A DNA stretch of 64,000 bases from a bacterium (GTDB taxonomy: Bacteria; CAYTYR01; UBA6262), in assembly GCA_028712365.1 (NCBI GenBank), contig JAQTQE010000003.1, positions 20,173 through 84,172 on the forward strand. Reading direction: 5' to 3'. The first letter of the stretch is position 1; every line of letters begins with the position of its first letter. A program made the position numbers and the translations under genes. Positions 1-64,000 of the stretch are shown here, in pieces. Under the pieces are notes generated by a model, which was not told the origin of the DNA, made no database searches, and worked only from the letters and a program-made list of their open reading frames with translations.

Positions 1-2
1 AG

Positions 3-467
3 AATATTGTCTTATGGCGAAATATAATCAATGCTATTGATTGGACAAAATACTCTGGTGAAACCATATGGCAGGCAAGAAATATCTCAACTATCAGCGC
101 TTATGGCCTAGATAGCGCTTTTGTTTTTAACACTATCATAAAAGTACATTACCAGTATTTAAACCATCATTCTGCATCCGGGAATTACCTGTCCAAATAT
201 AACACCAATTTCCTGAAACACCATGCTAGCTTGCATTGCAGTTATACCTTACCCGGACAGATAAAAAATGACTGGGTCGCTGCTTATCGCAAACCCAGTC
301 AACTTTCACCCTATACCCTGCTGGACCTGAAAATTTCCAGGCCATTCAGTCATAACTTAACAATTTATATTTCCGGCACTAACCTGCTTAACACTTATTA
401 CGAAGAAATCGCCGGGATACCACTGCCTGGCCGCTGGCTATTATTAGGATTACAATATCAGCACTAA
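3..467 (+). CDS. Outer-membrane β-barrel protein (TonB-dependent-receptor-like), C-terminal fragment; the gene runs off the window start
   Basis: Frame 3 is open from position 3 to the stop at 465-467, so the listed M231 start is probably internal. The β-strand-like C-terminus (…YISGTNLLNTYYEE…GRWLLLGLQYQH) resembles a TBDR barrel end. Confidence 0.4.
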   Translation, partial: NIVLWRNIINAIDWTKYSGETIWQARNISTISAYGLDSAFVFNTIIKVHYQYLNHHSASGNYLSKYNTNFLKHHASLHCSYTLPGQIKNDWVAAYRKPSQLSPYTLLDLKISRPFSHNLTIYISGTNLLNTYYEEIAGIPLPGRWLLLGLQYQH

Positions 468-502
468 TCCCTGCCTACCGGCAGGCAGACGAGTAATCTT
501 TA

Positions 503-1663
503 TCAAAAACTAGGTTCAATACAAAAGATCCGATATTTGAATTTGCTCATCCCCTGCCAGACACCTCTGATGAAATGCCAGTTAGAAAGATATTTTATCT
601 TGAACCAGTATAATAATTTGCTTTTCGGTTCCCAAAAGAAACACCAGTAGAAAAAGCGATAAGCGAAAAATACAAACAAGAGCAAGAGGATCATAAACCA
701 ACCGGCAGAAGTCCAAGTAGCGGTGGAAGCAAATAGTCGCACGATCAAATTGATCAAACTAATAACGGCTGCTAATCCAAAAATATGCATCATCTGGAAA
801 TTGCCGAAATAGACAAAGCCTTTAATAGGGAAAGGGATCTTGATCCGCGGGCAGGATTTCAGGAATTGGAATACCAGCTCAAAATGGTTGGTAGCGTATT
901 TATCCAACAGGGCCAGGTGCCCTTTAGCATAACTGGCCCAGACTTTATAAAGAGCGGTGTCTGTGGCCCGGTGCATATGATCAACGCTCGCTTTGGGCGC
1001 AAAGAAAGATTTCCAACCGTCTTTTTTGATCTTTAAGCCGAATTCTATATCCTCGCCGGTCGGCAGGTCCCAAAAACGCGCTTTGGCGCGTTCTACCGCG
1101 ACCCGGCGGAAAGCTACATTTGCCGTCACCATAAAATAAGCCCGGTGGCCACAGATTTCCGTGGGTGACCTATCAGACATCGGCGGGAAATAACTTTCCC
1201 CGATCCCGCCATAGCGCCAGCTGACATTATTAAATCCAAAATACTCACAAAAAGCTTCCACCAAATTATCTTTTTCCACCCGGATAGTCTTGATCTCGCC
1301 GCCGACAATGCCCACTTCCGGATCCTGACGGAAATGTTTAAGTATTTCATAAATCCAATTTTTAGTCGGGGCACAATCACCGTCAGTAAAAAAAAGGTAT
1401 TCTCCTTGCACTACATCCAGGGCTTTATTGCGGGCATATCCAGGCGAGGGACAATTCGGGACGTCTACCAACTTAATGAAGGGATATTTATTTTGCCAGG
1501 TTTTAATGATTTCTACAGTTTTATCAGTACTACCGCCGTCGGCGATCACTATCTCCATCCGGTCCCGGGGATAGTCAACCCCGAATAAGTATTCGAAAGT
1601 CTTTTCCAATGTTCTTTCCGCGTTGCGTACCGGGATAATGATAGAAATCATCGGATCTTTCAT
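503..1663 (-). CDS. Family 2 glycosyltransferase with a C-terminal membrane domain
   Basis: N-terminus SIIIPVRNAE…DGGSTDKT and the DxD region (FFTDGDC) are typical of GT2. The C-terminus has multiple hydrophobic helices. Confidence 0.8.
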   Translation of the reverse strand: MKDPMISIIIPVRNAERTLEKTFEYLFGVDYPRDRMEIVIADGGSTDKTVEIIKTWQNKYPFIKLVDVPNCPSPGYARNKALDVVQGEYLFFTDGDCAPTKNWIYEILKHFRQDPEVGIVGGEIKTIRVEKDNLVEAFCEYFGFNNVSWRYGGIGESYFPPMSDRSPTEICGHRAYFMVTANVAFRRVAVERAKARFWDLPTGEDIEFGLKIKKDGWKSFFAPKASVDHMHRATDTALYKVWASYAKGHLALLDKYATNHFELVFQFLKSCPRIKIPFPIKGFVYFGNFQMMHIFGLAAVISLINLIVRLFASTATWTSAGWFMILLLLFVFFAYRFFYWCFFWEPKSKLLYWFKIKYLSNWHFIRGVWQGMSKFKYRIFCIEPSF

Positions 1664-1809
1664 TACTGCCTCCTCTACTATTTTTATATTAATCAGTTAA
1701 AGGAGTTTCCTTAAGGGGTTTACTATGAATACGATTTTAGCAGAATACGCCAGCAGAGTCAATTATTTTAAACCGGGCTTAAAACCTTTTAGTAAACATA
1801 AATAACAAA

Positions 1810-1851
1810 CCGGGTACAAAATTATATAATTATTGTAACTTTTGTACCCGG
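1810..1851 (-). terminator. Rho-independent terminator downstream of the SOR gene
   Basis: Perfect 12-bp hairpin CCGGGTACAAAA / TTTTGTACCCGG followed by a T-rich tract on the minus strand. Confidence 0.5.
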
Positions 1852-1875
1852 CTATTTATTTTAATTTTAACGGAT

Positions 1876-2313
1876 TTATAATTGTACTTCCGCCAGCCAT
1901 TTGCCATGGATATTGCAGCTTTCAATAACCGTGATCTTGCCGGTGCCTGATTTAAAATGGATACTTACTACCGGATTGATCTTATCTGCGGACATTTGGT
2001 ACCTGGCAACCCATTTATAATCTTGGTATACATCGATCCACATGATCCAGTGCTTAGCCTCCATCACATGCAGGATCTCTCCGATCTTAATATGCACATC
2101 CACGCAACCCGGCGCCAGGCTGCATTGTTTATTCACTGTCAATGCCGGGATATGCTTTTTATCCAATTCAGACGGTTTTTGCGGGTCCGCTGGTTGCACT
2201 AAAGCCTTGGCCTCTTCTTTAAAACTCTTTTTTGGCGCGCCGCACACCGGACAATGCTCCGGGGCCTCTCCAAACTCTATATGCCCGCACATGCCGCAGA
2301 CAAACATCTTCAT
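1876..2313 (-). CDS. Superoxide reductase / desulfoferrodoxin-like protein with an N-terminal rubredoxin-type zinc ribbon
   Basis: N-terminal CxxC…CxxC (CGMCGH…CPVCG). SOR iron-site motifs are present: KHIP, HVMEAKHWIMWID and CNIHGKW. Confidence 0.75.
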   Translation of the reverse strand: MKMFVCGMCGHIEFGEAPEHCPVCGAPKKSFKEEAKALVQPADPQKPSELDKKHIPALTVNKQCSLAPGCVDVHIKIGEILHVMEAKHWIMWIDVYQDYKWVARYQMSADKINPVVSIHFKSGTGKITVIESCNIHGKWLAEVQL

Positions 2314-2645
2314 TTTACTGCCTCCTCCCGGACTGCGTAATCACCTTTACGCCGGTCGTCAAGTTCTCCCAGCTTGGACTTATTCCAATTACTGGTCTTA
2401 CTATAATATCCCACGATCCTCGTAATATGATCAATGATCCTGGCTTCCCCGCCATCTAATACCCGTTTCAAATTAAGCCAATCATAATTCAAGATACTAT
2501 CTATGGTGATCTTATATTTTTGGTTATCCCTGGTATTGAGCACTACCACATAATCATCTTTACTCGCGCCGCTGTGATCTTCAGCTACGAGCTGTAAATA
2601 TCCGCTCTTCTCGATTTCATCGACAAAGTTCTGGATATCTTGCAT
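2310..2645 (-). CDS. Small protein with a glycyl-radical-type C-terminal motif (resembles the NrdD/GrcA C-terminus); overlaps the SOR start by 4 nt
   Basis: C-terminal TRIVGYYSKTSNWNKSKLGELDDRRKG resembles the RxxGY…WN.GK..E..R glycyl-radical loop of class III RNR. It has no Zn-ribbon cysteines. Confidence 0.35.
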   Translation of the reverse strand: MQDIQNFVDEIEKSGYLQLVAEDHSGASKDDYVVVLNTRDNQKYKITIDSILNYDWLNLKRVLDGGEARIIDHITRIVGYYSKTSNWNKSKLGELDDRRKGDYAVREEAVK

Positions 2646-2676
2646 GTTTCTACCTCCTTTTTTTATGGTTATAAAA

Positions 2677-3102
2677 CTATTTTTCTGCCTGTAACCGGGC
2701 TTTAACCAATGCCGCTAATTTCACTTTATATAGAGCTTTGTCAATATTCTTTTGCACCTGGCGCAGCTGCTTATGGATCGGGCAATTCTTGATCCGGGAA
2801 CAGCGGTCATGTTCTATAAAACAACGGTTGATAGCGAATTTACCCTGGGAAATTTCCATTATTTCCAGTAAAGAGATATGGCGCATTTCCCGGTTTAAGG
2901 AAAATCCCCCGCCAAACCGGCCGCGATAAGATTTAATAATACCCCGCCGCTGCATTTTTTGCAGGATTTTATGCAAATATACCAACGGCACTCCTTCACT
3001 GGCAGCCAGTTCCCGGGCAAAAATAATATGGCCTTTTTTATATTTGCCCATCAGGGTCAGCACCCGCAGGGCATAATCAGTATTGCGCTTGATCAATTCC
3101 AT
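2677..3102 (-). CDS. Rrf2-family (IscR/NsrR-like) transcriptional regulator with three Cys ligands
   Basis: N-terminal wHTH (YALRVLTLM…GHIIFARELA) and a C(x5-6)C(x5)C cluster (CFIEHDRCSRIKNC). Confidence 0.8.
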   Translation of the reverse strand: MELIKRNTDYALRVLTLMGKYKKGHIIFARELAASEGVPLVYLHKILQKMQRRGIIKSYRGRFGGGFSLNREMRHISLLEIMEISQGKFAINRCFIEHDRCSRIKNCPIHKQLRQVQKNIDKALYKVKLAALVKARLQAEK

Positions 3103-3173
3103 AATATTTTTAACCTCTTATTTAAACAAGACTATAATAATCTAATATAAAATACTTGTCAAGACAATTCTTG

Positions 3174-4358
3174 CTATTTCCTAAAATAAGCGCTGAGGAC
3201 CCGGCTTAAAGCCGCACTTTTTACAAAATTCTTCGTCTGCCACGATTCACCCATGGCTTTGGTATTTTTATGCCAGAGCCGACCATAAGTTTCTACCCCC
3301 GTAGTCTGGCTCCAACGGTTGATCCAGGGAGGATTATCCAGGTATTGGTAAAGGCCATCCGGGAAAAGTCCGCCGGCCACCGCCTTATAGGTCCAATAAG
3401 TATAATGTATCCCATATTGATTGAAGATAGCGAGCACATCCCTGACCCAGGCCAGTTCCGTGCCACAATCGGGGCAACGCAAATTAACCCCGAATTCCCC
3501 GCAGTATATCGGGATCCGGTATTTTTGCTGGAGTTTGACGTAACGACGTAATATATTTTCCATTTTGTTTCGGTTCCAGAGTTCACCATTTATTTTCCCG
3601 GGATAACGTAAATTCCGCACGCAATTAAAAGTAAAATCACCGGGCAGGTAATAATGGAAGCTGAAGGCCAGGTTATCGTCCCAGGGTTTGCCTAAAAAAT
3701 CAAATTCCTGTGCCCAATTATTGCCTTCGATAAATATTATATGACGGTCACCGGTGGCCCTAATAGCCTTGGTGATCCGCGCATAAACTTCTTTAATGAT
3801 CCTGGTATTCTTACCGACCGCTTCATTCAGCACGTCATATCCGGCTATGACCGTTTCATTCTTGTAGCGCTCGGCCAGACGACGCCAGATATCGTAAAGC
3901 TCTTCCCGGTATTTTTTTTCTTGCCATAATTTGGCTTCACCGGATGAATCACTGTGCCAATCGCCGTTCTGGGCTCCGGGCGCCGCATGCAGATCCAAGA
4001 TCACATAAATGCCGTTCTTCTTGGCCCAGACAATAGCTTCATCCAGGAAAGACCATTTCCCGGTAGTAACGATATGGTAATGAAAAGGCAAGCGGACAAC
4101 ATTGGCCCGCAAATTCTTGATATTCACAAAATCGCCGGCAGCAATAAAATTCCGGCGGTATGTTTCTTCGAACCGCAATAAGCTTTTATGGCCGGAATTA
4201 CCGGCTATCTCTCTTTTAAATTGGTTCTCGGCTATGTTACGGCCACCCAGGATATAACCTTCCATCATGAGCCAACCGCCCAAATTCACCCCGCGCAGAT
4301 TAACCGGCTGGTTTTTCTGATCAACTATTTTGCCGTTTTTAATACTCAAGAAATCCAT
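3174..4358 (-). CDS. Glycoside hydrolase family 5 (cellulase/mannanase-like)
   Basis: RGVNLGGWL…E N-terminal motif and NEA/NEP-like acid/base region (DVLNEAV); (β/α)8 pattern. Confidence 0.7.
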   Translation of the reverse strand: MDFLSIKNGKIVDQKNQPVNLRGVNLGGWLMMEGYILGGRNIAENQFKREIAGNSGHKSLLRFEETYRRNFIAAGDFVNIKNLRANVVRLPFHYHIVTTGKWSFLDEAIVWAKKNGIYVILDLHAAPGAQNGDWHSDSSGEAKLWQEKKYREELYDIWRRLAERYKNETVIAGYDVLNEAVGKNTRIIKEVYARITKAIRATGDRHIIFIEGNNWAQEFDFLGKPWDDNLAFSFHYYLPGDFTFNCVRNLRYPGKINGELWNRNKMENILRRYVKLQQKYRIPIYCGEFGVNLRCPDCGTELAWVRDVLAIFNQYGIHYTYWTYKAVAGGLFPDGLYQYLDNPPWINRWSQTTGVETYGRLWHKNTKAMGESWQTKNFVKSAALSRVLSAYFRK

Positions 4359-4420
4359 GGCTGCTCCTCTGGTTGTAGTTACTAGCGTAACTATTGTATT
4401 GCTTTATTTTGCTTCTTGTC

Positions 4421-4470
4421 AATAAAAAGAAAGACCCATAAGGCTATTCTCATAGCTTAATGGGTCTTGA
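4421..4470 (-). terminator. Rho-independent terminator
   Basis: Hairpin AAGACCCAT…ATGGGTCTT followed by TCTTTTTATT on the minus strand, downstream of the small ORF. Confidence 0.5.
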
Positions 4471-4489
4471 AAGAGAACAATAAAACTTA

Positions 4490-4657
4490 TTACTTCTTTT
4501 TCCTGGCGATCGGTAAACCGGTCTTTTGGTTTTCAATTACTTCGAGTTCTGCCGGAATCTCTATCGCTCCGGTAGCATCCTTACTAAAATACTGCAAGTG
4601 CCCTTTCCTGTGAAAGTAATACGTCACCCCTTTTGAATTGGTGTGAGAATTAGCCAT
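4490..4657 (-). CDS. Small hypothetical protein (55 aa), not in the supplied ORF track
   Basis: ATG preceded by AGAGGTGA RBS; MANSHTNSKGVTYYFHRKGHLQYFSKDATGAIEIPAELEVIENQKTGLPIARKKK; followed by a terminator. Confidence 0.4.
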   Translation of the reverse strand: MANSHTNSKGVTYYFHRKGHLQYFSKDATGAIEIPAELEVIENQKTGLPIARKKK

Positions 4658-4738
4658 TGATTTCACCTCTTTTCCAATTTATTCTTTATTTACAGCGTTT
4701 TTATCATACTCTTATAGGTTCTTATTGTCAAGAACAAA

Positions 4739-5932
4739 TTAGTCGCGTAGGCCACGGGAAAATATAGTGCTGGCCAGCAGGCAAACACCCCCTCCCAGGC
4801 CAACGGCTGTGGGCACGCCAAACCATTCAGCTAAAAGACCAGCCAGGAAGCTTCCCACAGGGACCATCCCCAGGAACATCAGGGTATAAAAGCCCATAAC
4901 CCGGCCACGTAATTCATCAGGAGTGTCTTTTTGCAACAGGTTGTTGATCGTAGCTGTCTGGGTGATCAAACCCCAGCCTACGCCCACCAGCGCTAACAAT
5001 GAGAGTGGGACAGACCTGGAAAATCCAAAAATAAGCAGGCTGCCACCCAAAACCATTCCACCCAGCGAAACAAAGCGGCTACTTTTTGGCGAGTGACTGA
5101 CAAAGGTCAGGGAAAGCGCGGATAATAATGCGCCACAGCCTATCGCAGCTACCAGGATGCCCAATCCCTTAGGCCCAACTTGCAGGACATCCCTGGCAAA
5201 CACAGGCATTAATACTATATAACTCATACCAAACAAACTGGATACAGCAATAAGAATGATCAAATTCCTTATCTCTTTATTCCGCCACACATACCGCGCC
5301 CCGGCCAGAGTGCTCTCCTTAAGGGAATCATGATGTTGGTTCTTTGAAGAAAAATTGCCACGCATCATCCATAAGCCAGCGATCACTGCCAGGAAACTGA
5401 TCCCGTTAAAATAGAAACAAGCAGCTACTCCCAGTGTCCCCACCATAAAGCCGGCGATGATCGGACCCAGGATCCGGGCGATATTGAAAATGAGGGAATT
5501 CAAGGCAATGGCATTGCTCAAATCGTCTTTCCCGACCATTTCAATAATAAAAGACTGCCGGGCTGGTGAATCTAAAGCATTACTCAAACCCACGACCCCG
5601 GCAATAATAATGATCTGCCATAAAGCGATCAATTTTGTGGAAATGAGCACACCCATGGCAAAAGCTAATAGCATTTGTACGGTTTGGGTTAAAATAACAA
5701 GATTTCGTTTGTTCAGGCGGTCGGAAATAACTCCGCCCACTAGGGAGAAAAGCAGGATTGGCAAGGAAGCAACCGCATTGACAATACCCATTATAAATGG
5801 TGAATTGGTGATTTGCAGCACCAGCCAGCCCTGGGCAATATTTTGCATCCAACTGCCGGTGAGTGAGACCATTTGTCCGGAAAAGAATAAGCGGAAATCA
5901 CGATGTCTGAGAGAAGAAAAATATTTCTTCAT
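4739..5932 (-). CDS. MFS transporter
   Basis: About 12 TM segments in 6+6 architecture; conserved GxLxDRxGRR-like loop (GGVISDRLNKR). Confidence 0.8.
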   Translation of the reverse strand: MKKYFSSLRHRDFRLFFSGQMVSLTGSWMQNIAQGWLVLQITNSPFIMGIVNAVASLPILLFSLVGGVISDRLNKRNLVILTQTVQMLLAFAMGVLISTKLIALWQIIIIAGVVGLSNALDSPARQSFIIEMVGKDDLSNAIALNSLIFNIARILGPIIAGFMVGTLGVAACFYFNGISFLAVIAGLWMMRGNFSSKNQHHDSLKESTLAGARYVWRNKEIRNLIILIAVSSLFGMSYIVLMPVFARDVLQVGPKGLGILVAAIGCGALLSALSLTFVSHSPKSSRFVSLGGMVLGGSLLIFGFSRSVPLSLLALVGVGWGLITQTATINNLLQKDTPDELRGRVMGFYTLMFLGMVPVGSFLAGLLAEWFGVPTAVGLGGGVCLLASTIFSRGLRD

Positions 5933-6025
5933 ATCACCTCAAATAAAAACCGAATGACAGCGAACTACACGAATAAAATCATTCGCGATATTCGATTCTT
6001 TTCATTCGGCCTTCATTCGCTTTCC

Positions 6026-9000
6026 TTAGAAATATATATCGATCTGCTTGGCTTCCTGAGCCCTGATCTTTTTCGCTAATTCCTGGCTAACAGTACCGCC
6101 TATGATCTTCTCCTTGTTCCCATTGAGCCAGGTAACTTCAATAGTTTGTATTTTAAATTCACTGGCATAAGTATCCAGATGTTTACTATTATGATAAACC
6201 AACTTGGTGGTACCCAGGAATTGACAGCTGAAGATACCTTCCCTGGTAAAATAGCTTTTTGGCAGAGCTGGCTTAAACTCCAGGGTGAGTTCCTTTTGAG
6301 CATTTAATTTAAATGGTTTCCCTCCTACGGTCATCAAGATCCAAATTTCCAGGAATTCAGCTGTCGATCCGCTCAAGCGCGCTACACAGCCCCTACCCCA
6401 CATCCGGCTGTCCGGGAAAGCGCTGGAAACTATAAAAGAAGAATTTTCCAGTATACTGCGCCCATAAACCCCTGTTTTTTGGTAGCAGATCCCGGCTTTT
6501 TCAAATTCAGTGAAAAATTCCTCATATAAACCGCTATTAAGCAGTTCTAATAAATACTTGTATTCCATATGCAACCAGATCGATTCATTTTCCAGCCAGC
6601 CTGGTGAGAAAACTGTGCACCGGCCATAGTCAGCCGGTTCTTTGGCCAGAGACGCATTTACTTTATACATGCCGAGCTCCTGGTCATACAAGGGACTTCT
6701 TTTCATCGCTTCATATAGTTGTTTAACTTTATTATGGCTTTTCTCAGTCTTTAAATAATGCACTTCTGCTTCTAGGAATAAAGGCAGTGGCCGTTTACGG
6801 AATTTCTTGATTGTGACACAAGGCCAGCCTTTATGGCTGTGTTTTTTGCCTTTTTTATCCTTAATATAGCTGAATTTATCTGCTTCATGGGTATAATAGG
6901 TGTAATAGAGCCCTGATCCGGGATCCATAGCTTTGGTCAGGCCAGCATCAATTTTCTGTAAACATAATTCCAGGAATTTCATATACGCGGAACCAGTAAC
7001 TGGTTTTTCCTTGCCGCTTATGCCAAATTTGGTCTCTTCACGATATTTTTCTTTCAAGGTAGTAGCCTTATCCCAGAAAGAATAAGCCGGCATCTTTTTC
7101 GCGGCTGCTAATAACGCCTGGAGTCCCAGGAAAAATCGCTGCATTTCTTCAGGCAAATCGATCTTATAACCATTCTGTATGCCAAAATTCCCTAAATGGG
7201 CCTGCAGGAACTGGACCATTCTCTTTAATTCAAAGGTTTCCGGCACTGAAGAACCAAATACGCCAGGCAGTCCGTTAAGAGCATCGTACCAGCTGGGCTT
7301 ATCAGCTTCCATTTCAATACCAATGCCATCTGGATCCAGGGTGGCCAATTTGTTTAACAGTAAGCAGGTCATTTTAACCAACAAGGTGGTTTTATAAATA
7401 TTACCCCAGCCTTTTTTATCCCTTACCAGGTGCGCATTAGTAGCCCGTTCCTTAAGTACCGCCACTTTCTCCGGGCTGATTATGACCGAGCCAAACTGTC
7501 GGATCAGACCATTAGCGTCAACATATTTTTCGCGCCGCGGCAGTACGACGTGCGCGTTATCGTAAAAAGTAAATTCTTTTTTCTCCAGCAGGATCTCCCG
7601 TTCTCTCTCCGGATAAACTGACAGGTATGTTTCCACTAAATCTAAATTATAGGTCCAATGATCAGTCCAGAACCCTTCCCCATGTTCTGCTTCCTTGATC
7701 CGCTGGGCCCGGCCGAAGATCTCCCGCATAAATTGTTCTTCCGCTACTTTTAAATTAATCTTATTCCGTTCGATGAATAGGAGCAGACTGCCTGGCTCGA
7801 ATTGTTTGGCAAAAAACCTGGACAAGAGCTCCACGCCTTTTTTATCAGTCAACTTGGCCAATACTTTCTTATTCTCGGCTGTCCCGGTCTTAAAAATGAA
7901 ATATGTCCCCTTGACTAGCAGAGGATTATAGCCATCCAACTGGACTAAATTATAAAAAGTCAGGACATTGGTATCCTCTGTTTTGGGATCAAAGAAGATA
8001 TCGCTGCGTTTGTTCTGGTTGATATCCCGGAAATTACCGTCACCCTGGGAATAATAGGTCGGGGAGATCAGGTAATTATTATAATCGCGCTCCAGGTCGC
8101 CATGCTTGCGGGCATAGACAAAAAATGGGATACTGCCTGCGCCGGCAGGAAGGTTGATGGGCATGCCCCCGCGCAAAACATTATCCAGGTAGGTTTGCCG
8201 GCAATACAGGTTGAATTCCCGCCGGCTTGACTGGGTCTGGATCGGTAGCGTGATATCCTGCACGATCTGTTTATTCTCTTCACGTTTACGGTTAAAGTAT
8301 TCGATATGCTTCATTTTTTGGGAACACTCATTCAGCTGTTCTTCGCTGTCCACATGCCCGATCAGAGAATACAAAGTACGGCCTTGACCAGCTGGCAGAG
8401 TCCACTTAGCTAAACTCATGGCCGCAGGATATTTATTATCCCCGAACTGCTTTACGGGCAAGATAAAATCCTGTTGCTTGATAAATGCTGCCGGATAATT
8501 ATAATCAGTGACTTCACCAAAGATCAGTTCCGGGTCAATGATCATCTGTGCCGGTTGCAGCATTCCATTTATATTTTCCAGGGCAAAATAGAAATTACCT
8601 TCTTTAAGCGCCTGTACTTCAGGTCTATCGCTGATCTCAACTTTTAACTGGTAAAAAGGCAACCCGGTTTTATCAAAATTGGTCACCTTGGCCCAAGCCT
8701 GGGCAGTGTGACTCATATATTTCAGGACATCATTGCTCAGCCAGTAGGGGATCATCTTGGGCTGGCCATCAATTATTTCCAACTCAAGTTCATTATTACC
8801 GATATTGGTTATTTCAATGATACGCACCAGCGCGGCAATAGGTTCTTGCGGCAGGGTAAAATATTTAACCTGGATCTTTATGCCGAGAGTCTCATTAGTT
8901 TCTTCTAAGACCAGCTCAGCCGGCTGGATCAACATTTTTTGCCTGGTTTTATAAGAATTATTAGCGTTATTGTTCTGGAAAGGTTCATAGAACAGGGTTT

Positions 9001-9322
9001 GGTCCAGTTGTTTTACCTTGATAAAAGTACGAAATCCAATGTTTGGGGTCAATCCATATGAGCGGTTAGCTGGCTGGTACTCCATAATGGAGTAGTTCTT
9101 TCCCTTAATGCCAAAAGACGCTATACCTTGTCCCCGGTTAACGTAAAATAGCCACATAGGGATACCTTTAAGACCGGCAATCCCCGGGAAAAAGCTGGCA
9201 AATGGCCGGGCCAGATTGTAATTGTCTATTTCAAAGGTCCCATCATCATGCAATTGGTATTTAACTTCATCTTCTTCTTTCACATATGCGCTGACCATTT
9301 CATGCTCTCCTTGGTTCAACAT
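6026..9322 (-). CDS. Large (1098 aa) GH94-like glycoside phosphorylase/hydrolase, (α/α)6 family
   Basis: GDGNFRDINQN matches the GMGFRDSNQD catalytic-region motif of cellobiose/chitobiose phosphorylases. The size and N-terminal β-sandwich fit the family. Confidence 0.5.
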   Translation of the reverse strand: MLNQGEHEMVSAYVKEEDEVKYQLHDDGTFEIDNYNLARPFASFFPGIAGLKGIPMWLFYVNRGQGIASFGIKGKNYSIMEYQPANRSYGLTPNIGFRTFIKVKQLDQTLFYEPFQNNNANNSYKTRQKMLIQPAELVLEETNETLGIKIQVKYFTLPQEPIAALVRIIEITNIGNNELELEIIDGQPKMIPYWLSNDVLKYMSHTAQAWAKVTNFDKTGLPFYQLKVEISDRPEVQALKEGNFYFALENINGMLQPAQMIIDPELIFGEVTDYNYPAAFIKQQDFILPVKQFGDNKYPAAMSLAKWTLPAGQGRTLYSLIGHVDSEEQLNECSQKMKHIEYFNRKREENKQIVQDITLPIQTQSSRREFNLYCRQTYLDNVLRGGMPINLPAGAGSIPFFVYARKHGDLERDYNNYLISPTYYSQGDGNFRDINQNKRSDIFFDPKTEDTNVLTFYNLVQLDGYNPLLVKGTYFIFKTGTAENKKVLAKLTDKKGVELLSRFFAKQFEPGSLLLFIERNKINLKVAEEQFMREIFGRAQRIKEAEHGEGFWTDHWTYNLDLVETYLSVYPEREREILLEKKEFTFYDNAHVVLPRREKYVDANGLIRQFGSVIISPEKVAVLKERATNAHLVRDKKGWGNIYKTTLLVKMTCLLLNKLATLDPDGIGIEMEADKPSWYDALNGLPGVFGSSVPETFELKRMVQFLQAHLGNFGIQNGYKIDLPEEMQRFFLGLQALLAAAKKMPAYSFWDKATTLKEKYREETKFGISGKEKPVTGSAYMKFLELCLQKIDAGLTKAMDPGSGLYYTYYTHEADKFSYIKDKKGKKHSHKGWPCVTIKKFRKRPLPLFLEAEVHYLKTEKSHNKVKQLYEAMKRSPLYDQELGMYKVNASLAKEPADYGRCTVFSPGWLENESIWLHMEYKYLLELLNSGLYEEFFTEFEKAGICYQKTGVYGRSILENSSFIVSSAFPDSRMWGRGCVARLSGSTAEFLEIWILMTVGGKPFKLNAQKELTLEFKPALPKSYFTREGIFSCQFLGTTKLVYHNSKHLDTYASEFKIQTIEVTWLNGNKEKIIGGTVSQELAKKIRAQEAKQIDIYF

Positions 9323-9336
9323 AAAATAAAAAGGAC

Positions 9337-9370
9337 TCTCTCAAAAAGCTAGATAGAGAGTCCTATTATA
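9337..9370 (-). terminator. Rho-independent terminator after the oxidoreductase gene
   Basis: Hairpin GGACTCTCT…AGAGAGTCC followed by a T-tract on the minus strand. Confidence 0.5.
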
Positions 9371-9421
9371 TATACCCCAAGAAAGGGTAAAAATCAAGCA
9401 AATTATTGGTTCAAGCCAACC

Positions 9422-10543
9422 CTATAATAATGGGTTTACCAGGTTAGCCACGATCCTGGCTATTGATAATGACCCGGTTAGTCCCGGAGATTCGATCCCG
9501 ATCAGGTTAATTAAACCCGGATATCCCCTGCTTTCCTCATGCTGGATCACAAAATCCCTGAATTCTTCATTAGGACCTTGTAGTTTAGGCCTGATCCCTG
9601 ATGTATCAGGGGTAATATCTTCTACCGTTACCCCAGGAAAAAAACCTTTAATGCTTTCACAAAATACTGCGGCTTTGCCTGTATTTATTTGATAGTCTAT
9701 CCCCTGGACATATTCATCATCCGGGCCAAGCCGGACCGAACCGCCCAGATCAGGGGTAAGATGTATGCCTAAACCACCGCTTCTGGGTTTCGGTACCGGA
9801 TAAATCAAATGATTCACTAGCGATGCCTTGACCGGAGCCAGCCGGAAATAATCACCTTTACAATATTTAAGCCGGTATTCTTCCAGTTCCAGGCCGGCCA
9901 GCGCGGCTACTTTATCCGCTTGCAGCCCGGCACAATTGATAATTATTCTCGTGTCAAAAGAAAAACTTTCCTGCCCGTTATCTGTGACCGTAATTTCATA
10001 ACCGTCGTTTATCCTGGTTATTTTAGTCAATTCAGTATTATAAGCTATCTGCCCTCCGTCTTTTTTGAAAGAAGCAGCCAATTGCTTCATAAAACTGTGC
10101 GTATCAAATATGCCTGTGGACGGCAAAAACAAGGCTGCTTCAGCTTTAATATGCGGCTCCAATTCTTGTAACCTTGTTTTAGTCAATTGTTCCAGGTTTT
10201 TAACGTCATTTTCCCGGCCACGCTGGAAAAGCTTATAAAGATCTTCCTCCTCTTCTTTTACACTGGCGATGATCAATTTCCCTAAACGCTTAAAGGGAAT
10301 ATTATGCTTCTGGCAAAACTCATATAAAAGCCTGTTGCCTTCCAGGCAGGTTTTTAATTTTAACGTATCCAGCGGATAGTAAATGCCAGCATGGATCACT
10401 TCGCTGTTCCTGGAGCTTGTCTCCTGTCCGAAAGAGGGATATTTTTCCACTATAAAAATATCTTGTTGCTGGCGGGCCAATTCCGCCGCCACGCTTAGCC
10501 CTATTACTCCTGCGCCAATGATTGTGATGTTTACTTTTTCCAT
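9422..10543 (-). CDS. FAD-dependent oxidoreductase (L-2-hydroxyglutarate oxidase/dehydrogenase LhgO-like)
   Basis: N-terminal GxGxxG Rossmann (IIGAGVIGLSVA) plus the SSRNSEVIHAGIYYP motif typical of the LhgO/YgaF family. Confidence 0.7.
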   Translation of the reverse strand: MEKVNITIIGAGVIGLSVAAELARQQQDIFIVEKYPSFGQETSSRNSEVIHAGIYYPLDTLKLKTCLEGNRLLYEFCQKHNIPFKRLGKLIIASVKEEEEDLYKLFQRGRENDVKNLEQLTKTRLQELEPHIKAEAALFLPSTGIFDTHSFMKQLAASFKKDGGQIAYNTELTKITRINDGYEITVTDNGQESFSFDTRIIINCAGLQADKVAALAGLELEEYRLKYCKGDYFRLAPVKASLVNHLIYPVPKPRSGGLGIHLTPDLGGSVRLGPDDEYVQGIDYQINTGKAAVFCESIKGFFPGVTVEDITPDTSGIRPKLQGPNEEFRDFVIQHEESRGYPGLINLIGIESPGLTGSLSIARIVANLVNPLL

Positions 10544-10569
10544 AGTTCTGGATTATACCATGATTATGG

Positions 10570-11640
10570 CTACTGCGCCACTTTTTCCTTCTCTGGATCA
10601 AACCAATGGCGGGTCTTATTGGAAAATTTAACCAAACTCAGCATGATCGGCACTTCAGTGAGCACGCCTACGACAGTCGCCAGTGCTGCCCCGCTCTTTA
10701 ATCCAAACAGAGAAATTGCCACAGCCACGGATAATTCAAAAAAGTTGCTCGCGCCAATCATGGCGGCAGGAGAGGCAATAGCGTGGGGTAGATGCCACTT
10801 TTTTGACCACCAGTAGCCGATAAAGAAAATGAAATAGGTCTGGATGGTCAGGGGAACAGCGATGAGGAGGATATGCAAAGGATTCCCGAGAATAATATTA
10901 CCCTGGAAAGCAAAGAGGATAATCAGAGTCAACAATAACCCTATCACTGTAACCGGTTTAAGAGCCTTTAAAAATACCTGCTCAAACCACTCGGCCCCTT
11001 TTCGCTGCAATAAATATACCCTGGAAAGATACCCGCCAGTCAAAGGTACGACTACAAAAAGAATAGTAGAATAGATCAAGGTGTCATACGGCACGGTTAT
11101 CTGGTTCACACCCAATAAGAACTTAACGATCGGAACAAAGGCTATCAAGATCACCAGGTCATTAACCGCTACCTGTACCAAAGTATGGGCAGGATTGCCT
11201 TTTGTTAAATAGCTCCAGACAAAGACCATGGCTGTACAGGGCGCGGCTCCCAATAGTATGGCGCCGGCTATATATTCTTTGGCTAAGGCAGGATCAATAA
11301 TGGCAGAAAACAAATATTTTAAGAAGATTACGGCAAAAACAGCCATAGTAAATGGCTTGATCAGCCAGTTAACTACCAGGGTTACGGCCAATCCTTTAGG
11401 CTTTTTACCAACCCTGACAATGCTGGAAAAATCTATCTGCACCATCATGGGATAGATCATCAGCCAGATCAGGACCGCTACCGGAATATTCACCTGGGAG
11501 ATTTCCAAAGTGCTTAAGAAATTCACTCCCGCGGGAAATATTTTACCGATAATTATCCCGGCAATGATACAAAAAATAACCCACAGCGAAAGATATCTCT
11601 CAAAAAATGGGAGCTTCGCAGTGTTGGGAGTATCACTCAT
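10570..11640 (-). CDS. acr3: Arsenite efflux transporter, ACR3 family
   Basis: N-terminus LPFFERYLSLWVIFCI is the ACR3 signature. About 10 TM segments. Overlaps arsC. Confidence 0.85.
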   Translation of the reverse strand: MSDTPNTAKLPFFERYLSLWVIFCIIAGIIIGKIFPAGVNFLSTLEISQVNIPVAVLIWLMIYPMMVQIDFSSIVRVGKKPKGLAVTLVVNWLIKPFTMAVFAVIFLKYLFSAIIDPALAKEYIAGAILLGAAPCTAMVFVWSYLTKGNPAHTLVQVAVNDLVILIAFVPIVKFLLGVNQITVPYDTLIYSTILFVVVPLTGGYLSRVYLLQRKGAEWFEQVFLKALKPVTVIGLLLTLIILFAFQGNIILGNPLHILLIAVPLTIQTYFIFFIGYWWSKKWHLPHAIASPAAMIGASNFFELSVAVAISLFGLKSGAALATVVGVLTEVPIMLSLVKFSNKTRHWFDPEKEKVAQ

Positions 11641-12070
11641 GAGCAGATATCTCCTTAATAAAAGTTTCTATTTTGGCCTTGATCTGGTCACGTACTTCCC
11701 TGGTTTTCTGCAGTTTCTCCTCCCATGGTCCGGTAAAACCAGCTGGATCAGCAAAACTCCAATGAATAGTCTTGGCCACTCCAGGGAAAAGAGGGCATTT
11801 TTGGGCAGCCCCTTCATCACACACGGTAATGACATAACGATATAATTTCCCTTGTTTAAAAAAATCCATCACGCTTTTAGTCTGGTTTTGGGAGATATCA
11901 ATCCCGATCTCTTTCATCACTTCAATAACCAGAGGATTTAATACTCCTGGTTCCAGGCCCGCGCTTTCAGCGATAAATTTATCATTGGCCAGTTTATTCA
12001 TAAAGGCTTCGGCCATCTGGCTCCTGGCCGAATTATGGACGCAAACAAATAATATCGGTATCGTAGCCAT
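11633..12070 (-). CDS. arsC: Arsenate reductase, LMW-PTPase/thioredoxin-coupled type
   Basis: ILFVCVHNSARSQMAEAF P-loop (CX5R) and downstream Cys residues. Confidence 0.85.
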   Translation of the reverse strand: MATIPILFVCVHNSARSQMAEAFMNKLANDKFIAESAGLEPGVLNPLVIEVMKEIGIDISQNQTKSVMDFFKQGKLYRYVITVCDEGAAQKCPLFPGVAKTIHWSFADPAGFTGPWEEKLQKTREVRDQIKAKIETFIKEISAHE

Positions 12071-12108
12071 TTTTTTCCTCCTGGATATTCCAAAATATTT
12101 AATTAAGC

Positions 12109-12411
12109 TTATTTTTCTACTAAGTATTTCTCAAACAATTCTTTATCCCAATTAAGCTGGGTCCCGGCAGCCTGGAGCGAAGAAAGCAGGATAGCTTCCG
12201 CGACTTCCTGCTTGGTTGCTCCTGCGGCTAATGCGTCTTTGACATGATGTTCCGTGCAATGCGGGCACCTGAATACTGAAGCGACTGCCAACCTGATCAG
12301 TTCTTTAGTTTTCGCGTCTAAAACTGTCCCCTCTTTTGCCGCGTTCGAGAAATGCTGATACGCTGCTCCCAGTGGAGATTGTTTCAAATACCAGGGTGTC
12401 TCATTAGCCAT
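12109..12411 (-). CDS. Carboxymuconolactone decarboxylase / AhpD-like family protein (CxxC)
   Basis: CPHCTEHH motif in an all-α ~100-aa protein. Confidence 0.6.
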   Translation of the reverse strand: MANETPWYLKQSPLGAAYQHFSNAAKEGTVLDAKTKELIRLAVASVFRCPHCTEHHVKDALAAGATKQEVAEAILLSSLQAAGTQLNWDKELFEKYLVEK

Positions 12412-12446
12412 GTTATGCCTCCTTTAATAATTTCTTACAGTTCATT

Positions 12447-13157
12447 TTATCCTTGCTTAGCCGTATATATCAGGTAAACGCCCCCTAATAGAACCAAAAC
12501 ACCGCATATTTTCTTCACTATGACCGCGCCTTTTGATCTTTCAGTCCAGTTAAGATATCCCTGTACTACCTCAGTAAACGTGCCAGCCAGTACGATCACC
12601 GAGATATGCCCGAGCGCGTAAGCCAGTACCAGGATCGCTGCCAATAGCAGATTACTAGCTCCTACGGTAAATGCTACTCCCAGCATTGGCGCCATATAAG
12701 CGAAGGTACAAGGGCCAAGAGCGATGCCAAAGATCAATCCAAGTATGAATGCGGCCCATAATCCTTTTTTTTGGAAGGCCGGCTGGCCAGATTTCCCTAA
12801 AAAAGGCAAGGGGATAACGCCCAGCAGGTGCAAGCCGACCACCAAGAATATTATCGCTACAAAATAATTACCCCAGACACCGACATCTCCCATGATCCGG
12901 CCCAGCAAGCCGGTAATTATCCCAATAAGGGCAATCGTAATAAGAATACCGAATGAAAACAAAGTAGAGAGCAGGAAAGCCCTTTTCGTCGAAATGCGAC
13001 CCTGTTCATCAATAAAACCAATGATCAGGGGAATGCTGGCCAAATGGCATGGGCTCAAAATAATACTTAGCACCCCCCAAATAAAAGAAGCAGTTATGGC
13101 AATCAGAGGATTGGCATAAAGAGCATTACTGAGCCAGGTAAAGAGATTAACCAGCAT
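12447..13157 (-). CDS. ccdA: Cytochrome c biogenesis / thiol-disulfide transporter CcdA (DsbD β-domain)
   Basis: Six TM segments; conserved Cys in TM1 (LSPCHLASIP) and a second Cys (GPCTFAY). Confidence 0.75.
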   Translation of the reverse strand: MLVNLFTWLSNALYANPLIAITASFIWGVLSIILSPCHLASIPLIIGFIDEQGRISTKRAFLLSTLFSFGILITIALIGIITGLLGRIMGDVGVWGNYFVAIIFLVVGLHLLGVIPLPFLGKSGQPAFQKKGLWAAFILGLIFGIALGPCTFAYMAPMLGVAFTVGASNLLLAAILVLAYALGHISVIVLAGTFTEVVQGYLNWTERSKGAVIVKKICGVLVLLGGVYLIYTAKQG

Positions 13158-13531
13158 TATTTAACTCCCTGCTGTTTCAGTATCTTGACCAATTCCTCTT
13201 TAGGGAAAAATCCCATATGACGGAAATATTCCTTACCATCTTTGTCCAGGAAAACCTGGGTAGGGATAGCCCTTATTTGGTATTTTTCACCATATGGCCG
13301 TCCTGCCGCAGTCCATACATCATAAAAGACCACCTCTACCTGTCCCTGGTATTCTTTCTTGATATCTTCCATGATCGGTTGCATCATCTTGCAAGGGACA
13401 CATTTAACCGAGCCTAATTCAATAAAGGTCACTTTTGGGATTAGGTTCGTACTTTTTTTATTACTCGCGGCTATTAAAAATAAGCTTAATATTAATAGGT
13501 ACGCTACTTTTCCTGTTTTTCTAAAATCCAT
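13157..13531 (-). CDS. Exported thioredoxin-like protein
   Basis: Signal/anchor sequence, then a thioredoxin fold with CVPC active site (GSVKCVPCKMM). Confidence 0.7.
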   Translation of the reverse strand: MDFRKTGKVAYLLILSLFLIAASNKKSTNLIPKVTFIELGSVKCVPCKMMQPIMEDIKKEYQGQVEVVFYDVWTAAGRPYGEKYQIRAIPTQVFLDKDGKEYFRHMGFFPKEELVKILKQQGVK

Positions 13532-13749
13532 TGTTTAATCTCCTCTTTAGATGGGATCCTGCCAGCTACCACTACTTTACCATCAATAGCCAAAGCCGGA
13601 GTGATCATCATCCCATAATTCATAATGTCGCTGATTTGGTCTACCTTTACTATTTCAGCGGAGATCCCAAGTTCCTTAACAGTCTCAGTAACTATTCCTG
13701 TTAATTTTCTACATTTCGGGCAACCCATGCCCAGAATTTCAATTTTCAT
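13504..13749 (-). CDS. Small thioredoxin-family protein (redox-active disulfide protein 2-like)
   Basis: MKIEILGMGCPKCRKL… CPKC active site in an ~80-aa thioredoxin-like protein. Confidence 0.6.
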   Translation of the reverse strand: MKIEILGMGCPKCRKLTGIVTETVKELGISAEIVKVDQISDIMNYGMMITPALAIDGKVVVAGRIPSKEEIKQWILEKQEK

Positions 13750-13757
13750 ATTTACCT

Positions 13758-14711
13758 CTATTTTATTACTAGATTAAATAAATATCCTGTGAACATAATC
13801 CCTACGCCAACGATACTAGCAAAGATCAAGATCAATTTTACTTTCATCACTTTTTTCAGGATCAGGAATTCTGGCAAAGAAAGACCGGTAACCGCCATCA
13901 TAAATGCTAAAGCTGTCCCCAGTCCTACTCCTTTTTCTACCAAGGCTTTAACCATCGGAATAACACCCGCGGCATTGGAATAAAGGGGTATACCGATCAA
14001 AGTGGCCAGGGGAACAGCGAACCATTTATCTTTCCCGGCATATTGTGCCAGGAAATCAGCCGGTACATATCCATGTATCCACGCGCCTAAGCCAATACCT
14101 ATTAATACATAGATGGCTATTTTTTTCAAAATATCCAGGGTATAGCTTTTAGCAAAATCCACCCTTTCGCGAAAGCTGGTTTGTCCGGGGACTGCGGCAC
14201 AACAGGCCGGCGTCTTATGAACAATGGTTTCCACCAGGGTTTCTACTTTTAGCATACCTATGACTATCCCTGAAATTATGGCGATAACCAAGCCGCTAAA
14301 AATATAGATTACCGCTATTTTCCAGCCAAACATACCCCAGAGCATCACTAAAGCTACTTCATTGATCATGGGGGATGATACCAGAAAAGAAAAAGTCACA
14401 CCCAGCGGAATTCCGGCTTCAATAAAACCTAGGAATAAGGGAATAGCGCTACAGGTACAAAACGGCGTGACAATTCCCAGCAAGGCGGCTAAAATATTAC
14501 CGATATAGGTGCGTTTATGGCTTAAAATGGCCCTGGTTCTTTCTGGCGGGAAATAAGTACGGATAAAAGAGACTATAAAGATGATGGTGACCAGCAAGAA
14601 GAATATCTTAATCGTATCATAGACAAAAAAGTGGACAGCCGAGCCAAACAGGGTGCTAGCGGACAAGCCTAGTATCCTAAATACCAGCCAATCAGCGAAG
14701 GAAGTTATCAT
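13758..14711 (-). CDS. COG0701-type permease with a TPFCTCS motif (ArsP-like organoarsenical / two-Cys permease)
   Basis: VTPFCTCSAIPLF matches the ArsP/COG0701 TPFcSCS motif; multi-TM; it sits next to arsR. Confidence 0.65.
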   Translation of the reverse strand: MITSFADWLVFRILGLSASTLFGSAVHFFVYDTIKIFFLLVTIIFIVSFIRTYFPPERTRAILSHKRTYIGNILAALLGIVTPFCTCSAIPLFLGFIEAGIPLGVTFSFLVSSPMINEVALVMLWGMFGWKIAVIYIFSGLVIAIISGIVIGMLKVETLVETIVHKTPACCAAVPGQTSFRERVDFAKSYTLDILKKIAIYVLIGIGLGAWIHGYVPADFLAQYAGKDKWFAVPLATLIGIPLYSNAAGVIPMVKALVEKGVGLGTALAFMMAVTGLSLPEFLILKKVMKVKLILIFASIVGVGIMFTGYLFNLVIK

Positions 14712-15079
14712 CTTCCCCTCCCCTTACCGGTGAGACAAAGCCTCGACCGGTCAGCAGCCTTAGCCTGGCGTAAATCGTTTTGTATTACTATATCCTTTGC
14801 CAGCCAGCCTTGAACCAGTCCAGATAATGAGCGGGCATAATCATTTTGCGAATTAATGTAGTAGTTTGTCCATAAACCCTTCTGGTTATCTTCAATGATC
14901 CCGGCGTCTTTTAATATCTTCAGGTGTTTTGAAACACTTGGCTGGGATAATCCTAAAACTTCCCGGATCTCGCACACACACATTTCCCGTTGTTGCAGCA
15001 TTTTTATTATTCGGATCCGGTTTTTATCGGCTAAAGCTTTAATAACTTTTTCTAATTCTTTCAACATTTCTTCCTCCAT
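14708..15079 (-). CDS. arsR: ArsR/SmtB-family metalloregulator
   Basis: Metal site ELCVCEI followed by wHTH (LGLSQPSVSKHLKILKDAGII). Confidence 0.85.
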   Translation of the reverse strand: MEEEMLKELEKVIKALADKNRIRIIKMLQQREMCVCEIREVLGLSQPSVSKHLKILKDAGIIEDNQKGLWTNYYINSQNDYARSLSGLVQGWLAKDIVIQNDLRQAKAADRSRLCLTGKGRGR

Positions 15080-15092
15080 ATTACTATATAAC

Positions 15093-15106
15093 TATATAGC
15101 TATATA
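15093..15106. promoter_or_regulatory. Perfect 14-bp palindrome TATATAGCTATATA 14 bp upstream of arsR (candidate ArsR operator overlapping the promoter)
   Basis: Seen directly in the sequence; its position relative to the arsR start codon and RBS. Confidence 0.3.
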
Positions 15107-15120
15107 ATAGCAAATAAAAG

Positions 15121-15153
15121 AAGTGCTGTCAATAAAAACAGCACCTCTTTTTT
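15121..15153. terminator. Hairpin terminator between arsR and the cbiM/PDGLE operon
   Basis: GTGCTGT…ACAGCAC hairpin with T-tracts on both sides. Confidence 0.45.
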
Positions 15154-15437
15154 TACTTTATTTTTAGTACTTTAGCTAAACCATACCCCAGGACAAAAAC
15201 CAGCAAGGTACCAGCTATCCCGGCAGCAGCAGTGGCTACTTTTTCATTATGAATACCGGGAAAAGTATAATCAGGAATGGGAGAATACACTATCGGCTCA
15301 ACTTCTCCTTTTTCCAGGAAACCATTATCCTCAGCTACCCGCTCCAGACCATCAGGATGCGGTGAAGCGAATGGCGAGAGGATCATAGCTACGAGCAAGG
15401 CTATACCTAAACCGATCAGAATATCTCTCTTATTCAT
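15153..15437 (-). CDS. PDGLE-domain membrane protein (CbiN-like partner of CbiM)
   Basis: SPHPDGLE motif, two TM helices; overlaps the cbiM stop. Confidence 0.6.
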   Translation of the reverse strand: MNKRDILIGLGIALLVAMILSPFASPHPDGLERVAEDNGFLEKGEVEPIVYSPIPDYTFPGIHNEKVATAAAGIAGTLLVFVLGYGLAKVLKIK

Positions 15438-16083
15438 GACTCACCTCCACCAACTGATAGCTATACACCAGATCTGCCCTTACTTTTAGGACATAACTTA
15501 ATACTAAAAACGTAATAATAGCTTCACCGATACCAATGAAAGCATGCACCCCAACCATAGCCGTTAATACTACCTTTAAGGGAATAGTCCCGGAAAAAGC
15601 TAGCTCCAAAGAACAAGCAGTAGCTGCCAACAACACGGAAAACCAGCTCGCCGCAATTATTCCTATTTTCTTACCTACTGCTCCGGGTAATGAAGAGTTC
15701 AATAGTTTATATATTAAATATCCTCCACCAGTGCCGATTAAGGACATATTCACGATATTGGCTCCTAAAGCAGTTAATCCACCATCCTGGAAAATAAGAC
15801 ATTGAGTAGTTAACACCACGGCTATCACCAGGCTACCGGCATATGGGCCAAGCAGCACTCCGGCCAGTACGCCTCCAAGCAAATGCCCGGATGTCCCACC
15901 GGCTATCGGAAAGTTCACCATTTGCGCGGCAAAGATAAACGCGCTCATCACGCCCATTAATGGAATGGTTTTATCATTTAAAATTGCTCTGGTTTTCTTT
16001 AGACAATAGCTAATCCAGCCAATCGCTATAGCCCAGGTTGGAACCCAGGCATTCGGGGTTAAAAATCCATCAGGGATGTGCAT
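15430..16083 (-). CDS. cbiM: Cobalt/nickel ECF-type transporter substrate-capture component CbiM/NikM
   Basis: Canonical N-terminus MHIPDGFL; about 6 TM segments. Confidence 0.85.
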   Translation of the reverse strand: MHIPDGFLTPNAWVPTWAIAIGWISYCLKKTRAILNDKTIPLMGVMSAFIFAAQMVNFPIAGGTSGHLLGGVLAGVLLGPYAGSLVIAVVLTTQCLIFQDGGLTALGANIVNMSLIGTGGGYLIYKLLNSSLPGAVGKKIGIIAASWFSVLLAATACSLELAFSGTIPLKVVLTAMVGVHAFIGIGEAIITFLVLSYVLKVRADLVYSYQLVEVSHE

Positions 16084-16096
16084 TATTTTCTCCTTT

Positions 16097-16993
16097 TTAG
16101 AATGTATAAACCAGGGTCAGCACCAGAGCCGCGGTAGCATCCGTGTTTTTTCCTGAGACTATTCGTTGATAAGCCAGCAGCGCCTGTACTTGGTCATTCG
16201 ACCAGCCAATACCTGGAGTAAGCATAAGGTACTCACTGTTTGAATCATCTATTTTCGTGCCAGTGAGGTCTGTTTTACCCTGATAAAAACCATTAGCTTC
16301 AAAGAGTAAATTCAATCCTTGAAAGATAAAACATTCTATCCCGACATCGCCATTCAAATAAGTCCCGTATTTAGTGGGAACAGTATCAACATCCACTTTA
16401 AGCGGTTGGCTCACGCTGGCATCAGCATGGATAATAAAAGGCTTAGTTCGTTTAGTCAGGATAATCCCCAATCCGGGATCATAAGACCCGCTCCCCCTGG
16501 CATCTGTTCCTAAAACTTCAGGATTCAGGGTTTCGAATTTACCGGTTGGTACTTTTAATTGGCCGACAAGGGTCATCTGAGGAAGATTTGAAGTCTCTTC
16601 CTTCAGGCAGTACCTGGCAAAAATATAGCTATCTCCTAAACCAGCGCTATCCGCTTCCACTCCGGATTGCCGGACAAAATTCTTTTGATAAACAGCTTGC
16701 CCGTCTAATTCCAGTCTGTCTGTAAGACCATACTGCATAAAGATCACGAACTGGTTCGAATTACTCTTATCATCTCCAGGCAAAGAACTATAATTACCAG
16801 AATTATCATAGGTCCCGCGAGTGTTTAAAAAAAACATAATGGGCTGTGTTACAAAATCTCCTTTACTGCACACTGGCGCGGTCCAGGTAGTTACCGGGCC
16901 GGCTGAAGGCGGGCACCACTCTTCTTCGGCTGAAAAAACAGGGACCGAAAGACAACTGCCAGCCAATAATATCAGGACTATTCTGCGTACCAT
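16097..16993 (-). CDS. Outer-membrane β-barrel protein (putative transport channel, 'MetA-pathway/phenol-degradation-like' type); start trimmed to the internal Met with RBS
   Basis: GGAGTGAAAATG RBS at 16993; signal peptide MVRRIVLILLAGSCLSVPVFSAEEEW; alternating β-strand pattern with C-terminal aromatic residues. It is paralogous to 17208..18116. Confidence 0.45.
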   Translation of the reverse strand: MVRRIVLILLAGSCLSVPVFSAEEEWCPPSAGPVTTWTAPVCSKGDFVTQPIMFFLNTRGTYDNSGNYSSLPGDDKSNSNQFVIFMQYGLTDRLELDGQAVYQKNFVRQSGVEADSAGLGDSYIFARYCLKEETSNLPQMTLVGQLKVPTGKFETLNPEVLGTDARGSGSYDPGLGIILTKRTKPFIIHADASVSQPLKVDVDTVPTKYGTYLNGDVGIECFIFQGLNLLFEANGFYQGKTDLTGTKIDDSNSEYLMLTPGIGWSNDQVQALLAYQRIVSGKNTDATAALVLTLVYTF

Positions 16994-17099
16994 TTTCACT
17001 CCTTTTAGTGTTACATAATTATTAATCGTGCTACTCTTAGGCAAAAAAATATTGCCAGCTTCTAAATTTATTTTCCGGCATTTCATGTTTCCTCGCCTT

Positions 17100-17126
17100 G
17101 TGTTACAATTATTAATTAAGTAACAC
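17100..17126. promoter_or_regulatory. AT-rich imperfect palindrome GTGTTACAATTATTAATTAAGTAACAC upstream of the OMP-cbiM operon (candidate metalloregulator operator)
   Basis: 7-bp perfect arms GTGTTAC/GTAACAC flanking an AT-rich core; position upstream of the 16993 start. Confidence 0.25.
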
Positions 17127-17207
17127 AAGAGAGCACCTTTTGTCAATTAAAAAAAAGAAACTCCCATATATTATATGAGAGTTTCTTGCCAATACCCTAT
17201 ATGTCCT

Positions 17208-18116
17208 TTAAAAGGACACCATAAAATTTAATATCCATGTTTCATTAATTAAAGCGTTTTTCCCCGACAAAGGCATTTGGTAGGCAATTGATGTCGTAAA
17301 GTCTTTATAGGTATACCCTATAGCCGGAACAAATTGCAGGTAAGCCACATCAGAATCATCCAAAGAAACCCCATCATCTTCTTCCTCGCCCTGCCAGAAG
17401 CCATTGAGTTCAGCCATAAAATTCACACCGTTTTCCAGAAAATACTCTGCTGCCAGATCATAGGTTATCCAATTACCGTATTGGACCTTAACATCATCAA
17501 TTGTTGCCTCGAATGGATAAAACAGGGAGAAATCAGCATGCAGGATAGCTGGTTTAAATTTTTTAGTAGCAGCCATACCAACACCCAGGTCCATAGAACC
17601 TGTACCGGTAATATCAGTACCCATTTTATCGGCAGAAGCATGCTCATATTTTCCCGTCGGCAATTTCAATTGCAGCATAGCGGTAAGGCAGGGAATCTGC
17701 TTTTGCTCTTCTACCAGGCAATCACGCAAGATCAAATAAGAATCAGCCCAACCGGTTGAGTCTGCTGATTGGTCAGAGATCGTGGCCTGATTTTCAATTA
17801 AAGCGATCTGAGCATCAAGTTCCAGTTTATCGGTTAATCCATATGCGGCAAAGATCATTTGCTGTTGCTGGGTTAATGTAGTATCATCACCAATATTTTG
17901 CTTGTCTCCGTTATTATCATATTGTTTCTTAAAATTGGTGAAATAGAATCGTGGGACCGCATACCAGCTTTTCCCTTCGCAAACTGGCGCAGTCCAGGTA
18001 GTGATCGGCCCGATAGAAGTCGGGCTCCATTCAACCTCACCGGCTGCCAACAAATCGCCGACCGTGAACACCAACCAAAGCAAAGCAATAACAGATGAGT
18101 AAAATATCTGCCGCAT
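17208..18116 (-). CDS. Outer-membrane β-barrel protein, paralog of 16097..16993
   Basis: Signal peptide. Shared motifs with the neighbour: W.P.S.GP.TTWTAPVC and YGLTDKLELD. A terminator hairpin lies downstream (17155-17190). Confidence 0.45.
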   Translation of the reverse strand: MRQIFYSSVIALLWLVFTVGDLLAAGEVEWSPTSIGPITTWTAPVCEGKSWYAVPRFYFTNFKKQYDNNGDKQNIGDDTTLTQQQQMIFAAYGLTDKLELDAQIALIENQATISDQSADSTGWADSYLILRDCLVEEQKQIPCLTAMLQLKLPTGKYEHASADKMGTDITGTGSMDLGVGMAATKKFKPAILHADFSLFYPFEATIDDVKVQYGNWITYDLAAEYFLENGVNFMAELNGFWQGEEEDDGVSLDDSDVAYLQFVPAIGYTYKDFTTSIAYQMPLSGKNALINETWILNFMVSF

Positions 18117-18252
18117 GTTTCCTCCTTTTATGTATTAGCTGCCAATAGGCAAAATGATAGCATAAAATCGTTTTGGCCTCAACTTTTTTTATTTAATTAT
18201 TCCGGCGTTTTGTGCTATTATAAAAATAATTATTCAAGAGAAAGGGGTTGCC

Positions 18253-18807
18253 ATGAAGGAAAAGATCAAGCAGATCGCTATACGCATAAAAGAATTAAGG
18301 GAAATAGCCGGCCATTCCATTGAGACTCTGGCTGCGGAGTTTAAAGTGACTCAAGAAGAATACCTTAAATATGAAAGCGGAAAGGTGGATATCCCGGTCA
18401 GCTTCTTATATGAAGTAGCCCATAAGTTCAAGGTTGAGTTGACTACTCTTTTGACCGGAGGAGAACCACATTTGGAAGGTTATAACCTGGTGCGTAAAGG
18501 CGACGGCCCTAGCGTAGAACGAAGGAAAGAATATAAATATAATGACCTGGCTTATAATTTTAAACATAAGAAAGCAGAGATCTTTCTTGTCACCATAGAT
18601 CCGGATAAATCAGGCGTAACACCCCATTTCTATGCCCATCCCGGGCAGGAATTCAATTATATCCTGGCCGGTTCCGTAAAAATCATTTTGGATGGGCACG
18701 AATTGGATCTTGCGGCAGGTGATTCTTTATATTTCAATTCTACAAAAAAACACGCTTTACAGGCTACCGGGGATACCCCGGCGACCCTCCTAGCGGTTAT
18801 CCTATAA
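18253..18807 (+). CDS. XRE-family HTH regulator with a C-terminal cupin domain
   Basis: N-terminal HTH_3 (IRIKELREIAGHSIETLAAEFKVTQEEYLKYESG) and a C-terminal cupin β-barrel. Confidence 0.75.
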   Translation: MKEKIKQIAIRIKELREIAGHSIETLAAEFKVTQEEYLKYESGKVDIPVSFLYEVAHKFKVELTTLLTGGEPHLEGYNLVRKGDGPSVERRKEYKYNDLAYNFKHKKAEIFLVTIDPDKSGVTPHFYAHPGQEFNYILAGSVKIILDGHELDLAAGDSLYFNSTKKHALQATGDTPATLLAVIL

Positions 18808-18822
18808 TCTAAGGCGGCTATC

Positions 18823-20502
18823 ATGCTTCTCGATAATTTTGTCAAGGATAGTTTTAATTCCTTTGAAGAATTCGCGCAAAAGTTTAAAATTAACGTTCCA
18901 ACAGATTTTAATTTCGCTTTTGATGTAGTAGATGCCATTGCCGATAAAACTCCAGAGAAGAAAGCCCTGGTCTGGTGTAATGATATGGGCGCGGAAGCTT
19001 TATTTACCTTTGGAGATATAAAAAAATACAGCAACCAGGCGGCCATTTTTTTTAAATCCCTAGGGATCAAAAAAGGCGACCCGGTCATGCTCATACTTAA
19101 ACGCCGTTATGAATTCTGGTTTGCTTGTATAGCCCTGAATAAGATCGGAGCTGTTTGTATCCCAGCTACCCATTTATTAACCACTAAAGATATTATCTAT
19201 CGCAATAATGCCGCGGGAATTAAAATGATCGTTGCTGTGAACGAGCCGCTGGTGATCCAGCACATCAATGAAGCGCAGGCGCAATCCACTACGCTAAAAC
19301 ATAAAGCCTGTCTGGGAGAGGCTGGTGCCGGCTGGCTCAATTTCAATAAGGAAATTGAAAAAGCGGCCGGGACTTTCAGCCGGCCGCAAGGGAAAGAGGC
19401 AACAAGGAACGAAGATATGTTTTTGCTGTATTTTACTTCCGGGACTACCGGCATGCCTAAAATGGTCAGCCACAACCAATCTTACCCGCTGGGACATATC
19501 CTCACTGCTAAATATTGGCAAAATGTAGAAAATAATGGCTTGCACCTGACCGTGGCTGATACCGGGTGGGCCAAAGCAGCCTGGGGTAAGATCTACGGGC
19601 AATGGATCTGCGGAGCAGCAGTATTCGTGTATGATTATGATAAATTCATTCCCAAAAATATGCTGGAAGTCATCACGAAATATAAGCTAACCAGTTTTTG
19701 CGCGCCGCCTACTATTTTCCGTTATTTGATCAAAGAAGATCTGGCTAAATATGATTTTAGCCATTTACATTACTGTGCTGTGGCCGGCGAACCGCTTAAC
19801 CCGGAAGTCTATAGCCAATTCTTAAAAATGACCGGAATAAAACTCATGGAAGGTTACGGACAAACCGAGACTGTGGTCCAGGTAGCTACCTGGATCTGGG
19901 TAACCCCGAAGCCGGGATCAATGGGCAAACCAGCGCCAAACTGGGATATTGATATTGTTGATGACGCTGGAAAGCCTTGTGAGCCAGGCGAAGAAGGCCA
20001 AATCGTGATACGCACCAGCCAGGGCAAACCAGTAGGTATGTTTGACGGGTATTTTCGAGACCAGGCACTGACGGAAAAAGTATGGCATGATAACTTATAT
20101 TATACTGGTGATATGGCCTATAAAGATGAAGATGGTTATTACTGGTTCGTAGGCAGAGCGGATGACGTGATCAAAAGTTCCGGTTACCGCATTGGTCCGT
20201 TTGAAGTGGAAAGCGCTCTCCTCGAGCATCCGGCAGTAATGGAATGCGCTATTACAGCGGTCCCTGATGAAGAAAGAGGACAGATCGTCAAAGCCACTGT
20301 TGTCTTGACCAAAAATTACCAGGCTAGTGACCATTTAGCTAAAGAACTGCAAGAACATGTGAAAAAAGTTACTGCTCCATATAAATACCCGCGCATCATT
20401 GAATTTGTCACAGAATTGCCTAAAACTATCAGCGGCAAGATCAGGCGGATACAGATCAGGGAAACAGATAAGGACAAAATCCACACTGATTATACAGAAT
20501 AA
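18823..20502 (+). CDS. AMP-forming acyl-CoA synthetase / medium-chain acyl-CoA ligase
   Basis: AMP-binding motif [13 protein letters not shown]; GYGQTE; C-terminal SGK lysine. Confidence 0.8.
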
Positions 20503-20511
20503 GGAGGATTT

Positions 20512-20859
20512 ATGAAGCGGTTATTATTAGCGGTAATGTTCGTTTCGCTCTATGCTAACTTTGCTTTAGCACATCCACCCACAGCCATTCAGGTGAAAGC
20601 CATTGATGCCACCCAAATAGAAGTGACTATTCTCCACGGGACCAAGAATCCTGACGTCCATCATATAGAAGAAATCATCATTTTTTTAAACGAGCAAAAA
20701 ATTATTGCGCAAAAATTCAGCACCCAACAAGATAGCGGCACACAAAAAGCAGTCTATAATTTACCCGAATTGGTCAAAATTCCTAAAGCTGTTATCAAAG
20801 TATATGCTGATTGCAATAAAGGCGGGGACATGACCAAAGAATTTGTCCTGGGGAAATAA
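20512..20859 (+). CDS. Secreted small protein with a superoxide-reductase-like (neelaredoxin-like) fold, lacking one canonical His ligand
   Basis: Signal peptide. AHPP, VHHIEEI and ADCNKGG align with the SOR HxP / HHIxWI / CNxHG motifs, but the His after the Cys is absent. Confidence 0.35.
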   Translation: MKRLLLAVMFVSLYANFALAHPPTAIQVKAIDATQIEVTILHGTKNPDVHHIEEIIIFLNEQKIIAQKFSTQQDSGTQKAVYNLPELVKIPKAVIKVYADCNKGGDMTKEFVLGK

Positions 20860-20871
20860 ATTATTCCGGAA

Positions 20872-21372
20872 TTAAGACCATAGGCCGATAATCCCGCCAA
20901 TAAGTGCCAGGGAGGACAGATAATAGCCCAGATCAATAAGATATGCGATCACTGATTTGCGTTCCCACAAGACACTGCCCAATAAGACCGGAACGACGAT
21001 TCCCAGCCACAACCAAAAACCTATTTTAACTCCATCACTAAATGATGTAGCATGCAACAAACATTCCAAATAAGCCAGTATATAGCTCATCAGCAGTGCC
21101 GCGCAAAATTGAAGAACATAATATTTACCCAGGCTTTTTTGTTTTGTTTGGGCCAGGTCTTCAGGAGATAGTCTGGAATATTTTTGCCATTCATTACCAA
21201 ACAAAAGCGGTGAATACCAAACCGCTCCAGTGAGCATAGCCATGATCGCAGCTAATAATACCAGTAAATAATTAATGTCTGCTTGCCACATTACCATCCT
21301 CCTTGTAAAAAATCTGCGACTTTTCTTACAATTTCCCCAATGCCCGGTCAGTTCTCTGCACCCCAGCGGCAT
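20872..21372 (-). CDS. Hypothetical integral membrane protein (4 TM segments)
   Basis: Hydrophobicity pattern only. Confidence 0.4.
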   Translation of the reverse strand: MPLGCRELTGHWGNCKKSRRFFTRRMVMWQADINYLLVLLAAIMAMLTGAVWYSPLLFGNEWQKYSRLSPEDLAQTKQKSLGKYYVLQFCAALLMSYILAYLECLLHATSFSDGVKIGFWLWLGIVVPVLLGSVLWERKSVIAYLIDLGYYLSSLALIGGIIGLWS

Positions 21373-22189
21373 TATTTTTTTCCTGGTATAACTGCTTGGC
21401 TTTACTTAGCATTTTTACGGCCTGCTTCTTTGCTCCTAAAAGGTTATGGGTCATACCAAGATTATAATAAACATCCGCGCTGTTAGGTTTCAATTCTAAA
21501 GCTTTCTGATAGGCGGCTAAAGCCCGCTCATGATCATTCATATTACGATAAGTATTACCCATATTATTATACGCGTTAAAATTATCAGACTTCAGATCGA
21601 TCGAAGACTGATAAGAAGCTAAAGCCGCGGAGTATTTACCCATAGCATTCTGACAATTACCTATCCCGTTATAGACCTGAAAATCATCCGGCTGGGTCGC
21701 CAGGACCTTTCTATAGGCTTCTTCTGCTTCAGCATACCGGCCCAAAGAATAATATGTATTACCCAAATTAAAATAGGCGTCAATATTCACGATCTTAGCT
21801 TTTATGACTTTTTTCAGGGCGGCGGCTTTTGCACTTGGCTCAGGCCTGGGCACTGGCCTGGTTTCCATCTGCCTGGCCGGGACCTTCTCCGCAACAGGTT
21901 CTATTTGCTTCTTCATGGTCAGGACCTTAATAGCTTCAACCTGCTTTATAATACCAGCCAGCTCGTCGGCCTCTTTTATTTTCCCTTTGTTCCGGAATAT
22001 TTTTTCCGCTTTGGCATAAGCTTCCGCAGACTCCGGCCACTGGTTTTGCGCCAGGTACTTATCTCCTTCAGCTATAAAAGTCCTGGCCTTTTTAATCTCT
22101 GCCGGCGACTCTGCGACATTATTTATAAAATAGATCGCATTAATAAAAAGCAAGATCACTAATAAACTAATAGCGATTTTCTCTTTCAT
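21326..22189 (-). CDS. Exported TPR-repeat protein
   Basis: Signal peptide and repeated TPR consensus (AxxYxxLGxxYxxxGxYxEAxxxYxKAL). Confidence 0.7.
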   Translation of the reverse strand: MKEKIAISLLVILLFINAIYFINNVAESPAEIKKARTFIAEGDKYLAQNQWPESAEAYAKAEKIFRNKGKIKEADELAGIIKQVEAIKVLTMKKQIEPVAEKVPARQMETRPVPRPEPSAKAAALKKVIKAKIVNIDAYFNLGNTYYSLGRYAEAEEAYRKVLATQPDDFQVYNGIGNCQNAMGKYSAALASYQSSIDLKSDNFNAYNNMGNTYRNMNDHERALAAYQKALELKPNSADVYYNLGMTHNLLGAKKQAVKMLSKAKQLYQEKNNAAGVQRTDRALGKL

Positions 22190-22199
22190 GGCGATCTCC

Positions 22200-24230
22200 T
22201 TATATCAAGTGCAAAATATTCAATGCCTGGTTAGCCAAACCTCCCACTACCACAGCCAGGGTAATGGTAAAAAGCGTAATAAAAGCAGCTGTTTTCCAGC
22301 CAAGCTCCTTGATCAATACCGAGATAGCGGCCAGACAAGGGATATATAGCGTGGTTACTAAACCAAAAATAAAGATCTGCTGTTTATTCATAAAATTAAG
22401 CAGGTTTTGGACATTCGGCCCATATTGGACAATAGCCAGCGCCAGCAAAAGCTGGAGCGCCAGTTCTTTCCTAAGAATACCGAATAACAAACAGATCCCA
22501 GCCACCGCCGGCAGACCCAACCAATTTTCAACGATTAGGCTCATCGGACGAGTCAGATACCATAAGTACTTGGTCTCATATAAACTCCCTAATAACAAAC
22601 TGCCTATGGCAATGATGGGTATCGCGATAATAATGAATTCTTTAAATCTGTACCAGGTCTTTTTTAATACCGTAGACAAGCGCGGGATCCTAAAAGGGAA
22701 CATTTCCATTACTAATCCTGATGACTGCCCCGGCAAAAATACGGCCAGAGCGCGTCCGACCAGTATACCAACCAGAAAATCGATCAAATAAATAGCTACC
22801 GCCCATTTCCATCCCGCAAAAAACGCAACTGCTCCCATAATGATAGCGGTTCTCGCGCTGCATGGCACCAAGGTGATCAGAGTACAGGCAATGATCTTTT
22901 CCCGGCGCGTGGTCAAAACCCTGGTTCCAAGGATAGCCGGGACATTGCAGCCTGCGCCGGCGATAATAGGGATAATCGATCGCCCATGCAGCCCGATCTT
23001 GTGCATCAAGCTGTCAGTAAGAAAAGCTATCGAATTTAAATAGCCGGTATCTTCAAGAAAAGCCAGCATTAGATAAAAGATCAGGATATACGGGATCCCT
23101 ACTGAAAGCGCGGCCTGGATCCCCGCGTCAAATCCCCAAAGCAGAGTATTGGCTATAGTATTATGACCAAAAATAGCAAAGATAAGAAACTTAATGTAGG
23201 GCGAAATAAACCGCACCCAGAGAGTATCGAACCCCGCTGATAAAAAGCCGCCACAATAATACATGATCAGGAATACCGCCACAAGACCAGCCAATAAAAT
23301 AGGCAATCCAGTAACAGGCTCTAGCGAAAAACGCCAAAGTTTAGTAGATAGAGACACTTGACAAACCCCTATCTGTTGCACCTTGTCGGCTAAAAATCCT
23401 TCATAGCCATGCCGCTCCCGGGATATTCTGATAGCTGGTTTTTCTCCATGAGTTCTTTCAATTTCCTCCAGTATGGCTTTGGCTTTGTCGTATACTGCCG
23501 GGCCGTGCAGGCTTGTGGTCAGATAATTCAGGAATTCTTCATCTTGCTCCAGGACAAGAATAGCCAGGGCTCTGGCGGATAAGCCAAAAGGGATCTGTTT
23601 CACATTCTGGCTGATTATCCCCTCAAGATCATTAATATGATCCATAATATCTTTGCCATAAACAGGCAAATTAGCTTTCATTTTTACATTCTGCTGAAAG
23701 ATGTTAATACAAGTTTCAATCAGTTTTTCTATACCCTCGCCGGTAGTCGCGGTCATGGGAATAACCGGCACACCCAAATACTCGCTAAGTTTGTCGGTAT
23801 TAACGCAAATATTATGTTTAGCGGCAAGATCCATTAAATTACAGGCCACCACTACCGGGAAACCAAGATCAATAAGCTGGAGAACTAAATATAAATTTCG
23901 TTCCAAGTTGGTAGCATCTACGATCACTACCACCACATTGGCATGACCCTCGAATATTTCCTGTCTGGCCACAAACTGGTCTTCAGAAACTGATCCCAAT
24001 GAATATGTGCCGGGCAGGTCTATGATACCCATATAAATATTCTGGTACTTTGCCATACCGACATTTAGGGCAACTGTTTTACCAGGATAGTTAGCAGTAA
24101 CCGCGCCTAGCCCTGTCAAATGATTAAAGACAGTTGATTTGCCCACATTAGGATTGCCCACCAGGGCAATAGTAAAGCTGGTTTCCTGTCTGATCTTTTG
24201 TATTTCTGACTCGTAATTATTCTTGTTCAT
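22200..24230 (-). CDS. feoB: Ferrous iron transporter FeoB
   Basis: N-terminal G-protein motifs (ALVGNPNVGKSTVFN, DLPG) and a C-terminal polytopic membrane domain. Confidence 0.9.
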   Translation of the reverse strand: MNKNNYESEIQKIRQETSFTIALVGNPNVGKSTVFNHLTGLGAVTANYPGKTVALNVGMAKYQNIYMGIIDLPGTYSLGSVSEDQFVARQEIFEGHANVVVVIVDATNLERNLYLVLQLIDLGFPVVVACNLMDLAAKHNICVNTDKLSEYLGVPVIPMTATTGEGIEKLIETCINIFQQNVKMKANLPVYGKDIMDHINDLEGIISQNVKQIPFGLSARALAILVLEQDEEFLNYLTTSLHGPAVYDKAKAILEEIERTHGEKPAIRISRERHGYEGFLADKVQQIGVCQVSLSTKLWRFSLEPVTGLPILLAGLVAVFLIMYYCGGFLSAGFDTLWVRFISPYIKFLIFAIFGHNTIANTLLWGFDAGIQAALSVGIPYILIFYLMLAFLEDTGYLNSIAFLTDSLMHKIGLHGRSIIPIIAGAGCNVPAILGTRVLTTRREKIIACTLITLVPCSARTAIIMGAVAFFAGWKWAVAIYLIDFLVGILVGRALAVFLPGQSSGLVMEMFPFRIPRLSTVLKKTWYRFKEFIIIAIPIIAIGSLLLGSLYETKYLWYLTRPMSLIVENWLGLPAVAGICLLFGILRKELALQLLLALAIVQYGPNVQNLLNFMNKQQIFIFGLVTTLYIPCLAAISVLIKELGWKTAAFITLFTITLAVVVGGLANQALNILHLI

Positions 24231-24879
24231 ATTTTTTCACCCAGATCGATTCGGCGATCTTTTTACCAAGAGCGTATGTTGCCTCACCGATCCTAACCAT
24301 GATCGGCCCGTCAAAAGGAGCTTTTTCTTCAATGCGTATTTTCATTTTAGGCATTAAGCCTAACGTAGCTAAATAACAAAGAAGTTTCGGGTCTTCATCT
24401 GTTATTTTCACTATTTTGGCTTTATCATTCTTTTGCAGGGTATTAAGTGGATATGACCGTTCTTCTTTAATATGACCTTTGGCATCAGGAAGAGGATTAC
24501 CGTGCGGACAGGTTTTAGGTTTTCCTAACACCTCATATAATTTATTACCGACCACTTTGGAGATACCATGTTCTATTTTATGGGCTTCTTCATGCACTTT
24601 TTCCCATTTTAGGCCTAGCTTATCAACCAAGAATCGCTCTGCCAGCCGGTGTCGCCTTACTACATCAACGGCAATATTTTTTCCTTTAAGCGTAAGAGCA
24701 ACACCTTTATATGGGGAATGTTTTACCAGCTCTTCCTTGGCCAGCTTTTTCAGGTTTTCAGAAACTGAGGCCGGGGAGATCTTGAGATGCTGGGCTATGT
24801 CCTGCGTGGTTGGTGTTTTTCCCTCTGATTCAAGGTGGAATATTGTTTCCAGGTAGTCTTCTTGGTTTTTTGTCGCCAT
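24217..24879 (-). CDS. DtxR/MntR-family metal-dependent repressor fused to a C-terminal FeoA (SH3-like) domain
   Basis: N-terminal EDYLETIFHL…TQDIAQHLKISPASVSE wHTH, the DtxR dimerisation region, and a C-terminal FeoA-like β-barrel. Overlaps feoB. Confidence 0.8.
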   Translation of the reverse strand: MATKNQEDYLETIFHLESEGKTPTTQDIAQHLKISPASVSENLKKLAKEELVKHSPYKGVALTLKGKNIAVDVVRRHRLAERFLVDKLGLKWEKVHEEAHKIEHGISKVVGNKLYEVLGKPKTCPHGNPLPDAKGHIKEERSYPLNTLQKNDKAKIVKITDEDPKLLCYLATLGLMPKMKIRIEEKAPFDGPIMVRIGEATYALGKKIAESIWVKKYEQE

Positions 24880-24900
24880 ATTAGGATTCCTTATGAAATA

Positions 24901-24914
24901 TTAGGTATACCTAA
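24901..24914. promoter_or_regulatory. DtxR-box-like perfect palindrome TTAGGTATACCTAA 22 bp upstream of the DtxR-FeoA gene
   Basis: Resembles the TTAGGTTAGCCTAACCTAA DtxR/IdeR operator half-sites (TTAGG…CCTAA). Confidence 0.45.
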
Positions 24915-24949
24915 ATATACCTATAACCCGGGATTCTGTCAAGCGAAAT

Positions 24950-24978
24950 AAAAACTCCCGTATTTAATACGGGAGTAG
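24950..24978 (-). terminator. Rho-independent terminator after the lipoprotein gene
   Basis: CTCCCGTATTTAATACGGGAG hairpin followed by a T-tract on the minus strand. Confidence 0.5.
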
Positions 24979-24999
24979 TAATCTTTAGTACCGTTAAAA

Positions 25000-25626
25000 T
25001 TATTCCGCTATTTTTTCAAACTCCAGTTTACTTAAAATGCTTTCCTTCAACTGCTTGGCAACATCCCGAAAAGCCTCGGACAATTCCGCTCCCGCGTCGC
25101 CGGCTTTAAAATTATATATATTATAAGTGTTAGTCGCTTCAGATGCTTCGGTAAATGATTTTAAGATTTTACCGGTCTTATTGTCTTTTATTTTTAAAGT
25201 TATCTCTGCTTCACCCTTAATAGTATAGGTAGGAGCACCAAAAAGCTGTAAAAGACTCAAGATTGGGATGAAGGATAACGGGCTAGGCGTAGCTTTCCAT
25301 TTAAACCTATTGATAGTGCCGCTGATCACCAGGTCATCTTCCGCTTTCTTGCGATTATGGATCTCGGTAAATATCTCTGAATCTTTAAAATCTTCCAGCA
25401 ACTTGGCTGTCACTTTTTCCGGAAGATCTTTAATGCTTTTAGTATTATCAACATCGTCCTTTGGCCGGTTGTCTTTTAACATAACCATGCCCACTGATTT
25501 GTCAATTTTATTATCAGAAGCGGATAAGGACGGCTGATATTGAAACGGCACATTCCCGTTCAAGCTGGCGCAGCCAGTTAAAAGCAAGATGCTTAATAGT
25601 ATCAGGTAAATCGCTTTTCTATTCAT
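25000..25626 (-). CDS. Lipoprotein of unknown function (start trimmed to the Met preceded by an AGGAGG RBS)
   Basis: Lipobox LLLTGC after a signal peptide; AGGAGGAGAGACAAATG RBS. Confidence 0.5.
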   Translation of the reverse strand: MNRKAIYLILLSILLLTGCASLNGNVPFQYQPSLSASDNKIDKSVGMVMLKDNRPKDDVDNTKSIKDLPEKVTAKLLEDFKDSEIFTEIHNRKKAEDDLVISGTINRFKWKATPSPLSFIPILSLLQLFGAPTYTIKGEAEITLKIKDNKTGKILKSFTEASEATNTYNIYNFKAGDAGAELSEAFRDVAKQLKESILSKLEFEKIAE

Positions 25627-25681
25627 TTGTCTCTCCTCCTTATTTGATACTTTACTGATAATAATACTTCGGATCATGATT

Positions 25682-26200
25682 TTAGGCAAGTTCTTTCCTC
25701 ATAAAATCCAGGAGCGCCTGCATGATCCTTGAAGGGCTGGGCGGACAGCCGGAGATATGCAATGCCACCGGCACAATCTCATTAATTTTCTTATCAATAT
25801 AATATGATCCTTTAAAGAGCCCCCCGTCCAAAGCGCAATCACCAACAGTTATGACAAATTTCGGCTCAGGCATGGCATCGTAAGTCTTTTTTAAGGCGAT
25901 CTCCATATTTTTAGATAACGGGCCGGTCACCATTAGGGCGTCAGCATGCCGTGGGGAGGCTACAAAATTAATACCAAATCTTTGCAGGTCATATATAGGA
26001 TTATTAACAGCCATAATCTCTGATTCACAAGCACCACAAGAGCCAGTATCCACTTCCCGGAGATGCAGGGACCGGCCAAATTTCCGGCGAATCTCTTTTT
26101 TAAGTTCCAAACCTATAGATTCAAGCGCGGCGGCTTGCTCCGGTTTTAATGACCGGGTCACTATTTTTTTTAATAATCTGGTTTTAATTATACTATACAT
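25682..26200 (-). CDS. Group-4 hydrogenase-type small subunit (NuoB/HycG/HyfI-like), [4Fe-4S] ligands retained
   Basis: CGAC (hydrogenase-type CxxC rather than complex-I CC), DCALDGG and GCPPSP motifs. Confidence 0.8.
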   Translation of the reverse strand: MYSIIKTRLLKKIVTRSLKPEQAAALESIGLELKKEIRRKFGRSLHLREVDTGSCGACESEIMAVNNPIYDLQRFGINFVASPRHADALMVTGPLSKNMEIALKKTYDAMPEPKFVITVGDCALDGGLFKGSYYIDKKINEIVPVALHISGCPPSPSRIMQALLDFMRKELA

Positions 26201-26211
26201 GGCAGTGTCCT

Positions 26212-27789
26212 CTAAAGATCATTCCCGGCATAAGATAAGTCAAAGCTTTTATTACAGAGCGGGAAATCAGGAATAATTTCTCCTATAACCGCGTAAGATA
26301 ATCCTGGCCAGTTATGAAAAGACGGATCTGTGATCTTACATCTTTCAATAATTCCGGCAGGATTAGTTTTTAGCCAGTAAAGCACAGGCCCTCTCCACCC
26401 TTCGCTATAACCCAAAGCCTTGCCGCTCACAGGATTGATCTTGCTGTCCTCTGTCTCGGCAGAGCTGATCTTGTTTAAAAATTCAGCGATCAGGCGTCCT
26501 GACTCATTAAATTCCTCTATTCTCACTTTTAACCTGGCCAGAACATCCCCGGCTCGGCCAGTGATAATTTTGTGCTTGGCTTCGTGATATAGGCTTGGAA
26601 AATGCTTGCGCAAGTCAATTTTTACGCCAGCAGCGCGGCCAGCCAGTCCCAGTACTCCCAAGTCCTCGGCTATTTCCATTTTTAGGGTGCCTGTGCCGTC
26701 AACTCTATCCACAAAAGAAACACTATTATCCAGAATTTCGACTAAAGCCGTAAAATCTTCCTTGATCTTGCTTAACGCGGCAGTTAATTCTTCTTGCTGT
26801 TCAGGATTCATCTCCAATGATATCCCACCCAGCTTATTCATTCCTTTTAGATACCTGCTGCCAGTGAGTTTTTCATTAGCCTGCAAGATAGATTCTTTAA
26901 TTATAGCGGCCAGGGCAGCCGGGAAACTAAAACCGACATCCAGGGCAATTCCACCTATATCATTGACATGATTATACATTCTTTCCAGTTCCAATACTAT
27001 TGCCCGGCAATAAGCTGTTTTTTTACCTATTGTTATACCAGCTATCTTTTCGGCAGCCAGGCTATAAGCCAAACTATGGGCAATAACTGAATCTCCAGAG
27101 ACACATTCGGCTAATAGCAACCCTGCGGCCAGGGATTTACCCTCAAATAGTTTTTCCACACCACGGTGGGTAAATCCTAACCTGGATTCAAGATGGATGA
27201 TCGGTTCGCCGGCAACACTAAACCGGAAATGCCCGGGGCCGATAATACCCGCGTGAACTGGTCCAACAGGTACTTCAAATATCCCCTCGCCTTCCACCCT
27301 GGCGAATTTGTAGTCTTTCTTTTCCCCGGCAATTATCTCCCGGAAATCTTTGCGTAACGGATAATTGCCAGTGGGCCAGACCTCGTCATGCAATCTCAGT
27401 CTTCTCAGGTCTGGATTACCTCTGGGCTCTAATCCGAACATCTCCCATATTTCCCTTTCAAAGAGATGAGCTGAATAAATATCCTTAGCCAGAGAATCAA
27501 AATAAGGATCAACCGAGGGGATATCCAAGCTAACCGCTACCCATTGCCCCTGCGGTATATTGAGAAAATAGCAATAAATAGTAAATTTAGCCTGCTTTTG
27601 CCGGTCATCTACAGCAAAGAACGCCATTACCGGGGAAGACAAGGATTCGTGCAAAACCAGGCATACCTTTCTAAAATCTTCCGCTTTGACCTGTATCACT
27701 ATCTCATCAGCATAAGGAATAGTAACAGCTATAGCTTTAAAGTTTGGCTGTTTATTATTTATAATGGTAATAAGATCTGTACCAGGCAT
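26212..27789 (-). CDS. Fused NuoC-NuoD / HycE-HyfG-like large subunit lacking the NiFe-binding cysteines (Ehr-like)
   Basis: The GPVHAGIIGPGHFRF…THRGVEKL…AECVSGDSVIAHSLAY block aligns gaplessly to ERVCGICSFAHSTAY, giving SxxS in place of CxxC. The C-terminus has …PLCNKSFD in place of DPCxSCxxR. Confidence 0.8.
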   Translation of the reverse strand: MPGTDLITIINNKQPNFKAIAVTIPYADEIVIQVKAEDFRKVCLVLHESLSSPVMAFFAVDDRQKQAKFTIYCYFLNIPQGQWVAVSLDIPSVDPYFDSLAKDIYSAHLFEREIWEMFGLEPRGNPDLRRLRLHDEVWPTGNYPLRKDFREIIAGEKKDYKFARVEGEGIFEVPVGPVHAGIIGPGHFRFSVAGEPIIHLESRLGFTHRGVEKLFEGKSLAAGLLLAECVSGDSVIAHSLAYSLAAEKIAGITIGKKTAYCRAIVLELERMYNHVNDIGGIALDVGFSFPAALAAIIKESILQANEKLTGSRYLKGMNKLGGISLEMNPEQQEELTAALSKIKEDFTALVEILDNSVSFVDRVDGTGTLKMEIAEDLGVLGLAGRAAGVKIDLRKHFPSLYHEAKHKIITGRAGDVLARLKVRIEEFNESGRLIAEFLNKISSAETEDSKINPVSGKALGYSEGWRGPVLYWLKTNPAGIIERCKITDPSFHNWPGLSYAVIGEIIPDFPLCNKSFDLSYAGNDL

Positions 27790-29216
27790 AACAAATCCTC
27801 TCTAAAATAGATCAGTGCCGGGCCGGTGGCACAAATCAAAATAAGCAAAAATGCAAAAGCTATTTTCCCGCTAAGTGGTTCTTTTTGCACCGTCATATTC
27901 TTAGGAAGATGGCCAAAAAGCATTTCACTGAAACGGTAAATAAAAGCTCCGAAAATGACCACTAAAAACAGTAATATGGCTCCAGCTACGACATAAGCGC
28001 CTTTATTAAAAGCTCCCATAATGATCAGGAATTCACTTATAAATATGGAGAATGGCGGGAACCCGGTCAAGGCGAACATCCCCAATAAAACAATAATCCC
28101 GGTATAAGGCAAAGCCTTGATCACTCCGCGTATACTATGCAGGTTATGAGTATTATAAGCTCTCACCATATTGCTGGCGCCAAAAAACATTAATGATTTG
28201 GTCACTGCGTGATTAAAAATGTGCAGCAAAGCTCCCAGGAATCCCCATGGTGTTCCCAAACCAAGACCAATGGCAATAATACCTATATGTTCGATACTGC
28301 TATACGCCAATAATCGTTTCAGGTCCTTTTGGATCAGGATAAAACAGCAGGAAATAGCCAACGAAACTATCCCCAACAAGAGCAGTAAATGTCCAAAATA
28401 GGCAAATCCCACGCTTTTAATCACTATAAATCCGAATCTAAGGATCGCATAAATAGCAGTTTTCAATAAAACCCCGGAGAGCAGCGCGCTCACCGGGCCA
28501 ACTGCCTGGCTGTGCGCATCAGGCAGCCAGTTATGCATAGGAGCCAAACCTGCTTTAGTCCCATATCCAACTAAAATAAAGATAAAAGCTATTTTAATGA
28601 CTTTTGGGTCCAGAGCACTGGCGGTAGAAACCGCTTCTGTCCAGTTCAGGCTCTTCATACATCCGGAAATAGAAAACGCATATGAAAACAAGATCGTGCC
28701 TAATAAGGCAAAAATGATCCCGGCTGAACAAATAATAATGTATTTCCAGGCCGCTTCTACTGATTTCTTAGTATTATAGAATCCGACCAAAAAAGCGGAA
28801 ACCAGGGTGGTCATTTCTATGGCCACCCACATCAAACCAAGGTTATTGACCAAAGGCACTAAAAACATAGAAAAGCAAAACAGGTTAAAAAGCAAATAGT
28901 ATGTCTTCGCTTTTTTCCCAGAGATGCTACCCTGCGCTATATCTTTATTGATATACCCGATGGAATAAAGAGCAGTAGCCAGAGCAACTACGGCAATGAC
29001 AAAAATAAAGTAAGCGCTTAGGGTGTCAGCCACTAAGAAATGATACGCTGTTACCAATCCATTATTAACAACTACTTCCCGCAACAGCAAAACGCTGGCG
29101 ATAAGCATGCCAAAATACCCCAGGACATTTACTATCCCGAAAGACCTGGCATCCCTGGCCAGGAAAATCCCGGCTGCCAGTAAAAGCGGTACACCCAACA
29201 GGAATATCAGTAGCAT
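27759..29216 (-). CDS. Antiporter-like membrane subunit (NuoN/NuoM / HyfF-HyfD-like)
   Basis: About 14 TM segments; conserved Mrp/NuoLMN-type motifs (WLPDAHSQAVGPVSALLSG). Confidence 0.75.
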   Translation of the reverse strand: MLLIFLLGVPLLLAAGIFLARDARSFGIVNVLGYFGMLIASVLLLREVVVNNGLVTAYHFLVADTLSAYFIFVIAVVALATALYSIGYINKDIAQGSISGKKAKTYYLLFNLFCFSMFLVPLVNNLGLMWVAIEMTTLVSAFLVGFYNTKKSVEAAWKYIIICSAGIIFALLGTILFSYAFSISGCMKSLNWTEAVSTASALDPKVIKIAFIFILVGYGTKAGLAPMHNWLPDAHSQAVGPVSALLSGVLLKTAIYAILRFGFIVIKSVGFAYFGHLLLLLGIVSLAISCCFILIQKDLKRLLAYSSIEHIGIIAIGLGLGTPWGFLGALLHIFNHAVTKSLMFFGASNMVRAYNTHNLHSIRGVIKALPYTGIIVLLGMFALTGFPPFSIFISEFLIIMGAFNKGAYVVAGAILLFLVVIFGAFIYRFSEMLFGHLPKNMTVQKEPLSGKIAFAFLLILICATGPALIYFREDLLCLVQILLPL

Positions 29217-29223
29217 CTATGTC

Positions 29224-29883
29224 TTATCCCCTTAACCGTGATAATCTATTTACATCAATGTGCGTAAAAAGCTTATTAATCCTGTACACAAAGAAACCCA
29301 TAATGACCACACTGACGAAAACATCAAAAAAGATGGCTATCTCCACAAAAAACGGCATCCCGCCCAATACTGCAGACGCCAACAGGAATAATCCGTTCTC
29401 CATTACCAGCAAGCCAATGATCTGCGCCATGGCTGTTAACCTGAAGATCATCAGGAACATTCCGGTTAGAAGTATAAAAAAAGCCACGGCCGGAAGAATA
29501 GCCATAGCTTCTGAAAAGGACATAAGCTGCTTACTAAAGACCCAGGACATATAAGCAAAACCCAAAGCTAAAAGTAAGGAAACCTGGATATTCGCTATCA
29601 AGCCAAGATTCTCCCGCACGTTTATTTTTTTCATGGTATATTGTAAAAAATATGGTATCCCTATTACTTTCAGGATAAAGATCAAACCAGCTACGATATA
29701 AAGGCTTGTTTGCTTCTCTTCTAACGCTATAATCAGGGTAGCCAAGAAGAGGAAAAACGATTGGTAACGGAAACTCCTGACCAGTGCCGGAGTTCTTTTG
29801 GCAATAACCATTAAGAAGGTGGCAACTAATAATCCAAATATACTTACTTCCTGCATTCTTTCAACTCCTTGAGATTGTGTCAT
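29224..29883 (-). CDS. HyfE-like small membrane subunit (hydrogenase-4 component E type)
   Basis: About 216 aa with 6-7 TM segments. Its position between the NuoH-like and NuoN-like genes matches the hyf operon. Confidence 0.6.
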   Translation of the reverse strand: MTQSQGVERMQEVSIFGLLVATFLMVIAKRTPALVRSFRYQSFFLFLATLIIALEEKQTSLYIVAGLIFILKVIGIPYFLQYTMKKINVRENLGLIANIQVSLLLALGFAYMSWVFSKQLMSFSEAMAILPAVAFFILLTGMFLMIFRLTAMAQIIGLLVMENGLFLLASAVLGGMPFFVEIAIFFDVFVSVVIMGFFVYRINKLFTHIDVNRLSRLRG

Positions 29884-29955
29884 AACATATTTTTAAAGCG
29901 AGCATATATAATCAATATATGTAAGTTGAAAAAGGTGTTGTGACACAGTCTCAGT

Positions 29956-30828
29956 TCAATATCCGAGCACAGCACATAAAGCAGCAATCGCTGCCAGGAC
30001 AAAACCAAAACCAAAAAAATCAACCGCCCGGAATAACCGCATTTTAGCGACCGCTATTTCTAATAACGATATAACTATGGCCACTAAAATGACCCTGACT
30101 GCATACCAAAATCCCCATAAGATCAATGGCAGACCGGTTATACCAACCGGATCAGCTACCGGCAATAATACCTGGGCTATGATCAAAATCCAGACCATTT
30201 GCCGAATATAGGAAGCTAATTCTATCAGGGCCAGTGAACGACCCGAATATTCCAGGATCATGGCTTCATGGATCATAGTTAATTCCAAATGGGTTTCCTG
30301 GTTGTCTATCGGGATACGCGCTGTTTCCGCGATCATTACCAGGAACAGGGCAACTCCGGCGATAAGAGCGGAAATAGTCGCTAAAGGGAAGCTTTTCCAT
30401 GCCAGCAGGTCAGTAGATCCGCTCTGCAAAGACACGGCAAAACAAGCTAAGCAAGCGACTGGTTCGCTTAAGCTGGAGATAAACATCTCCCGGGAGGAAC
30501 CCATACCACCAAAAGTGCTGCCAGTGTCCAAAGCAGCTAAAGATAAGAAAAAACGGCCCAGGGAAAAAATAAAGATCAGAGCCAGGAATTCACCCAAATA
30601 AAACAATGAGGCCAGAGCTGAAGCAAAGATCACAAAAGGAGCTATCCTGAATATCCAGGAAGCAGTTCCTGAAACTACCTCTCCTTTATTAAAATATTTT
30701 GCCAAATTATAATATGGCTGGAGAATACTTTGCCCCTGGCGCATCCTGAGATCATTCTTGATCTTGGTGATCAATCCACCCAGTAGCGGAGCAATGATTA
30801 TACCCACCAGTATCATTAGTAATTTCAT
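29956..30828 (-). CDS. NuoH/HycD-like membrane subunit
   Basis: N-terminus resembles HycD (…IIAPLLGGLITKIKNDLRMRQGQSILQPYYNLAKYF…). Confidence 0.75.
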   Translation of the reverse strand: MKLLMILVGIIIAPLLGGLITKIKNDLRMRQGQSILQPYYNLAKYFNKGEVVSGTASWIFRIAPFVIFASALASLFYLGEFLALIFIFSLGRFFLSLAALDTGSTFGGMGSSREMFISSLSEPVACLACFAVSLQSGSTDLLAWKSFPLATISALIAGVALFLVMIAETARIPIDNQETHLELTMIHEAMILEYSGRSLALIELASYIRQMVWILIIAQVLLPVADPVGITGLPLILWGFWYAVRVILVAIVISLLEIAVAKMRLFRAVDFFGFGFVLAAIAALCAVLGY

Positions 30829-32673
30829 TTAAAACTTCCTTACGAACAGGATCAATAAAAAAATTGTGATCGCGATGTACGCCAAGTAAACATGAATACT
30901 GCCTGGTTGGATCCTTCTCATGAATCTGGCAGACTTAAAGGTCAAGCCTAAAGCCGGTTCGTATATATACTTCTTAAAAACTAATGTAGTATGGGTTTCA
31001 TAAGTCATGGAGCGGATGTGGTAAAAAGAATCTCCGATTTTTTTGGTAGCCCGGTACGGCCGCAGGAAGAAACTAAAAGCGATCCGGAATGGTTTAGAAA
31101 ATCCGGTAGCCGTATATTCATGACGCTCATCCAGCTGGTAATAGCCGCAATCCCAGGTATTATAAGGTATGCTTGTTTTTTTCCGGAAGGCCCTATACAC
31201 CGCGAAACCCAATAATCCACACAAGATCAGGATGAGCGCTATGATCAATGGGGCTAAGACCGCTTTATTACCAGCCAGAGGTTGGATAGTAATATTATTC
31301 AAGCTAAAGTCCAGGCCAGTAGTATTAACGCCTAAAGAGAACCCGGCAACTTGCGATAAGGGATTAATTATAATCGCGGCTCCCAATCCAAAAATAATGG
31401 TTAATCCCGCCAGGAACAACATGCCTATTCTCATCGATATTGGTACTTCCACTGCTTTGACCGCGTAATCGCTTCTGGGCTTAGCTAAAAAAATTATTCC
31501 AAAAGCCTTAACAAAACAAGCCGCGGCCAAACCGCTGGTTAAAGCCAGCATCGCCGCGCAAAATCCTAAAAATACTTTACCATCCCCGGCAATATGCCAG
31601 GCTCCCATAAAAAACGCCTGCAGAGCCAGCCATTCACTGACAAACCCGTTTAAGGGAGGCAAGGCTGAAATACCCATAGCGCCAATAAGGAAACAAAAAG
31701 CAGTTAACGGCATAGTACGGATCAGGCCCCCTAGTTTTTCCATATTTCTGGTCCCAGTGGCTTTATATACGCTTCCCGCGCATAAAAATAGCAATCCTTT
31801 AAATATGGCATGATTTATTAAATGATATAAACCAGCAAGCAAGGCCAATATGGCCCAATAAGCCATATTTTTACTCATAAAATACATAGCTAACCCTACT
31901 CCGAGCAGGATGATACCGATGTTTTCCACACTGCTATAAGCCAAGAGCTTTTTAAGGTCTTGGTCCATTAAAGCGTAAATCACTCCTACCAGGCAGGAAA
32001 TAATAGCCAAAACCAGAATAAGTGTGCCCCACCATGTATTATTAACACCAAGCAAGTAGAGCACAAACCGGATCAGGCCGTAAATCGCTGTCTTGATCAT
32101 AACCCCGGACATCATGCTGGATATATGGCTGGGTGCCTGGGGATGCGCATAAGGCAGCCATATATGTAAAGGGACAATCCCAGCCTTAGTCCCGAATCCG
32201 ATCAACAAAAAAATGAAAACAATATTTTTAATATACGCAGGCAGGCTTTGGCTGGCCATTTTTACCAGCTTAAAATCAAAAGAGTGCGCGTGTTTATATA
32301 AAATTAAAAAAGCGGCTATTAAAAAAGCAGTGCCTGCATGCGTCATGACCACGTAAATTGTCCCTGCTCGTATTGACTTTTCATGTTCAGAATCAAACAC
32401 CACCAGGAAATATGAAAGCAGGGACATTATTTCCCAGGCAACAAGAAAAGCCAGCATATTACTGACCGTGACTACAACCAGCATAGACAAGACAAACAAA
32501 AAGGTCAGAATTTGCCCTATTAATATTTTAGCCGGGGAATATTCTTTTTTAAGATAGCCGAACGAATAGACAAACGAAGGTATGGTAACAATAAGGATTG
32601 TAGCCAAGAAGAAGAGCGAAAGTGGATCTATGGGGAATAAAATAATATTATTAAAAAGATTACTCATAGACAT
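30829..32673 (-). CDS. NuoL/HyfB-like antiporter-type membrane subunit
   Basis: 614 aa, about 16 TM segments, WLPYAHPQAPSHISSMMSG motif. Confidence 0.75.
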   Translation of the reverse strand: MSMSNLFNNIILFPIDPLSLFFLATILIVTIPSFVYSFGYLKKEYSPAKILIGQILTFLFVLSMLVVVTVSNMLAFLVAWEIMSLLSYFLVVFDSEHEKSIRAGTIYVVMTHAGTAFLIAAFLILYKHAHSFDFKLVKMASQSLPAYIKNIVFIFLLIGFGTKAGIVPLHIWLPYAHPQAPSHISSMMSGVMIKTAIYGLIRFVLYLLGVNNTWWGTLILVLAIISCLVGVIYALMDQDLKKLLAYSSVENIGIILLGVGLAMYFMSKNMAYWAILALLAGLYHLINHAIFKGLLFLCAGSVYKATGTRNMEKLGGLIRTMPLTAFCFLIGAMGISALPPLNGFVSEWLALQAFFMGAWHIAGDGKVFLGFCAAMLALTSGLAAACFVKAFGIIFLAKPRSDYAVKAVEVPISMRIGMLFLAGLTIIFGLGAAIIINPLSQVAGFSLGVNTTGLDFSLNNITIQPLAGNKAVLAPLIIALILILCGLLGFAVYRAFRKKTSIPYNTWDCGYYQLDERHEYTATGFSKPFRIAFSFFLRPYRATKKIGDSFYHIRSMTYETHTTLVFKKYIYEPALGLTFKSARFMRRIQPGSIHVYLAYIAITIFLLILFVRKF

Positions 32674-32782
32674 AAATGAAATAAAGACCCCCGCCTGCTT
32701 CTAAAAAGGAGTCTTTAGATATATTAAATAATACTCGTTTTCTGGTGTTTTTGCAAGACTTTTATTTAGGTCTGGGGATCCC

Positions 32783-33493
32783 TTACTTCGTCGGCTGCTT
32801 TATTTTCTTTTCCAAGGTATCCACCAGAGAAGAAACCAGGTATTCGGCTGCTGTCTGGATGTTGGTCCCCTCATAGGTATCAGAGGCGATCCAGATAACT
32901 TCTCCTGTTTTGACATCGATCATTTTAGCGGTAATACCTATCTCGGCATCTATGATATGAGTAACGGGAGTGTCCTGCTCATTGAACGTACGAGTCACTG
33001 TTTTCTGGGTTTCATTATAATATTCTTGGTTAGTTTGGCCTTCACTTTTATTAGGCTTTGGTCTTTTTACAGTATTATAAGTAGTATTAGTATTGAATGA
33101 TGTTTCATTAACTAAGACGACTTCCTTTCTGGCCGGTGTATATACTGGGACCGATCCTGTAATAATCGCGTCAACTCCGGATACTTTCCCAATCGTTCTT
33201 AGCTGGTCATTGCTGATTGCGCCAACTGTATCCAGTTTTTGCTCCGCTAATACTTTTGCCAGATCATTCCTCTCGACTACATCATATCCTGTCCGCAGAA
33301 GATTCTTGGCAAATATATCGGCAACCATTACTCCGGAGTTTGGATTATCAGGGGATGGATTGAATGCCAGGACCGCGACTTTTTTTACCTGAGTAAAATC
33401 ATACCCGCTTTTAATGGCAATATTCGATGTCGCGCATGATATAGTCAAACAGGTCAAAAGCAATATAAGGATGAGAGAAAGTTTACTTTTCAC
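32783..33493 (-). CDS. Lipoprotein of unknown function
   Basis: Signal peptide + lipobox (LTISCATSN). Confidence 0.5.
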   Translation of the reverse strand: MKSKLSLILILLLTCLTISCATSNIAIKSGYDFTQVKKVAVLAFNPSPDNPNSGVMVADIFAKNLLRTGYDVVERNDLAKVLAEQKLDTVGAISNDQLRTIGKVSGVDAIITGSVPVYTPARKEVVLVNETSFNTNTTYNTVKRPKPNKSEGQTNQEYYNETQKTVTRTFNEQDTPVTHIIDAEIGITAKMIDVKTGEVIWIASDTYEGTNIQTAAEYLVSSLVDTLEKKIKQPTK

Positions 33494-33986
33494 TTAGTTC
33501 CTCTTTTAATAAACTAATATGCTTTTCGGCGATCTCAATCTTGCTCTTATCCCTTTTATCAGCATCAGCGAACTTTATAAAGTCTTGCCAGGAAGATAAG
33601 GCCTTAGTTTTTAGCGCTCTAACTTGCTGGGGATCTTTTTCTGATAGGGCTTTGGCTTCATAGATCAGCCCGGTGAAATAATAAGGCATTCCTTTAGTCG
33701 GATCCAGGGTTTCAGTAGTAATAAACTCTTTAAGCGCTTCATCATACCGGCCGCTGCTATAATACGCCAATCCCAGATGGAAATGGATCGCCGGATTTTT
33801 CATATAATCGTCTTTTTTCAATAGCTCGCTAAATATAATGATCGCGCCCTGGTAATCACCGCTCTTAGAAAGCCGAATCGCTTCTCTGACGGAATTAATA
33901 TCATTATCTTCACCAGATAAAGCCAGCGGCAACAGCAGCAGGCACATTATCAGCACAATTTTTATTATTTTGGTTTTTTTAAACAT
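33483..33986 (-). CDS. Exported TPR-repeat protein
   Basis: Signal peptide; TPR consensus repeats. Confidence 0.6.
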   Translation of the reverse strand: MFKKTKIIKIVLIMCLLLLPLALSGEDNDINSVREAIRLSKSGDYQGAIIIFSELLKKDDYMKNPAIHFHLGLAYYSSGRYDEALKEFITTETLDPTKGMPYYFTGLIYEAKALSEKDPQQVRALKTKALSSWQDFIKFADADKRDKSKIEIAEKHISLLKEELSEK

Positions 33987-34133
33987 CTATTTACTCCTAA
34001 CAGACTTGTTATCCTTTAATAGCATCCTACTGCAACCATTCTGCTTTGTCAAGGTTACTGTTTAAAAATTAGACAATAGTGGCGCGTAAATAGTTGCTTA
34101 AAACAAAAAACTCCCGCGTTTTACTGCAGGAGT

Positions 34134-34412
34134 TTAAGTTCTCTTTTTGCTTAGTCTTTTGAGTTCTTTTATATCGCCTTTTATCAACTCAAGTTTTTTC
34201 AGCTTACTCCATCTTTTAATCTGTCTTTCTCTATCATATGCTTGTAGTTCTTCGTCGAAATGTTCTGTATAGATAATTTTATTAGGCTTGCTGCTCTTTG
34301 TATACCCTCCGCCCTTACCAGAAACATGTTCTTGAAATCTTCTTTTTAAATTCCCAGTAACTCCGGTGTAATACTTTCCATTTCCACATTCAAGAATATA
34401 CAAATACCACAT
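34134..34412 (-). CDS. Small GIY-YIG nuclease-family protein (YhbQ/UPF0213-like)
   Basis: WYLYILECGNGKYYTGVTGNLKRRFQEH…RERQIKRWSKLKKLELI fits the ~95-aa stand-alone GIY-YIG family. Confidence 0.75.
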   Translation of the reverse strand: MWYLYILECGNGKYYTGVTGNLKRRFQEHVSGKGGGYTKSSKPNKIIYTEHFDEELQAYDRERQIKRWSKLKKLELIKGDIKELKRLSKKRT

Positions 34413-34527
34413 AATTTATGTACCCTTCGATGCGTTCGTTCCTCTCACTTACTCAGGGTAGTTCGACGAAATGCTTGTAGTGAGCAAAGAGGGTGGTCAA
34501 TTAAATGACCACCCTCTGCGTCGAACT

Positions 34528-34848
34528 ACTGCCTGGGTAGGACTCGAACCTACAACCTAGCGGTTACAAGTATCCTCTGAGTTTCTTCAGAGCTTGGACT
34601 ATCTCATTCTCTTGTCCGAATGATCCCGGATTTAGAGAGTGGGCGCTTCCCCTAAATATTTCTAGAGTACTCCCTTGCGGGATAGTCTCTGCGCCTTCTC
34701 CGATTTTCCTTCGGAGCTTGGCTCAGGGTTACCTTACACCTTCCGGCAATCAGGGTTCCCTGAATTCACCCACTTTTTCAACCACGATTTCTCGTGGAAG
34801 CTGCAATTTTAATCACAGCCGCTCGCTCCACCATTGAGCTACCAGGCA
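34528..34848 (-). tRNA. tRNA-Asn(GUU) interrupted in the anticodon loop by a group I intron (exons 34815-34848 and 34528-34565)
   Basis: 5' exon UGCCUGG-UA-GCUC-AAUGGUG-GAGC-G-AGCGG-CUGU; 3' exon UAA-CCGCU-AGGUU-GUAGG-UUCGAGU-CCUAC-CCAGGCA-G. Joined, this gives a cloverleaf with loop CUGUUAA (GUU), U1:A72 and discriminator G73 as in bacterial tRNA-Asn. Confidence 0.7.
34566..34814 (-). ncRNA. Group I intron (249 nt, no ORF) within tRNA-Asn
   Basis: Splice site follows U (…GCUGU|), and the IGS GCAGC pairs with exon GCUGU including a U·G wobble. P2 hairpin CCACGAGAAATCGTGG. R element GCGCAGAGACTA and S element GAGATAGTCC form P7. P9 hairpin CTCTGAAGAAACTCAGAG. Terminal ωG. Confidence 0.65.
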
Positions 34849-34899
34849 ATCTCGTTATACATATCACTTTCACTTATGCTTATTACTTTTATTTTAGAA

Positions 34900-35841
34900 C
34901 TATACACCTGCTTTATTCGAGCATTCTTCCATCATTTGCAGCCAAGCCCAGTTTTCGTCAATATTCTTCTGGATCTCCGCTACTATACCAGCATTTTCCG
35001 GACGTAACAGATGCTTAAATCTTGTTTGCAGTTTTAAATATTCGGTTATCGGCTTCTTTTCTTTCGGTTTTACATTAATTTTGTATTTACCATCGACTAC
35101 TTCATAGATCGGCCAGAAACATGTCTCTACTGCGAGTCGACCCAAGACCGCTGTGTCTGCCGGATTATAACCCCAGCCCAAACGGCATGGCTGCAAGACA
35201 TTTATAAAAGTAGGCCCATCTGTTTCCAAAGCTTTTTGTACTTTAGTGGTAAGATCGTTCCAGTAGCCAACCGCAGTTTGGCCGACATAAGGAATATTAT
35301 GCGCGACCATGACTTTAGTCAAATCTTTCTTGATCTGTTCCTTCCCTTTTTTCACTTTGCCTACCGGGGAAGTGGAAGCATACGCTCCCAGGGGAGTAGC
35401 TGATGATCTTTGTATACCGGTATTCATATAGGCTTCATTATTATAACAAACATACAGCATCCTGTGCCTGCGTTCCATTGCCCCGGATAATGACTGGAAT
35501 CCTATATCATACGTGCCGCCATCACCGCCGAAGGTAATAAAACGAATATCCTTGTCAACTTTCCCTGTTCTCTTTAAAGCTTTATACGCTGCCTCCATAC
35601 CACTGCAAGAAGCCGCCGCGTTTTCAAACGCACTATGGAACCATGAGGTTTTCCAAGCGCTGAACGGGTAAATGGTGGTAGATACTTCCAGGCAACCGGT
35701 AGCATTAGCTACGACCACTGGCTTATCTGCTGCCGCCATCATTACCTGCCGGGCAATTATTCCCGCGCCGCAACCAGCGCAAAGCCTATGCCCGCCACTG
35801 AGTAATTCCGGCCTTTTAGATAATTCTTTTAGATTTGCCAT
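34900..35841 (-). CDS. porB: 2-Oxoacid (pyruvate/ketoisovalerate):ferredoxin oxidoreductase, β subunit (TPP-binding)
   Basis: CAGCG…GDGG TPP-binding motifs; four-gene γ-δ-α-β operon. Confidence 0.85.
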   Translation of the reverse strand: MANLKELSKRPELLSGGHRLCAGCGAGIIARQVMMAAADKPVVVANATGCLEVSTTIYPFSAWKTSWFHSAFENAAASCSGMEAAYKALKRTGKVDKDIRFITFGGDGGTYDIGFQSLSGAMERRHRMLYVCYNNEAYMNTGIQRSSATPLGAYASTSPVGKVKKGKEQIKKDLTKVMVAHNIPYVGQTAVGYWNDLTTKVQKALETDGPTFINVLQPCRLGWGYNPADTAVLGRLAVETCFWPIYEVVDGKYKINVKPKEKKPITEYLKLQTRFKHLLRPENAGIVAEIQKNIDENWAWLQMMEECSNKAGV

Positions 35842-35875
35842 TATTTTAAATCCTCCTTAAGATTGCACAGTCTTA

Positions 35876-37054
35876 CTACTCCCTGACGCCGATATATTTC
35901 GTATTAGTATCTGTCTTACCGCTTAATAATTCCTGATAGATATCAGTGATCATTTCTACGGTGATATCCCGGCCGCCTAAACCATAGACATAACTGGCGA
36001 TCTTTGGTTTCTTGTCCAATTCGTACAAGCAAGACCGTACTTCAGAACAAACTGGCGGAACGTAACCATTATATCCGTCATGCCGGTCCATTACGCCAAC
36101 TACTTTGACATTTTTTAATGCTTCCCTGATATCATCAAAGGGGAATGGACGAAAAACTCTTATTTTAAGCATGCCTATTTTCTTGCCTTGTTTTCTCATT
36201 TCATCTATAACCACTTTTGCCGTACCGGCAGTTGAGCCGAGGACAACGATCGCGGCCTCAGCGTCTTCTAATTTATAGGTTTCGATCATATCATAACTGC
36301 GACCGAATTTCTGCCCGAATTCTTTGCCAATTTCCTTGATCACTTTGGTAGCCTTGCGCATCGCTTCGATCTCTTGCCGTTTGTGTTCAAAATAATAATC
36401 CTGGAGGTCTATCGCCCCCAGGGTGAAAGGATGATCCACGTCCAGTAGCCAGTTTTTTGGTTTATATGAACCAACGAATTCTTTTACTTGCTCGTCTGGC
36501 AGCATTTCAATAGCTTCCATGCAATGGCTGATAATGAATCCGTCCGTAGATACGGTAGCTGGCAAGAGCACGTCAGGATGTTCACATATTCTAACTGCCT
36601 GGATCATGCTGTCATACGCTTCCTGTGAGTTTTCACAATAGATCTGCAAAAATCCGGAATCACGCGCGCCCATAGTGTCGCTCTGGTCCCCATGGATATT
36701 GATCGGCGCGGACAAAGCGCGGTTAACTTCAGCGATTACGATCGGCAGCCTTAATCCAGCGGCAATATACATCATTTCATACATGAGTGCCAGCCCTTGG
36801 CTGGAAGTACCAGTCATAGCCCTGGCTCCGGCCGCTGAAGCACCGATACAGGCGCTCAAAGCGCTGTGTTCGCTTTCTACAGCGACGAATTCCGTGTTAA
36901 CTAATCCATCAGCCACGAACTGCGAAAAAATCTGCACTATTTCAGTGGCTGGAGTGATCGGATATGCTGCTACTACGTCAGGATTGATCTGGCGCATGGC
37001 CTCAGCCATGGCTTCATTTCCTGTTTTTGCTTTTAAATTCTTTTTTTCTGGCAT
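35876..37054 (-). CDS. porA: 2-Oxoacid:ferredoxin oxidoreductase, α subunit
   Basis: N-terminus GNEAMAEAMRQINPDVVAAYPITPATE is typical of PorA/VorA. Confidence 0.85.
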   Translation of the reverse strand: MPEKKNLKAKTGNEAMAEAMRQINPDVVAAYPITPATEIVQIFSQFVADGLVNTEFVAVESEHSALSACIGASAAGARAMTGTSSQGLALMYEMMYIAAGLRLPIVIAEVNRALSAPINIHGDQSDTMGARDSGFLQIYCENSQEAYDSMIQAVRICEHPDVLLPATVSTDGFIISHCMEAIEMLPDEQVKEFVGSYKPKNWLLDVDHPFTLGAIDLQDYYFEHKRQEIEAMRKATKVIKEIGKEFGQKFGRSYDMIETYKLEDAEAAIVVLGSTAGTAKVVIDEMRKQGKKIGMLKIRVFRPFPFDDIREALKNVKVVGVMDRHDGYNGYVPPVCSEVRSCLYELDKKPKIASYVYGLGGRDITVEMITDIYQELLSGKTDTNTKYIGVRE

Positions 37055-37071
37055 TATATTATATCCTCCAT

Positions 37072-37380
37072 TTACTTCTTCTCGGCTTCCATCTTAATGG
37101 CTTTATTGCCTTTTTTCCCCGGGCACTCTGTCGCGCATATACCGCAACCTTTGCAATGTTTATAATCAAATCCTGTCATCTGGCCATCTTTAACAATGAC
37201 CGATGAATCCGGGCAATAGACCCAGCAAAATAAGCATTGGATACAGTTTTCAGGGATCCATACCGGCTTTTCACTGCGCCAATCACCGGTTTCAAACGCT
37301 GCCGCGCTGCCAGCTTCCAGGTAGTCACAGGCTGGCAAGTCTTTCCAGCCTTTTTTCTTTTCTACTTTAATATCTGCCAT
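37072..37380 (-). CDS. porD: 2-Oxoacid:ferredoxin oxidoreductase, δ subunit (2×[4Fe-4S] ferredoxin)
   Basis: CIQCLFCWVYCP and CKGCGICATECP motifs. Confidence 0.8.
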   Translation of the reverse strand: MADIKVEKKKGWKDLPACDYLEAGSAAAFETGDWRSEKPVWIPENCIQCLFCWVYCPDSSVIVKDGQMTGFDYKHCKGCGICATECPGKKGNKAIKMEAEKK

Positions 37381-37384
37381 ATAT

Positions 37385-37966
37385 TTACTCCTCGCCTTTC
37401 ACTTCTTGGTATGCCCGTTGAATGGATTTAATATTACCTTCCACTATTTCTGGACGATTCTTAAATTTAGCTGTCAATTTCTTGCGGTTATCTTCCACCA
37501 TGCGCTCAAAATTGATCAAGCCGGTTACTTTGGCCAATGCTCCTAACATAGGAGTATTGGGAATGTCTTTACCAATAGTCTCACGTGAAATCGCTGAAGC
37601 GTCAACAGTATATACTTTACCTTTGGTCAATCCCAGCTTCGCTTTGATGTCTTTTGGCGTTTCACTGGTATTAATAATGATCGCCCCATCATCAGGCAAT
37701 CCCTGGGTTACGTCTACCTTGCCGATCAAAGTAGGGTCCAGCACTACCACTACACTGGGATTAGTAACTCCGCAATGAATAGTGATCGGTTCATTACTCA
37801 ACCGGTCAAAGGACTGCACCGGAGCGCCCATACGTTCCGGGCCGTATTCCGGAAAAGCTTGAATATACAAGCCTTCTCCCAACGCTGCATCAGCAAACAA
37901 CAAGGCCGCTGTTTTAGCACCTTGTCCGCCACGCCCATGCCAGCGGATTTCTGTTAACTTGCCCAT
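37385..37966 (-). CDS. porG: 2-Oxoacid:ferredoxin oxidoreductase, γ subunit
   Basis: PorG-like pattern EIRWHGRGGQGAKTAA…. Confidence 0.8.
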   Translation of the reverse strand: MGKLTEIRWHGRGGQGAKTAALLFADAALGEGLYIQAFPEYGPERMGAPVQSFDRLSNEPITIHCGVTNPSVVVVLDPTLIGKVDVTQGLPDDGAIIINTSETPKDIKAKLGLTKGKVYTVDASAISRETIGKDIPNTPMLGALAKVTGLINFERMVEDNRKKLTAKFKNRPEIVEGNIKSIQRAYQEVKGEE

Positions 37967-38086
37967 ACTTCTGCTCCTTTTGGTGTTTTAATATAATGAA
38001 ATAGGCCTCTGATAGATTAACAACCAGAGACCCTGAGGAAACTACTTAAGTATATCAGCTTTTACTTACTTTGTCAAGTTCTACTA

Positions 38087-39577
38087 CTAAAACTTAAAAG
38101 CGATCTTCCCCAGCATCATGGGATTATAATAAGTCAAACTAAAAAACCGCCAGGCGGTACTAGCTATCGATCCCACCCATTCACCATTTGCTCCACGAGG
38201 TATTTCCCATTCATATTGATACGTTATGAGCCGTTCTTTATCACCCGGCTTAGCTGAGGTATAAGGCAAGGCCTTTCGCGGGAGATTGACTAATTCAGCT
38301 ATTTTATCCAATTCCTTGGAAATTTTGATAGCTTTCTTTTTGTATTCATCAGCTTTGTTTTTCTTGCCTATACTGGCGCTATATTTAGCCATGATCTTAT
38401 AGGCTAGGACCATTTGCGCGGTTCCTTCTATCCAAATGAACCTTTTACGAGGATTGCCGATCTCCTGCGGAATAGTAAAATCAAATCCTTCTACCAGTTT
38501 TTCTTCGATTGCGTCCTTGACTAATAAATATTTTTCCGCAAAATCCACAAGGCGGAATGGGTCAATGCCCCATTGGGCTAGGCGCGCCGGACCAATAACC
38601 GACAAACTGTTAGAAATCGTATCCAAGGCTTTAGTCGGATCAACTCCAGCCTCATTATAACCGGCATTAAATCCACCGCTATCTTTATTATAGGCTACTT
38701 CCCTAAACCAACGTTCCAATCCAGCCAGTTCCCGGGAAATTATTTTATCCGTAAGTCCCCGTTCCACAAATTCTTGTTTGACTTGCTCTGAACATTGTTT
38801 GCAAATATTTTGTAAGATCAGCAATATGGAATAATAATCAATGCAATTTTCAGTGGAATAAACCTTACTCCAGTCCGGTCCCCAGCCAGAACCCATGGCT
38901 ACCGCGCCTTTTTGGCCATCCGCAAAAGTAAAATGCGGTAAGATGGAAACCCATTTAGCCATGTCTATCACCCAGGTCAAGTAGCTGCCATCTCCCGTAA
39001 TCCTGATATACTGGATCGCGGCCAAAGCTACCCACATATTCGGGCCTACGTGTATCCGGTCCCCGTCAATACCGATCACCAGAGTATTATCTTCGGCTAT
39101 CTGGTCGCTTAAATATGAAGTATAAAGTCCCGGGGCGCCGTTCTTGGTCCAATAAAAATCTTTTTGCAGATTATCCAGGATCATTTTAGCTTTTTCTCGT
39201 TGACCGCAGGCAATATAGATCATCGCCGCGGTAGCAAGATCATAAGTAAAGGCCTGGCGTGCCAGATGTGGTTCATGTCCCAGTTCATAGGTGCCTTTTT
39301 CAGAGATCAAATAATATAAACTGGAATCACTATAGCTTTCCACTAGCCCGGTTACTGGAGACCTCTGGTCATCTAAAAAGAGTAAGGTATCATGTCTTAT
39401 ATCACTGTATTTTTCTTTTAGATCAGAATCCATATATTCTTCATCTGGTTGCGCATATATAGCTTCCTGGGCCTGGATCGGGCCGGTCAGCAACAGAGAA
39501 AACACAATAAGAATTTCTACTAGTAATCTTACCTGTACGAAATCTGTGTAATCTTTTTTTAGAATCCGGGTAATCAT
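38087..39577 (-). CDS. Exported hypothetical protein (possible (α/α)6 glycosidase-like fold)
   Basis: Signal/anchor sequence; no firm family assignment from sequence alone. Confidence 0.35.
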   Translation of the reverse strand: MITRILKKDYTDFVQVRLLVEILIVFSLLLTGPIQAQEAIYAQPDEEYMDSDLKEKYSDIRHDTLLFLDDQRSPVTGLVESYSDSSLYYLISEKGTYELGHEPHLARQAFTYDLATAAMIYIACGQREKAKMILDNLQKDFYWTKNGAPGLYTSYLSDQIAEDNTLVIGIDGDRIHVGPNMWVALAAIQYIRITGDGSYLTWVIDMAKWVSILPHFTFADGQKGAVAMGSGWGPDWSKVYSTENCIDYYSILLILQNICKQCSEQVKQEFVERGLTDKIISRELAGLERWFREVAYNKDSGGFNAGYNEAGVDPTKALDTISNSLSVIGPARLAQWGIDPFRLVDFAEKYLLVKDAIEEKLVEGFDFTIPQEIGNPRKRFIWIEGTAQMVLAYKIMAKYSASIGKKNKADEYKKKAIKISKELDKIAELVNLPRKALPYTSAKPGDKERLITYQYEWEIPRGANGEWVGSIASTAWRFFSLTYYNPMMLGKIAFKF

Positions 39578-40177
39578 TTAAAGCTCTTTTCTTCCTTCTA
39601 AGGCTTTGCTTAAGGTCATTTCATCGGCATATTCCAAGCTGGATCCTATCGGCAGGCCATAGGCAATACGCATAACTTTCACACCCAAAGGCTTGATCAA
39701 ACGGGACAAGTAAAGAGCTGTGGCCTCACCTTCTACATTGGGGTTGGTGGCAATGATCACTTCTTGCACATTATCTTTCTCAATGCGGACAAGCAGGTCT
39801 TTTATTTTCAAGTCCTCCGGGCCAATACCGCCGAGAGGAGAAAGAGCACCTAATAGTACATGATATACGCCTTTATGTCCCCTGGTTTTTTCCAGAGCAA
39901 TGACATCAAATGGTTCTTCCACAACACAGATCTGGGTGTGATCCCGTTCAAGATTTTGGCAAATCGCGCAAGGATCCATATCAGTGACATTGTTGCAGAT
40001 AGAACAATACCGGATATTTTCTTTGGCTAATTTAATCGCCTCAGCCAGATCCACTACTTCTTCTTTGTTGGTTTTGAGGATATAATAAGCTAGCCGTTCG
40101 GCAGTCTTGGGCCCGATACCAGGCAGCCGATGCAAAGCTTCAACTAATTTTTGGAGACTTTGAATCTGGTAAACCAT
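39578..40177 (-). CDS. recR: Recombination protein RecR
   Basis: HhH motif RLPGIGPKTAERLAYY, C4 zinc finger and Toprim domain. Confidence 0.9.
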   Translation of the reverse strand: MVYQIQSLQKLVEALHRLPGIGPKTAERLAYYILKTNKEEVVDLAEAIKLAKENIRYCSICNNVTDMDPCAICQNLERDHTQICVVEEPFDVIALEKTRGHKGVYHVLLGALSPLGGIGPEDLKIKDLLVRIEKDNVQEVIIATNPNVEGEATALYLSRLIKPLGVKVMRIAYGLPIGSSLEYADEMTLSKALEGRKEL

Positions 40178-40195
40178 ATATCCTCTTAGACTACC

Positions 40196-40466
40196 TAGGG
40201 TAGTGAGACTAATATTTCTTTACATTTGCAGGGACTATTTTTTCCTGATTCAAGGCGCGAGGAGTGAGGCGTAGTAGCACTACGTAAACGACGAGTAACA
40301 CCGAAGCAGGGGAAAAGAGCCCCGCCCGTAGGGAAGGATGTATTTGGCCGACTACTGTGTCGCTTCTCCTTGACGTATCTACAGATACGCCAGCGTCGTC
40401 GCTTCTTGTATTCGCCTCAAATCCATTCCTTCAAATGCAAAGAAATATTAGCCTCACTACCCTAAT
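40196..40466. mobile_element. MITE-like non-autonomous element (~267 bp) with ~27-33-bp terminal inverted repeats and a TA target duplication, inserted at the 3' end of ybaB
   Basis: Left TIR TAGGGTAGTGAGACTAATATTTCTTT(ACATTTGCA) and right TIR TGCAAAGAAATATTAGCCTCACTACCCTA. TA is present on both flanks, and the internal sequence is strongly self-complementary. Confidence 0.5.
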
Positions 40467-40759
40467 CCCGGAATGTTCAGTCCCCCGGATATTTTCTTCA
40501 TTTCACTGGCCATTAGATCTTGCGCCTTGGTAATAGCTTCGTTAAAAGCACGTAAAAACACTTTTTCCAATTTATCTGTAGTAGCTCCATTGAGCAGTTC
40601 TGGATTGATCTTTAAAGATTGCACTTCCTGTTTGCCGTTCATAATGATCTGCACGCCCTGACAGTCAATCTGAATAGTCTTGTTCTTCAGTTCTTCTTGC
40701 ACTTTCTTCATTTGGGATTGCATTTCTTTGGCTTGTTTGAGCAGCTTGAACATATCCAC
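40457..40759 (-). CDS. ybaB: Nucleoid-associated protein YbaB/EbfC
   Basis: …MKKVQEEL… coiled coil and a C-terminal GGLNIPGLG tail; classic dnaX-ybaB-recR synteny. The last codon and the stop lie inside the element's TIR. Confidence 0.85.
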   Translation of the reverse strand: MDMFKLLKQAKEMQSQMKKVQEELKNKTIQIDCQGVQIIMNGKQEVQSLKINPELLNGATTDKLEKVFLRAFNEAITKAQDLMASEMKKISGGLNIPGLG

Positions 40760-40764
40760 GCTAT

Positions 40765-42450
40765 TTATTCCCCTTTCCTTACATTATTATTAATTATCTC
40801 GCCTCCAAATATATCCAGTACCCGGCGTACAACCGGATCCCCTTCAACTTGAGCCGTAGCAGCTATAGGAGCCTGGGGACCAGCGTCATTCACTACGGGT
40901 TCCTCAACCTCTTCTTCCACGGTCACTCCTTCTTCACCAGTTAATTCTGCTGGAAGTATATCTATGTTACTGGTTAGGCTACTGATTTTGATCGGTTTTT
41001 GGAAAACTTGACGCGCTAACATTTCTATCACTTTAGCATTTTCTGCACGCTCTATGGTCTGTTTCTGAAATTTATCCTGAGAACTAAATTCCAAGGTCAG
41101 GGTCGTACCGATCAAATCTTTTACTTTAGCTTGTTCCATAGAAGCTGCCAGTCCGGGTTTCTTCTTACGTACCTCTTCAAGCACCATTTGCCACTGTTGC
41201 TTCAATGACGCGTTTTCAGGAGTAGTTTTATACCCGGGAGCCGGTTCAGTATTAACCAATGGGCTTTTTTTTACCGGCGGTTGTTTGCCAGCAGCATTGT
41301 TACCGCCATTGCTGTTTTCTATCGCTTCTAAGCGAGTGACTAATTCCTCTATGGAGATATAAGGACGTGCTATCCTTAATAACCCCATTTCCAGCACAAT
41401 CTTCGGCTGGTCAGTATATTTCATCTCCCGCTCCAGAGTTCCCAGCAAGTCAATATAATGCAATAAAGCTTCTTCTGGTCTTGGGGCAACCTGAGCTTTG
41501 AGATCATCGATCGCTTCCACTGGTAATTTTATCAGTTCTTGGGGTTGAGCGCTTATTTTAGCCATTATTAAATTACGAAAATGCCCGTGTAAATCTTTGG
41601 TCAGTTGGTACAGATCTAATCCTTGCTCTTGGGCTTCATTGATTAAAGCTAATATATCTTTACTTTCCTGCGCAAAAATAGCCCCGCTAAATCTAAGCAA
41701 CAATTCCTGGCTGGTAATCCCTAATATAGAACGGACTGTTTTCCCGTCTATTTGCTGGCCGGTTCCCACAAAAGATATTACCTGGTCAAGAGTACTCTGG
41801 GCATCGCGCATACTGCCTTGGGCAGCCTGGCTAATTATATCCAAGGCTTCATCAGAAACGATTATTTTTTCTTTGGCTGCCAGAGTTTTGAGATGTTTTT
41901 CTATGACTGTCGCAGAAATAAGTTTAAAATTAAACCGCTGGCAACGGGAGAGGATTGTTTCCGGGATCATTTGTGGCTCAGTCGTAGCGAAAATAAAAAT
42001 GACGTGGGAAGGAGGTTCTTCCAGGGTTTTTAGTAAGGCATTAAATCCTGCCTCAGTGACCTGGTGTACTTCGTCTATAATATATATTTTATACCGGGCC
42101 ACCGCCGGGGCAAATTTAACATTTTCACGTAAAGCGCGAATTTCATCAATGCCGCGATTAGAAGCGCCATCAATTTCCAGCACATCTAAAGCATTACCTT
42201 CGGTGATTTCTTTACATAACTGGCAGGTATTATCAGGTTCAACAGTAGGCCCCTTTTGACAGTTCAAGGCTTTAGCAAAGATCCTGGCAGCCGTGGTCTT
42301 GCCTACACCCCGCGGGCCTGAGAAGAGATAAGCATGTCCGATCTTGCCACTGGTAATAGCATTTTGTAAAGCCTGAGCTACTATTTCCTGCCCAATGATC
42401 TCATTGAACAACTGGGGCCTGTATTTTCTAGCTAATACTAAATAATTCAT
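40765..42450 (-). CDS. dnaX: DNA polymerase III subunit γ/τ
   Basis: AAA+ motifs (GPRGVGKTT, DEVH), sensor regions, and a CxxC-type zinc module (CQLCKEI). Confidence 0.9.
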   Translation of the reverse strand: MNYLVLARKYRPQLFNEIIGQEIVAQALQNAITSGKIGHAYLFSGPRGVGKTTAARIFAKALNCQKGPTVEPDNTCQLCKEITEGNALDVLEIDGASNRGIDEIRALRENVKFAPAVARYKIYIIDEVHQVTEAGFNALLKTLEEPPSHVIFIFATTEPQMIPETILSRCQRFNFKLISATVIEKHLKTLAAKEKIIVSDEALDIISQAAQGSMRDAQSTLDQVISFVGTGQQIDGKTVRSILGITSQELLLRFSGAIFAQESKDILALINEAQEQGLDLYQLTKDLHGHFRNLIMAKISAQPQELIKLPVEAIDDLKAQVAPRPEEALLHYIDLLGTLEREMKYTDQPKIVLEMGLLRIARPYISIEELVTRLEAIENSNGGNNAAGKQPPVKKSPLVNTEPAPGYKTTPENASLKQQWQMVLEEVRKKKPGLAASMEQAKVKDLIGTTLTLEFSSQDKFQKQTIERAENAKVIEMLARQVFQKPIKISSLTSNIDILPAELTGEEGVTVEEEVEEPVVNDAGPQAPIAATAQVEGDPVVRRVLDIFGGEIINNNVRKGE

Positions 42451-42453
42451 TTA

Positions 42454-43068
42454 TTATCCTATTATGTGGGTGATTTTATTCAGTAATTCGTATTCTAAAG
42501 GTGTCCGGGCGGAACTTTCCAGTATTCTTTTAATACTCGCCACACTGCCCGGAATAATAGTGGTTTTCGGTTTAGCAGATGACATTTGAGAGTTTATCGT
42601 GTTTATTTCCGATTGCAGCATAGACTTTTGCTCAACTGTCATATTAAGCTGGTCTAATGAAGAATTAAGTACCTGCAATAATTCGTCCAATTCCTTGTAG
42701 CGGCTTTCCCCAATTGTGATCCCCTGGGTTTTTTCATAACTCTCTTGTTGCATTTGCAGATCCATGGTTTGTTTGGCCATAGTATTGCCGCGGGCAGGGA
42801 AATGCGTTGTTGCCTTATCTGGCTCCATTAATGCTGCTTCTACTTCTTCAGCCCCGGCAGGAGTAATGTTAATCAGGTTCCCGGATGACTGATAAGCGAC
42901 CAATTTTTCATTTTCCAGGTAAAAAATAATATCCTGCATTAAAGTAGAACTAAAACCTAATTGCTCCTGTACTTTATTAAAATGAACAGGCTGTCCTTCT
43001 TCGCCTTCAGTCAGTTCATATAACCGGCGCATAAAATTAAATCTTTTTCTAGCTATTTCTTCAGACAT
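42454..43068 (-). CDS. Hypothetical protein (possible wHTH N-terminus), translationally coupled upstream of dnaX
   Basis: ORF only; 4-nt gap to dnaX. Confidence 0.35.
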   Translation of the reverse strand: MSEEIARKRFNFMRRLYELTEGEEGQPVHFNKVQEQLGFSSTLMQDIIFYLENEKLVAYQSSGNLINITPAGAEEVEAALMEPDKATTHFPARGNTMAKQTMDLQMQQESYEKTQGITIGESRYKELDELLQVLNSSLDQLNMTVEQKSMLQSEINTINSQMSSAKPKTTIIPGSVASIKRILESSARTPLEYELLNKITHIIG

Positions 43069-43119
43069 AATGTGTTTTCCTGTGTATTAAATAAGGGTCG
43101 GCGGAATTTACCCGCCAAT

Positions 43120-43387
43120 CGTTTGCAGCGGAAATCCCTCTTCGAAGAAAAGCTGGTGGAGGTGAAGGGATTTCTCCTCACCCGCCCCGCATCTCGCGGG
43201 CCTCCTTCGTCGCCGGCCGCCTTCGCTCGGACCAATGGCGCTCAGGTCGGCTTCAAATCCCTCTTCGAAGAAAAGCTGGTGGAGGTGAAGGGATTTCTCC
43301 TCACCCGCCCCGCATCTCGCGGGTCTCCTTCGTCGCCGGCCGCCTTCGCTCGGACCAATGGCGCTCAGGTCGGCTTCAAATCCCTCT

Positions 43388-43407
<20 letters not shown>
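43120..43407. repeat. GC-rich 123-bp tandem direct repeat (2 full copies + 42-bp partial) whose unit begins with the last ~21 nt of tRNA-Ala
   Basis: Copies at 43120-43242, 43243-43365 and 43366-43407, differing by one C/T substitution. Local GC is about 60% against about 42% for the window. Confidence 0.8.
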
Positions 43408-43469
<62 letters not shown>

Positions 43470-43925
43470 ACCCCCATCGCGGCAAAAACTAATTGCGCCG
43501 CTCTCCGTAGGGGGAACCTTAGGTTCCCCTCTCTCGGCGCTTAGTCGTCTTACTTTCGGAGTGATTGCAGAGTTTATCGCTCCCTGCGCTGTCACCCCCT
43601 CCTGATATTTTGCTATCAACCTTCTCAGTATATAATGTTAAAAAATATTATAGTTTCTGGCAACCTCAAGTCATCCTCTTCCAGTTAAAGAGCTCATCAC
43701 GCTTTCACAAGCTAACAAGGTAAATGCTTCTGTTACCCCTTGGGGTGTTTCTGAAAAATCTGGAACTCTTAGCAACTCTCGCGGTCACCCTCTTCCATTT
43801 AGTTTGCTTTTAGCTTTTCCGGGCCAAATGGATTATTTATTACAACCCTCACTGTCAACCCCTTCCGGGTTTAGTATAAAACGTTTTTCCTTTACACCTC
43901 TACACCTTATACCTTTATACCTGCT

Positions 43926-44285
43926 TTATTGTTCGGCGAGCCAGTCTTTGGCGGCTTGTTGCGTGTCAAATAATCTTATTTTATTTTTTTTATCCGCCAG
44001 GATCGTGTCATAGATCACTTTTAATATACCCGAAGCCCCGATCACTGCTTCAGCCTTAGCAAAAAGACGATTATGGGTAGCCAGCTCTTGCATCATGTCT
44101 TTGGTCTTTTTATCAAACATCATTTCGGTAACGTTAATCAGGGTTAAAACTGAGCCAGGGGTTTGGTGGGCAAGTATTTTTTTTGCGTCATCTATTACCG
44201 GTCGTACATCTCGCGAACGACAATCAGAAAAATTAATATATACGATCGTCTTACCTTTATGGTCTATGTAGGTTATTCTATCCAC
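43926..44285 (-). CDS. Hypothetical protein, paralog of 44296..44670 (possible STAS-like fold)
   Basis: The two adjacent ORFs share …IRLFD.QQAAKDWL.EQ C-termini and their overall pattern. Confidence 0.35.
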   Translation of the reverse strand: MDRITYIDHKGKTIVYINFSDCRSRDVRPVIDDAKKILAHQTPGSVLTLINVTEMMFDKKTKDMMQELATHNRLFAKAEAVIGASGILKVIYDTILADKKNKIRLFDTQQAAKDWLAEQ

Positions 44286-44295
44286 TTTAGAGTCT

Positions 44296-44670
44296 CTATC
44301 CTTTTTGTTCTGTCAGCCAGTCTTTGGCTGTTTCCTCGCTGTCAAATAAATGAATATCTCTATGGGCTAGAGCAGTTACAGTATCAAAAAGCACTTTAGT
44401 TTGGCTGCTTATACCAAACACGGCAGAAGCGAGAATAAATGGTTTGTTAAGATGGATATATTCTTTCAAAACTTTTACTGAGTCTTTATTGATCCGCAAA
44501 TTAGTTAGATTAGTAATTACCCGAAGGGAATTAGGAGGTTGTTGAATGATAATATCCCGCGCTTTTGTTATCTGGGCTACTAATTCTTCATATGAACATT
44601 CGGAAAAATCAAGCTGTAATATTTCCTTTTGTTTATGTCTGATAAACATTACCCTGGTAAAATTCGGCAC
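44296..44670 (-). CDS. Hypothetical protein, paralog of 43926..44285
   Basis: See above. Confidence 0.35.
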   Translation of the reverse strand: MPNFTRVMFIRHKQKEILQLDFSECSYEELVAQITKARDIIIQQPPNSLRVITNLTNLRINKDSVKVLKEYIHLNKPFILASAVFGISSQTKVLFDTVTALAHRDIHLFDSEETAKDWLTEQKG

Positions 44671-44757
44671 TTGATCCCATCCTGTCTTATTGAATTTGCT
44701 TAGCGGAGTTTATCCGCCAGTCCTGTAGGCGGAAATCCTATACTTACATTATTAAAA

Positions 44758-44848
44758 CGGAGAGGCTGGGATTCGAACCCAGGGTACAAGTTTTCACTCG
44801 TACAACCGCTTAGCAGGCGGCTGCCTTCAGCCACTCGGCCACCTCTCC
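44758..44848 (-). tRNA. tRNA-Ser(GCU), class II with a long variable arm
   Basis: GGAGAGG-UG-GCCG-AGUGGCUGAA-GGC…GCCGC-CUGCUAA-GCGGU-long arm-CUGGG-UUCGAAU-CCCAG-CCUCUCC-G. Confidence 0.8.
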
Positions 44849-44865
44849 ATTATGCTGGTTAAAAA

Positions 44866-45462
44866 TTAATTCCCTTTATTCATTTCACGAAAACGGATAT
44901 CAAACCATTTTTGGTCAGCTAATACTACTGAGGTTTGTGCTTGACGTTCTGGTATATTCCAATATTTTCTCAGGATCTCTTCTTTTTCATTTGAAGAAAC
45001 CATTTGGAATCCGCATTTCTCATAGAAGTACGTTGCCCATTTCGCATCTTCCCACGTGCCTATTAACATCGGCTTGTGAGCCAATTTTTTCAAAAACATC
45101 AGTAATTCTTTGCCTACGCCCTTATTCCGTTTCACAGTACGAACATAAGCATGCCTGATCAGGGCAACGTCTTGGATATTCTGGATACCCATAACGCCTA
45201 CCAGTTGCCCTTCTTCTTCATATCCCCAGAACTCTACTCCTGCTCCTATTTCGTGCAGTAATTCTTCTTTGGACATATAAGGTTCTTTCCATCGATCCTG
45301 GGGAATGACTCCTTTGTACGCTTGGGCAGAATCATTTATGATTTCAAAAATCACATCAATGTCTGACTTATCGCATTTTCTGATCATAGTCCCCTCGCAA
45401 TGGAGGATGAAAACGGACGCGGTTGCAACCAATTCGAACCGCCGGTGAAATAACCGCCACAA
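44866..45462 (-). CDS. GNAT-family N-acetyltransferase
   Basis: Acetyl-CoA binding motif RNKGVGKELLMFL. Confidence 0.75.
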   Translation of the reverse strand: MWRLFHRRFELVATASVFILHCEGTMIRKCDKSDIDVIFEIINDSAQAYKGVIPQDRWKEPYMSKEELLHEIGAGVEFWGYEEEGQLVGVMGIQNIQDVALIRHAYVRTVKRNKGVGKELLMFLKKLAHKPMLIGTWEDAKWATYFYEKCGFQMVSSNEKEEILRKYWNIPERQAQTSVVLADQKWFDIRFREMNKGN

Positions 45463-45620
45463 TCAGGGTCCAACCCACCCAAAGTATATATTTATATCAA
45501 AAACTCTCCCAAAAAGCAAGAGAACTCTTTCTATTGGGGATGTCCTATAACAAAATAGCCGAAACCCTAAAAGTTAGTAAAAATACTATTATCAAGGCTT
45601 GCAAAGCCAAAAGGAGCTAA
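45423..45620 (+). CDS. Small HTH protein (sigma-70 region-4 / resolvase-type HTH), possibly a remnant
   Basis: C-terminal ELFLLGMSYNKIAETLKVSKNTIIKA is a classic HTH. Confidence 0.3.
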   Translation: MQPIRTAGEITATIRVQPTQSIYLYQKLSQKARELFLLGMSYNKIAETLKVSKNTIIKACKAKRS

Positions 45621-45623
45621 ATT

Positions 45624-45827
45624 ATGTCTTGGCCATATATTATTTATAGCCTGCTATATTCAAAAGAAAAGCCTGTATGGGTCAAAATCCGCATCTTACA
45701 CGAAACCGATAAAGCTATCTTAGTCTACTGTGGCAGAAAACTCTGGATCCCAAAATCCCGGATATACGGAATAAGACTAAGGAACAGTACCTTTGAGATC
45801 TATGTTAAAGAAAGTACCATTGGGTAA
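45624..45827 (+). CDS. Small hypothetical protein
   Basis: ORF only. Confidence 0.25.
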   Translation: MSWPYIIYSLLYSKEKPVWVKIRILHETDKAILVYCGRKLWIPKSRIYGIRLRNSTFEIYVKESTIG

Positions 45828-45834
45828 TACCCAA

Positions 45835-46929
45835 TTATGCCTTATCCGTCTTCAATTCTATTATTAAATCTTCATGCCGTTTTACAAAGTCTTTTACAAG
45901 GTTTAAATGTCCTACTTTAAGTGCCAAAATACCTTTTATTCTTGATAATCTTTCTGCTGGTTTGAGAGAATTTATTTTATCGTCAAGTAAAGGCTTTAAC
46001 TCCGCCAAAAGACACGGTACTATTCTTTTTGCTGATTTATCAAAACGAATGGCGAACTGGTCTAGATAATCGGGGATCGCAGAAGTTAAAAGCTGTTTTA
46101 TTCCTTTTAAACTCTGCGCTGCTGAATTATTTGATAGTGAATTCACCTTTATAGGTAACACTGCTCTTACAGAGAGTAAGGCTTTATCTTTCTTATTAAG
46201 TACTTCTTCCTTAATCTCATCTATGCTTTGCTCAGTAAAGGGGCCATATGTTGTTCTGGCTAAGACACCTAATGCTTTAAACAAGGGGAAACAAGACCCA
46301 TGTATTTTAGATGCGACTATAATTGGTATGCAACGTTCCTTATTTGCTTTTTGATATACATCCCAAATCTGCCAAGAATCAGGATAAATCCATTCTACCG
46401 TATTATAAATCCTAATAAGAATATTCCCTGCATTATTTCTTGTTTTTAGTAAAAACTCAAGATGATTTTTATTCTTATTTATAAGAGATTCAATGATTAA
46501 ATAATTCGATTCTTTACATATTGATTCTATCTTTTGCTTAAGAAGCGTCGCTGTTTTTTGTGAGTATATTTGTTGATTTACAGATTTCACTATTTTAGAT
46601 TTTACTTGCAATGTTTCAGCATTTAAACCCCCAACATGTGAATGGAAATATTTATTTTTAAATTCAATCCCATTTTCCGCAAGCAATTCCTGCCCTATTT
46701 TCGAATTAATAAAAATGGTCACACTCAATGGATCAAAACGAAGATTCCCTGGCCCAACTTCACATAAACGGTATATAAGCTCATCATACCCAACTACACA
46801 TTCCCTATTTATAAGGTCTATTAGACGAATGGATAAGTATAAAGATACCTCTTCGGAAGACAATCTAAAAACACTTGATTGTTTCACTTTGTTTACAACA
46901 TTATTTGTATTTTGCTTTGTCATTTTCAT
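45835..46929 (-). CDS. Hypothetical protein (364 aa), AT-rich island gene preceded by iterons
   Basis: ORF; no recognisable motif. Confidence 0.4.
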   Translation of the reverse strand: MKMTKQNTNNVVNKVKQSSVFRLSSEEVSLYLSIRLIDLINRECVVGYDELIYRLCEVGPGNLRFDPLSVTIFINSKIGQELLAENGIEFKNKYFHSHVGGLNAETLQVKSKIVKSVNQQIYSQKTATLLKQKIESICKESNYLIIESLINKNKNHLEFLLKTRNNAGNILIRIYNTVEWIYPDSWQIWDVYQKANKERCIPIIVASKIHGSCFPLFKALGVLARTTYGPFTEQSIDEIKEEVLNKKDKALLSVRAVLPIKVNSLSNNSAAQSLKGIKQLLTSAIPDYLDQFAIRFDKSAKRIVPCLLAELKPLLDDKINSLKPAERLSRIKGILALKVGHLNLVKDFVKRHEDLIIELKTDKA

Positions 46930-47049
46930 ATTTTATGGCTCATAGGATTGTACAAGGTTATAATATTATAACCTTTACAATCCTATAACAAACATTCTAT
47001 TTAATTAGAGTATTTATAATATTATAAATACTCTTTTACCTTATTTGTA

Positions 47050-47141
47050 TTTCGGACACTATTTCGGACAATTTCATACTATTTCGGACATCTTCATTTC
47101 GGACACTATTTCGGACAAAACTAAAGCATTTTGGACATTCT
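47050..47141. repeat. Five direct copies of TTTCGGACA (plus one degenerate copy) at irregular 12-20-bp spacing: an iteron-like array upstream of the 364-aa gene
   Basis: Copies at 47050, 47062, 47082, 47097 and 47109; the degenerate copy is TTTTGGACA at 47130. Confidence 0.7.
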
Positions 47142-47142
47142 T

Positions 47143-48672
47143 TTAAGATTTCTTTCTAAAGAAGGCTCCTTTAGTAGCACCAATCTTCTCTATATACCCA
47201 ATTAGAAGCATCTTCTTAAAATCCCTCCGAGCGGTTTTTTCGTTTACCTTGAATTTCTTACAATAGGTTCCTATTTCCATGGTTTCATTTTTATTTATCA
47301 TTAACCTTAAAGCCTCTATTTGCCGTTCATTTAAACCTAACTTTCTAAGATCAGTCTGCCGTTCTTCCGGGACACTCGGCACTAAATCCAGAATCTTGTC
47401 TCCGGGGCCAAAAAAGCGGGTTACAAAGAACTCACCTTCTTCTTCAAACACAGGTACAGACAGCCCATGGGCTTTCATTAGCTTTTTCATTTTGCTGATT
47501 CCGGTACCAAAGCGCTCCATGTCCATAGTTTCATGGAAAATATGACAGATTGCTTTATTGCGCGTAGCATGATGCCCTTCAAGCTTCTTTATATTAAGGC
47601 CTGGTAATAAACCGCCAGGATTACTGACTTCCACTCGATCATCGAAAATTGAAACCATAATTGGAGCTCCGCTTTTTGTATAATCGCGATGTGCTATGGC
47701 ATTAATGATGGATTCGCGTACAGCTTCGTATGGATATTCAGGTATATCGACCCGTTTGAACTCGACGATTTTATTGGCTAATCTAGTATTGCGGATGAAA
47801 AAAGATTTCACTTCATCAAGCATCTTATAAATCGGACCTTTAATTTCCTGTGAGTCAATAAACTCCGAGCGAGTCGTTCCTTTATAGCGAGCTATACGGA
47901 TTTCATGATGGGAAATATGGTCAGAAGGAGCTTTACCAAAGAAAAGAAGAGCGGTATTAGTGGGATGCAAATCCCCATCTTCCTTTCTTATTACCTTAAG
48001 GGTGTCAATAAGAAATTTCCTTATTGTTATTTTTGGAATGGCAACTTTCAATTTAACTGCACGATTTTGAAGAAAATCTCTTACTGCCTGCTCATCGATA
48101 GACTCATATCCAAGATCTCGATGTATTGCTTTATCAAAGGGGCCTTTTGTGGATTCTATTTTATCTTCAAGAAAAGAATTAAGGCTGTTAAGAACCTGAG
48201 TTTTTAATTCATCAATATTTAGAAAACGCTTATAAATAAAGTCCGCTCTGATATTTTTAACAAAGTTCTGTGTGTCCTGGTCTCGCCTGAAATCATCTGT
48301 AGAATCACCTTTGATAAATGCAATTATTTCCCTGTCTGAGTGCGTTTTTAAAAAATGTTGAAATTCCCTTTCCGTAGCGGAGAGATTATCCTTCCCTTTA
48401 TACCCATAATTCTTACCAATTATGCACACATAAATATTGCTATCAGCGACGTTTTTAAGATAAGTTACTGCTGGTGACTTTCCTTTAGCAGGCAGATCTT
48501 CAAATAGAAAAACATCAAAAAACTTCTGAAGAGTGGCATTGTTGTCTACTACTCCTTTTATGGCAAAGCGTTCAGCTTTTAGTTCTTTCTGATTTGCGCT
48601 TACGAATATTTTATATGTCATATCCCAGCCTTTGAGATTTATTTTTGTTCTTGGACTCTCAAATACTTTCAA
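47143..48672 (-). CDS. DUF4062-like N-terminal domain fused to Schlafen/AlbA_2 and a HATPase_c_4-type C-terminal domain (RecG-C-terminal-like 'transcriptional regulator')
   Basis: N-terminal IFVSANQKELKAERFAIKG matches the VFISSTFxDLxxER DUF4062 motif. The middle and C-terminal regions (…IAHRDYT…VSNPGGL…GTGI…) fit the AlbA_2 + HATPase_c_4 architecture. Confidence 0.55.
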   Translation of the reverse strand: MKVFESPRTKINLKGWDMTYKIFVSANQKELKAERFAIKGVVDNNATLQKFFDVFLFEDLPAKGKSPAVTYLKNVADSNIYVCIIGKNYGYKGKDNLSATEREFQHFLKTHSDREIIAFIKGDSTDDFRRDQDTQNFVKNIRADFIYKRFLNIDELKTQVLNSLNSFLEDKIESTKGPFDKAIHRDLGYESIDEQAVRDFLQNRAVKLKVAIPKITIRKFLIDTLKVIRKEDGDLHPTNTALLFFGKAPSDHISHHEIRIARYKGTTRSEFIDSQEIKGPIYKMLDEVKSFFIRNTRLANKIVEFKRVDIPEYPYEAVRESIINAIAHRDYTKSGAPIMVSIFDDRVEVSNPGGLLPGLNIKKLEGHHATRNKAICHIFHETMDMERFGTGISKMKKLMKAHGLSVPVFEEEGEFFVTRFFGPGDKILDLVPSVPEERQTDLRKLGLNERQIEALRLMINKNETMEIGTYCKKFKVNEKTARRDFKKMLLIGYIEKIGATKGAFFRKKS

Positions 48673-48714
48673 CTTTCAGTGCCTGACCTCGTTGTTTTTC
48701 CGATTAGCTAAATA

Positions 48715-49248
48715 CTATTTTATCATTAAATTATTTAACTCAGTTTTTTTATTACTAAATTTGTCAGCTATTCTTTGTATAAATTCAGGCCGCATAAATG
48801 AAATATTTCCAACTTTATTATAAACGGACAACGGAGTCCTTAATCTACCACTTTCGTCTTTTTCAATATTTAATCTTATATGGTGTTCATAAAATAATGC
48901 AAATATTTCTATATCATCTGGATCAATGAAAGCATAATTATTATTTAGTATTTCATATATTTTGTTATTGTTTTCCCTAACTTGCTTTATAAAATCATTT
49001 GCAATTTCAATGGTTTTACTAATAGTTGAACTATTATCATCTACATTTAAAAACTTATTATTCAATTCAAATAGCTTTGAAATTTGAAAGGTAAGAAAAT
49101 ATATGGGCCCATATAATTTCCTTATTTGTTCATTAAGAAAAATTATTCTTCTTTCTTTTTTATCGGAACGTTCTGCTCTTGCCCAATTTATAGCCGCACT
49201 TACAATACCTCCACCCAAGAAACTGATAATTAGACTTAATACATTCAT
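48715..49248 (-). CDS. Hypothetical protein with a single N-terminal TM helix
   Basis: TM at residues ~4-24, soluble remainder; the shared island cis-element lies upstream. Confidence 0.4.
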   Translation of the reverse strand: MNVLSLIISFLGGGIVSAAINWARAERSDKKERRIIFLNEQIRKLYGPIYFLTFQISKLFELNNKFLNVDDNSSTISKTIEIANDFIKQVRENNNKIYEILNNNYAFIDPDDIEIFALFYEHHIRLNIEKDESGRLRTPLSVYNKVGNISFMRPEFIQRIADKFSNKKTELNNLMIK

Positions 49249-49312
49249 TATTTACTCCATTTAACGACGAATTGATCGAAAATATGGCAGTTTAATCTGG
49301 GTGACACATTAC

Positions 49313-49340
49313 AATAAATGATTATCGTGTCCCCAGATAT
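49313..49340 (-). promoter_or_regulatory. Island cis-element copy (a): GGGGACACGATAATCATTTATTG (gene orientation)
   Basis: Shared 25-bp motif (see findings). Confidence 0.45.
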
Positions 49341-49366
49341 GGACTCCTTTGGTTTGGGACAGTCCC

Positions 49367-50218
49367 CTAAAACTGTAATTTATTCAGTTGGATCAACAAA
49401 TTAGAGTCAAGATTACATAATTGTACTTTATTATTAAAATAGTTTATAAGATAGATGTATTTCTCAATAATCTCCGGTTTTACCCTATTTTCATCTAACT
49501 GATCATATATTTTTGTTTTCATAATGCTTAACCAATCAAGTAAATCCTTGCCCTTGGACATATATTGTTCCCTGTTTGGCAAATCAAAGAAAATATCAAA
49601 ACATCTAATACCAGTATGGTCAATAAAGGGCATTCTATGCCTAATAGTATCTGAGACCCCCTTTCTATATTCCTTATCAATTAAATCGTATAAATCCGTA
49701 ATTAATTTATAAATACTATCATCAAATATTATTCTCGGATATACTGCTTTATCCTGCAATTGATAGGCATTTATTAAAGCAGGACTAAATATAAAACGAT
49801 TGCCCGAACCATCTTGAAACTTTTTATCAAAATGGGCCCCCTTTACAATTGCGCCTCGACAAAAGTGACCAGTCTTTATTATAACTTGGATATAGACATA
49901 TCTAACAAAAAACAAGTAATAATAATATGCTAAAAGCTCATCAAATTCTTTTGGCACACCATTTAACTCATTACTATATCTACTTATCGGTATCGTTATA
50001 AGAATGGAATCTGATAGTATTATTAGTTGAACTTTTTCAAAAACCCGATGAAGAATCTCATCTTTAATTTCCAACTGTTGTTTTAAGAAACTGTCAATGT
50101 TTTCAAAAGCCTCCATTAATTCAGTAGCCTTTTCCGCATCACTACCATATTTATTAACGAGCCCTTTGTAACCAAGAATATCTAAATAACAAACAATATG
50201 TTCTTCCATGGTATTCAT
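49367..50218 (-). CDS. Hypothetical protein with a class-III nucleotidyl-cyclase-like (palm-domain) N-terminus
   Basis: IVCYLDILGYKGLV resembles the VFSDIVGFTAL metal-binding strand. LIILSDSILITI resembles the KTIGDAYM second-Asp strand. CRGAIVKGAHF resembles RIGIHTGPVVAG. Confidence 0.4.
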   Translation of the reverse strand: MNTMEEHIVCYLDILGYKGLVNKYGSDAEKATELMEAFENIDSFLKQQLEIKDEILHRVFEKVQLIILSDSILITIPISRYSNELNGVPKEFDELLAYYYYLFFVRYVYIQVIIKTGHFCRGAIVKGAHFDKKFQDGSGNRFIFSPALINAYQLQDKAVYPRIIFDDSIYKLITDLYDLIDKEYRKGVSDTIRHRMPFIDHTGIRCFDIFFDLPNREQYMSKGKDLLDWLSIMKTKIYDQLDENRVKPEIIEKYIYLINYFNNKVQLCNLDSNLLIQLNKLQF

Positions 50219-50255
50219 TTTAACAATTATCCTTTATCCACTTTTTCAGCATTCT

Positions 50256-51545
50256 TTATGTTATATTGTCTAACACAGCCCGCGCTGGGAGCAAAGCCAA
50301 CAAATTTTCAGTTTTTGCGCGATAACCTTTATCCGTCTGCACTATAAGATCAAGATGCATAAGCTCGTTTAAATCTCTACTTAACATTTTAGAGGAACCC
50401 TGTTTATAATAATCAACAATTTTAGGACTTAATGCCACCAATCCCTCTTTAGGTACGGGTTCATTTTTATCTGCAAGTTCGATAACGAGTGCCCGCATTC
50501 GCTTTGATGGTGTCTCAGATCTCTTATGTTCTTTAAATTTATCATATACGTAACTTTCCCAGGAAATTTCTAATACTTGCTTAAAAATATATTGCAATTG
50601 CTCAGCGAGCCCATCACGAAATCCTTGTATAGCATAGGTAATAAATTCGCAAATATTTCGTTTTTGAGTTGCAACGCTTAATTGCCTGTAATATTCGCTA
50701 CGGGTCAGATTGTAATGATTACTAAGAAGATGCGCGGCCGGAGAAGGAACTCCTGAGGCAATCAGGATGGCAAATTCCAGCAAACGCCCGACTCTTCCAT
50801 TGCCATCTCCAAATGGATGTACCCATTCAAGGTATAAATGTGCCACTATCGCTTTAATAATACTATTGGCAATTGGATGGGCGTCGGGGATTATAAAATA
50901 GTCACTATTTAACCAAATGCACATCTTATCCATTAAAAAATCAACATCTTGCGAATCAACTGCTTTATATACCCCAGCTACAACTGGAACGCTTCTAAAT
51001 TCACCCGGGATAGCATAATCAGGACAAGGAACATTTTGCAGGATAATTTTATTAAATCGCTTAATCTCTTCTTTGGATACTACGAATTTTTTGCCATTAC
51101 AAATTGTATCTTTTAGTTCGTTACATAAAAACAATATATTTTCTACTTCTTGTTTTAAATATTCTCGCGAAGGAGGAACTTCCAATTTATTATCTATAAT
51201 TTGCCTAACCTGTCCTTCTGAAAGCGTATTACCTTCAATAGCTGTTGTTGCACTAGCACCTTTAGCTAGGTATACCTTGTGCATTTCTTCCGCAATTGCT
51301 GGCTTTAGGGGTATGCGAGAAAGATGCTCACATTTCGACAAACACTCCCCAATTTGGACCCATGTTAAGGAAGGCAGGGCATTTAAGTTAACCTCAAATG
51401 CCAACCAAGGATATTTGCTAATAATGTCTTTATTTATGTCCATTAAATTGTCCTCAATAATGCCAATAATATCAACTAAATTACAATATATGTCATATAT
51501 TATGTCCAATATTAAGATATCATAAAATAATATATTTGTCAACAA
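50256..51545 (-). CDS. Fic/Doc-family protein (AMPylase-type)
   Basis: Canonical Fic motif HPFGDGNGRVGR. Confidence 0.8.
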   Translation of the reverse strand: MLTNILFYDILILDIIYDIYCNLVDIIGIIEDNLMDINKDIISKYPWLAFEVNLNALPSLTWVQIGECLSKCEHLSRIPLKPAIAEEMHKVYLAKGASATTAIEGNTLSEGQVRQIIDNKLEVPPSREYLKQEVENILFLCNELKDTICNGKKFVVSKEEIKRFNKIILQNVPCPDYAIPGEFRSVPVVAGVYKAVDSQDVDFLMDKMCIWLNSDYFIIPDAHPIANSIIKAIVAHLYLEWVHPFGDGNGRVGRLLEFAILIASGVPSPAAHLLSNHYNLTRSEYYRQLSVATQKRNICEFITYAIQGFRDGLAEQLQYIFKQVLEISWESYVYDKFKEHKRSETPSKRMRALVIELADKNEPVPKEGLVALSPKIVDYYKQGSSKMLSRDLNELMHLDLIVQTDKGYRAKTENLLALLPARAVLDNIT

Positions 51546-51595
51546 AAATTACGTGGATTTATGACGGGTATATACTGGAAGTAGGTCAATTCTAG

Positions 51596-51778
51596 TTAAT
51601 AGCGAGGGCTTACTTTATTTGCTTTTATATAATTCTCGACATCTATAATGTCAAATTTTGTTAATCTGCCAACCTTTACATACGGGAATTTCTTCATAGA
51701 TACCCAGCTATATAGTGTATTTACACTTATATTCAGTATTGAGGCAGTTTCTTTTATTCCCATAAGCCTTGATGCCAT
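51596..51778 (-). CDS. AlpA/Xis-family small HTH DNA-binding protein
   Basis: 60 aa; IKETASILNISVNTLYSWVSMKKFPYVKVGRLTKFDIIDVENYI resembles excisionase/AlpA HTH_17. Confidence 0.65.
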   Translation of the reverse strand: MASRLMGIKETASILNISVNTLYSWVSMKKFPYVKVGRLTKFDIIDVENYIKANKVSPRY

Positions 51779-51817
51779 TTTCTAAGTCTATCCATCCGCT
51801 TTCGGATTTTACCTGTT

Positions 51818-51861
51818 TATTTAATTAGTATCGTGTCCCCGGAATTTGTGTCCCCAGATAT
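51818..51861 (-). promoter_or_regulatory. Island cis-element copy (b), with a duplicated GGGGACAC half-site
   Basis: ATATCTGGGGACACAAATTCCGGGGACACGATACTAATTAAATAAA. Confidence 0.45.
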
Positions 51862-51874
51862 ATCCTATATACTT

Positions 51875-53599
51875 TCATGAATGTCCCTTATCTTTCCAGT
51901 ACTGTGCATCAACCTTAATGAACTCCAAACGAGCCGGGTCAATCCACGAGATGAAAGAGGACGGCGTTTTCCATTTGCCAGCGAAGTTTCGGGTGCGAAT
52001 CAGGGTGCATTTTTTGCGTGTGCGAGTGAGCCCGACCACAAACTTGCAGATCTCGAGATCCTTGATTGAAGCCGAATCATGCGGTAATTCCCCATTGTGC
52101 AGACCAGCGATGTACACGTGTTGTGCGGAGAGGCCCTTGGCTCCCTCGAAGGAGGTCACTTTGACAGTAGGGATGTCCACTGATGCGTGAGTCTCTGCTT
52201 CAGCTTCTAGCTCCTCTGCCGGTTGGTACGCATTGGCCTCAGCCAGCACGTGCTCGCGGTATTCACTTGGGAGTACGTCAACAAGACGGTGCCTACCAGC
52301 TGCAGTCGCGACAATAGCTTCATGGAGAAAGGAAGGAGAGTCTGTACCAAGAACAATTCGCCAACCGAGATTAGAGAACTGATCAACTTTCAGAATCAAT
52401 AGACCCACTTCCCGATTGAGCTTGGTATCGGAGTCGCGCCGTGTGTCGACATTGTACCCCACGCTTTCAAGATGGCTGACGACTTGATCGCGGTAAGGCT
52501 GTGCCGCGATGACTAGTGCCGCAGGGTAGCCACCACGCAAAGCTGTCTCAATCTCATCCGATGGAATCTGGGCAATAGCTTGCGTGAGGTAGCGCCCCAT
52601 GTAGTTCACTTTCTGTCTCTGAACCGACGTCTCCACGTGCGCAATTTTCGGGTACTTTGCGCTGTCAGATCCCTTTGCAGGAGGAAAGTGTTTGTAGGGC
52701 TTATCAATCCTCCCTTCGAGACTGTCCAGCTCCTTAGCCTGGGTCAGCACGTCATTGACTGCATCGACGATCACCTTTGGGCAACGCATACAGAACGGAA
52801 GCTTGAAGACCTGATACTCCCCGGCATTGCTGAGGAGCCGGATATGATCCCAACTAGCATCGCGCAGCTGACTATACAGAGCCTGGTCATCATCACCGGC
52901 AATCAGGATGGGGCTACATTCAGCCAAAATGTCGATAACCCCCGCCTCAAGTGCGTTGAAGTCCTGGTACTCGTCAATTAGAATAAGCTTGTAGGAATTG
53001 GGCACAACATGCCCTGATGATAGTCCCTTATACACTCTGTAAACGGTATCGTCGAAATCGACCGCGTCGTAGTACTTGCCACGAGATAGGTAGAATGGAA
53101 TATGGTTCTCTTCTTTAAGCGAACGCATCTCGCTAACAAACTGAGGAGCATCATTTTGAGTGATAATCTCCCAGTCCGCTGCGATAAGGCTCGCAAGCCC
53201 GGGACAGCAGCGAAAATCTGTCGATAGAGACTTTCTGAGTGCCGGTTCGCGGTGCAGTAGGCCTAGGCAGTATGAGTGAAGCGTGAATACCTTAGCCAGT
53301 TCGCTTAGATCGTCCTCCAAATCGTTCTTTAGGTTGTTAATAAATGTGAGGACAATCCGCTGATCAGGCGTACCAGGTGCAAGCTCGAGCATCTGCTTGA
53401 AAAGCGTCGTCTTGCCGGTACCTGGGCCGGCAATCACCAGTTTCTTCTCACTGGGGGAACTCAGTACAGCCTTGATGGCGGCTCTGAGTTCAGCCATTTC
53501 CGGACCCTGCTTCTTGTCCTCTGACATGTCCCCCTCCAACTCCAGGCAATCAATCCAACGACAAAACTCACAGTTGCGGCTCTGCCGCATCCTGTACAT
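51875..53599 (-). CDS. UvrD/Rep-family (SF1) DNA helicase, GC-rich relative to its surroundings
   Basis: Walker A AGPGTGKTT; LILIDEYQDFN (motif II); C-terminal VTSFEGAKGLSAQHVYIAGL…GLTRTRKKC, typical of UvrD_C. Confidence 0.75.
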   Translation of the reverse strand: MYRMRQSRNCEFCRWIDCLELEGDMSEDKKQGPEMAELRAAIKAVLSSPSEKKLVIAGPGTGKTTLFKQMLELAPGTPDQRIVLTFINNLKNDLEDDLSELAKVFTLHSYCLGLLHREPALRKSLSTDFRCCPGLASLIAADWEIITQNDAPQFVSEMRSLKEENHIPFYLSRGKYYDAVDFDDTVYRVYKGLSSGHVVPNSYKLILIDEYQDFNALEAGVIDILAECSPILIAGDDDQALYSQLRDASWDHIRLLSNAGEYQVFKLPFCMRCPKVIVDAVNDVLTQAKELDSLEGRIDKPYKHFPPAKGSDSAKYPKIAHVETSVQRQKVNYMGRYLTQAIAQIPSDEIETALRGGYPAALVIAAQPYRDQVVSHLESVGYNVDTRRDSDTKLNREVGLLILKVDQFSNLGWRIVLGTDSPSFLHEAIVATAAGRHRLVDVLPSEYREHVLAEANAYQPAEELEAEAETHASVDIPTVKVTSFEGAKGLSAQHVYIAGLHNGELPHDSASIKDLEICKFVVGLTRTRKKCTLIRTRNFAGKWKTPSSFISWIDPARLEFIKVDAQYWKDKGHS

Positions 53600-53604
53600 G
53601 CTGG

Positions 53605-54480
53605 TTAGGTATTTTGTTTTGCATACACTTGTTCAAATGAATCAAATAATCTCATATTAACAGAATTTATCCATTTAAATAAATTTTCAAAATAATCCAA
53701 GTCTACGTCTATTCTTTTTAACCATAATATATATGGCTCATTTGTAAATCGTAGTAAAGGAGTGATGAATCTCATATCTACAGACTGATAATGAGGGTAT
53801 GTTGAAAATGTGCCGTCTTTATTACGTATTAAATTAAAATCCATAGACTCGTTCCAAGAACCATGTATTGATTCTGAAGGAATTCCATATAAATATTTAT
53901 ACATATCCTCACGAAATAGTTCTTTAAATATTTGATAAAAACTTTTCCCTGAGAGTTTCCATTTATTTTTCTTTTGCTCACTAAATGAAGCTACTGTTAG
54001 CTCTTCAGCATTCATTTTTTCTAAAATTGACTTTTTTAACCTAACACCCGCTGGAGTTTTAAAAAAGCCGGAAGATCTTTGTGAATCAACAATTATGTTT
54101 AACCGATCCTTGTATGAACACTTCCTGTAGTCTTCCACAACATTATCTCCATTAAGCAAAAGATATTTTGCAATAACAGCAGATTCCAATATTTGTCTAT
54201 CCAGAAGAGAAATTATATCACCTTTGTTTTCCTTATAATAGTAAACAACTTCTTTAAGAATTTTCCAAACCCTTATTAATAAACCCAATATTGCAGCATC
54301 ATTAAAATTATATCCGGTGGGATTTCTATCAATATTTATTATTCTTGTTATTGCATCATATATATCAGCAACATCTCCATAAAAATTATTAGAAAAGTCT
54401 TTCATTCTATCAAGTGAGGATAGCGCAAGGCTTATGTCAATTTCTTTATATTGATCAATAATATTTTGTATTTCTTCCAT
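53605..54480 (-). CDS. Hypothetical protein (291 aa), 5 bp upstream of the helicase
   Basis: ORF; the island cis-element lies upstream. Confidence 0.4.
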   Translation of the reverse strand: MEEIQNIIDQYKEIDISLALSSLDRMKDFSNNFYGDVADIYDAITRIINIDRNPTGYNFNDAAILGLLIRVWKILKEVVYYYKENKGDIISLLDRQILESAVIAKYLLLNGDNVVEDYRKCSYKDRLNIIVDSQRSSGFFKTPAGVRLKKSILEKMNAEELTVASFSEQKKNKWKLSGKSFYQIFKELFREDMYKYLYGIPSESIHGSWNESMDFNLIRNKDGTFSTYPHYQSVDMRFITPLLRFTNEPYILWLKRIDVDLDYFENLFKWINSVNMRLFDSFEQVYAKQNT

Positions 54481-54507
54481 TTTATTTGCCTAACATTGAA
54501 TCTGGGA

Positions 54508-54550
54508 GCATAATACTCATTTATTTAATTATTATTGTGTTCCCCGATTT
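54508..54550 (-). promoter_or_regulatory. Island cis-element copy (c)
   Basis: AAATCGGGGAACACAATAATAATTAAATAAATGAGTATTATG. Confidence 0.45.
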
Positions 54551-55334
54551 CATCTACTTTCTTAATTGAATTTAGGATGTCTTGTTGGTTTCTAAAGGAT
54601 TGCACGGGAAGTGTCTTTGCCCATTGTTCTAAAGTTCTTATCTTGAAATTGTAGTTTATAAGTAATTGCCTCTTAGTGAACCTTAATAGGCTTGGATCCT
54701 TAATAATAAATTGTAGCCGAGTAAATAAAATCTCATACTGAGCGAACAATGCAACACAATATATAAACGGCAGGAACATCAATAACATTACCGGTGGTAA
54801 AGCCAAGTCCTTTAGGGTCTGTATCTTCGCAAGGTTTCTGAAATCGCTGAGAATATGATAGAAGGCATAGCCGAAAATCCATAGACCAAACATTATTAGG
54901 ATATCATTTAACAGTTTCTGGACAGGCTTGTACTTCTCATTAGTTTCCGCTACTGCAAGCATTCCCCCGATAAGTGCAGCAATAGGCACTAGAATGAACT
55001 CAATGATTAAGCTAAATACATATAAGTTAACGATGAAGTCAATAAACACAGTGAATCTTATACTATCTTTTACAGCCTTTGTAAAAAAGTGCGAATCTTC
55101 AATGATATTATTAATTTGGAAAAGCATTATTGTAGCAATAGTCATACCCCAGATGATGGTTGATTTCAGCTGAGATATATCCCAGAGTCCAATGCGAGAA
55201 AGTACTACGACCTCTAAAACGATATAAAATAGCATCAAAACCGCTGAGACTATGATTGGCGTTACAAAAAGTGCTTTAAAAACCTGCTCTAGTGACTGCC
55301 TAATATGATTTTTAGTTAATGCCCAAATTAGCAA
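54525..55334 (-). CDS. Hypothetical polytopic membrane protein (about 7 TM segments)
   Basis: Hydrophobicity pattern; the island cis-element lies upstream. Confidence 0.45.
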   Translation of the reverse strand: MLIWALTKNHIRQSLEQVFKALFVTPIIVSAVLMLFYIVLEVVVLSRIGLWDISQLKSTIIWGMTIATIMLFQINNIIEDSHFFTKAVKDSIRFTVFIDFIVNLYVFSLIIEFILVPIAALIGGMLAVAETNEKYKPVQKLLNDILIMFGLWIFGYAFYHILSDFRNLAKIQTLKDLALPPVMLLMFLPFIYCVALFAQYEILFTRLQFIIKDPSLLRFTKRQLLINYNFKIRTLEQWAKTLPVQSFRNQQDILNSIKKVDEIGEHNNN

Positions 55335-55430
55335 AGCACTTAACCAAAAAATAATTGCTATCTCTCTGTTATCAAAAATCGTAATAGCACCTCATTTGGC
55401 ATCTTATTATCAATTATCTGTTATCTAAGA

Positions 55431-55488
55431 ACATAATACTCATTTATTAAATTGATACTGTGTCCCTCCGTTTTACGTCCCCGATTTT
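55431..55488 (-). promoter_or_regulatory. Island cis-element copy (d)
   Basis: AAAATCGGGGACG…GGGACACAGTATCAATTTAATAAATGAGTATTATG. Confidence 0.45.
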
Positions 55489-55540
55489 AAAAACCGCGAT
55501 GAAGCATACTCTTTACTCCAGTCATATTTTTTCCGCAATC

Positions 55541-56578
55541 TTAGCAACAGTCGCATAAATTTATTTCATTAAAAACTGAACAGCCACCCTTGCAGACTGA
55601 GAAATGTAAACACGCTTTACATTTCTCATAAATGATCTTGCTACGCATATCACGAAACACGGAGGCGTTTTGCCAAGCATCTAAAATCGAAACGCTTCTC
55701 AGATCTATCCCAGTAACCTCGCGTTCCATAAAGGAACATGGGTAAAACATCATTTTTTCAGAAATAAAGGCAGAAAAACGCCCCGCTTCACACGCTTCAA
55801 CCGATATGGGGTTATATTTAAGTTGACTAACTATGCCAGGAACGCAACAACTATCAAACCCAATCTTTATCTTGGAAGTACTAATTAGCGAAAAGAATAA
55901 CTCGGCGTCGGAAGACATCCTTAAGATATTTGAATGACTTCCTTTTCCAGCAGGTTTAAATAATAAAAATATTAGAGCGTTAACTCCAGATACCTTTTGA
56001 ATGCCCCTTGATAAAAATTCTATCGCAGAATCAAGTGTGCTGGCAGACAACACAAAATGAACATTTGTTTTAATTCCTGCATCTATCAATTTATTCAAAT
56101 TTGAATAAAACAAAGTTTCCGGCTCATAAAAACTAATTGCAACAGCTCCACAATGCATCCTTGATGCGGCAAGAATTCTGTCAGATAAGCCATCCCCATT
56201 CGTGGTATAAGAAGGGACGATATTATATTTCTCTCGCGTTACTTCAAGGATCCTTTCAAAGCTAGAATGTTGATTAGGATTTCCGCCGCCAAGGGCTACT
56301 TGCAAGGCCCCACAGTCCCTCGCTTGTTTTAAAATGTATTCATAATCAGCAAGAGACATCTCCTTCCCATTTATTGACGATGCCCTATAGCAAAAAGAAC
56401 AGCTCCTTTCACAATAATTTGTTATTGATATATCAAGAAGCTCAGGACCATGCACGGAATAGACCGGCTCGACAGTATTTTCATCTTCAACACGAGCAAA
56501 AAAACCGGTATTTTGATTGAAAATAACGGTATATCTTTCCTTATCATATCGCTTAAGCAACAAAGAGTTCATTTTCAC
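55541..56578 (-). CDS. Radical SAM enzyme with a C-terminal SPASM domain (anSME/peptide-maturase-like)
   Basis: CX3CX2C radical-SAM motif CERSCSFC. Full SPASM Cys set: C…YPC and CKACLHFSVCKGGC (CX2CX5CX3C). Confidence 0.8.
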   Translation of the reverse strand: MKMNSLLLKRYDKERYTVIFNQNTGFFARVEDENTVEPVYSVHGPELLDISITNYCERSCSFCYRASSINGKEMSLADYEYILKQARDCGALQVALGGGNPNQHSSFERILEVTREKYNIVPSYTTNGDGLSDRILAASRMHCGAVAISFYEPETLFYSNLNKLIDAGIKTNVHFVLSASTLDSAIEFLSRGIQKVSGVNALIFLLFKPAGKGSHSNILRMSSDAELFFSLISTSKIKIGFDSCCVPGIVSQLKYNPISVEACEAGRFSAFISEKMMFYPCSFMEREVTGIDLRSVSILDAWQNASVFRDMRSKIIYEKCKACLHFSVCKGGCSVFNEINLCDCC

Positions 56579-56994
56579 CAGCTTGAATTCGATGCATCAA
56601 TGTAAATGCTTTTTCCCTCAATCTTAAAAGAATCACAGCAAAAAAATGTTTCCATAGCATTTACATCTGAAGATAAAGTCCCGAAATAGAGGGAATCGCC
56701 CCTTTCCTTAGCAAGCTTGATCCTCTCGACTAAATCGTTAGAAAAAATATCGCTAATAAAAGCGTCCCATTGTTTACCTTTATTCCACCGATGGGAAGTC
56801 ACAGCGGAGTCGAAGGGTTCCTTATTAGAAGCAAACGTTCTATACAATTCTTTAAACATAGAATAAACTGGCGATTTATTGTTAATGCCAACGCACCTCA
56901 TAAACTGATCTTCCGTGAATTCTTGGCCCTTCCTGAGAACTATAACAAAACATGTAGACGAGCTGTTTGTTACAAAGTCGAATTTAATCTTCAT
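56575..56994 (-). CDS. Hypothetical protein (139 aa), translationally coupled
   Basis: 4-nt overlap with the rSAM gene; 11-nt overlap with the upstream ORF. Confidence 0.4.
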   Translation of the reverse strand: MKIKFDFVTNSSSTCFVIVLRKGQEFTEDQFMRCVGINNKSPVYSMFKELYRTFASNKEPFDSAVTSHRWNKGKQWDAFISDIFSNDLVERIKLAKERGDSLYFGTLSSDVNAMETFFCCDSFKIEGKSIYIDASNSSW

Positions 56995-57424
56995 CTGACA
57001 CTCCTAGCACGGAACTTAATATATTCTGGGCGCCATCAGAACTCATAATAAACATTTCTAAATTGTAATCGCCTGTAACGTGCTCTTTCCGCCACAACAA
57101 CGCCGTGTTCTTATACTTTAATAACTTCTTCTCCCCAACCACGGCTACTTTGGCGGGAAGATTGTACTTCTTTTGAAGAAAGTCACTAAATGTTCCATAT
57201 TCACGATTGTGATACTTTCTATACTCATCAAACAAATCGATCATCTCAGAATAAAAACAATCATAGACTCTACTAAATAGATTCCACGCAAAGAAACCAG
57301 AACGGACCTTTATTGCCTTTAATAAATTACGTTTACTAATATTCTTTACGACATGAAAAATATAAGTTTTATCATGGTCTTTCTTATACTCGTAGAAGAT
57401 CAATTGACACCTCTTATTTTCCAC
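56984..57424 (-). CDS. Hypothetical protein (146 aa), translationally coupled
   Basis: Overlaps both neighbours. Confidence 0.4.
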   Translation of the reverse strand: MENKRCQLIFYEYKKDHDKTYIFHVVKNISKRNLLKAIKVRSGFFAWNLFSRVYDCFYSEMIDLFDEYRKYHNREYGTFSDFLQKKYNLPAKVAVVGEKKLLKYKNTALLWRKEHVTGDYNLEMFIMSSDGAQNILSSVLGVSDED

Positions 57425-59639
57425 CGAATTCCTTTATTAAAGTAATGGCCTTCCCCTTGTAATAACGATTACTACATTTCGCATACTTCTCAAGTATCTT
57501 TAAAGCAGGTTCAGGATACTTTTTATAAAATGACGAAAGAATGTGCTTCGCAGTTGAAGCCATACCTATCTTTTCTCCAGATGCGATGAAAAATAATAAT
57601 TCTAAGGCCTGATTATTTGCATCTTGGCTCCTTATAGCCTCATCGATAAATTCAAAATAATGATCTAATTTTATGCCAGTTTCACTATTACCATAGGCAA
57701 CAGACAGATGTTCGTTGTAAAAATGATTCTCAAATTTATCCAAACGCTCATCATCAGACAATTCGATTAAGATCGGGAAAAGCATAGTAATATTCAGGTT
57801 TTTATACGTCTGCGGATCATATCGATAATAAATTAGCATTTCCAAAATGAACTCGGCTTTATCTCTAGATGACAAATATTCCTCTTTAACTTTATTGACA
57901 TCTTCACTAGTTAAGTCACCATCATTTGTTTCAAACAAATAATGAAGGTATTTGTCCTTGTGCCATGCTGTTGCTTCTAATATTGGCTCAAGCTTCATGT
58001 TTTTACGGTCCTTTTTCGAGAAGAAAAACAGGTATTTACTTACCCCTTCGAACAAAGGTTTCTGAGGCAAAATCTCATCAGTAATAAATCTTGTGCATTT
58101 TGACTCATCCTCGGATAGCAATATATTGACCAAATAGTCGGCAATCAAATAATCTCTGATTTCGTCAAAAGTAAAACTTATGACTTCCCCATCCCGCAAA
58201 ACGCCAGCCTTATCAGCTACATCTCTTCTAAAAAATATGTTTTCATCTATTAACTTGCGCAATACATTTTTATCAGTCGTGGCTTTATCAATAATCATTT
58301 GCATGGGAACGTCTTTATATAATTTGGAATCAATCATATGTCGCACTACTTCACAAATAACTTTTTGAATAGAAGTATTTCCATCAACCTTTCCCCTTAT
58401 TCCATCCCTGATCTGTCTATAGTATTCTTGAAAAAGATCCAACATGTATACGTTTAATATTGAACCAATGCTTTGGCCTTGATGCACCTCACAAAAAATA
58501 CGCAATAATAAGAAATTATTTACTAGCTTCTCGTAGACTCTTCCATCAAACGACTTCCATTCTATTTTAAATAACGAAAGATACTTTCTGAACAAATTGT
58601 CTTTTTCATGTTCCTCAAGTTTCGAATTTATGCCATTAATTATATTTATCTCTGAAGCAAACGACGATTTTTCTATGCTCTTAAAATTCAAATTATAATA
58701 TTCTGTTCTACATGTCAGGATTATCCTAACAAAAGGATTGCTGAGCAAATCTCTGATAAATATGTCTAATGCGTTAGGGAAGTTTGCATCACTCGATTCA
58801 TTCATAGCATCGACAATAAAAATGAAAATTGTTTTTCTTTGTTTGCATTCATTATCTATAAAATTATTTAAAGAATTAAAATCTAGTCCGCCGGTTATTC
58901 TTTCTGTAACAAAATCTTTCATAGAGTTATTATGTATTCCATAGAAGTCGGCCCCATAAAATAAGGCAACGGGGATCTCCAGTTTTAACAAAAATTCTCT
59001 TGTGAGGTCACATATTAGGTTTGTTTTACCTTGACCCGCGTCATCTAACAGCACAAGAACGCGCGACTTTAATAAATTAAACTTTGCATTGGTCTCTTCC
59101 ATCTTCCAGCGAGCTTGCCAAGGGAAATCATTGCTTTTTTCTGGCATACTTTCCAAAACTTTTGAGTTTTGAAAAATTACAACGCGTAACTCCTCGATCT
59201 TAGCTTTAAATGCTCTTAAAGAAGGATGCGAGAGCTTCCGAAAAACCTTAAAAACGATTCTCTGTTTAATCTCTCTTTTGAGCACAGAATTTGTGTATGT
59301 AAAATCGCGCCTATTTAAATGATCTATGAACTTATTACAAAATAAAAACGGATGACAAAAATATCTGAGCCCCTCTTTAATTTGATTGATTTCAATATAA
59401 GAATCGGGCAGGTATTTTTTTGAATTGATTTGTTTTTGAAGTTGATCCTGCGTAAATAACAGTAGTTTCTTTCTAATAGCGATATGCTGTTTATTACGTT
59501 TGAAGCGCTCTTGAATAAAATTAAAAAGCCCTTTAACAAGTCCTTTCAAAAAAGGCACCACAGTCAAAGTTACTACTAGGCCGACTCCTAGCGCAACGGA
59601 ATTCTGGTAAACATATTGTTTTACTGATTGCCAATCCAT
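57414..59639 (-). CDS. Membrane-anchored P-loop NTPase (STAND/KAP-like) with a C-terminal helical-repeat region
   Basis: N-terminal TM helix; Walker A LLDDAGQGKTNL; Walker B IFIFIVDAMNE; long α-helical C-terminus. Its start overlaps the hsdR stop by 1 nt. Confidence 0.6.
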   Translation of the reverse strand: MDWQSVKQYVYQNSVALGVGLVVTLTVVPFLKGLVKGLFNFIQERFKRNKQHIAIRKKLLLFTQDQLQKQINSKKYLPDSYIEINQIKEGLRYFCHPFLFCNKFIDHLNRRDFTYTNSVLKREIKQRIVFKVFRKLSHPSLRAFKAKIEELRVVIFQNSKVLESMPEKSNDFPWQARWKMEETNAKFNLLKSRVLVLLDDAGQGKTNLICDLTREFLLKLEIPVALFYGADFYGIHNNSMKDFVTERITGGLDFNSLNNFIDNECKQRKTIFIFIVDAMNESSDANFPNALDIFIRDLLSNPFVRIILTCRTEYYNLNFKSIEKSSFASEINIINGINSKLEEHEKDNLFRKYLSLFKIEWKSFDGRVYEKLVNNFLLLRIFCEVHQGQSIGSILNVYMLDLFQEYYRQIRDGIRGKVDGNTSIQKVICEVVRHMIDSKLYKDVPMQMIIDKATTDKNVLRKLIDENIFFRRDVADKAGVLRDGEVISFTFDEIRDYLIADYLVNILLSEDESKCTRFITDEILPQKPLFEGVSKYLFFFSKKDRKNMKLEPILEATAWHKDKYLHYLFETNDGDLTSEDVNKVKEEYLSSRDKAEFILEMLIYYRYDPQTYKNLNITMLFPILIELSDDERLDKFENHFYNEHLSVAYGNSETGIKLDHYFEFIDEAIRSQDANNQALELLFFIASGEKIGMASTAKHILSSFYKKYPEPALKILEKYAKCSNRYYKGKAITLIKEFGGK

Positions 59640-62608
59640 TAATAATACTCCCTAATGTAACCATAAGCCCGATCGAATAGATCTTGGTCAGTGTGCAGGC
59701 TATACTTAAGAAGGGTCTTGCGCAGGGCTTTTTTGACTTCACGTTCACCGGCTGCGGTAGATTGCCACCCGGGGAAACGCACCACCTTAACGATTTCATC
59801 TATATCATTTACTATGCGCTCAACAATCGCAGGCGTCTGGTCTGTGCGTACTTGCAAGAATAGATCTGTGAGGGCTGACTTGGCCCCCTTGCGTTCTTCC
59901 TGCGTTTCTTCGTCTTTCTCAGCCTGAACAACTTCCTTGGCCAACTCAATCAAATGCTTAAGGAAATCAACGCTATTGATCAGTCCGCGCTCTACCTTAT
60001 CGCGCAATTCTTCAAGCCGCTGACCAAGTTCCTCGAATTTGGGATTACCTTTATGCTTCCGCAGGCGATTAACAATTTCGATTTCAATCAGCTGAGTTTT
60101 TTTGGTATCCTTGGTTTTCATTAAATCCTCGACAACATCAGCATCGAGGATGATCTTTTCCAAATCATCGCTAATCTTCTCGACATGAATATGTTCATGA
60201 ATGAGCTTCATGGTCTGAGCGCCCAATGCATGCCACAAAAGACGGCCAGTATCGCTGGACGGCGGCTTTACCGATTCATAGACTTTAGTTAGCCAGCGAT
60301 AATCCTTCTCGTACACATTAAGAATGGCATCCGGCGACAACGCCTCCCAAAGAAGCGACAAATAGCTGTAATCATTCGCAAAAGCATCCCTCTTTGTATT
60401 CGTATTCACGCATTCCTGCGCAAGTAAAAGCCCCTCGTATCCTTCAACGCTTCTATCCACGTTCGGGAAATGCTCCAGACACATGGTCATCGCATGCTTC
60501 AATTTTTCTTTCAGGGTGCCAATATTTGTGATCACTTGCCGCACCGAAGCCTCGTCAAATTCCAAAGCCCGGGCTACATTATCAAAAACTCCGTAATAAT
60601 CCACGATCAATCCATGCGTTTTGTCTTTGTAAACACGGTTTGTGCGGCAAATAGCCTGCAACAGATTGTGATCCTTCATCGCCTTATCCAAATACATAGC
60701 CTGCAAAATCGGCGCATCGAAACCCGTTAAAAGCTTGGCTGTTACAATTACAAATTTAAGCGGATCCATTGGATCGCGGAATCTGTCTAAAAGTTTCTCC
60801 TGCTCATCCCGATCCATTCGATACTTCTTTTTGAAAGACTCATCATCTGAATGATTTATTGAGATTACTACCGCGCTCTCCTCGGGTGGAATAAGTTTGT
60901 CCAGTTCCTGCTTATACTGTTCGCAGGCAAAACGATCCGGACAGACGATCTGTGCCTTGAAACCTTGTGGCTCAATCTTCTCGTGGAAGTGCTGAACAAT
61001 GTCCTCTGCAATCTTCCTCACCCGATCTGGTGACTTTAAAAACGCAGACATCTGCGCCGCCTTTTGCACAAGCAATGCTTTCTGCTCATCCGATAGAGTT
61101 TCTGTCATCTGAGCAAATTCCGCGTCTATCAACTCTTTATCAACGTGTATGTCCAGAAGCCGCGGTTCAAAATGAAGTGGGAGCGTTGCTTTATCCCGCA
61201 AAGATTCTTCAAATGAATATCTGGATAAATATCCGGACAAATCCTCTTCCGCGCTGAAAGTCCTAAAGGTATTTCTGTCGCGCTTATTAATGGGCGTACC
61301 GGTAAGACCAAAGAAAAAAGCATTCGGCAACGCATTACGCATCTTACGTCCCAAGTCGCCTTCTTGAGTCCGGTGCGCCTCATCAACTAATGCGATAATG
61401 TTCTCCCGATCATTCAGAAGACCATCCGCTTCGGCAAATTTATGCATGGTAGTAATGATAATCTTGCGCGTGTCCTGCTTTAAAAGACGTTGTAATTCTT
61501 CCCGGCTATCCGTAGCTACGATATTGGGAACATCAGACGCATTAAACGTGGCGGTAATCTGGGTATCAAGGTCAATGCGGTCAACAACGATTAAAACCGT
61601 AGGACTCTTTAGCTCTGGTGCCTGACGCATCTTCTGCGCGGCAAAAACCATCAAAAGCGACTTGCCTGAGCCTTGGAAATGCCAAATGAGCCCTTTCTTA
61701 ACCACGCCCTCTTTGACACGCTGAACGATTTGGTTTGCGCCTTCAAACTGCTGATAACGAGCGATGATCTTGATTCGTCGATTTTTTCTATCTGTCGCAA
61801 AGATTGTAAAATTCTCCAGCATATCCAAAATAACAGACGGCTTGAGCATTGATTCGATGGCAACCTCAACCTCTTTAAGGCCGAGAAGCTCTTTTAATGC
61901 AGTGTCATTCTTTGACTCATCGCGCCAAGGCCCCCATATTTCAAGCGGCATGCGGATTGAGCCATAACGGAATGTTTTCCCTTCAGACGCAAACGAAAAG
62001 ATATTCGGGACAAAAAGCTCTGGAATTGTGTTCTCATAATCATCATGGATCTGCACCGCACCATCCAGCCAAGAGATAGACGGTCTCACTGGAGTCTTGA
62101 ACTCGCCAACAACCACCGGAATGCCATTAATAAGCAAAACCATATCTGGAATTTTGGTGACGCCACGGATAATCTTGTATTGATTGGTCGCAATAAAGCT
62201 ATTGTTGGACAACTTTTCAAAATCAATCAATCGCACAGGAACATGCTGGTTATTTTCTCCAAAGGGCATTGTCTTTTCGCCCTGAAGCCATTTTGTAAAC
62301 TCCTCATTCGCCTTTACTAATCCAACATCATTAACTGATAGAAGAATAGCGCGGAGCTTATAAATAACTTCATCCGCGCGCTCAGGCAACGCACAAATCT
62401 CTGGATTGATCCGGATAAGCGCGTCTTTTAGCATCTTCTCAATAAGAACTTCGCCTTCATCGCGACCCAGATCATCTGCTGACACATATTTCCATTGAAC
62501 CGTTTCGGCGTATTCCGGACGCGCGCTGTCTCCAATACCACCAGAGCCTTGACCGAGTAGCTTAGAGATTACATATTGCTCGATTGTGTTTTGCTCGTTA
62601 AAAATCAT
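59639..62608 (-). CDS. hsdR: Type I restriction enzyme R subunit
   Basis: SF2 helicase motifs (FQGSGKS, DEAH-like VDEAHR), an N-terminal nuclease-domain pattern, and a size of about 989 aa. Confidence 0.9.
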   Translation of the reverse strand: MIFNEQNTIEQYVISKLLGQGSGGIGDSARPEYAETVQWKYVSADDLGRDEGEVLIEKMLKDALIRINPEICALPERADEVIYKLRAILLSVNDVGLVKANEEFTKWLQGEKTMPFGENNQHVPVRLIDFEKLSNNSFIATNQYKIIRGVTKIPDMVLLINGIPVVVGEFKTPVRPSISWLDGAVQIHDDYENTIPELFVPNIFSFASEGKTFRYGSIRMPLEIWGPWRDESKNDTALKELLGLKEVEVAIESMLKPSVILDMLENFTIFATDRKNRRIKIIARYQQFEGANQIVQRVKEGVVKKGLIWHFQGSGKSLLMVFAAQKMRQAPELKSPTVLIVVDRIDLDTQITATFNASDVPNIVATDSREELQRLLKQDTRKIIITTMHKFAEADGLLNDRENIIALVDEAHRTQEGDLGRKMRNALPNAFFFGLTGTPINKRDRNTFRTFSAEEDLSGYLSRYSFEESLRDKATLPLHFEPRLLDIHVDKELIDAEFAQMTETLSDEQKALLVQKAAQMSAFLKSPDRVRKIAEDIVQHFHEKIEPQGFKAQIVCPDRFACEQYKQELDKLIPPEESAVVISINHSDDESFKKKYRMDRDEQEKLLDRFRDPMDPLKFVIVTAKLLTGFDAPILQAMYLDKAMKDHNLLQAICRTNRVYKDKTHGLIVDYYGVFDNVARALEFDEASVRQVITNIGTLKEKLKHAMTMCLEHFPNVDRSVEGYEGLLLAQECVNTNTKRDAFANDYSYLSLLWEALSPDAILNVYEKDYRWLTKVYESVKPPSSDTGRLLWHALGAQTMKLIHEHIHVEKISDDLEKIILDADVVEDLMKTKDTKKTQLIEIEIVNRLRKHKGNPKFEELGQRLEELRDKVERGLINSVDFLKHLIELAKEVVQAEKDEETQEERKGAKSALTDLFLQVRTDQTPAIVERIVNDIDEIVKVVRFPGWQSTAAGEREVKKALRKTLLKYSLHTDQDLFDRAYGYIREYY

Positions 62609-62734
62609 ACCTTCCCCTCGTCAATCTCAGCATTTTCACAATATCAAATAAGCCAATGGTTACGCCTGCGACAATCGGATTATCTGTTCCCACATCAGAT
62701 ATTTTTTTTAATTTTAAACGGCCTTTTGCCATGC

Positions 62735-63898
62735 TTATCCAAATATTTGGTTGATGATTTGTTTTTGAATTTGATATTGTAAACCTATGTTTTCAGTAAC
62801 AGCATCTATATTACCCATTAGTCCGATTATGCCGTTGACAATTTTGTCCTGATCCTTTTTAGTAGGGCAATAAACTTGTATCGCCTCCAAATTTTTTCTG
62901 CTTATTCTTGATCGTGTCGTACCGGAAGCCAATGACTCAATCTTTCTTTTCATAGAATCTGAATTTAGCAAATGTACCCAGTAAAGTTTATTATGTAGAT
63001 TTTCATCGATCCGAATAATGCAGCAGTCAACCGCTGTAATCATTTTATATCCAATATCGGGAACAATGCATGCTCGTCCAATAGGATCTGGCATTCTTGC
63101 TAAAAGTATATCTCCCGGCAAAACTTCGAAACAATTCAGGCGCTTAAAAGTATCCTCTGTTATAAAACGCCTTGATTTGTCTAAAAACACTCCTACGCCA
63201 ATATCAGCCAATTGGAGCAACCGGATTCCTTCTTCAGATTGATCCTTTGATTCAATCCAATCCCCATCCATAAAACCATTCACTGTCTTAGAAGCAATAT
63301 CTCGAAGCTGAATACTTTCACATTTGACATTTACAATGGTTTTTTCAACAACTACCCTAAATAACTGTTTCAGTTCACTCAAAAGGCACTTCTTTTTTTC
63401 TGTCGCCTCATCAATACTCCACAACAAATCCGCGATGCGCTTTTGGTCGCCAAGATGCGGCATTCTGAATTCTTGCTCGGCCAAAATCTTCCATTTAATC
63501 GTTGGTGACAAGGATCCTTCCGAGACATCAACTGCTCTGTGCATAAATACATCCGAATGTATGAAAAACGGCATAAGCTCTGGAAGAATCACTTTAGGAT
63601 TGGCCCGCACAACCATCGCATGCGCCGAACATATGCCATCAAAGTCGACAATAGCCGCCTTACGTTGATAAGCACGACGCTTGCCAAAAATAATATCCCC
63701 CGGATACACTCGTAACTTTGTCCCTTTAACATCAGACGGATGCCCTTTTCTCTTTATGTGGATACAATCCGGATCAATGTGCTCTAAGCCAACATAAATA
63801 TCCAGCTTCGTTTCCTTGGGTTCGGCGCGTTCGGATATGCTCAAGGCTATATCTCCAAACTTATATGTTTTCCTCTGGGACTTATTAATTTTAATCAT
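62735..63898 (-). CDS. hsdS: Type I restriction-modification specificity subunit
   Basis: Two target-recognition domains separated by conserved coiled-coil repeats; start overlaps the hsdM stop (ATGA). Confidence 0.85.
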   Translation of the reverse strand: MIKINKSQRKTYKFGDIALSISERAEPKETKLDIYVGLEHIDPDCIHIKRKGHPSDVKGTKLRVYPGDIIFGKRRAYQRKAAIVDFDGICSAHAMVVRANPKVILPELMPFFIHSDVFMHRAVDVSEGSLSPTIKWKILAEQEFRMPHLGDQKRIADLLWSIDEATEKKKCLLSELKQLFRVVVEKTIVNVKCESIQLRDIASKTVNGFMDGDWIESKDQSEEGIRLLQLADIGVGVFLDKSRRFITEDTFKRLNCFEVLPGDILLARMPDPIGRACIVPDIGYKMITAVDCCIIRIDENLHNKLYWVHLLNSDSMKRKIESLASGTTRSRISRKNLEAIQVYCPTKKDQDKIVNGIIGLMGNIDAVTENIGLQYQIQKQIINQIFG

Positions 63899-64000
63899 GA
63901 ATTTTTCTCAAGTGCCTTAAATAGACCAGCCATATCATTTCTCAGGGCTTCGCTACCTTCTTGCCATGCAAGCACCATGTCTTTGAGGTGAACGTCACCG
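63895..64000 (-). CDS. hsdM: Type I R-M methyltransferase subunit, C-terminal fragment only (window edge)
   Basis: Open frame to the window end terminating …LFKALEKNS*; position upstream of hsdS. Confidence 0.45.
   Translation of the reverse strand, partial: GDVHLKDMVLAWQEGSEALRNDMAGLFKALEKNS

Follow-up and report, generated by a model that had tools for sequence, protein, structure and literature searches.

A 283-amino acid (aa) ORF in the 64,000-nucleotide (nt) stretch of bacterial DNA analysed here (the window) encodes a true member of a large and so far unnamed family of cytoplasmic proteins, ~250-300 aa in length, that combine a nucleotidyl-cyclase domain with a ~70-aa C-terminal helical hairpin. 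On balance, we favor the reading that this protein is a self-contained, single-gene defence module, a metal-dependent enzyme that would use NTPs. The locus is not a two-gene signalling system of the Pycsar or CBASS type, and its Fic protein, the cyclase-like protein, a 177-aa membrane protein and a DUF4062 protein of the same island are best treated as separate modules.

The locus comprises four minus-strand ORFs at the positions given by an earlier, sequence-only reading of this DNA (Table 1), which had also remarked on the close spacing of the first three; the gaps are 50 nt from the HTH gene to Fic and 37 nt from Fic to the cyclase-like gene, followed by 118 nt before the 177-aa gene. The 60-aa HTH protein matches Pfam HTH_17 (8e-11) and the excisionase domain model TIGR01764 (35.5 bits against a cutoff of 28.8). 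The surrounding island also holds a type I restriction-modification (R-M) system, a GajB-like helicase and the DUF4062 protein, and an Rfam search of it found no regulatory RNA. Promoter and terminator scans returned sites at the level of shuffled sequence, and we therefore read the operon structure solely from gene spacing and from a repeated cis-element.

Table 1. Positions of genes, motifs and cis-element copies in the window
Feature	Positions	Strand	Details
HTH gene	51596-51778	minus	60 aa; HTH_17 / excisionase-type DNA-binding protein; first gene of the HTH-Fic-cyclase-like string
Fic gene	50256-51545	minus	429 aa; class II Fic, SoFic-like architecture
Fic inhibitory-helix motif TTAIEGN	51228-51248	minus	
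Fic active-site motif HPFGDGNGRVGR	50784-50819	minus	residues 243-254
283-aa ORF	49367-50218	minus	predicted class III nucleotidyl-cyclase homology domain and C-terminal helical hairpin
Strand b1 motif VCYLDILGYKGLV	50156-50194	minus	residues 9-21; first metal-binding Asp D13, plus G16; aligns with FADIEGFT of AC C1 (hhalign)
b2-b3 hairpin ILSDSILITI	49991-50020	minus	residues 67-76; second metal-binding Asp D70; aligns with LGDCYY of AC C1 (hhalign)
Strand b4 motif CRGAIVKGAHF	49829-49861	minus	residues 120-130; R121, G122; aligns with RVGIHSG (hhalign)
Helix a4 to strand b6, FSPALINAYQLQDKAVYPRI	49727-49786	minus	I149 and Q153 occupy the places of the class III Asn/Arg dyad; R162 conserved
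C-terminal helical hairpin	49370-49573	minus	K253 and Y260-(H/F)261-N262 family-conserved
177-aa ORF	48715-49248	minus	N-terminal membrane anchor and conserved soluble domain
cis-element copy	49296-49337	minus	in the 118-nt gap between the 283-aa and 177-aa genes; inverted repeat TCTGGGGACAC-N19-GTGTCACCCAGA
cis-element copy	51796-51855	minus	upstream of the HTH gene; two tandem GGGGACAC boxes

Judged from its predicted structure, the N-terminal ~210 residues of the 283-aa protein are a class III nucleotidyl-cyclase homology (palm) domain. An AlphaFold (AF2) model built from 93 homologs (pLDDT 92.4, pTM 0.91), which supersedes a first run on a 2-sequence alignment that was useless at pLDDT 43.7, has the b-a-a-b-b-a-b palm of the cyclase homology domain at approximately residues 5-212 and the helical hairpin at approximately 216-283 (helices 216-222, 225-243 and 248-267). 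The best 50 Foldseek matches in the PDB were all class III adenylyl or guanylyl cyclase domains (top E=3.5e-5; TM-score on the target <=0.59), including 6YII at rank 9 and 7R65 at rank 46, both of which are structures of the Pycsar cyclase PycC (PMC11224242). Alignment to AC C1/C2 domains with hhalign gave E=3e-4 across 149 columns at a probability of just 40%, so for the assignment of individual residues we rely on the structure search. The protein matched nothing in Pfam (0 families at E<=1), NCBIfam or PADLOC, and the C-terminal hairpin had no match in the PDB or Pfam.

The hhalign alignment places D13, D70 and R121 on the metal-binding Asp pair and the Arg of AC C1. In alignments of 93 and 150 homologs, where mean column identity is just 17%, D13, G16 and D70 are invariant; R121, the predicted phosphate-binding Arg, is kept in 142 of 150 sequences (95%) and G122 in 149 of 150, while S69, R162, K253 and N262 are each more than 90% conserved in the family alignment. 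The window copy departs from the family consensus at I66, where R or K is common, and at Q155 (E in 129 of the 150). The sequence-only reading had proposed a cyclase-type palm domain from three hallmark strands, to be abandoned if structure prediction gave no such fold or if the aspartates in LDILG and LSDSI varied among homologs. The three motifs sit on family-conserved columns and on strands b1, b2/b3 and b4 of the model, a correspondence beyond chance, and with the fold found and the Asp pair invariant the proposal stands.

The transition-state Asn/Arg pair of class III cyclases (VNxAxR) is absent from the family: column 149 is I or V, column 153 is variable (E, K or Q), and the nearby P161-R162 is conserved. 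As a positive comparison, a PycC-like protein encoded next to one family member (locus L033) retains TVNLAAR at the dyad. With the dyad missing, the 283-aa protein could be a poor cyclase, or no cyclase. It might then be a pseudo-cyclase, a module that binds NTP with little or no catalytic activity, senses nucleotide levels or a phage factor and modulates its neighbor (Fic here, type I R-M elsewhere) by protein-protein contact, a view consistent with translational coupling to hsdM in three loci, with the absence of a convincing terminator from the short gap after Fic and with the precedent of PrrC, an R-M-embedded protein restrained by the R-M complex (bioRxiv 10.1101/2024.01.29.577857). We nevertheless judge this unlikely, as an invariant Asp pair and a strongly conserved Arg amid such low overall identity form a pattern typical of active enzymes, and some established cyclases tolerate loss of the Asn (PMC4886424). 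A single specific partner is also hard to reconcile with the variety of host systems, which range over R-M, Gabija, Pycsar and Fic, some loci having none.

The family is widespread but patchily distributed, with hundreds to thousands of sequence clusters across many phyla, plasmids and viral contigs. It came into view only through exhaustive HMMER searching, which returned 2,471 clusters at E<=1e-3 and 202 at E<=1e-10; a word-seeded homology search gave just 2 relatives. Named members are all annotated 'hypothetical protein', with no Pfam domain in any of them, and literature searches found no description of the family. Weak matches to the Pfam class III cyclase family PF00211 occur in 9 of 93 relatives (best E=2.9e-4), the window protein having none. 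All 93 aligned members match phrog_23933, 5 IMG/VR viral contigs carry family members, and one member is fused to DUF4365. Searches of phage records by tblastn with the window protein and P0208 gave no match; among plasmids the window protein again matched none and P0214 matched 76 records. A related-locus scan from a 7-sequence subfamily alignment recovered 2 genome, 4 metagenome and 0 viral loci, and a PDB sequence search with profile A2 returned designed helical bundles only.

We infer a defence role for the family through guilt by association across about 22 loci. The cyclase-like gene lies between hsdM and hsdS of type I R-M systems in three unrelated loci, overlapping hsdM by 1-4 nt, and in another locus it faces a type I R-M system in convergent orientation, beside GmrSD. 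Elsewhere it directly follows the Gabija genes (gajA, gajB, family gene), stands third in the order MmeI, PycC-like, family gene, TIR (L033), falls between AbiEii and AAA+UvrD genes on an Agrobacterium plasmid, has patatin, endonuclease and AAA neighbors on a Rhizobium plasmid, or is accompanied by Schlafen-like and HNH genes. Altogether, at least 11 of 17 annotated family loci are embedded in or flanked by defence genes, and the family gene acts like a lone traveller within defence islands, with no conserved partner.

Class III cyclases are widely used in bacterial signalling, and three loci (L013, L014 and L017) have no recognizable defence neighbors, their genes being metabolic or for LPS synthesis only, as might be expected if family members were signalling cyclases or housekeeping regulators of the ordinary kind, placed in variable genomic regions by chance and without an immune role. 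We consider this improbable given the family's patchy occurrence, its presence on plasmids and viral contigs, its PHROG match, its position inside R-M operons or next to defence genes in most annotated loci, and its lack of sensory or regulatory input domains. The family shares with canonical class III cyclases (PF00211) the palm core and the counterparts of the AC C1 Asp pair and Arg; it differs from them in having I/V and a variable residue for the transition-state Asn and Arg, in lacking sensory or membrane domains, and in being a mobile, island-borne gene.

The sequence-only reading had seen in the cyclase-like gene and the 177-aa gene the logic of a divergent Pycsar- or CBASS-like pair, in which a cyclic nucleotide would activate the single-transmembrane (TM) protein as a membrane-disrupting effector. 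Parts of this description hold: the genes are adjacent on the same strand, the cyclase fold is supported, and the 177-aa protein has the single N-terminal TM segment assigned to it, at residues 4-23 (49180-49239; mean Kyte-Doolittle hydropathy 1.82 over residues 1-19). Moreover, Pycsar systems with TM effectors exist; Pycsar effectors, encoded adjacent to the cyclase, join a domain that binds cyclic nucleotides to a TM or TIR module (PMC11224242). The pairing itself fails. A homolog of the 177-aa protein is absent from all 21 other distinct family loci, and its own family, for which we found 22 homologs, occurs without a cyclase-like gene in 2 other distinct loci; the two families meet only in the window and in its duplicate contig (L003). 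As the earlier reading had already observed for the window copy, no cNMP-binding domain is evident, and neither this nor any other domain was found in the protein and 20 homologs (21 members); the remaining neighbors of the cyclase-like gene are Fic and the DUF4062 protein. A 118-nt gap separates the 177-aa gene, which has its own copy of the upstream element, from the cyclase-like gene, and PADLOC PycC models miss the 283-aa protein at E<=1 yet match the PycC-like protein of L033 (2.4e-16).

Lack of co-occurrence thus largely refutes a two-gene system, which we hold to be the most improbable of the readings considered; the 177-aa protein belongs to a cassette of its own, preceded by a separate copy of the element, and does not accompany the cyclase in a conserved pairing. 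What the 283-aa protein has in common with PycC is the class III-type fold, two metal-binding Asp residues, a defence-island location, the two PycC structures among its structural matches and one relative that lies between PycC-like and TIR genes; it differs in lacking the Asn/Arg dyad and in having a C-terminal helical hairpin of its own. CBASS as such was rejected since it needs a CD-NTase of the Pol-beta nucleotidyltransferase type, whereas the 283-aa fold is a class III palm with no PADLOC match.

The Fic protein carries the HxFx(D/E)GNGRxxR active-site motif in a SoFic-like architecture and matches Pfam Fic (8.5e-14) and PADLOC SoFic (2.2e-51 across residues 88-411). It scores 49.6 bits against the NCBIfam SoFic equivalog NF046030, for which the cutoff is 550; going by these profile matches, it is a relative and not an ortholog of Shewanella SoFic. 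Its TTG start (51545) is doubtful, and an alternative ATG at 51443 (M35), preceded by TTGACA-17-TATCTT, may be a no less plausible true start. SoFic-type Fic proteins are listed as single-gene systems in the PADLOC catalogue, and the window Fic is probably an independent single-gene defence candidate.

Tight same-strand spacing and one upstream cis-element before the HTH gene could also mark the HTH, Fic and cyclase-like genes as one three-gene system, with the palm protein assisting Fic, for instance as a source or a sensor of the nucleotide used in AMPylation. A second family locus does have a Fic gene two genes upstream, but RadC and hsdM lie between, that Fic is remote from the window Fic (E=8e-9), and the other 20 of 21 family loci have none; together with the single-gene listing of SoFic-type proteins, this leaves a three-gene system scarcely probable. 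The fallback offered by the sequence-only reading, an inactive homolog acting with Fic, meets the same obstacle, and the invariance of the catalytic Asp residues argues against inactivity.

Three further systems resemble the preferred reading of a stand-alone enzyme in part. DUF2652 'nucleotide cyclase-like' proteins are ~250-aa, single-domain bacterial proteins recognizable as class III-like by remote homology only, with Ile for the catalytic Asn (Ramakrishnan et al. 2016, PMC4886424). The 283-aa protein is similar in size, in the remoteness of its homology and in the Ile, but DUF2652 keeps the transition-state Arg (PMC4886424), which the 283-aa family does not, and no defence-island or R-M embedding is reported for it. 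Membership was rejected, as the window protein has no Pfam match and DUF2652 is not among the best 25 of 55 families matched by family members at E<=1. Panoptes joins a Cas10-like minimal palm cyclase (mCpol) to an adjacent 2-TM beta-barrel effector (PMC12657230) and so likewise sets a small palm-domain cyclase gene beside a small membrane protein gene in a defence context; it was set aside because the palm subtype is wrong (no Cas10 or mCpol in the Foldseek top 50), the neighbor here is single-TM and the pair is not conserved. PrrC and RloC share with the family the habit of a stand-alone gene nested within an hsdMSR operon, though their fold and chemistry are entirely unlike and the window copy lies outside any R-M operon. 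PrrC is an ABC-ATPase-like anticodon nuclease. It serves as a backup effector that is released upon R-M inhibition (bioRxiv 10.1101/2024.01.29.577857).

A single-gene module of this kind could work as follows. Class III enzymes act as head-to-tail homodimers, and the cyclase-like protein would probably do likewise, binding NTP with Mg2+ or Mn2+. In response to a phage-derived trigger it would then either use NTPs to make a nucleotide product whose targets are non-adjacent, or do no more than drain the NTP pool. With its K253 and YHN262, the C-terminal hairpin could have a regulatory or sensing function, or it could complete the active site by contributing the residues that are missing. For the copies translationally coupled to hsdM, one might plausibly conjecture a PrrC-like 'guard' of the R-M complex. 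A bolder version, which we offer as a tentative possibility, is that the family is a previously unrecognized single-protein immune enzyme, with a cyclase domain that dispenses with the Asn/Arg dyad and with a dedicated receptor gene, nested in other defence operons as a backup 'guard' like PrrC; once triggered, for instance by anti-restriction proteins, it would either produce a non-canonical nucleotide acting as a direct poison of phage replication or collapse the NTP pool.

To our knowledge, nucleotide-cyclase immunity (Pycsar, CBASS, type III CRISPR and Panoptes) has so far always paired a signal synthase with a receptor or effector. The 283-aa family has the synthase fold with its metal-binding residues intact, yet no receptor gene. 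If the family alone protects from phage, it would stand either for a cyclase fold put to use with no effector or for an R-M guard of a new kind, and a sizeable block of 'hypothetical proteins' (phrog_23933) would gain a name.

The cis-element that the sequence-only reading had reported ahead of the 177-aa gene is real. An integron attC origin was considered and rejected, as no attC-like R''/R' core sites were noticed and no integrase domain was found among the island genes scanned. Four copies of the element were aligned, and the window has 3 occurrences of GGRRACACRRTA where 0.05 would be expected, with the one ahead of the 177-aa gene at 49323-49334.

The 283-aa cyclase-like protein had no match in Pfam, NCBIfam or PADLOC, and a word-seeded search covering 5.8 billion proteins recovered an identical copy, one 44%-identical relative and nothing else. 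A large family came into view when the representatives of all 1.84 billion clusters were scored with a profile made from two sequences: it comprises 2,471 clusters at E<=1e-3 (and 202 at E<=1e-10), and its members are mostly 250-300 aa long; those that are named are all annotated 'hypothetical protein', none with a Pfam domain. An AlphaFold2 model built from a 93-sequence alignment was confident (pLDDT 92.4, pTM 0.91), and all 50 Foldseek matches listed against the PDB were class III adenylyl or guanylyl cyclase catalytic domains (best E=3.5e-5; TM-score on target no higher than 0.59 among the matches listed). These included 6YII and 7R65, Pycsar cyclases of clade A and clade B, respectively (PMC11224242). 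Profile-profile comparison with six mammalian adenylyl cyclase (AC) C1/C2 domains, their sequences recovered from PDB alignments, aligned the whole domain over 149 columns (E=3e-4) and mapped D13 to the Asp of FADIEGFT, D70 to the Asp of LGDCYY and R121 to the Arg of RVGIHSG. D13, G16 and D70 are invariant in the 93-sequence alignment, in which mean column identity is only 17%, and conservation exceeds 90% at L15, S69, R121, G122, R162, K253 and N262. Given the Foldseek matches and the AC mapping, the sequence-only reading correctly called a nucleotidyl-cyclase palm fold and correctly chose the metal-binding Asp residues in LDILG and LSDSI.

The family combines this fold, the Asp pair and the conserved Arg with loss of the transition-state Asn/Arg dyad of class III cyclases (VNxAxR, helix a4): the Asn column (149) holds I or V and the Arg column (153) is variable, whereas a PycC-like cyclase run through the same analysis retains TVNLAAR. 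It is reminiscent of the 'C1 half' of a cyclase, which binds the metal, and has in addition a conserved P161-R162 pair at strand b6 and a C-terminal helical hairpin of ~70 aa, carrying conserved K253 and Y-H-N (260-262), for which Pfam and PDB searches returned no known match. The window copy is slightly atypical, with I66 instead of the usual R/K, at the site of the adenine-specifying Lys in AC C2, and Q155 in place of the E found in 129 of 150 sequences. A cyclase fold lacking the dyad could be a pseudo-enzyme or sensor variant; some established cyclases tolerate loss of the Asn (PMC4886424), and from sequence conservation the strict invariance of both Asp residues argues for a metal-dependent, NTP-using enzyme over a dead homolog. 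We consider the pseudo-enzyme variant unlikely and lean, by a modest degree, towards a catalytically competent defence module encoded by a single gene; the other rival readings share the remaining probability.

The sequence-only reading had paired the cyclase-like protein with the downstream 177-aa single-TM protein as a Pycsar/CBASS-like system. We assembled 21 further distinct family loci from gene-position look-ups, scans of genomes, metagenomes and viral sequences, and plasmid records, and searched them with HMMs of the 283-aa and 177-aa families and with the window Fic. A homolog of the 177-aa protein was found in none of the 21, and accompanied the cyclase-like gene only in the window and in a duplicate contig of its island (L003). 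The 177-aa protein has 22 homologs; those that could be placed adjoin a SIR2_2 gene or housekeeping genes, never a cyclase-like gene. As the reading had observed for the window protein, there is no cyclic-nucleotide-binding domain (CNBD), nor any other convincing domain, in the 21 members of the 177-aa family searched. Because partner co-occurrence and a CNBD are both absent, the Pycsar/CBASS-like interpretation fails its defining tests; the reading was right in its underlying observation and its fold inference, and the evidence does not support the signalling pair it proposed. The fallback, in which the palm protein works with Fic, has little support, with Fic present in one of the 21 loci as a distant relative (E=8e-9) two genes away. 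In L027-L029, a SIR2_2-domain gene lies ~150 nt downstream of a 194-aa homolog of the TM protein (P0269), and in the window the next gene after the 177-aa gene encodes a DUF4062 (TIR-like/NADase) protein. Such an arrangement may hint at a pairing of the TM protein with NADase-type genes, a pattern that fails in L023-L026.

Lacking a conserved partner gene and found nested inside defence operons, the cyclase-like family behaves like a passenger that travels in defence islands as a single gene, often within other systems. Three homologs (P0155, P0174 and P0171) sit between the hsdM and hsdS genes of type I R-M systems, overlapping hsdM by 1-4 nt, and another (P0208) is transcribed convergently with a type I R-M operon, close to GmrSD. 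Others follow immediately 3' of GajA-GajB (L035) or are flanked by a PycC-like cyclase and a TIR protein, with an MmeI-type enzyme encoded upstream (L033). On plasmids, one member has AbiEii and an AAA+UvrD pair nearby (Agrobacterium, L032) and one has patatin, endonuclease and AAA genes (Rhizobium, L031); a further one lies amid Schlafen-like and HNH genes (L015). Defence neighbours are clear at about 11 of 17 annotated loci, a suggestive figure that is a plain count and not an enrichment statistic; three (L013, L014 and L017) have none. Pointing the same way, all 93 aligned members match phrog_23933 (function unknown), family members occur on five IMG/VR viral contigs, and the sole domain fusion among ten longer members, the 584-aa P0144, carries an N-terminal DUF4365 (3.7e-11), which we take to be a PD-(D/E)xK nuclease-like domain. 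In L033, positions 1-2974 encode on one strand, with short gaps, an MmeI C-terminus, the PycC-like cyclase (PF00211 2e-10; PADLOC PycC 2e-16), the family member and a TIR_2 protein. This single instance of a dyad-containing cyclase beside a dyad-less one is reminiscent of mammalian C1/C2 pairing.

The 283-aa protein comes closest, in fold and setting, to the PycC of Pycsar, and differs from Pycsar on all three defining points: it falls outside the PycC sequence models and has neither a CNBD effector nor a conserved gene pair. It belongs with class III cyclases at fold level, outside Pfam PF00211 and without one defining catalytic feature. CBASS has a different fold, Panoptes mCpol a different palm subtype (PMC12657230), and DUF2652 is an earlier, separate instance of a cryptic cyclase-like family (PMC4886424). 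Our literature search found no description of the family, although absence there is no proof of absence, and we regard as credible a widespread, apparently undescribed family of cyclase-like proteins that lack an effector and are associated with defence islands. Many comparable candidate families exist.

Class III enzymes and PycCs are head-to-tail homodimers (PMC11224242), and by analogy the cyclase-like protein would form one too, binding NTP with Mg2+ or Mn2+. Once activated, it could either make a nucleotide product acting on non-adjacent targets or deplete NTP; the C-terminal hairpin would be the prime candidate to regulate it or to supply the active-site residues it lacks. Where copies are coupled to hsdM, a guard role like that described for PrrC (bioRxiv 10.1101/2024.01.29.577857) is an attractive analogy.

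At the window locus, the four minus-strand ORFs and the three motifs of the 283-aa protein lie where the reading had placed them (see table), with intergenic gaps of 50, 37 and 118 nt from the HTH gene to the 177-aa gene. In Fic, HPFGDGNGRVGR spans residues 243-254, and an inhibitory-helix motif, TTAIEGN, is N-terminal. In the 177-aa protein, Kyte-Doolittle hydropathy identifies one hydrophobic stretch (average 1.82 across residues 1-19), in agreement with the single TM segment claimed. The annotated TTG start adds 34 AT-rich-encoded residues to Fic and overlaps the best sigma-70-like site of the region; the ATG at 51443 may be the true start, in which case Fic would have its own promoter.

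Features of the cyclase-like locus and its surroundings in the window
Feature	Position	Strand	Remarks
123-bp unit	43132-43419		two tandem copies, 99% identical, adjoining tRNA-Ala
tRNA-Ala	43400-43475	-	3' end overlapped by third, partial 42-nt copy of the unit
ATTTCGGACA repeats	47049-47138		several direct repeats, between 509-aa and 364-aa genes
509-aa protein	47143-48672	-	DUF4062, HATPase_c_4 (Schlafen/AlbA-like), C-terminal HTH
TM protein, 177 aa	48715-49248	-	one N-terminal hydrophobic segment
Island element	49296-49337	-	ahead of 177-aa gene
Cyclase-like ORF, 283 aa	49367-50218	-	motifs at residues 9-21, 67-76, 120-130
Fic, 429 aa	50256-51545	-	PADLOC SoFic model 2.2e-51
TTG-start extension of Fic	51443-51545	-	
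Sigma-70-like site	51542-51514		TTGACA-17-TATCTT
60-aa HTH	51596-51778	-	Pfam HTH_17 8e-11; excisionase-domain model TIGR01764 above cutoff
Island element	51796-51855	-	ahead of HTH-Fic-cyclase string
UvrD/GajB-like helicase	51875-53599	-	52% GC
DUF5677 gene	53605-54480	-	29% GC
Island element	54500-54550	-	ahead of DUF5677 gene
Genes between type I R-M and DUF5677	54525-59639	-	741-aa STAND-like NTPase (weak nSTAND3 match), two small ORFs, 345-aa radical-SAM protein, 269-aa ORF without matches
Island element	55423-55473	-	ahead of 269-aa ORF

The neighbourhood is a low-GC island of ~19 kb adjoining tRNA-Ser, with the minus-strand order hsdS, hsdR, STAND-like NTPase, Radical-SAM protein, DUF5677, GajB-like UvrD helicase, HTH, SoFic-like Fic, cyclase-like gene, 177-aa gene and DUF4062 + HATPase_c_4 protein. 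The helicase, whose GC content compares with 26-37% in all neighbouring genes, is tightly paired with the DUF5677 gene, which suggests a mosaic, recent assembly of the island. The genes that separate type I R-M from DUF5677 may add to the defence candidates. The 509-aa protein has PADLOC matches to pAgo-associated domains and is alike in general architecture, a DUF4062 core plus auxiliary region, to 'Evangelion', a recently described single-gene NAD+-depleting defence family (bioRxiv 10.64898/2026.06.25.731849).

Several island genes are preceded by a short repeat. The sequence GGRRACACRRTA occurs three times in the window (0.05 expected), and four minus-strand copies could be aligned of a ~50-nt element, GGGGACAC-[GA]ATA-nTAATTAAATAAA..., that is in part an inverted repeat. 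All four lie 45-90 nt upstream of a cassette start; one falls inside the 118-nt gap, bearing out the claim that the 177-aa gene has its own copy. The element is known only from this island and its duplicate contig, and may serve as operator or promoter for a regulator of the whole island, for instance the 60-aa HTH. The ATTTCGGACA repeats share its CGGACAC core in opposite orientation. Elsewhere in the window, the 123-bp repeats at tRNA-Ala may be remnants of duplicated attachment sites.

Follow-up and report, generated by a model that had tools for sequence, protein, structure and literature searches.

A four-gene cassette of an Avs2-like STAND NTPase, two small paralogous proteins and a radical-SAM/SPASM enzyme behind a type I restriction-modification operon

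A 64,000-nt stretch of bacterial DNA (GCA_028712365.1, JAQTQE010000003.1:20173-84172; in the following termed the window) harbours on its minus strand, at 55541-59639, a so far uncharacterised module related to the anti-phage system Avs2-Avap. The four genes encode an Avs2-like STAND/NACHT NTPase (STAND), two small proteins (A and B) and a radical-SAM/SPASM enzyme (rSAM) and, as judged from homologous loci, form an autonomous cassette next to a set of type I restriction-modification (R-M) genes. Probably, the cassette represents an Avs2/NLR-type anti-phage system of its own, in which an accessory module licenses or tunes the receptor.

Organisation of the locus and distribution of the cassette

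The genes of the locus are co-oriented, intact and closely packed on the minus strand in the order hsdM(3' end)-hsdS-hsdR-STAND-A-B-rSAM/SPASM, and all open reading frames of an initial sequence-only reading were found at the positions given there. The upstream part represents a type I R-M set (hsdMSR). HsdS (62735..63898, 387 aa) and HsdR (59639..62608, 989 aa) were identified by family models, the specificity subunit scoring above the PF01420 threshold (E 2.7e-15; PADLOC Specificity_I, E 1.1e-106) and the restriction subunit above the TIGR00348 cut-off (552 vs 284 bits; PADLOC REase_I, E 1.5e-138). The 3' end of the methyltransferase gene hsdM (63895..64000), truncated at the window edge, was assigned by alignment to the related locus L001: the final ~100 nt of the window match the hsdM 3' end of L001, and positions 63984-63408 share 88.7% identity (blastn) with L001 4953-5529, i.e., the span across its HsdM(N6_Mtase)/HsdS junction. 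The host is an anaerobe, with PFOR genes located at 34.9-37 kb.

As originally read, STAND (57414..59639, 741 aa) begins within the stop codon of hsdR, sharing one base with it (TAATG), and the final hsdR codons (R-E-Y-Y-stop) contain the Shine-Dalgarno-like AGGGAG of the cassette. Further tight overlaps had been proposed for the whole array, which did not hold to the same extent: (i) homologues of A begin with MIFYEY, which matches a TTG codon at position 57403 with GAGGTG ahead of it, so that A (56984..57403) probably has 139 aa and is separated from STAND by a 10-nt gap, in place of the 11-nt overlap of a 146-aa alternative starting with GTG at 57424 (56984-57424); (ii) rSAM homologues begin at M3 of the window protein, which would shorten rSAM (55541..56578, 345 aa) to 343 aa and may leave a 2-nt gap after B (56575..56994, 139 aa) in place of the 4-nt overlap; and (iii) hsdS and hsdR are 126 nt apart. 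Likewise, the contrast in GC content is real but smaller than the supposed 48-50% vs 33%, amounting to 0.45 in hsdR and 0.34-0.38 in the cassette; the suggested composite origin of the locus is nevertheless supported. Between 53.5 and 64 kb, promoter-like (29 found vs 31.6 expected) and terminator-like sites (9 found vs 7.8 expected) occur at chance level, with no convincing terminator at the gene junctions. The cassette probably shares a transcript with the 3' end of the type I operon.

An obligate seven-gene system, with type I R-M and the four cassette genes mutually dependent, is decidedly unlikely. Such a system would be in line with the overlap of the STAND start and the hsdR stop, with the lack of a convincing terminator or promoter at this junction and with its conservation elsewhere: hsdR and the module co-occur in other genomes, the junction AGGGAGTATTATTRATGG and collinear homology being shared by 7 loci whose MAGs bear different phylum labels. 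However, the hsdR-STAND fusion is restricted to this one clade, and the same leader sequence is also present upstream of the cassette of a 71%-identical relative (L005), which has no hsdR. More than 70 loci contain the cassette without any R-M gene within about 10 kb, and type I R-M or BREX genes are found within this distance in only 13 of 87 roughly non-redundant loci. In other loci the arrangement differs, the cassette being inserted into BREX between PglX and PglZ (L007-9 and L062) or, in L010, occupying another place within a type I operon distinct from that of the window. Moreover, where the cassette proteins of different loci share 69-83% identity, their HsdR proteins share 94-97%. Together with the spacing of hsdS and hsdR, this argues against one seven-gene unit.

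Of the 95 fetched loci, most of which are without restriction genes, 82 keep strictly to the order STAND-A-B-rSAM. They are distributed among Bacteroidota, Firmicutes, Desulfobacterota, Campylobacterota, Nitrospirota, Omnitrophota, Planctomycetota and Verrucomicrobiota as well as methanogens and plasmids of Alphaproteobacteria. One species-level scan recovered the cassette from about 90 species. The four AT-rich genes can be regarded as a real, conserved and defence-like unit, consistent with their first interpretation. Neighbouring genes encode AbiEii, AbiGi, AriA/PtuA/GajA-like ATPases and integrases, and in Odoribacter laneus the cassette is located on a mobilisable element; with such defence-island and mobile surroundings, a function in defence may be assumed. 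PADLOC-DB v2 has no entry for the cassette as a system, as anticipated; STAND matches the Avs2 NTPase module alone and rSAM matches pVip weakly. Many immediate neighbours of the cassette are housekeeping genes.

The STAND protein and the small proteins A and B

The STAND protein is composed of (i) a single predicted N-terminal TM helix (residues 10-39, 59523..59612; hydropathy scan), (ii) a conserved pre-NTPase region (residues ~68-190, 59070..59438), (iii) the NTPase module with Walker A (GQGKT, residue 202) and Walker B (IFIFIVDAMNE, residue 271), and (iv) a short helical C-terminal domain (residues ~513-741, 57417..58103), which is the most divergent stretch between window and L001 (60-68% identity at the DNA level vs ~90% in hsdR). 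The TM helix and both Walker motifs had been recognised before and were all seen again. The PADLOC model PDLC02164 (Avs2) matches residues 184-512 (E 1.4e-21), the match to nSTAND3 being weak, and Avs2 models provide the best PADLOC match for each STAND core tested (10/10 relatives). Full-length equivalence to Avs2 is not indicated by NCBIfam NF041813 (60.1 bits, E 1e-16, vs a cut-off of 1000), the match covering no more than positions 156-488 of this 1317-position model.

Among 197 STAND homologues, ten share 65-76% identity with the window protein, and the relatives range from 710 to 1178 aa in length. Their N-termini comprise trypsin-like, SMEK_N, CAP12/Pycsar TIR, alpha/beta-hydrolase, PNP_UDP_1 and NNH5 domains, the TM helix of the window protein occupying the position of these enzymatic effector domains, which are classical in defence. 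The N-terminus is exchangeable, being a TM helix here and a protease, TIR-like, REase-like, hydrolase or phosphorylase module elsewhere. Across 26 otherwise unrelated N-termini, K75 and Y76 of the pre-NTPase region are nearly invariant, and the family signature Q-I-N-S-K-K-Y-[IL]-P...R-Y-F is present in all N-terminal extracts.

The families of A and B are paralogs (hhalign probability 95%, E 3.7e-8, 104 columns), and both proteins look the part of the substrates or scaffolds they had been proposed to be. B belongs to a family without annotation, comprising 772 clusters, and carries the invariant N-terminal tag MKIKFDFVTNSSSTCF (56947..56994; consensus MKIKxDFVTNSSSTxF), with D6, T9, N10, S11, S12, S13, T14 and F16 invariant in 35 homologues. 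The broader 16-residue pattern is MK[IV][KR]xDF[VI]TNSSS[ST]x[FY], and D6, T9, N10, S11 and S12 are kept in 138/138 distinct viral B-like proteins, the remainder of which is hypervariable. Without exception the tag starts at residue 1. A is a fast-evolving B paralog without this tag (mean column identity 28% over 70 sequences), in which E68 is the sole invariant residue; it has no match in Pfam, NCBIfam or PADLOC, and B has none in PADLOC. Of 105 homologues (70 for A, 35 for B), none gave a Pfam match, DUF6375 (PF19902) being absent even at E<=1-10, and comparison of the A and B profiles with a genuine DUF6375 protein (Pfam E 7.6e-51) yielded an hhalign probability of <1%. Also, no HxS repeats are present in A or B. 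It is likely that A and B form a pair.

From these features the following mode of action may be envisaged. The STAND protein would be receptor and executioner at once: its C-terminal helical domain, the presumed sensor as inferred from Avs proteins, would perceive a phage cue, and the Avs2-like NTPase would drive oligomerisation. The N-terminal module would be the effector, in this clade a lone TM helix that, as a guess, presumably acts as a minimal, membrane-disrupting effector, and in relatives a protease, TIR-like, REase-like, lipase-like or nucleoside-phosphorylase module instead. A, B and rSAM would make up the constant accessory module. Because Avap2 attaches to the corresponding helical bundle in KpAvs2 (PMC11564622), the pre-NTPase region is a candidate docking site for A/B, and A in particular would dock there, between effector and NTPase. 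The rSAM/SPASM enzyme would recognise the tag of B and probably modify it covalently, the accessory module thereby licensing or tuning the receptor; B could also be a docking or specificity subunit and not a substrate.

The radical-SAM/SPASM enzyme and its viral homologues

The enzyme contains the cluster motif C56-x3-C60-x2-C63, the three cysteines of which are kept in 9/9 aligned homologues, and matches PF04055 (E 7.7e-11, 42.9 bits, cut-off 29.5) as well as the SPASM model TIGR04085 (residues 263-336, 32.5 bits vs cut-off 27). Nine further cysteines are conserved across homologues (C143, C244, C263, C281, C320, C323, C329, C333 and C342). The CX3CX2C motif and the SPASM cysteine set noted at the outset are both borne out by these results. 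Identity of the enzyme across 84 cassette loci ranges from 41 to 100%. Its closest structures are SuiB (5v1q, E 1e-11, the nearest) and SkfB, and its best named NCBIfam matches are peptide or haem maturases, all far under their cut-offs. Thus, the assignment to the peptide/protein-type SPASM enzymes can be upheld, with neither a housekeeping family match nor a cognate gene among the neighbours scanned.

An involvement in housekeeping, i.e., an anaerobic sulfatase or cofactor maturase that became neighbour to the other genes by chance, is scarcely conceivable. The anaerobic host (PFOR genes) and low NCBIfam matches to NirJ2, MoaA and PqqE would be compatible with it, but no named equivalog comes within 5-fold of its cut-off (5- to 20-fold below), and no sulfatase or cofactor-pathway gene is found among the neighbours scanned. 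The conservation of the four-gene order across phyla and unrelated contexts effectively refutes this origin.

Weak matches of the radical-SAM core (residues 50-150) to PADLOC pVip (E 1e-8) and to the NCBIfam viperin equivalog NF038283 (E 6.7e-6) may hint at a viperin-like second effector, which would form an antiviral nucleotide analogue upon triggering of STAND, with A and B as adaptors. Such a role is very improbable, considering the viperin score of 25.5 bits vs a cut-off of 180, the SPASM domain and nine extra conserved cysteines typical of peptide/protein maturases, and SuiB and SkfB as nearest structures. In addition, ddh-nucleotides were not detected for the KpAvs2 operon, and the model of its radical-SAM protein Avap1 has no NTP pocket (PMC11564622). 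An HxsC-type maturase is not indicated by TIGR03977 either (18 bits vs cut-off 267.9).

About 35 phage contigs and 4 MAG loci harbour an rSAM gene followed by 2-7 B-like genes, without STAND or A. The viral rSAMs are full-length homologues (34-39% identical), and the array-bearing contigs have phage replication genes. That phages possess the rSAM+B module shows that enzyme and B serve a function for which no STAND receptor is needed. A single rSAM with several B paralogs resembles a maturase with precursor genes after it. No description of the rSAM/B module was found in the literature searched.

These arrays of full-length enzyme homologues on phage contigs, and the invariance of the tag next to an otherwise hypervariable B, speak for a core that is a maturation module of rSAM/SPASM and tagged B precursors, producing, e.g., modified small proteins for phage-host or inter-element conflict; STAND would then merely regulate this module or exploit it as bait/guard, and receptor licensing would not be its primary role. 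We consider this unlikely, since the pair is almost always tied to an Avs2-like STAND and A in cellular genomes, a conserved transporter, leader peptidase or immunity gene is missing, B is a folded ~135-aa protein and no short peptide, and the N-termini of the STAND proteins represent immune effectors instead of DNA-binding regulators. An accessory module that licenses or tunes the receptor is the preferred interpretation.

Relation to described systems and significance

The closest described system is KpAvs2-Avap1(rSAM)-Avap2(DUF6375), an experimentally tested operon (Béchon et al. 2024, Nat Commun 15:9860, PMC11564622), which renders out of date the view that STAND NTPases and radical-SAM enzymes have not been described together in one system. 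This operon requires Avap2, bound to the bundle between effector and NTPase, and against some phages also the radical-SAM protein Avap1 (PMC11564622).

Comparison with the KpAvs2 type was made by proxy, using a plasmid locus of Deinococcus sp. QL22 (L097) that encodes an rSAM, a DUF6375 protein and then a 1281-aa NACHT protein. In both types, an Avs2-type STAND with N-terminal effector, an rSAM and an accessory protein of ~139 aa are combined in one operon, often adjoining R-M or BREX. The NTPase of L097 is homologous to that of the window (22% identity over 341 aa, E 8e-11), and the N-terminal 116 aa of the window enzyme are homologous to the rSAM of L097 in its N-terminal half (29% identity, E 4e-14), including the pre-cluster F-x-x-x-T-G hairpin. 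The cassette differs in (i) possessing two small paralogous proteins instead of one, neither of which, in contrast to Avap2, is detectably a DUF6375 protein by sequence, so that the analogy to Avap2 rests on position, not homology, (ii) the full SPASM domain of its enzyme, absent from the Avap1-like protein of L097, (iii) the gene order STAND-A-B-rSAM vs rSAM-DUF6375-STAND, and (iv) a STAND roughly half as long, its C-terminal domain being short.

Canonical Avs2 (AVAST type 2), reportedly described as a single-gene system by Gao and colleagues in 2020, has 1300-1500 aa and acts alone. Its NTPase module is the best match of the family STANDs, and the logic of effector, NTPase and sensor is common to both; however, the cassette STAND has a far shorter C-terminal domain and is always accompanied by A, B and rSAM. 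Defence genes nested in R-M or BREX operons are known, e.g., BrxU in BREX and Hma-embedded candidates. The cassette is similarly placed, lying within BREX and either within type I R-M operons or after them, but other gene families are concerned and nesting of this four-gene STAND system is facultative.

With RiPP-type rSAM/SPASM maturases (SuiB, SkfB, PqqE, QhpD-type), to which it comes closest in sequence among the solved structures and the named families, the cassette enzyme shares CX3CX2C plus SPASM auxiliary cysteines and, in the phage/MAG variants, the arrangement of one enzyme gene beside several paralogous substrate-like genes. Unlike RiPP precursors, the putative substrate B is a folded protein with its conserved part at the extreme N-terminus, and unlike RiPP loci, the cassette has no recognisable RRE domain, protease or exporter, rSAM/B being situated in an immune-receptor operon. 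Precedent for a radical-SAM maturase modifying a ribosomally made effector protein in defence is provided by the HXS (His-Xaa-Ser) anti-phage system, which involves another enzyme family (HxsC) and is not known to include a STAND receptor (Nat Commun 2026, PMC13128918).

Tentatively, one may speculate that rSAM/SPASM and the B family constitute an undescribed protein-tagging/maturation system, and that bacteria and archaea have wired B plus A to an NLR-like receptor. One enzyme may recognise, and perhaps modify, an invariant 16-residue N-terminal tag on hypervariable small proteins; large phages bear this enzyme together with arrays of 2-7 such proteins, and the receptor may use the captured phage-type module as bait/guardee or as licensing cofactor. 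If true, radical-SAM protein chemistry would be tied to innate-immune sensing.

STAND/NLR receptors are usually regarded as single-protein sensors. The single published departure from this view that involves a radical-SAM partner, KpAvs2, left the role of the enzyme without explanation. The cassette family is far larger than this case, sharply defined, and offers handles on the role of rSAM, namely a SPASM-type enzyme, a candidate 16-residue substrate/docking tag and a paralogous adaptor. Carriers include culturable organisms (At plasmids of Agrobacterium tumefaciens, Odoribacter laneus, Arenibacter, Cellulophaga, Flavobacterium and Sporomusa), and genetics and mass spectrometry are therefore feasible. 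For annotation, A and B merit family models and the cassette an entry in defence-system finders. Finally, the enzyme/tag pair in phage arrays suggests a conflict module common to both sides, which, if so, would bring a new type of post-translational chemistry to phage-host interactions.

Gene order and junctions of the locus

The right edge of the window is occupied on the minus strand by the 3' end of hsdM (last ~100 nt, alignable with the HsdM/HsdS junction in a related locus), hsdS (62735–63898) and hsdR (59639–62608), the latter two passing curated family models. They are followed on the same strand by a four-gene cassette: (i) a gene for a 741-aa STAND-type NTPase (57414–59639; match to the Avs2 NTPase module), (ii) two small ORFs, A (first placed at 56984–57424) and B (56575–56994), and (iii) rSAM (55541–56578; 345 aa), a radical-SAM gene with a SPASM domain. 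The sequence-only reading had identified these parts correctly, its ORFs, Walker motifs, CX3CX2C and SPASM assignment agreeing with family models and motif checks. Of the overlaps from which it derived translational coupling of all seven genes, that between hsdR and STAND holds (TAATG, one base being common to stop and start), whereas hsdS and hsdR are 126 nt apart and A homologues open at MIFYEY, i.e., TTG at 57403 with GAGGTG just ahead, so that A probably comprises 139 aa and is separated from STAND by a 10-nt gap. The start of rSAM may be the third codon, as in its relatives. Scans for consensus promoters and terminators yielded matches at chance level only and nothing convincing at the gene junctions.

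The junction AGGGAGTATTATTRATGG, which codes for the C-terminal R-E-Y-Y of HsdR, its stop and the start of STAND, is kept in seven loci (the window, L001, L002, L013, L015, L016 and L017); in L001 and L002, the hsdR ahead of the cassette encodes 989 aa and overlaps it in the same way. In L005, a locus without hsdR, the same AGGGAGTATTATTRATGG precedes the cassette and reads as Shine-Dalgarno sequence plus start. HsdR shares 94–97 % protein identity between the window and related loci (region compared: window 59609–62608 versus L001, L002, L013 and L016), as opposed to 69–83 % for the cassette proteins, and the HsdR proteins so compared come from MAGs labelled Omnitrophota, Planctomycetia and 'bacterium'. 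DNA identity drops at the junction from ~90 to ~78 % and amounts to 60–68 % in the STAND C-terminal domain; GC content is 0.45 in hsdR and 0.34–0.38 in the cassette, a smaller contrast than the sequence-only reading had given. The conserved junction together with the identity step between HsdR and cassette indicates that the composite of restriction-modification (R-M) genes and cassette is real and has moved between lineages. However, the hsdR-STAND arrangement is specific to one lineage, in which a mobile cassette has docked onto an R-M operon. Co-transcription of hsdR and the cassette is plausible, and nothing points to a functional dependence.

The four-gene cassette in other settings

In the neighbourhoods of STAND and B homologues, these four genes recur in unchanged order within widely differing surroundings. 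Strict STAND-A-B-rSAM order was found in 82 of 95 loci by ORF calling and HMMs built from the first loci, most of the others being truncated contigs, and type I or BREX genes are present within the fetched flanks of only 13 of 87 roughly non-redundant loci. The proposed seven-gene unit was thus over-extended to the restriction genes; the autonomous unit is the cassette of four downstream genes, and an obligate composite with the R-M system, as the junction kept in seven loci might suggest, is quite unlikely. The check for a conserved neighbourhood did bear out a cassette that is real, uncharacterised and recurs across phyla. With a single genome taken for each species, the B profile gave 90 positive species, and cassette-bearing taxa comprise Bacteroidota, Firmicutes, Desulfobacterota, Sulfurimonas, Nitrospirota, Omnitrophota, Planctomycetia, Verrucomicrobiia, Methanosarcina and Methanoregula. 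Plasmids of Agrobacterium, Rhizobium and Rhodobacter also carry it, their RefSeq labels reading only 'SMEK domain-containing protein / hypothetical protein / radical SAM protein'.

The cassette occurs in defence islands as well as on mobile elements. It is located between hsdM and hsdR inside another type I operon (L010) or, with a SMEK_N-STAND, between PglX and PglZ/BrxL of a BREX locus (L007-9). In settings without R-M genes, it adjoins (i) integrase and AAA_15/21 genes (L005), (ii) lipase, resolvase and integrase genes (L003) or (iii) queuosine-type genes (L004, L011, L012), follows AbiGi (L006), or resides on a mobilisable element (Odoribacter laneus).

The queuosine-type genes, a single chromosomal context, are TatD-QueC-QueE-like-QueD (7-deazaguanine-type) and lie immediately upstream of the cassette (e.g., L011:2622-9475). 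A Firmicutes clade possesses a six-gene operon (L060, L063, L066, L069, L070, L072, L074, L077, L079, L081, L085, L087 and L091; e.g., L072:5606-12394), in which the gene for a ~393-aa metallo-beta-lactamase-fold protein (PADLOC LmuA/Avs1a/RTasMBL-like, E down to 1e-66) ends 7–13 nt upstream of a protease-STAND. A ~313-aa protein is encoded 3' of rSAM in most of these loci and probably accounts for the PF21648 'integron cassette protein' matches in 8 neighbours.

Further genes on the minus strand belong to the island of the window. A UvrD-like helicase (51875–53599; GC 0.50–0.53 in AT-rich surroundings) with GajB-like PADLOC matches (E = 1e-21) has a DUF5677 protein on one side and a 60-aa HTH_17 (excisionase-like) protein on the other (ORFs 53605–54480 and 51596–51778); no GajA-like partner of it was seen. 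Another defence-type gene encodes a Fic-domain protein (50256–51545; PADLOC SoFic match, E = 2.2e-51). The architecture of a DUF4062 plus HATPase_c_4 protein (47143–48672) recurs upstream of the R-M operon in L001 (L001:1-726), and a dCMP-deaminase plus HATPase_c_4 gene adjoins the cassette within the R-M operon of L010. A 269-aa protein, hydrophobic and multi-pass by eye, is encoded 206 nt downstream of rSAM (54525–55334) and has no family match; since related loci yielded no blastn match beyond 55554 and the protein is not conserved 3' of their cassettes, it is probably not part of the cassette.

The cassette proteins and their relation to described systems

The STAND protein of the window displays a single hydrophobic helix (residues 10–39), Walker A at residue 202 and Walker B at residue 271, and its residues 184–512 match the Avs2 NTPase module of PADLOC (E = 1.4e-21). 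Avs2 models were the best match of all STAND cores tested, and no match to PDB sequences was obtained. Family members range from 710 to 1178 aa with Walker A between residues 133 and 455, because their N-termini vary: Pfam and PADLOC scans identified trypsin-like protease, SMEK_N (an Argonaute-associated REase-like module in PADLOC), CAP12/Pycsar TIR-like, alpha/beta-hydrolase (lipase-like), PNP_UDP_1, LmuA/HamA-like modules, NNH5 helical domains and at least one TM helix. Such swapped N-termini reproduce the pattern of polymorphic effectors seen in Avs and bacterial NLR-like proteins. A, B and rSAM are constant partners. A conserved …QINSKKY[IL]P…RYF… stretch is located between the variable N-terminus and the NTPase.

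A and B are paralogs according to profile-profile comparison (probability 95 %, E = 3.7e-8, 104 columns), with A starting where the 16-residue N-terminal tag of B ends. A is fast-evolving (mean column identity 28 %), E68 being its sole invariant residue, and its AF2 model is poor (pLDDT 54). In B, the tag M-K-I-K-x-D-F-V-T-N-S-S-S-T-x-F is invariant and the C-terminal part is also conserved; AF2 modelled B with confidence (pLDDT 88), the first ~12 residues excepted, and PDB and BFVD yielded no significant structural neighbour of the model. An exhaustive profile search assigned 772 clusters to the B family (E ≤ 1e-3), all of them stand-alone proteins of ~110–150 aa matching from residue 1. Nothing was found for A or B in Pfam, NCBIfam or PADLOC, even when 35 homologues of B and 70 of A were scanned permissively. 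An RRE/PqqD-like role of A or B was set aside, no wHTH-type structural match having come to light.

The rSAM protein contains C56-x3-C60-x2-C63, passes the SPASM domain model and has nine further cysteines conserved among homologues, which share 41–100 % identity across 84 cassette loci. The named families that match best are SPASM maturases of peptides or haem, with scores far short of the cut-offs in every case; SuiB and SkfB are the nearest solved structures, and an exact-sequence look-up retrieved no matching record. With such distant enzymes on the one side and the recurrent four-gene order on the other, a housekeeping function is hardly credible. The rSAM proteins of E. coli and Salmonella plasmids (24.6 % identity) were discarded as a different 478-aa enzyme in unrelated context.

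The literature searched describes neither the cassette nor the B family. The sequence-only reading, which knew of no described precedent, overlooked the published Avs2-Avap system, i.e., the KpAvs2 operon composed of an Avs2 whose N-terminus is an Mrr nuclease, the radical-SAM protein Avap1, and Avap2 (PMC11564622). Defence depends on Avap2, which has an HHpred match to DUF6375 and binds a helical bundle lying between effector and NTPase, while Avap1 is required against phage T2 but not against SECphi18; such partners accompany ~5 % of Avs2 homologues (PMC11564622). A role of rSAM as a viperin-like effector is very improbable; viperin-type nucleotides were not found in the KpAvs2 operon work (PMC11564622).

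Plasmid tblastn with rSAM and one STAND retrieved no Klebsiella operon, and the comparison was made by proxy with a Deinococcus sp. QL22 plasmid locus (L097) of the same architecture, encoding a 302-aa rSAM, a bona fide 139-aa DUF6375 protein and a 1281-aa NACHT protein. Homology extends to the window NTPase (E = 8e-11) and the N-terminal half of the window rSAM (E = 4e-14). However, the Deinococcus enzyme has no SPASM domain, the gene order is reversed in the window cassette, and neither the A nor the B profile resembles the DUF6375 protein. Thus, the window cassette is best filed under 'Avs2 with radical-SAM accessory' rather than with the KpAvs2-Avap family. HXS provides a second precedent for an rSAM-matured defence effector (PMC13128918), but is unrelated in sequence to the window cassette.

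Receptor-free rSAM/B loci and proposed function

Four Deltaproteobacteria MAG loci (L073:8913-12675, L082:9019-12591, L086:4099-7196 and L089:492-2596) carry 2–4 tandem B paralogs followed by an rSAM 44–47 % identical to the window enzyme, with STAND and A not detected in the fetched flanks. Scanning IMG/VR with the B profile yielded 52 loci, one of which (L099) contains the full cassette. In ~35 phage contigs among them, a full-length rSAM homologue (HMM E = 1e-63 to 1e-87; 34–39 % identity to the window enzyme) is followed by 2–7 tightly packed small ORFs on the same strand, all opening with the tag in the form MK[IV][KR]xDF[VI]TNSSS, and without STAND or A (e.g., L117:3802-7216, L101:3556-6821, L137:804-6432). 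Residues D6, T9, N10, S11 and S12 are kept in 138 of 138 distinct viral B copies, the remainder being hypervariable. Array neighbours in two contigs are phage replication/recombination genes for a DnaE-like polymerase (63 % identical to a faecal phage, 37 % to Clostridium phage c-st) and an SbcC-like nuclease; the module is absent from the stretch examined in phage c-st and faecal phage MT835469. A viral B N-terminus had no tblastn match in INPHARED, probably because of low-complexity masking.

Some viral rSAM homologues have a cysteine spacing of CX7CX6C or CX7CX8C in place of CX3CX2C (L117:3802-4878, L137:804-1880, L119:4859-6004), the canonical form being kept in L101. Cultured, T4-like Slopekvirus phages (Miro, KP15, Lw1 and others) encode an rSAM/SPASM homologue that is more distant, sharing 27 % identity with the window enzyme (HMM E = 6.5e-47) and represented by L151 (Klebsiella phage Miro, 91043–92197) and ~165 other phage records of Slopekvirus type; its downstream small hypothetical genes carry no B tag, and B-like neighbours were not found.

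A single enzyme gene beside several paralogs that share a short invariant segment recalls a maturase and its multiple precursors; the arrays fit equally well an enzyme whose docking subunits are interchangeable. Pairs without receptor could also speak for a maturation module with a main role independent of it, which appears rather unlikely in view of the near-constant association with STAND and A in cellular genomes. On balance, the cassette is probably an anti-phage system of the Avs2 type, autonomous and equipped with an accessory rSAM module. In such a system, the fast-evolving STAND C-terminal domain would sense a phage cue, whereupon STAND would oligomerise and fire its N-terminal effector, in the window a TM helix perturbing the membrane. 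A would dock on the conserved pre-NTPase region, by analogy with Avap2, and would pair with B, and rSAM would bind, and probably modify, the B tag, covalent modification as such being put forward tentatively. The A/B/rSAM module could thereby license or tune the STAND receptor. The tag-bearing B family and its SPASM enzyme are an undescribed component of the cassette that extends into phage genomes, and it is there that the real novelty may lie.
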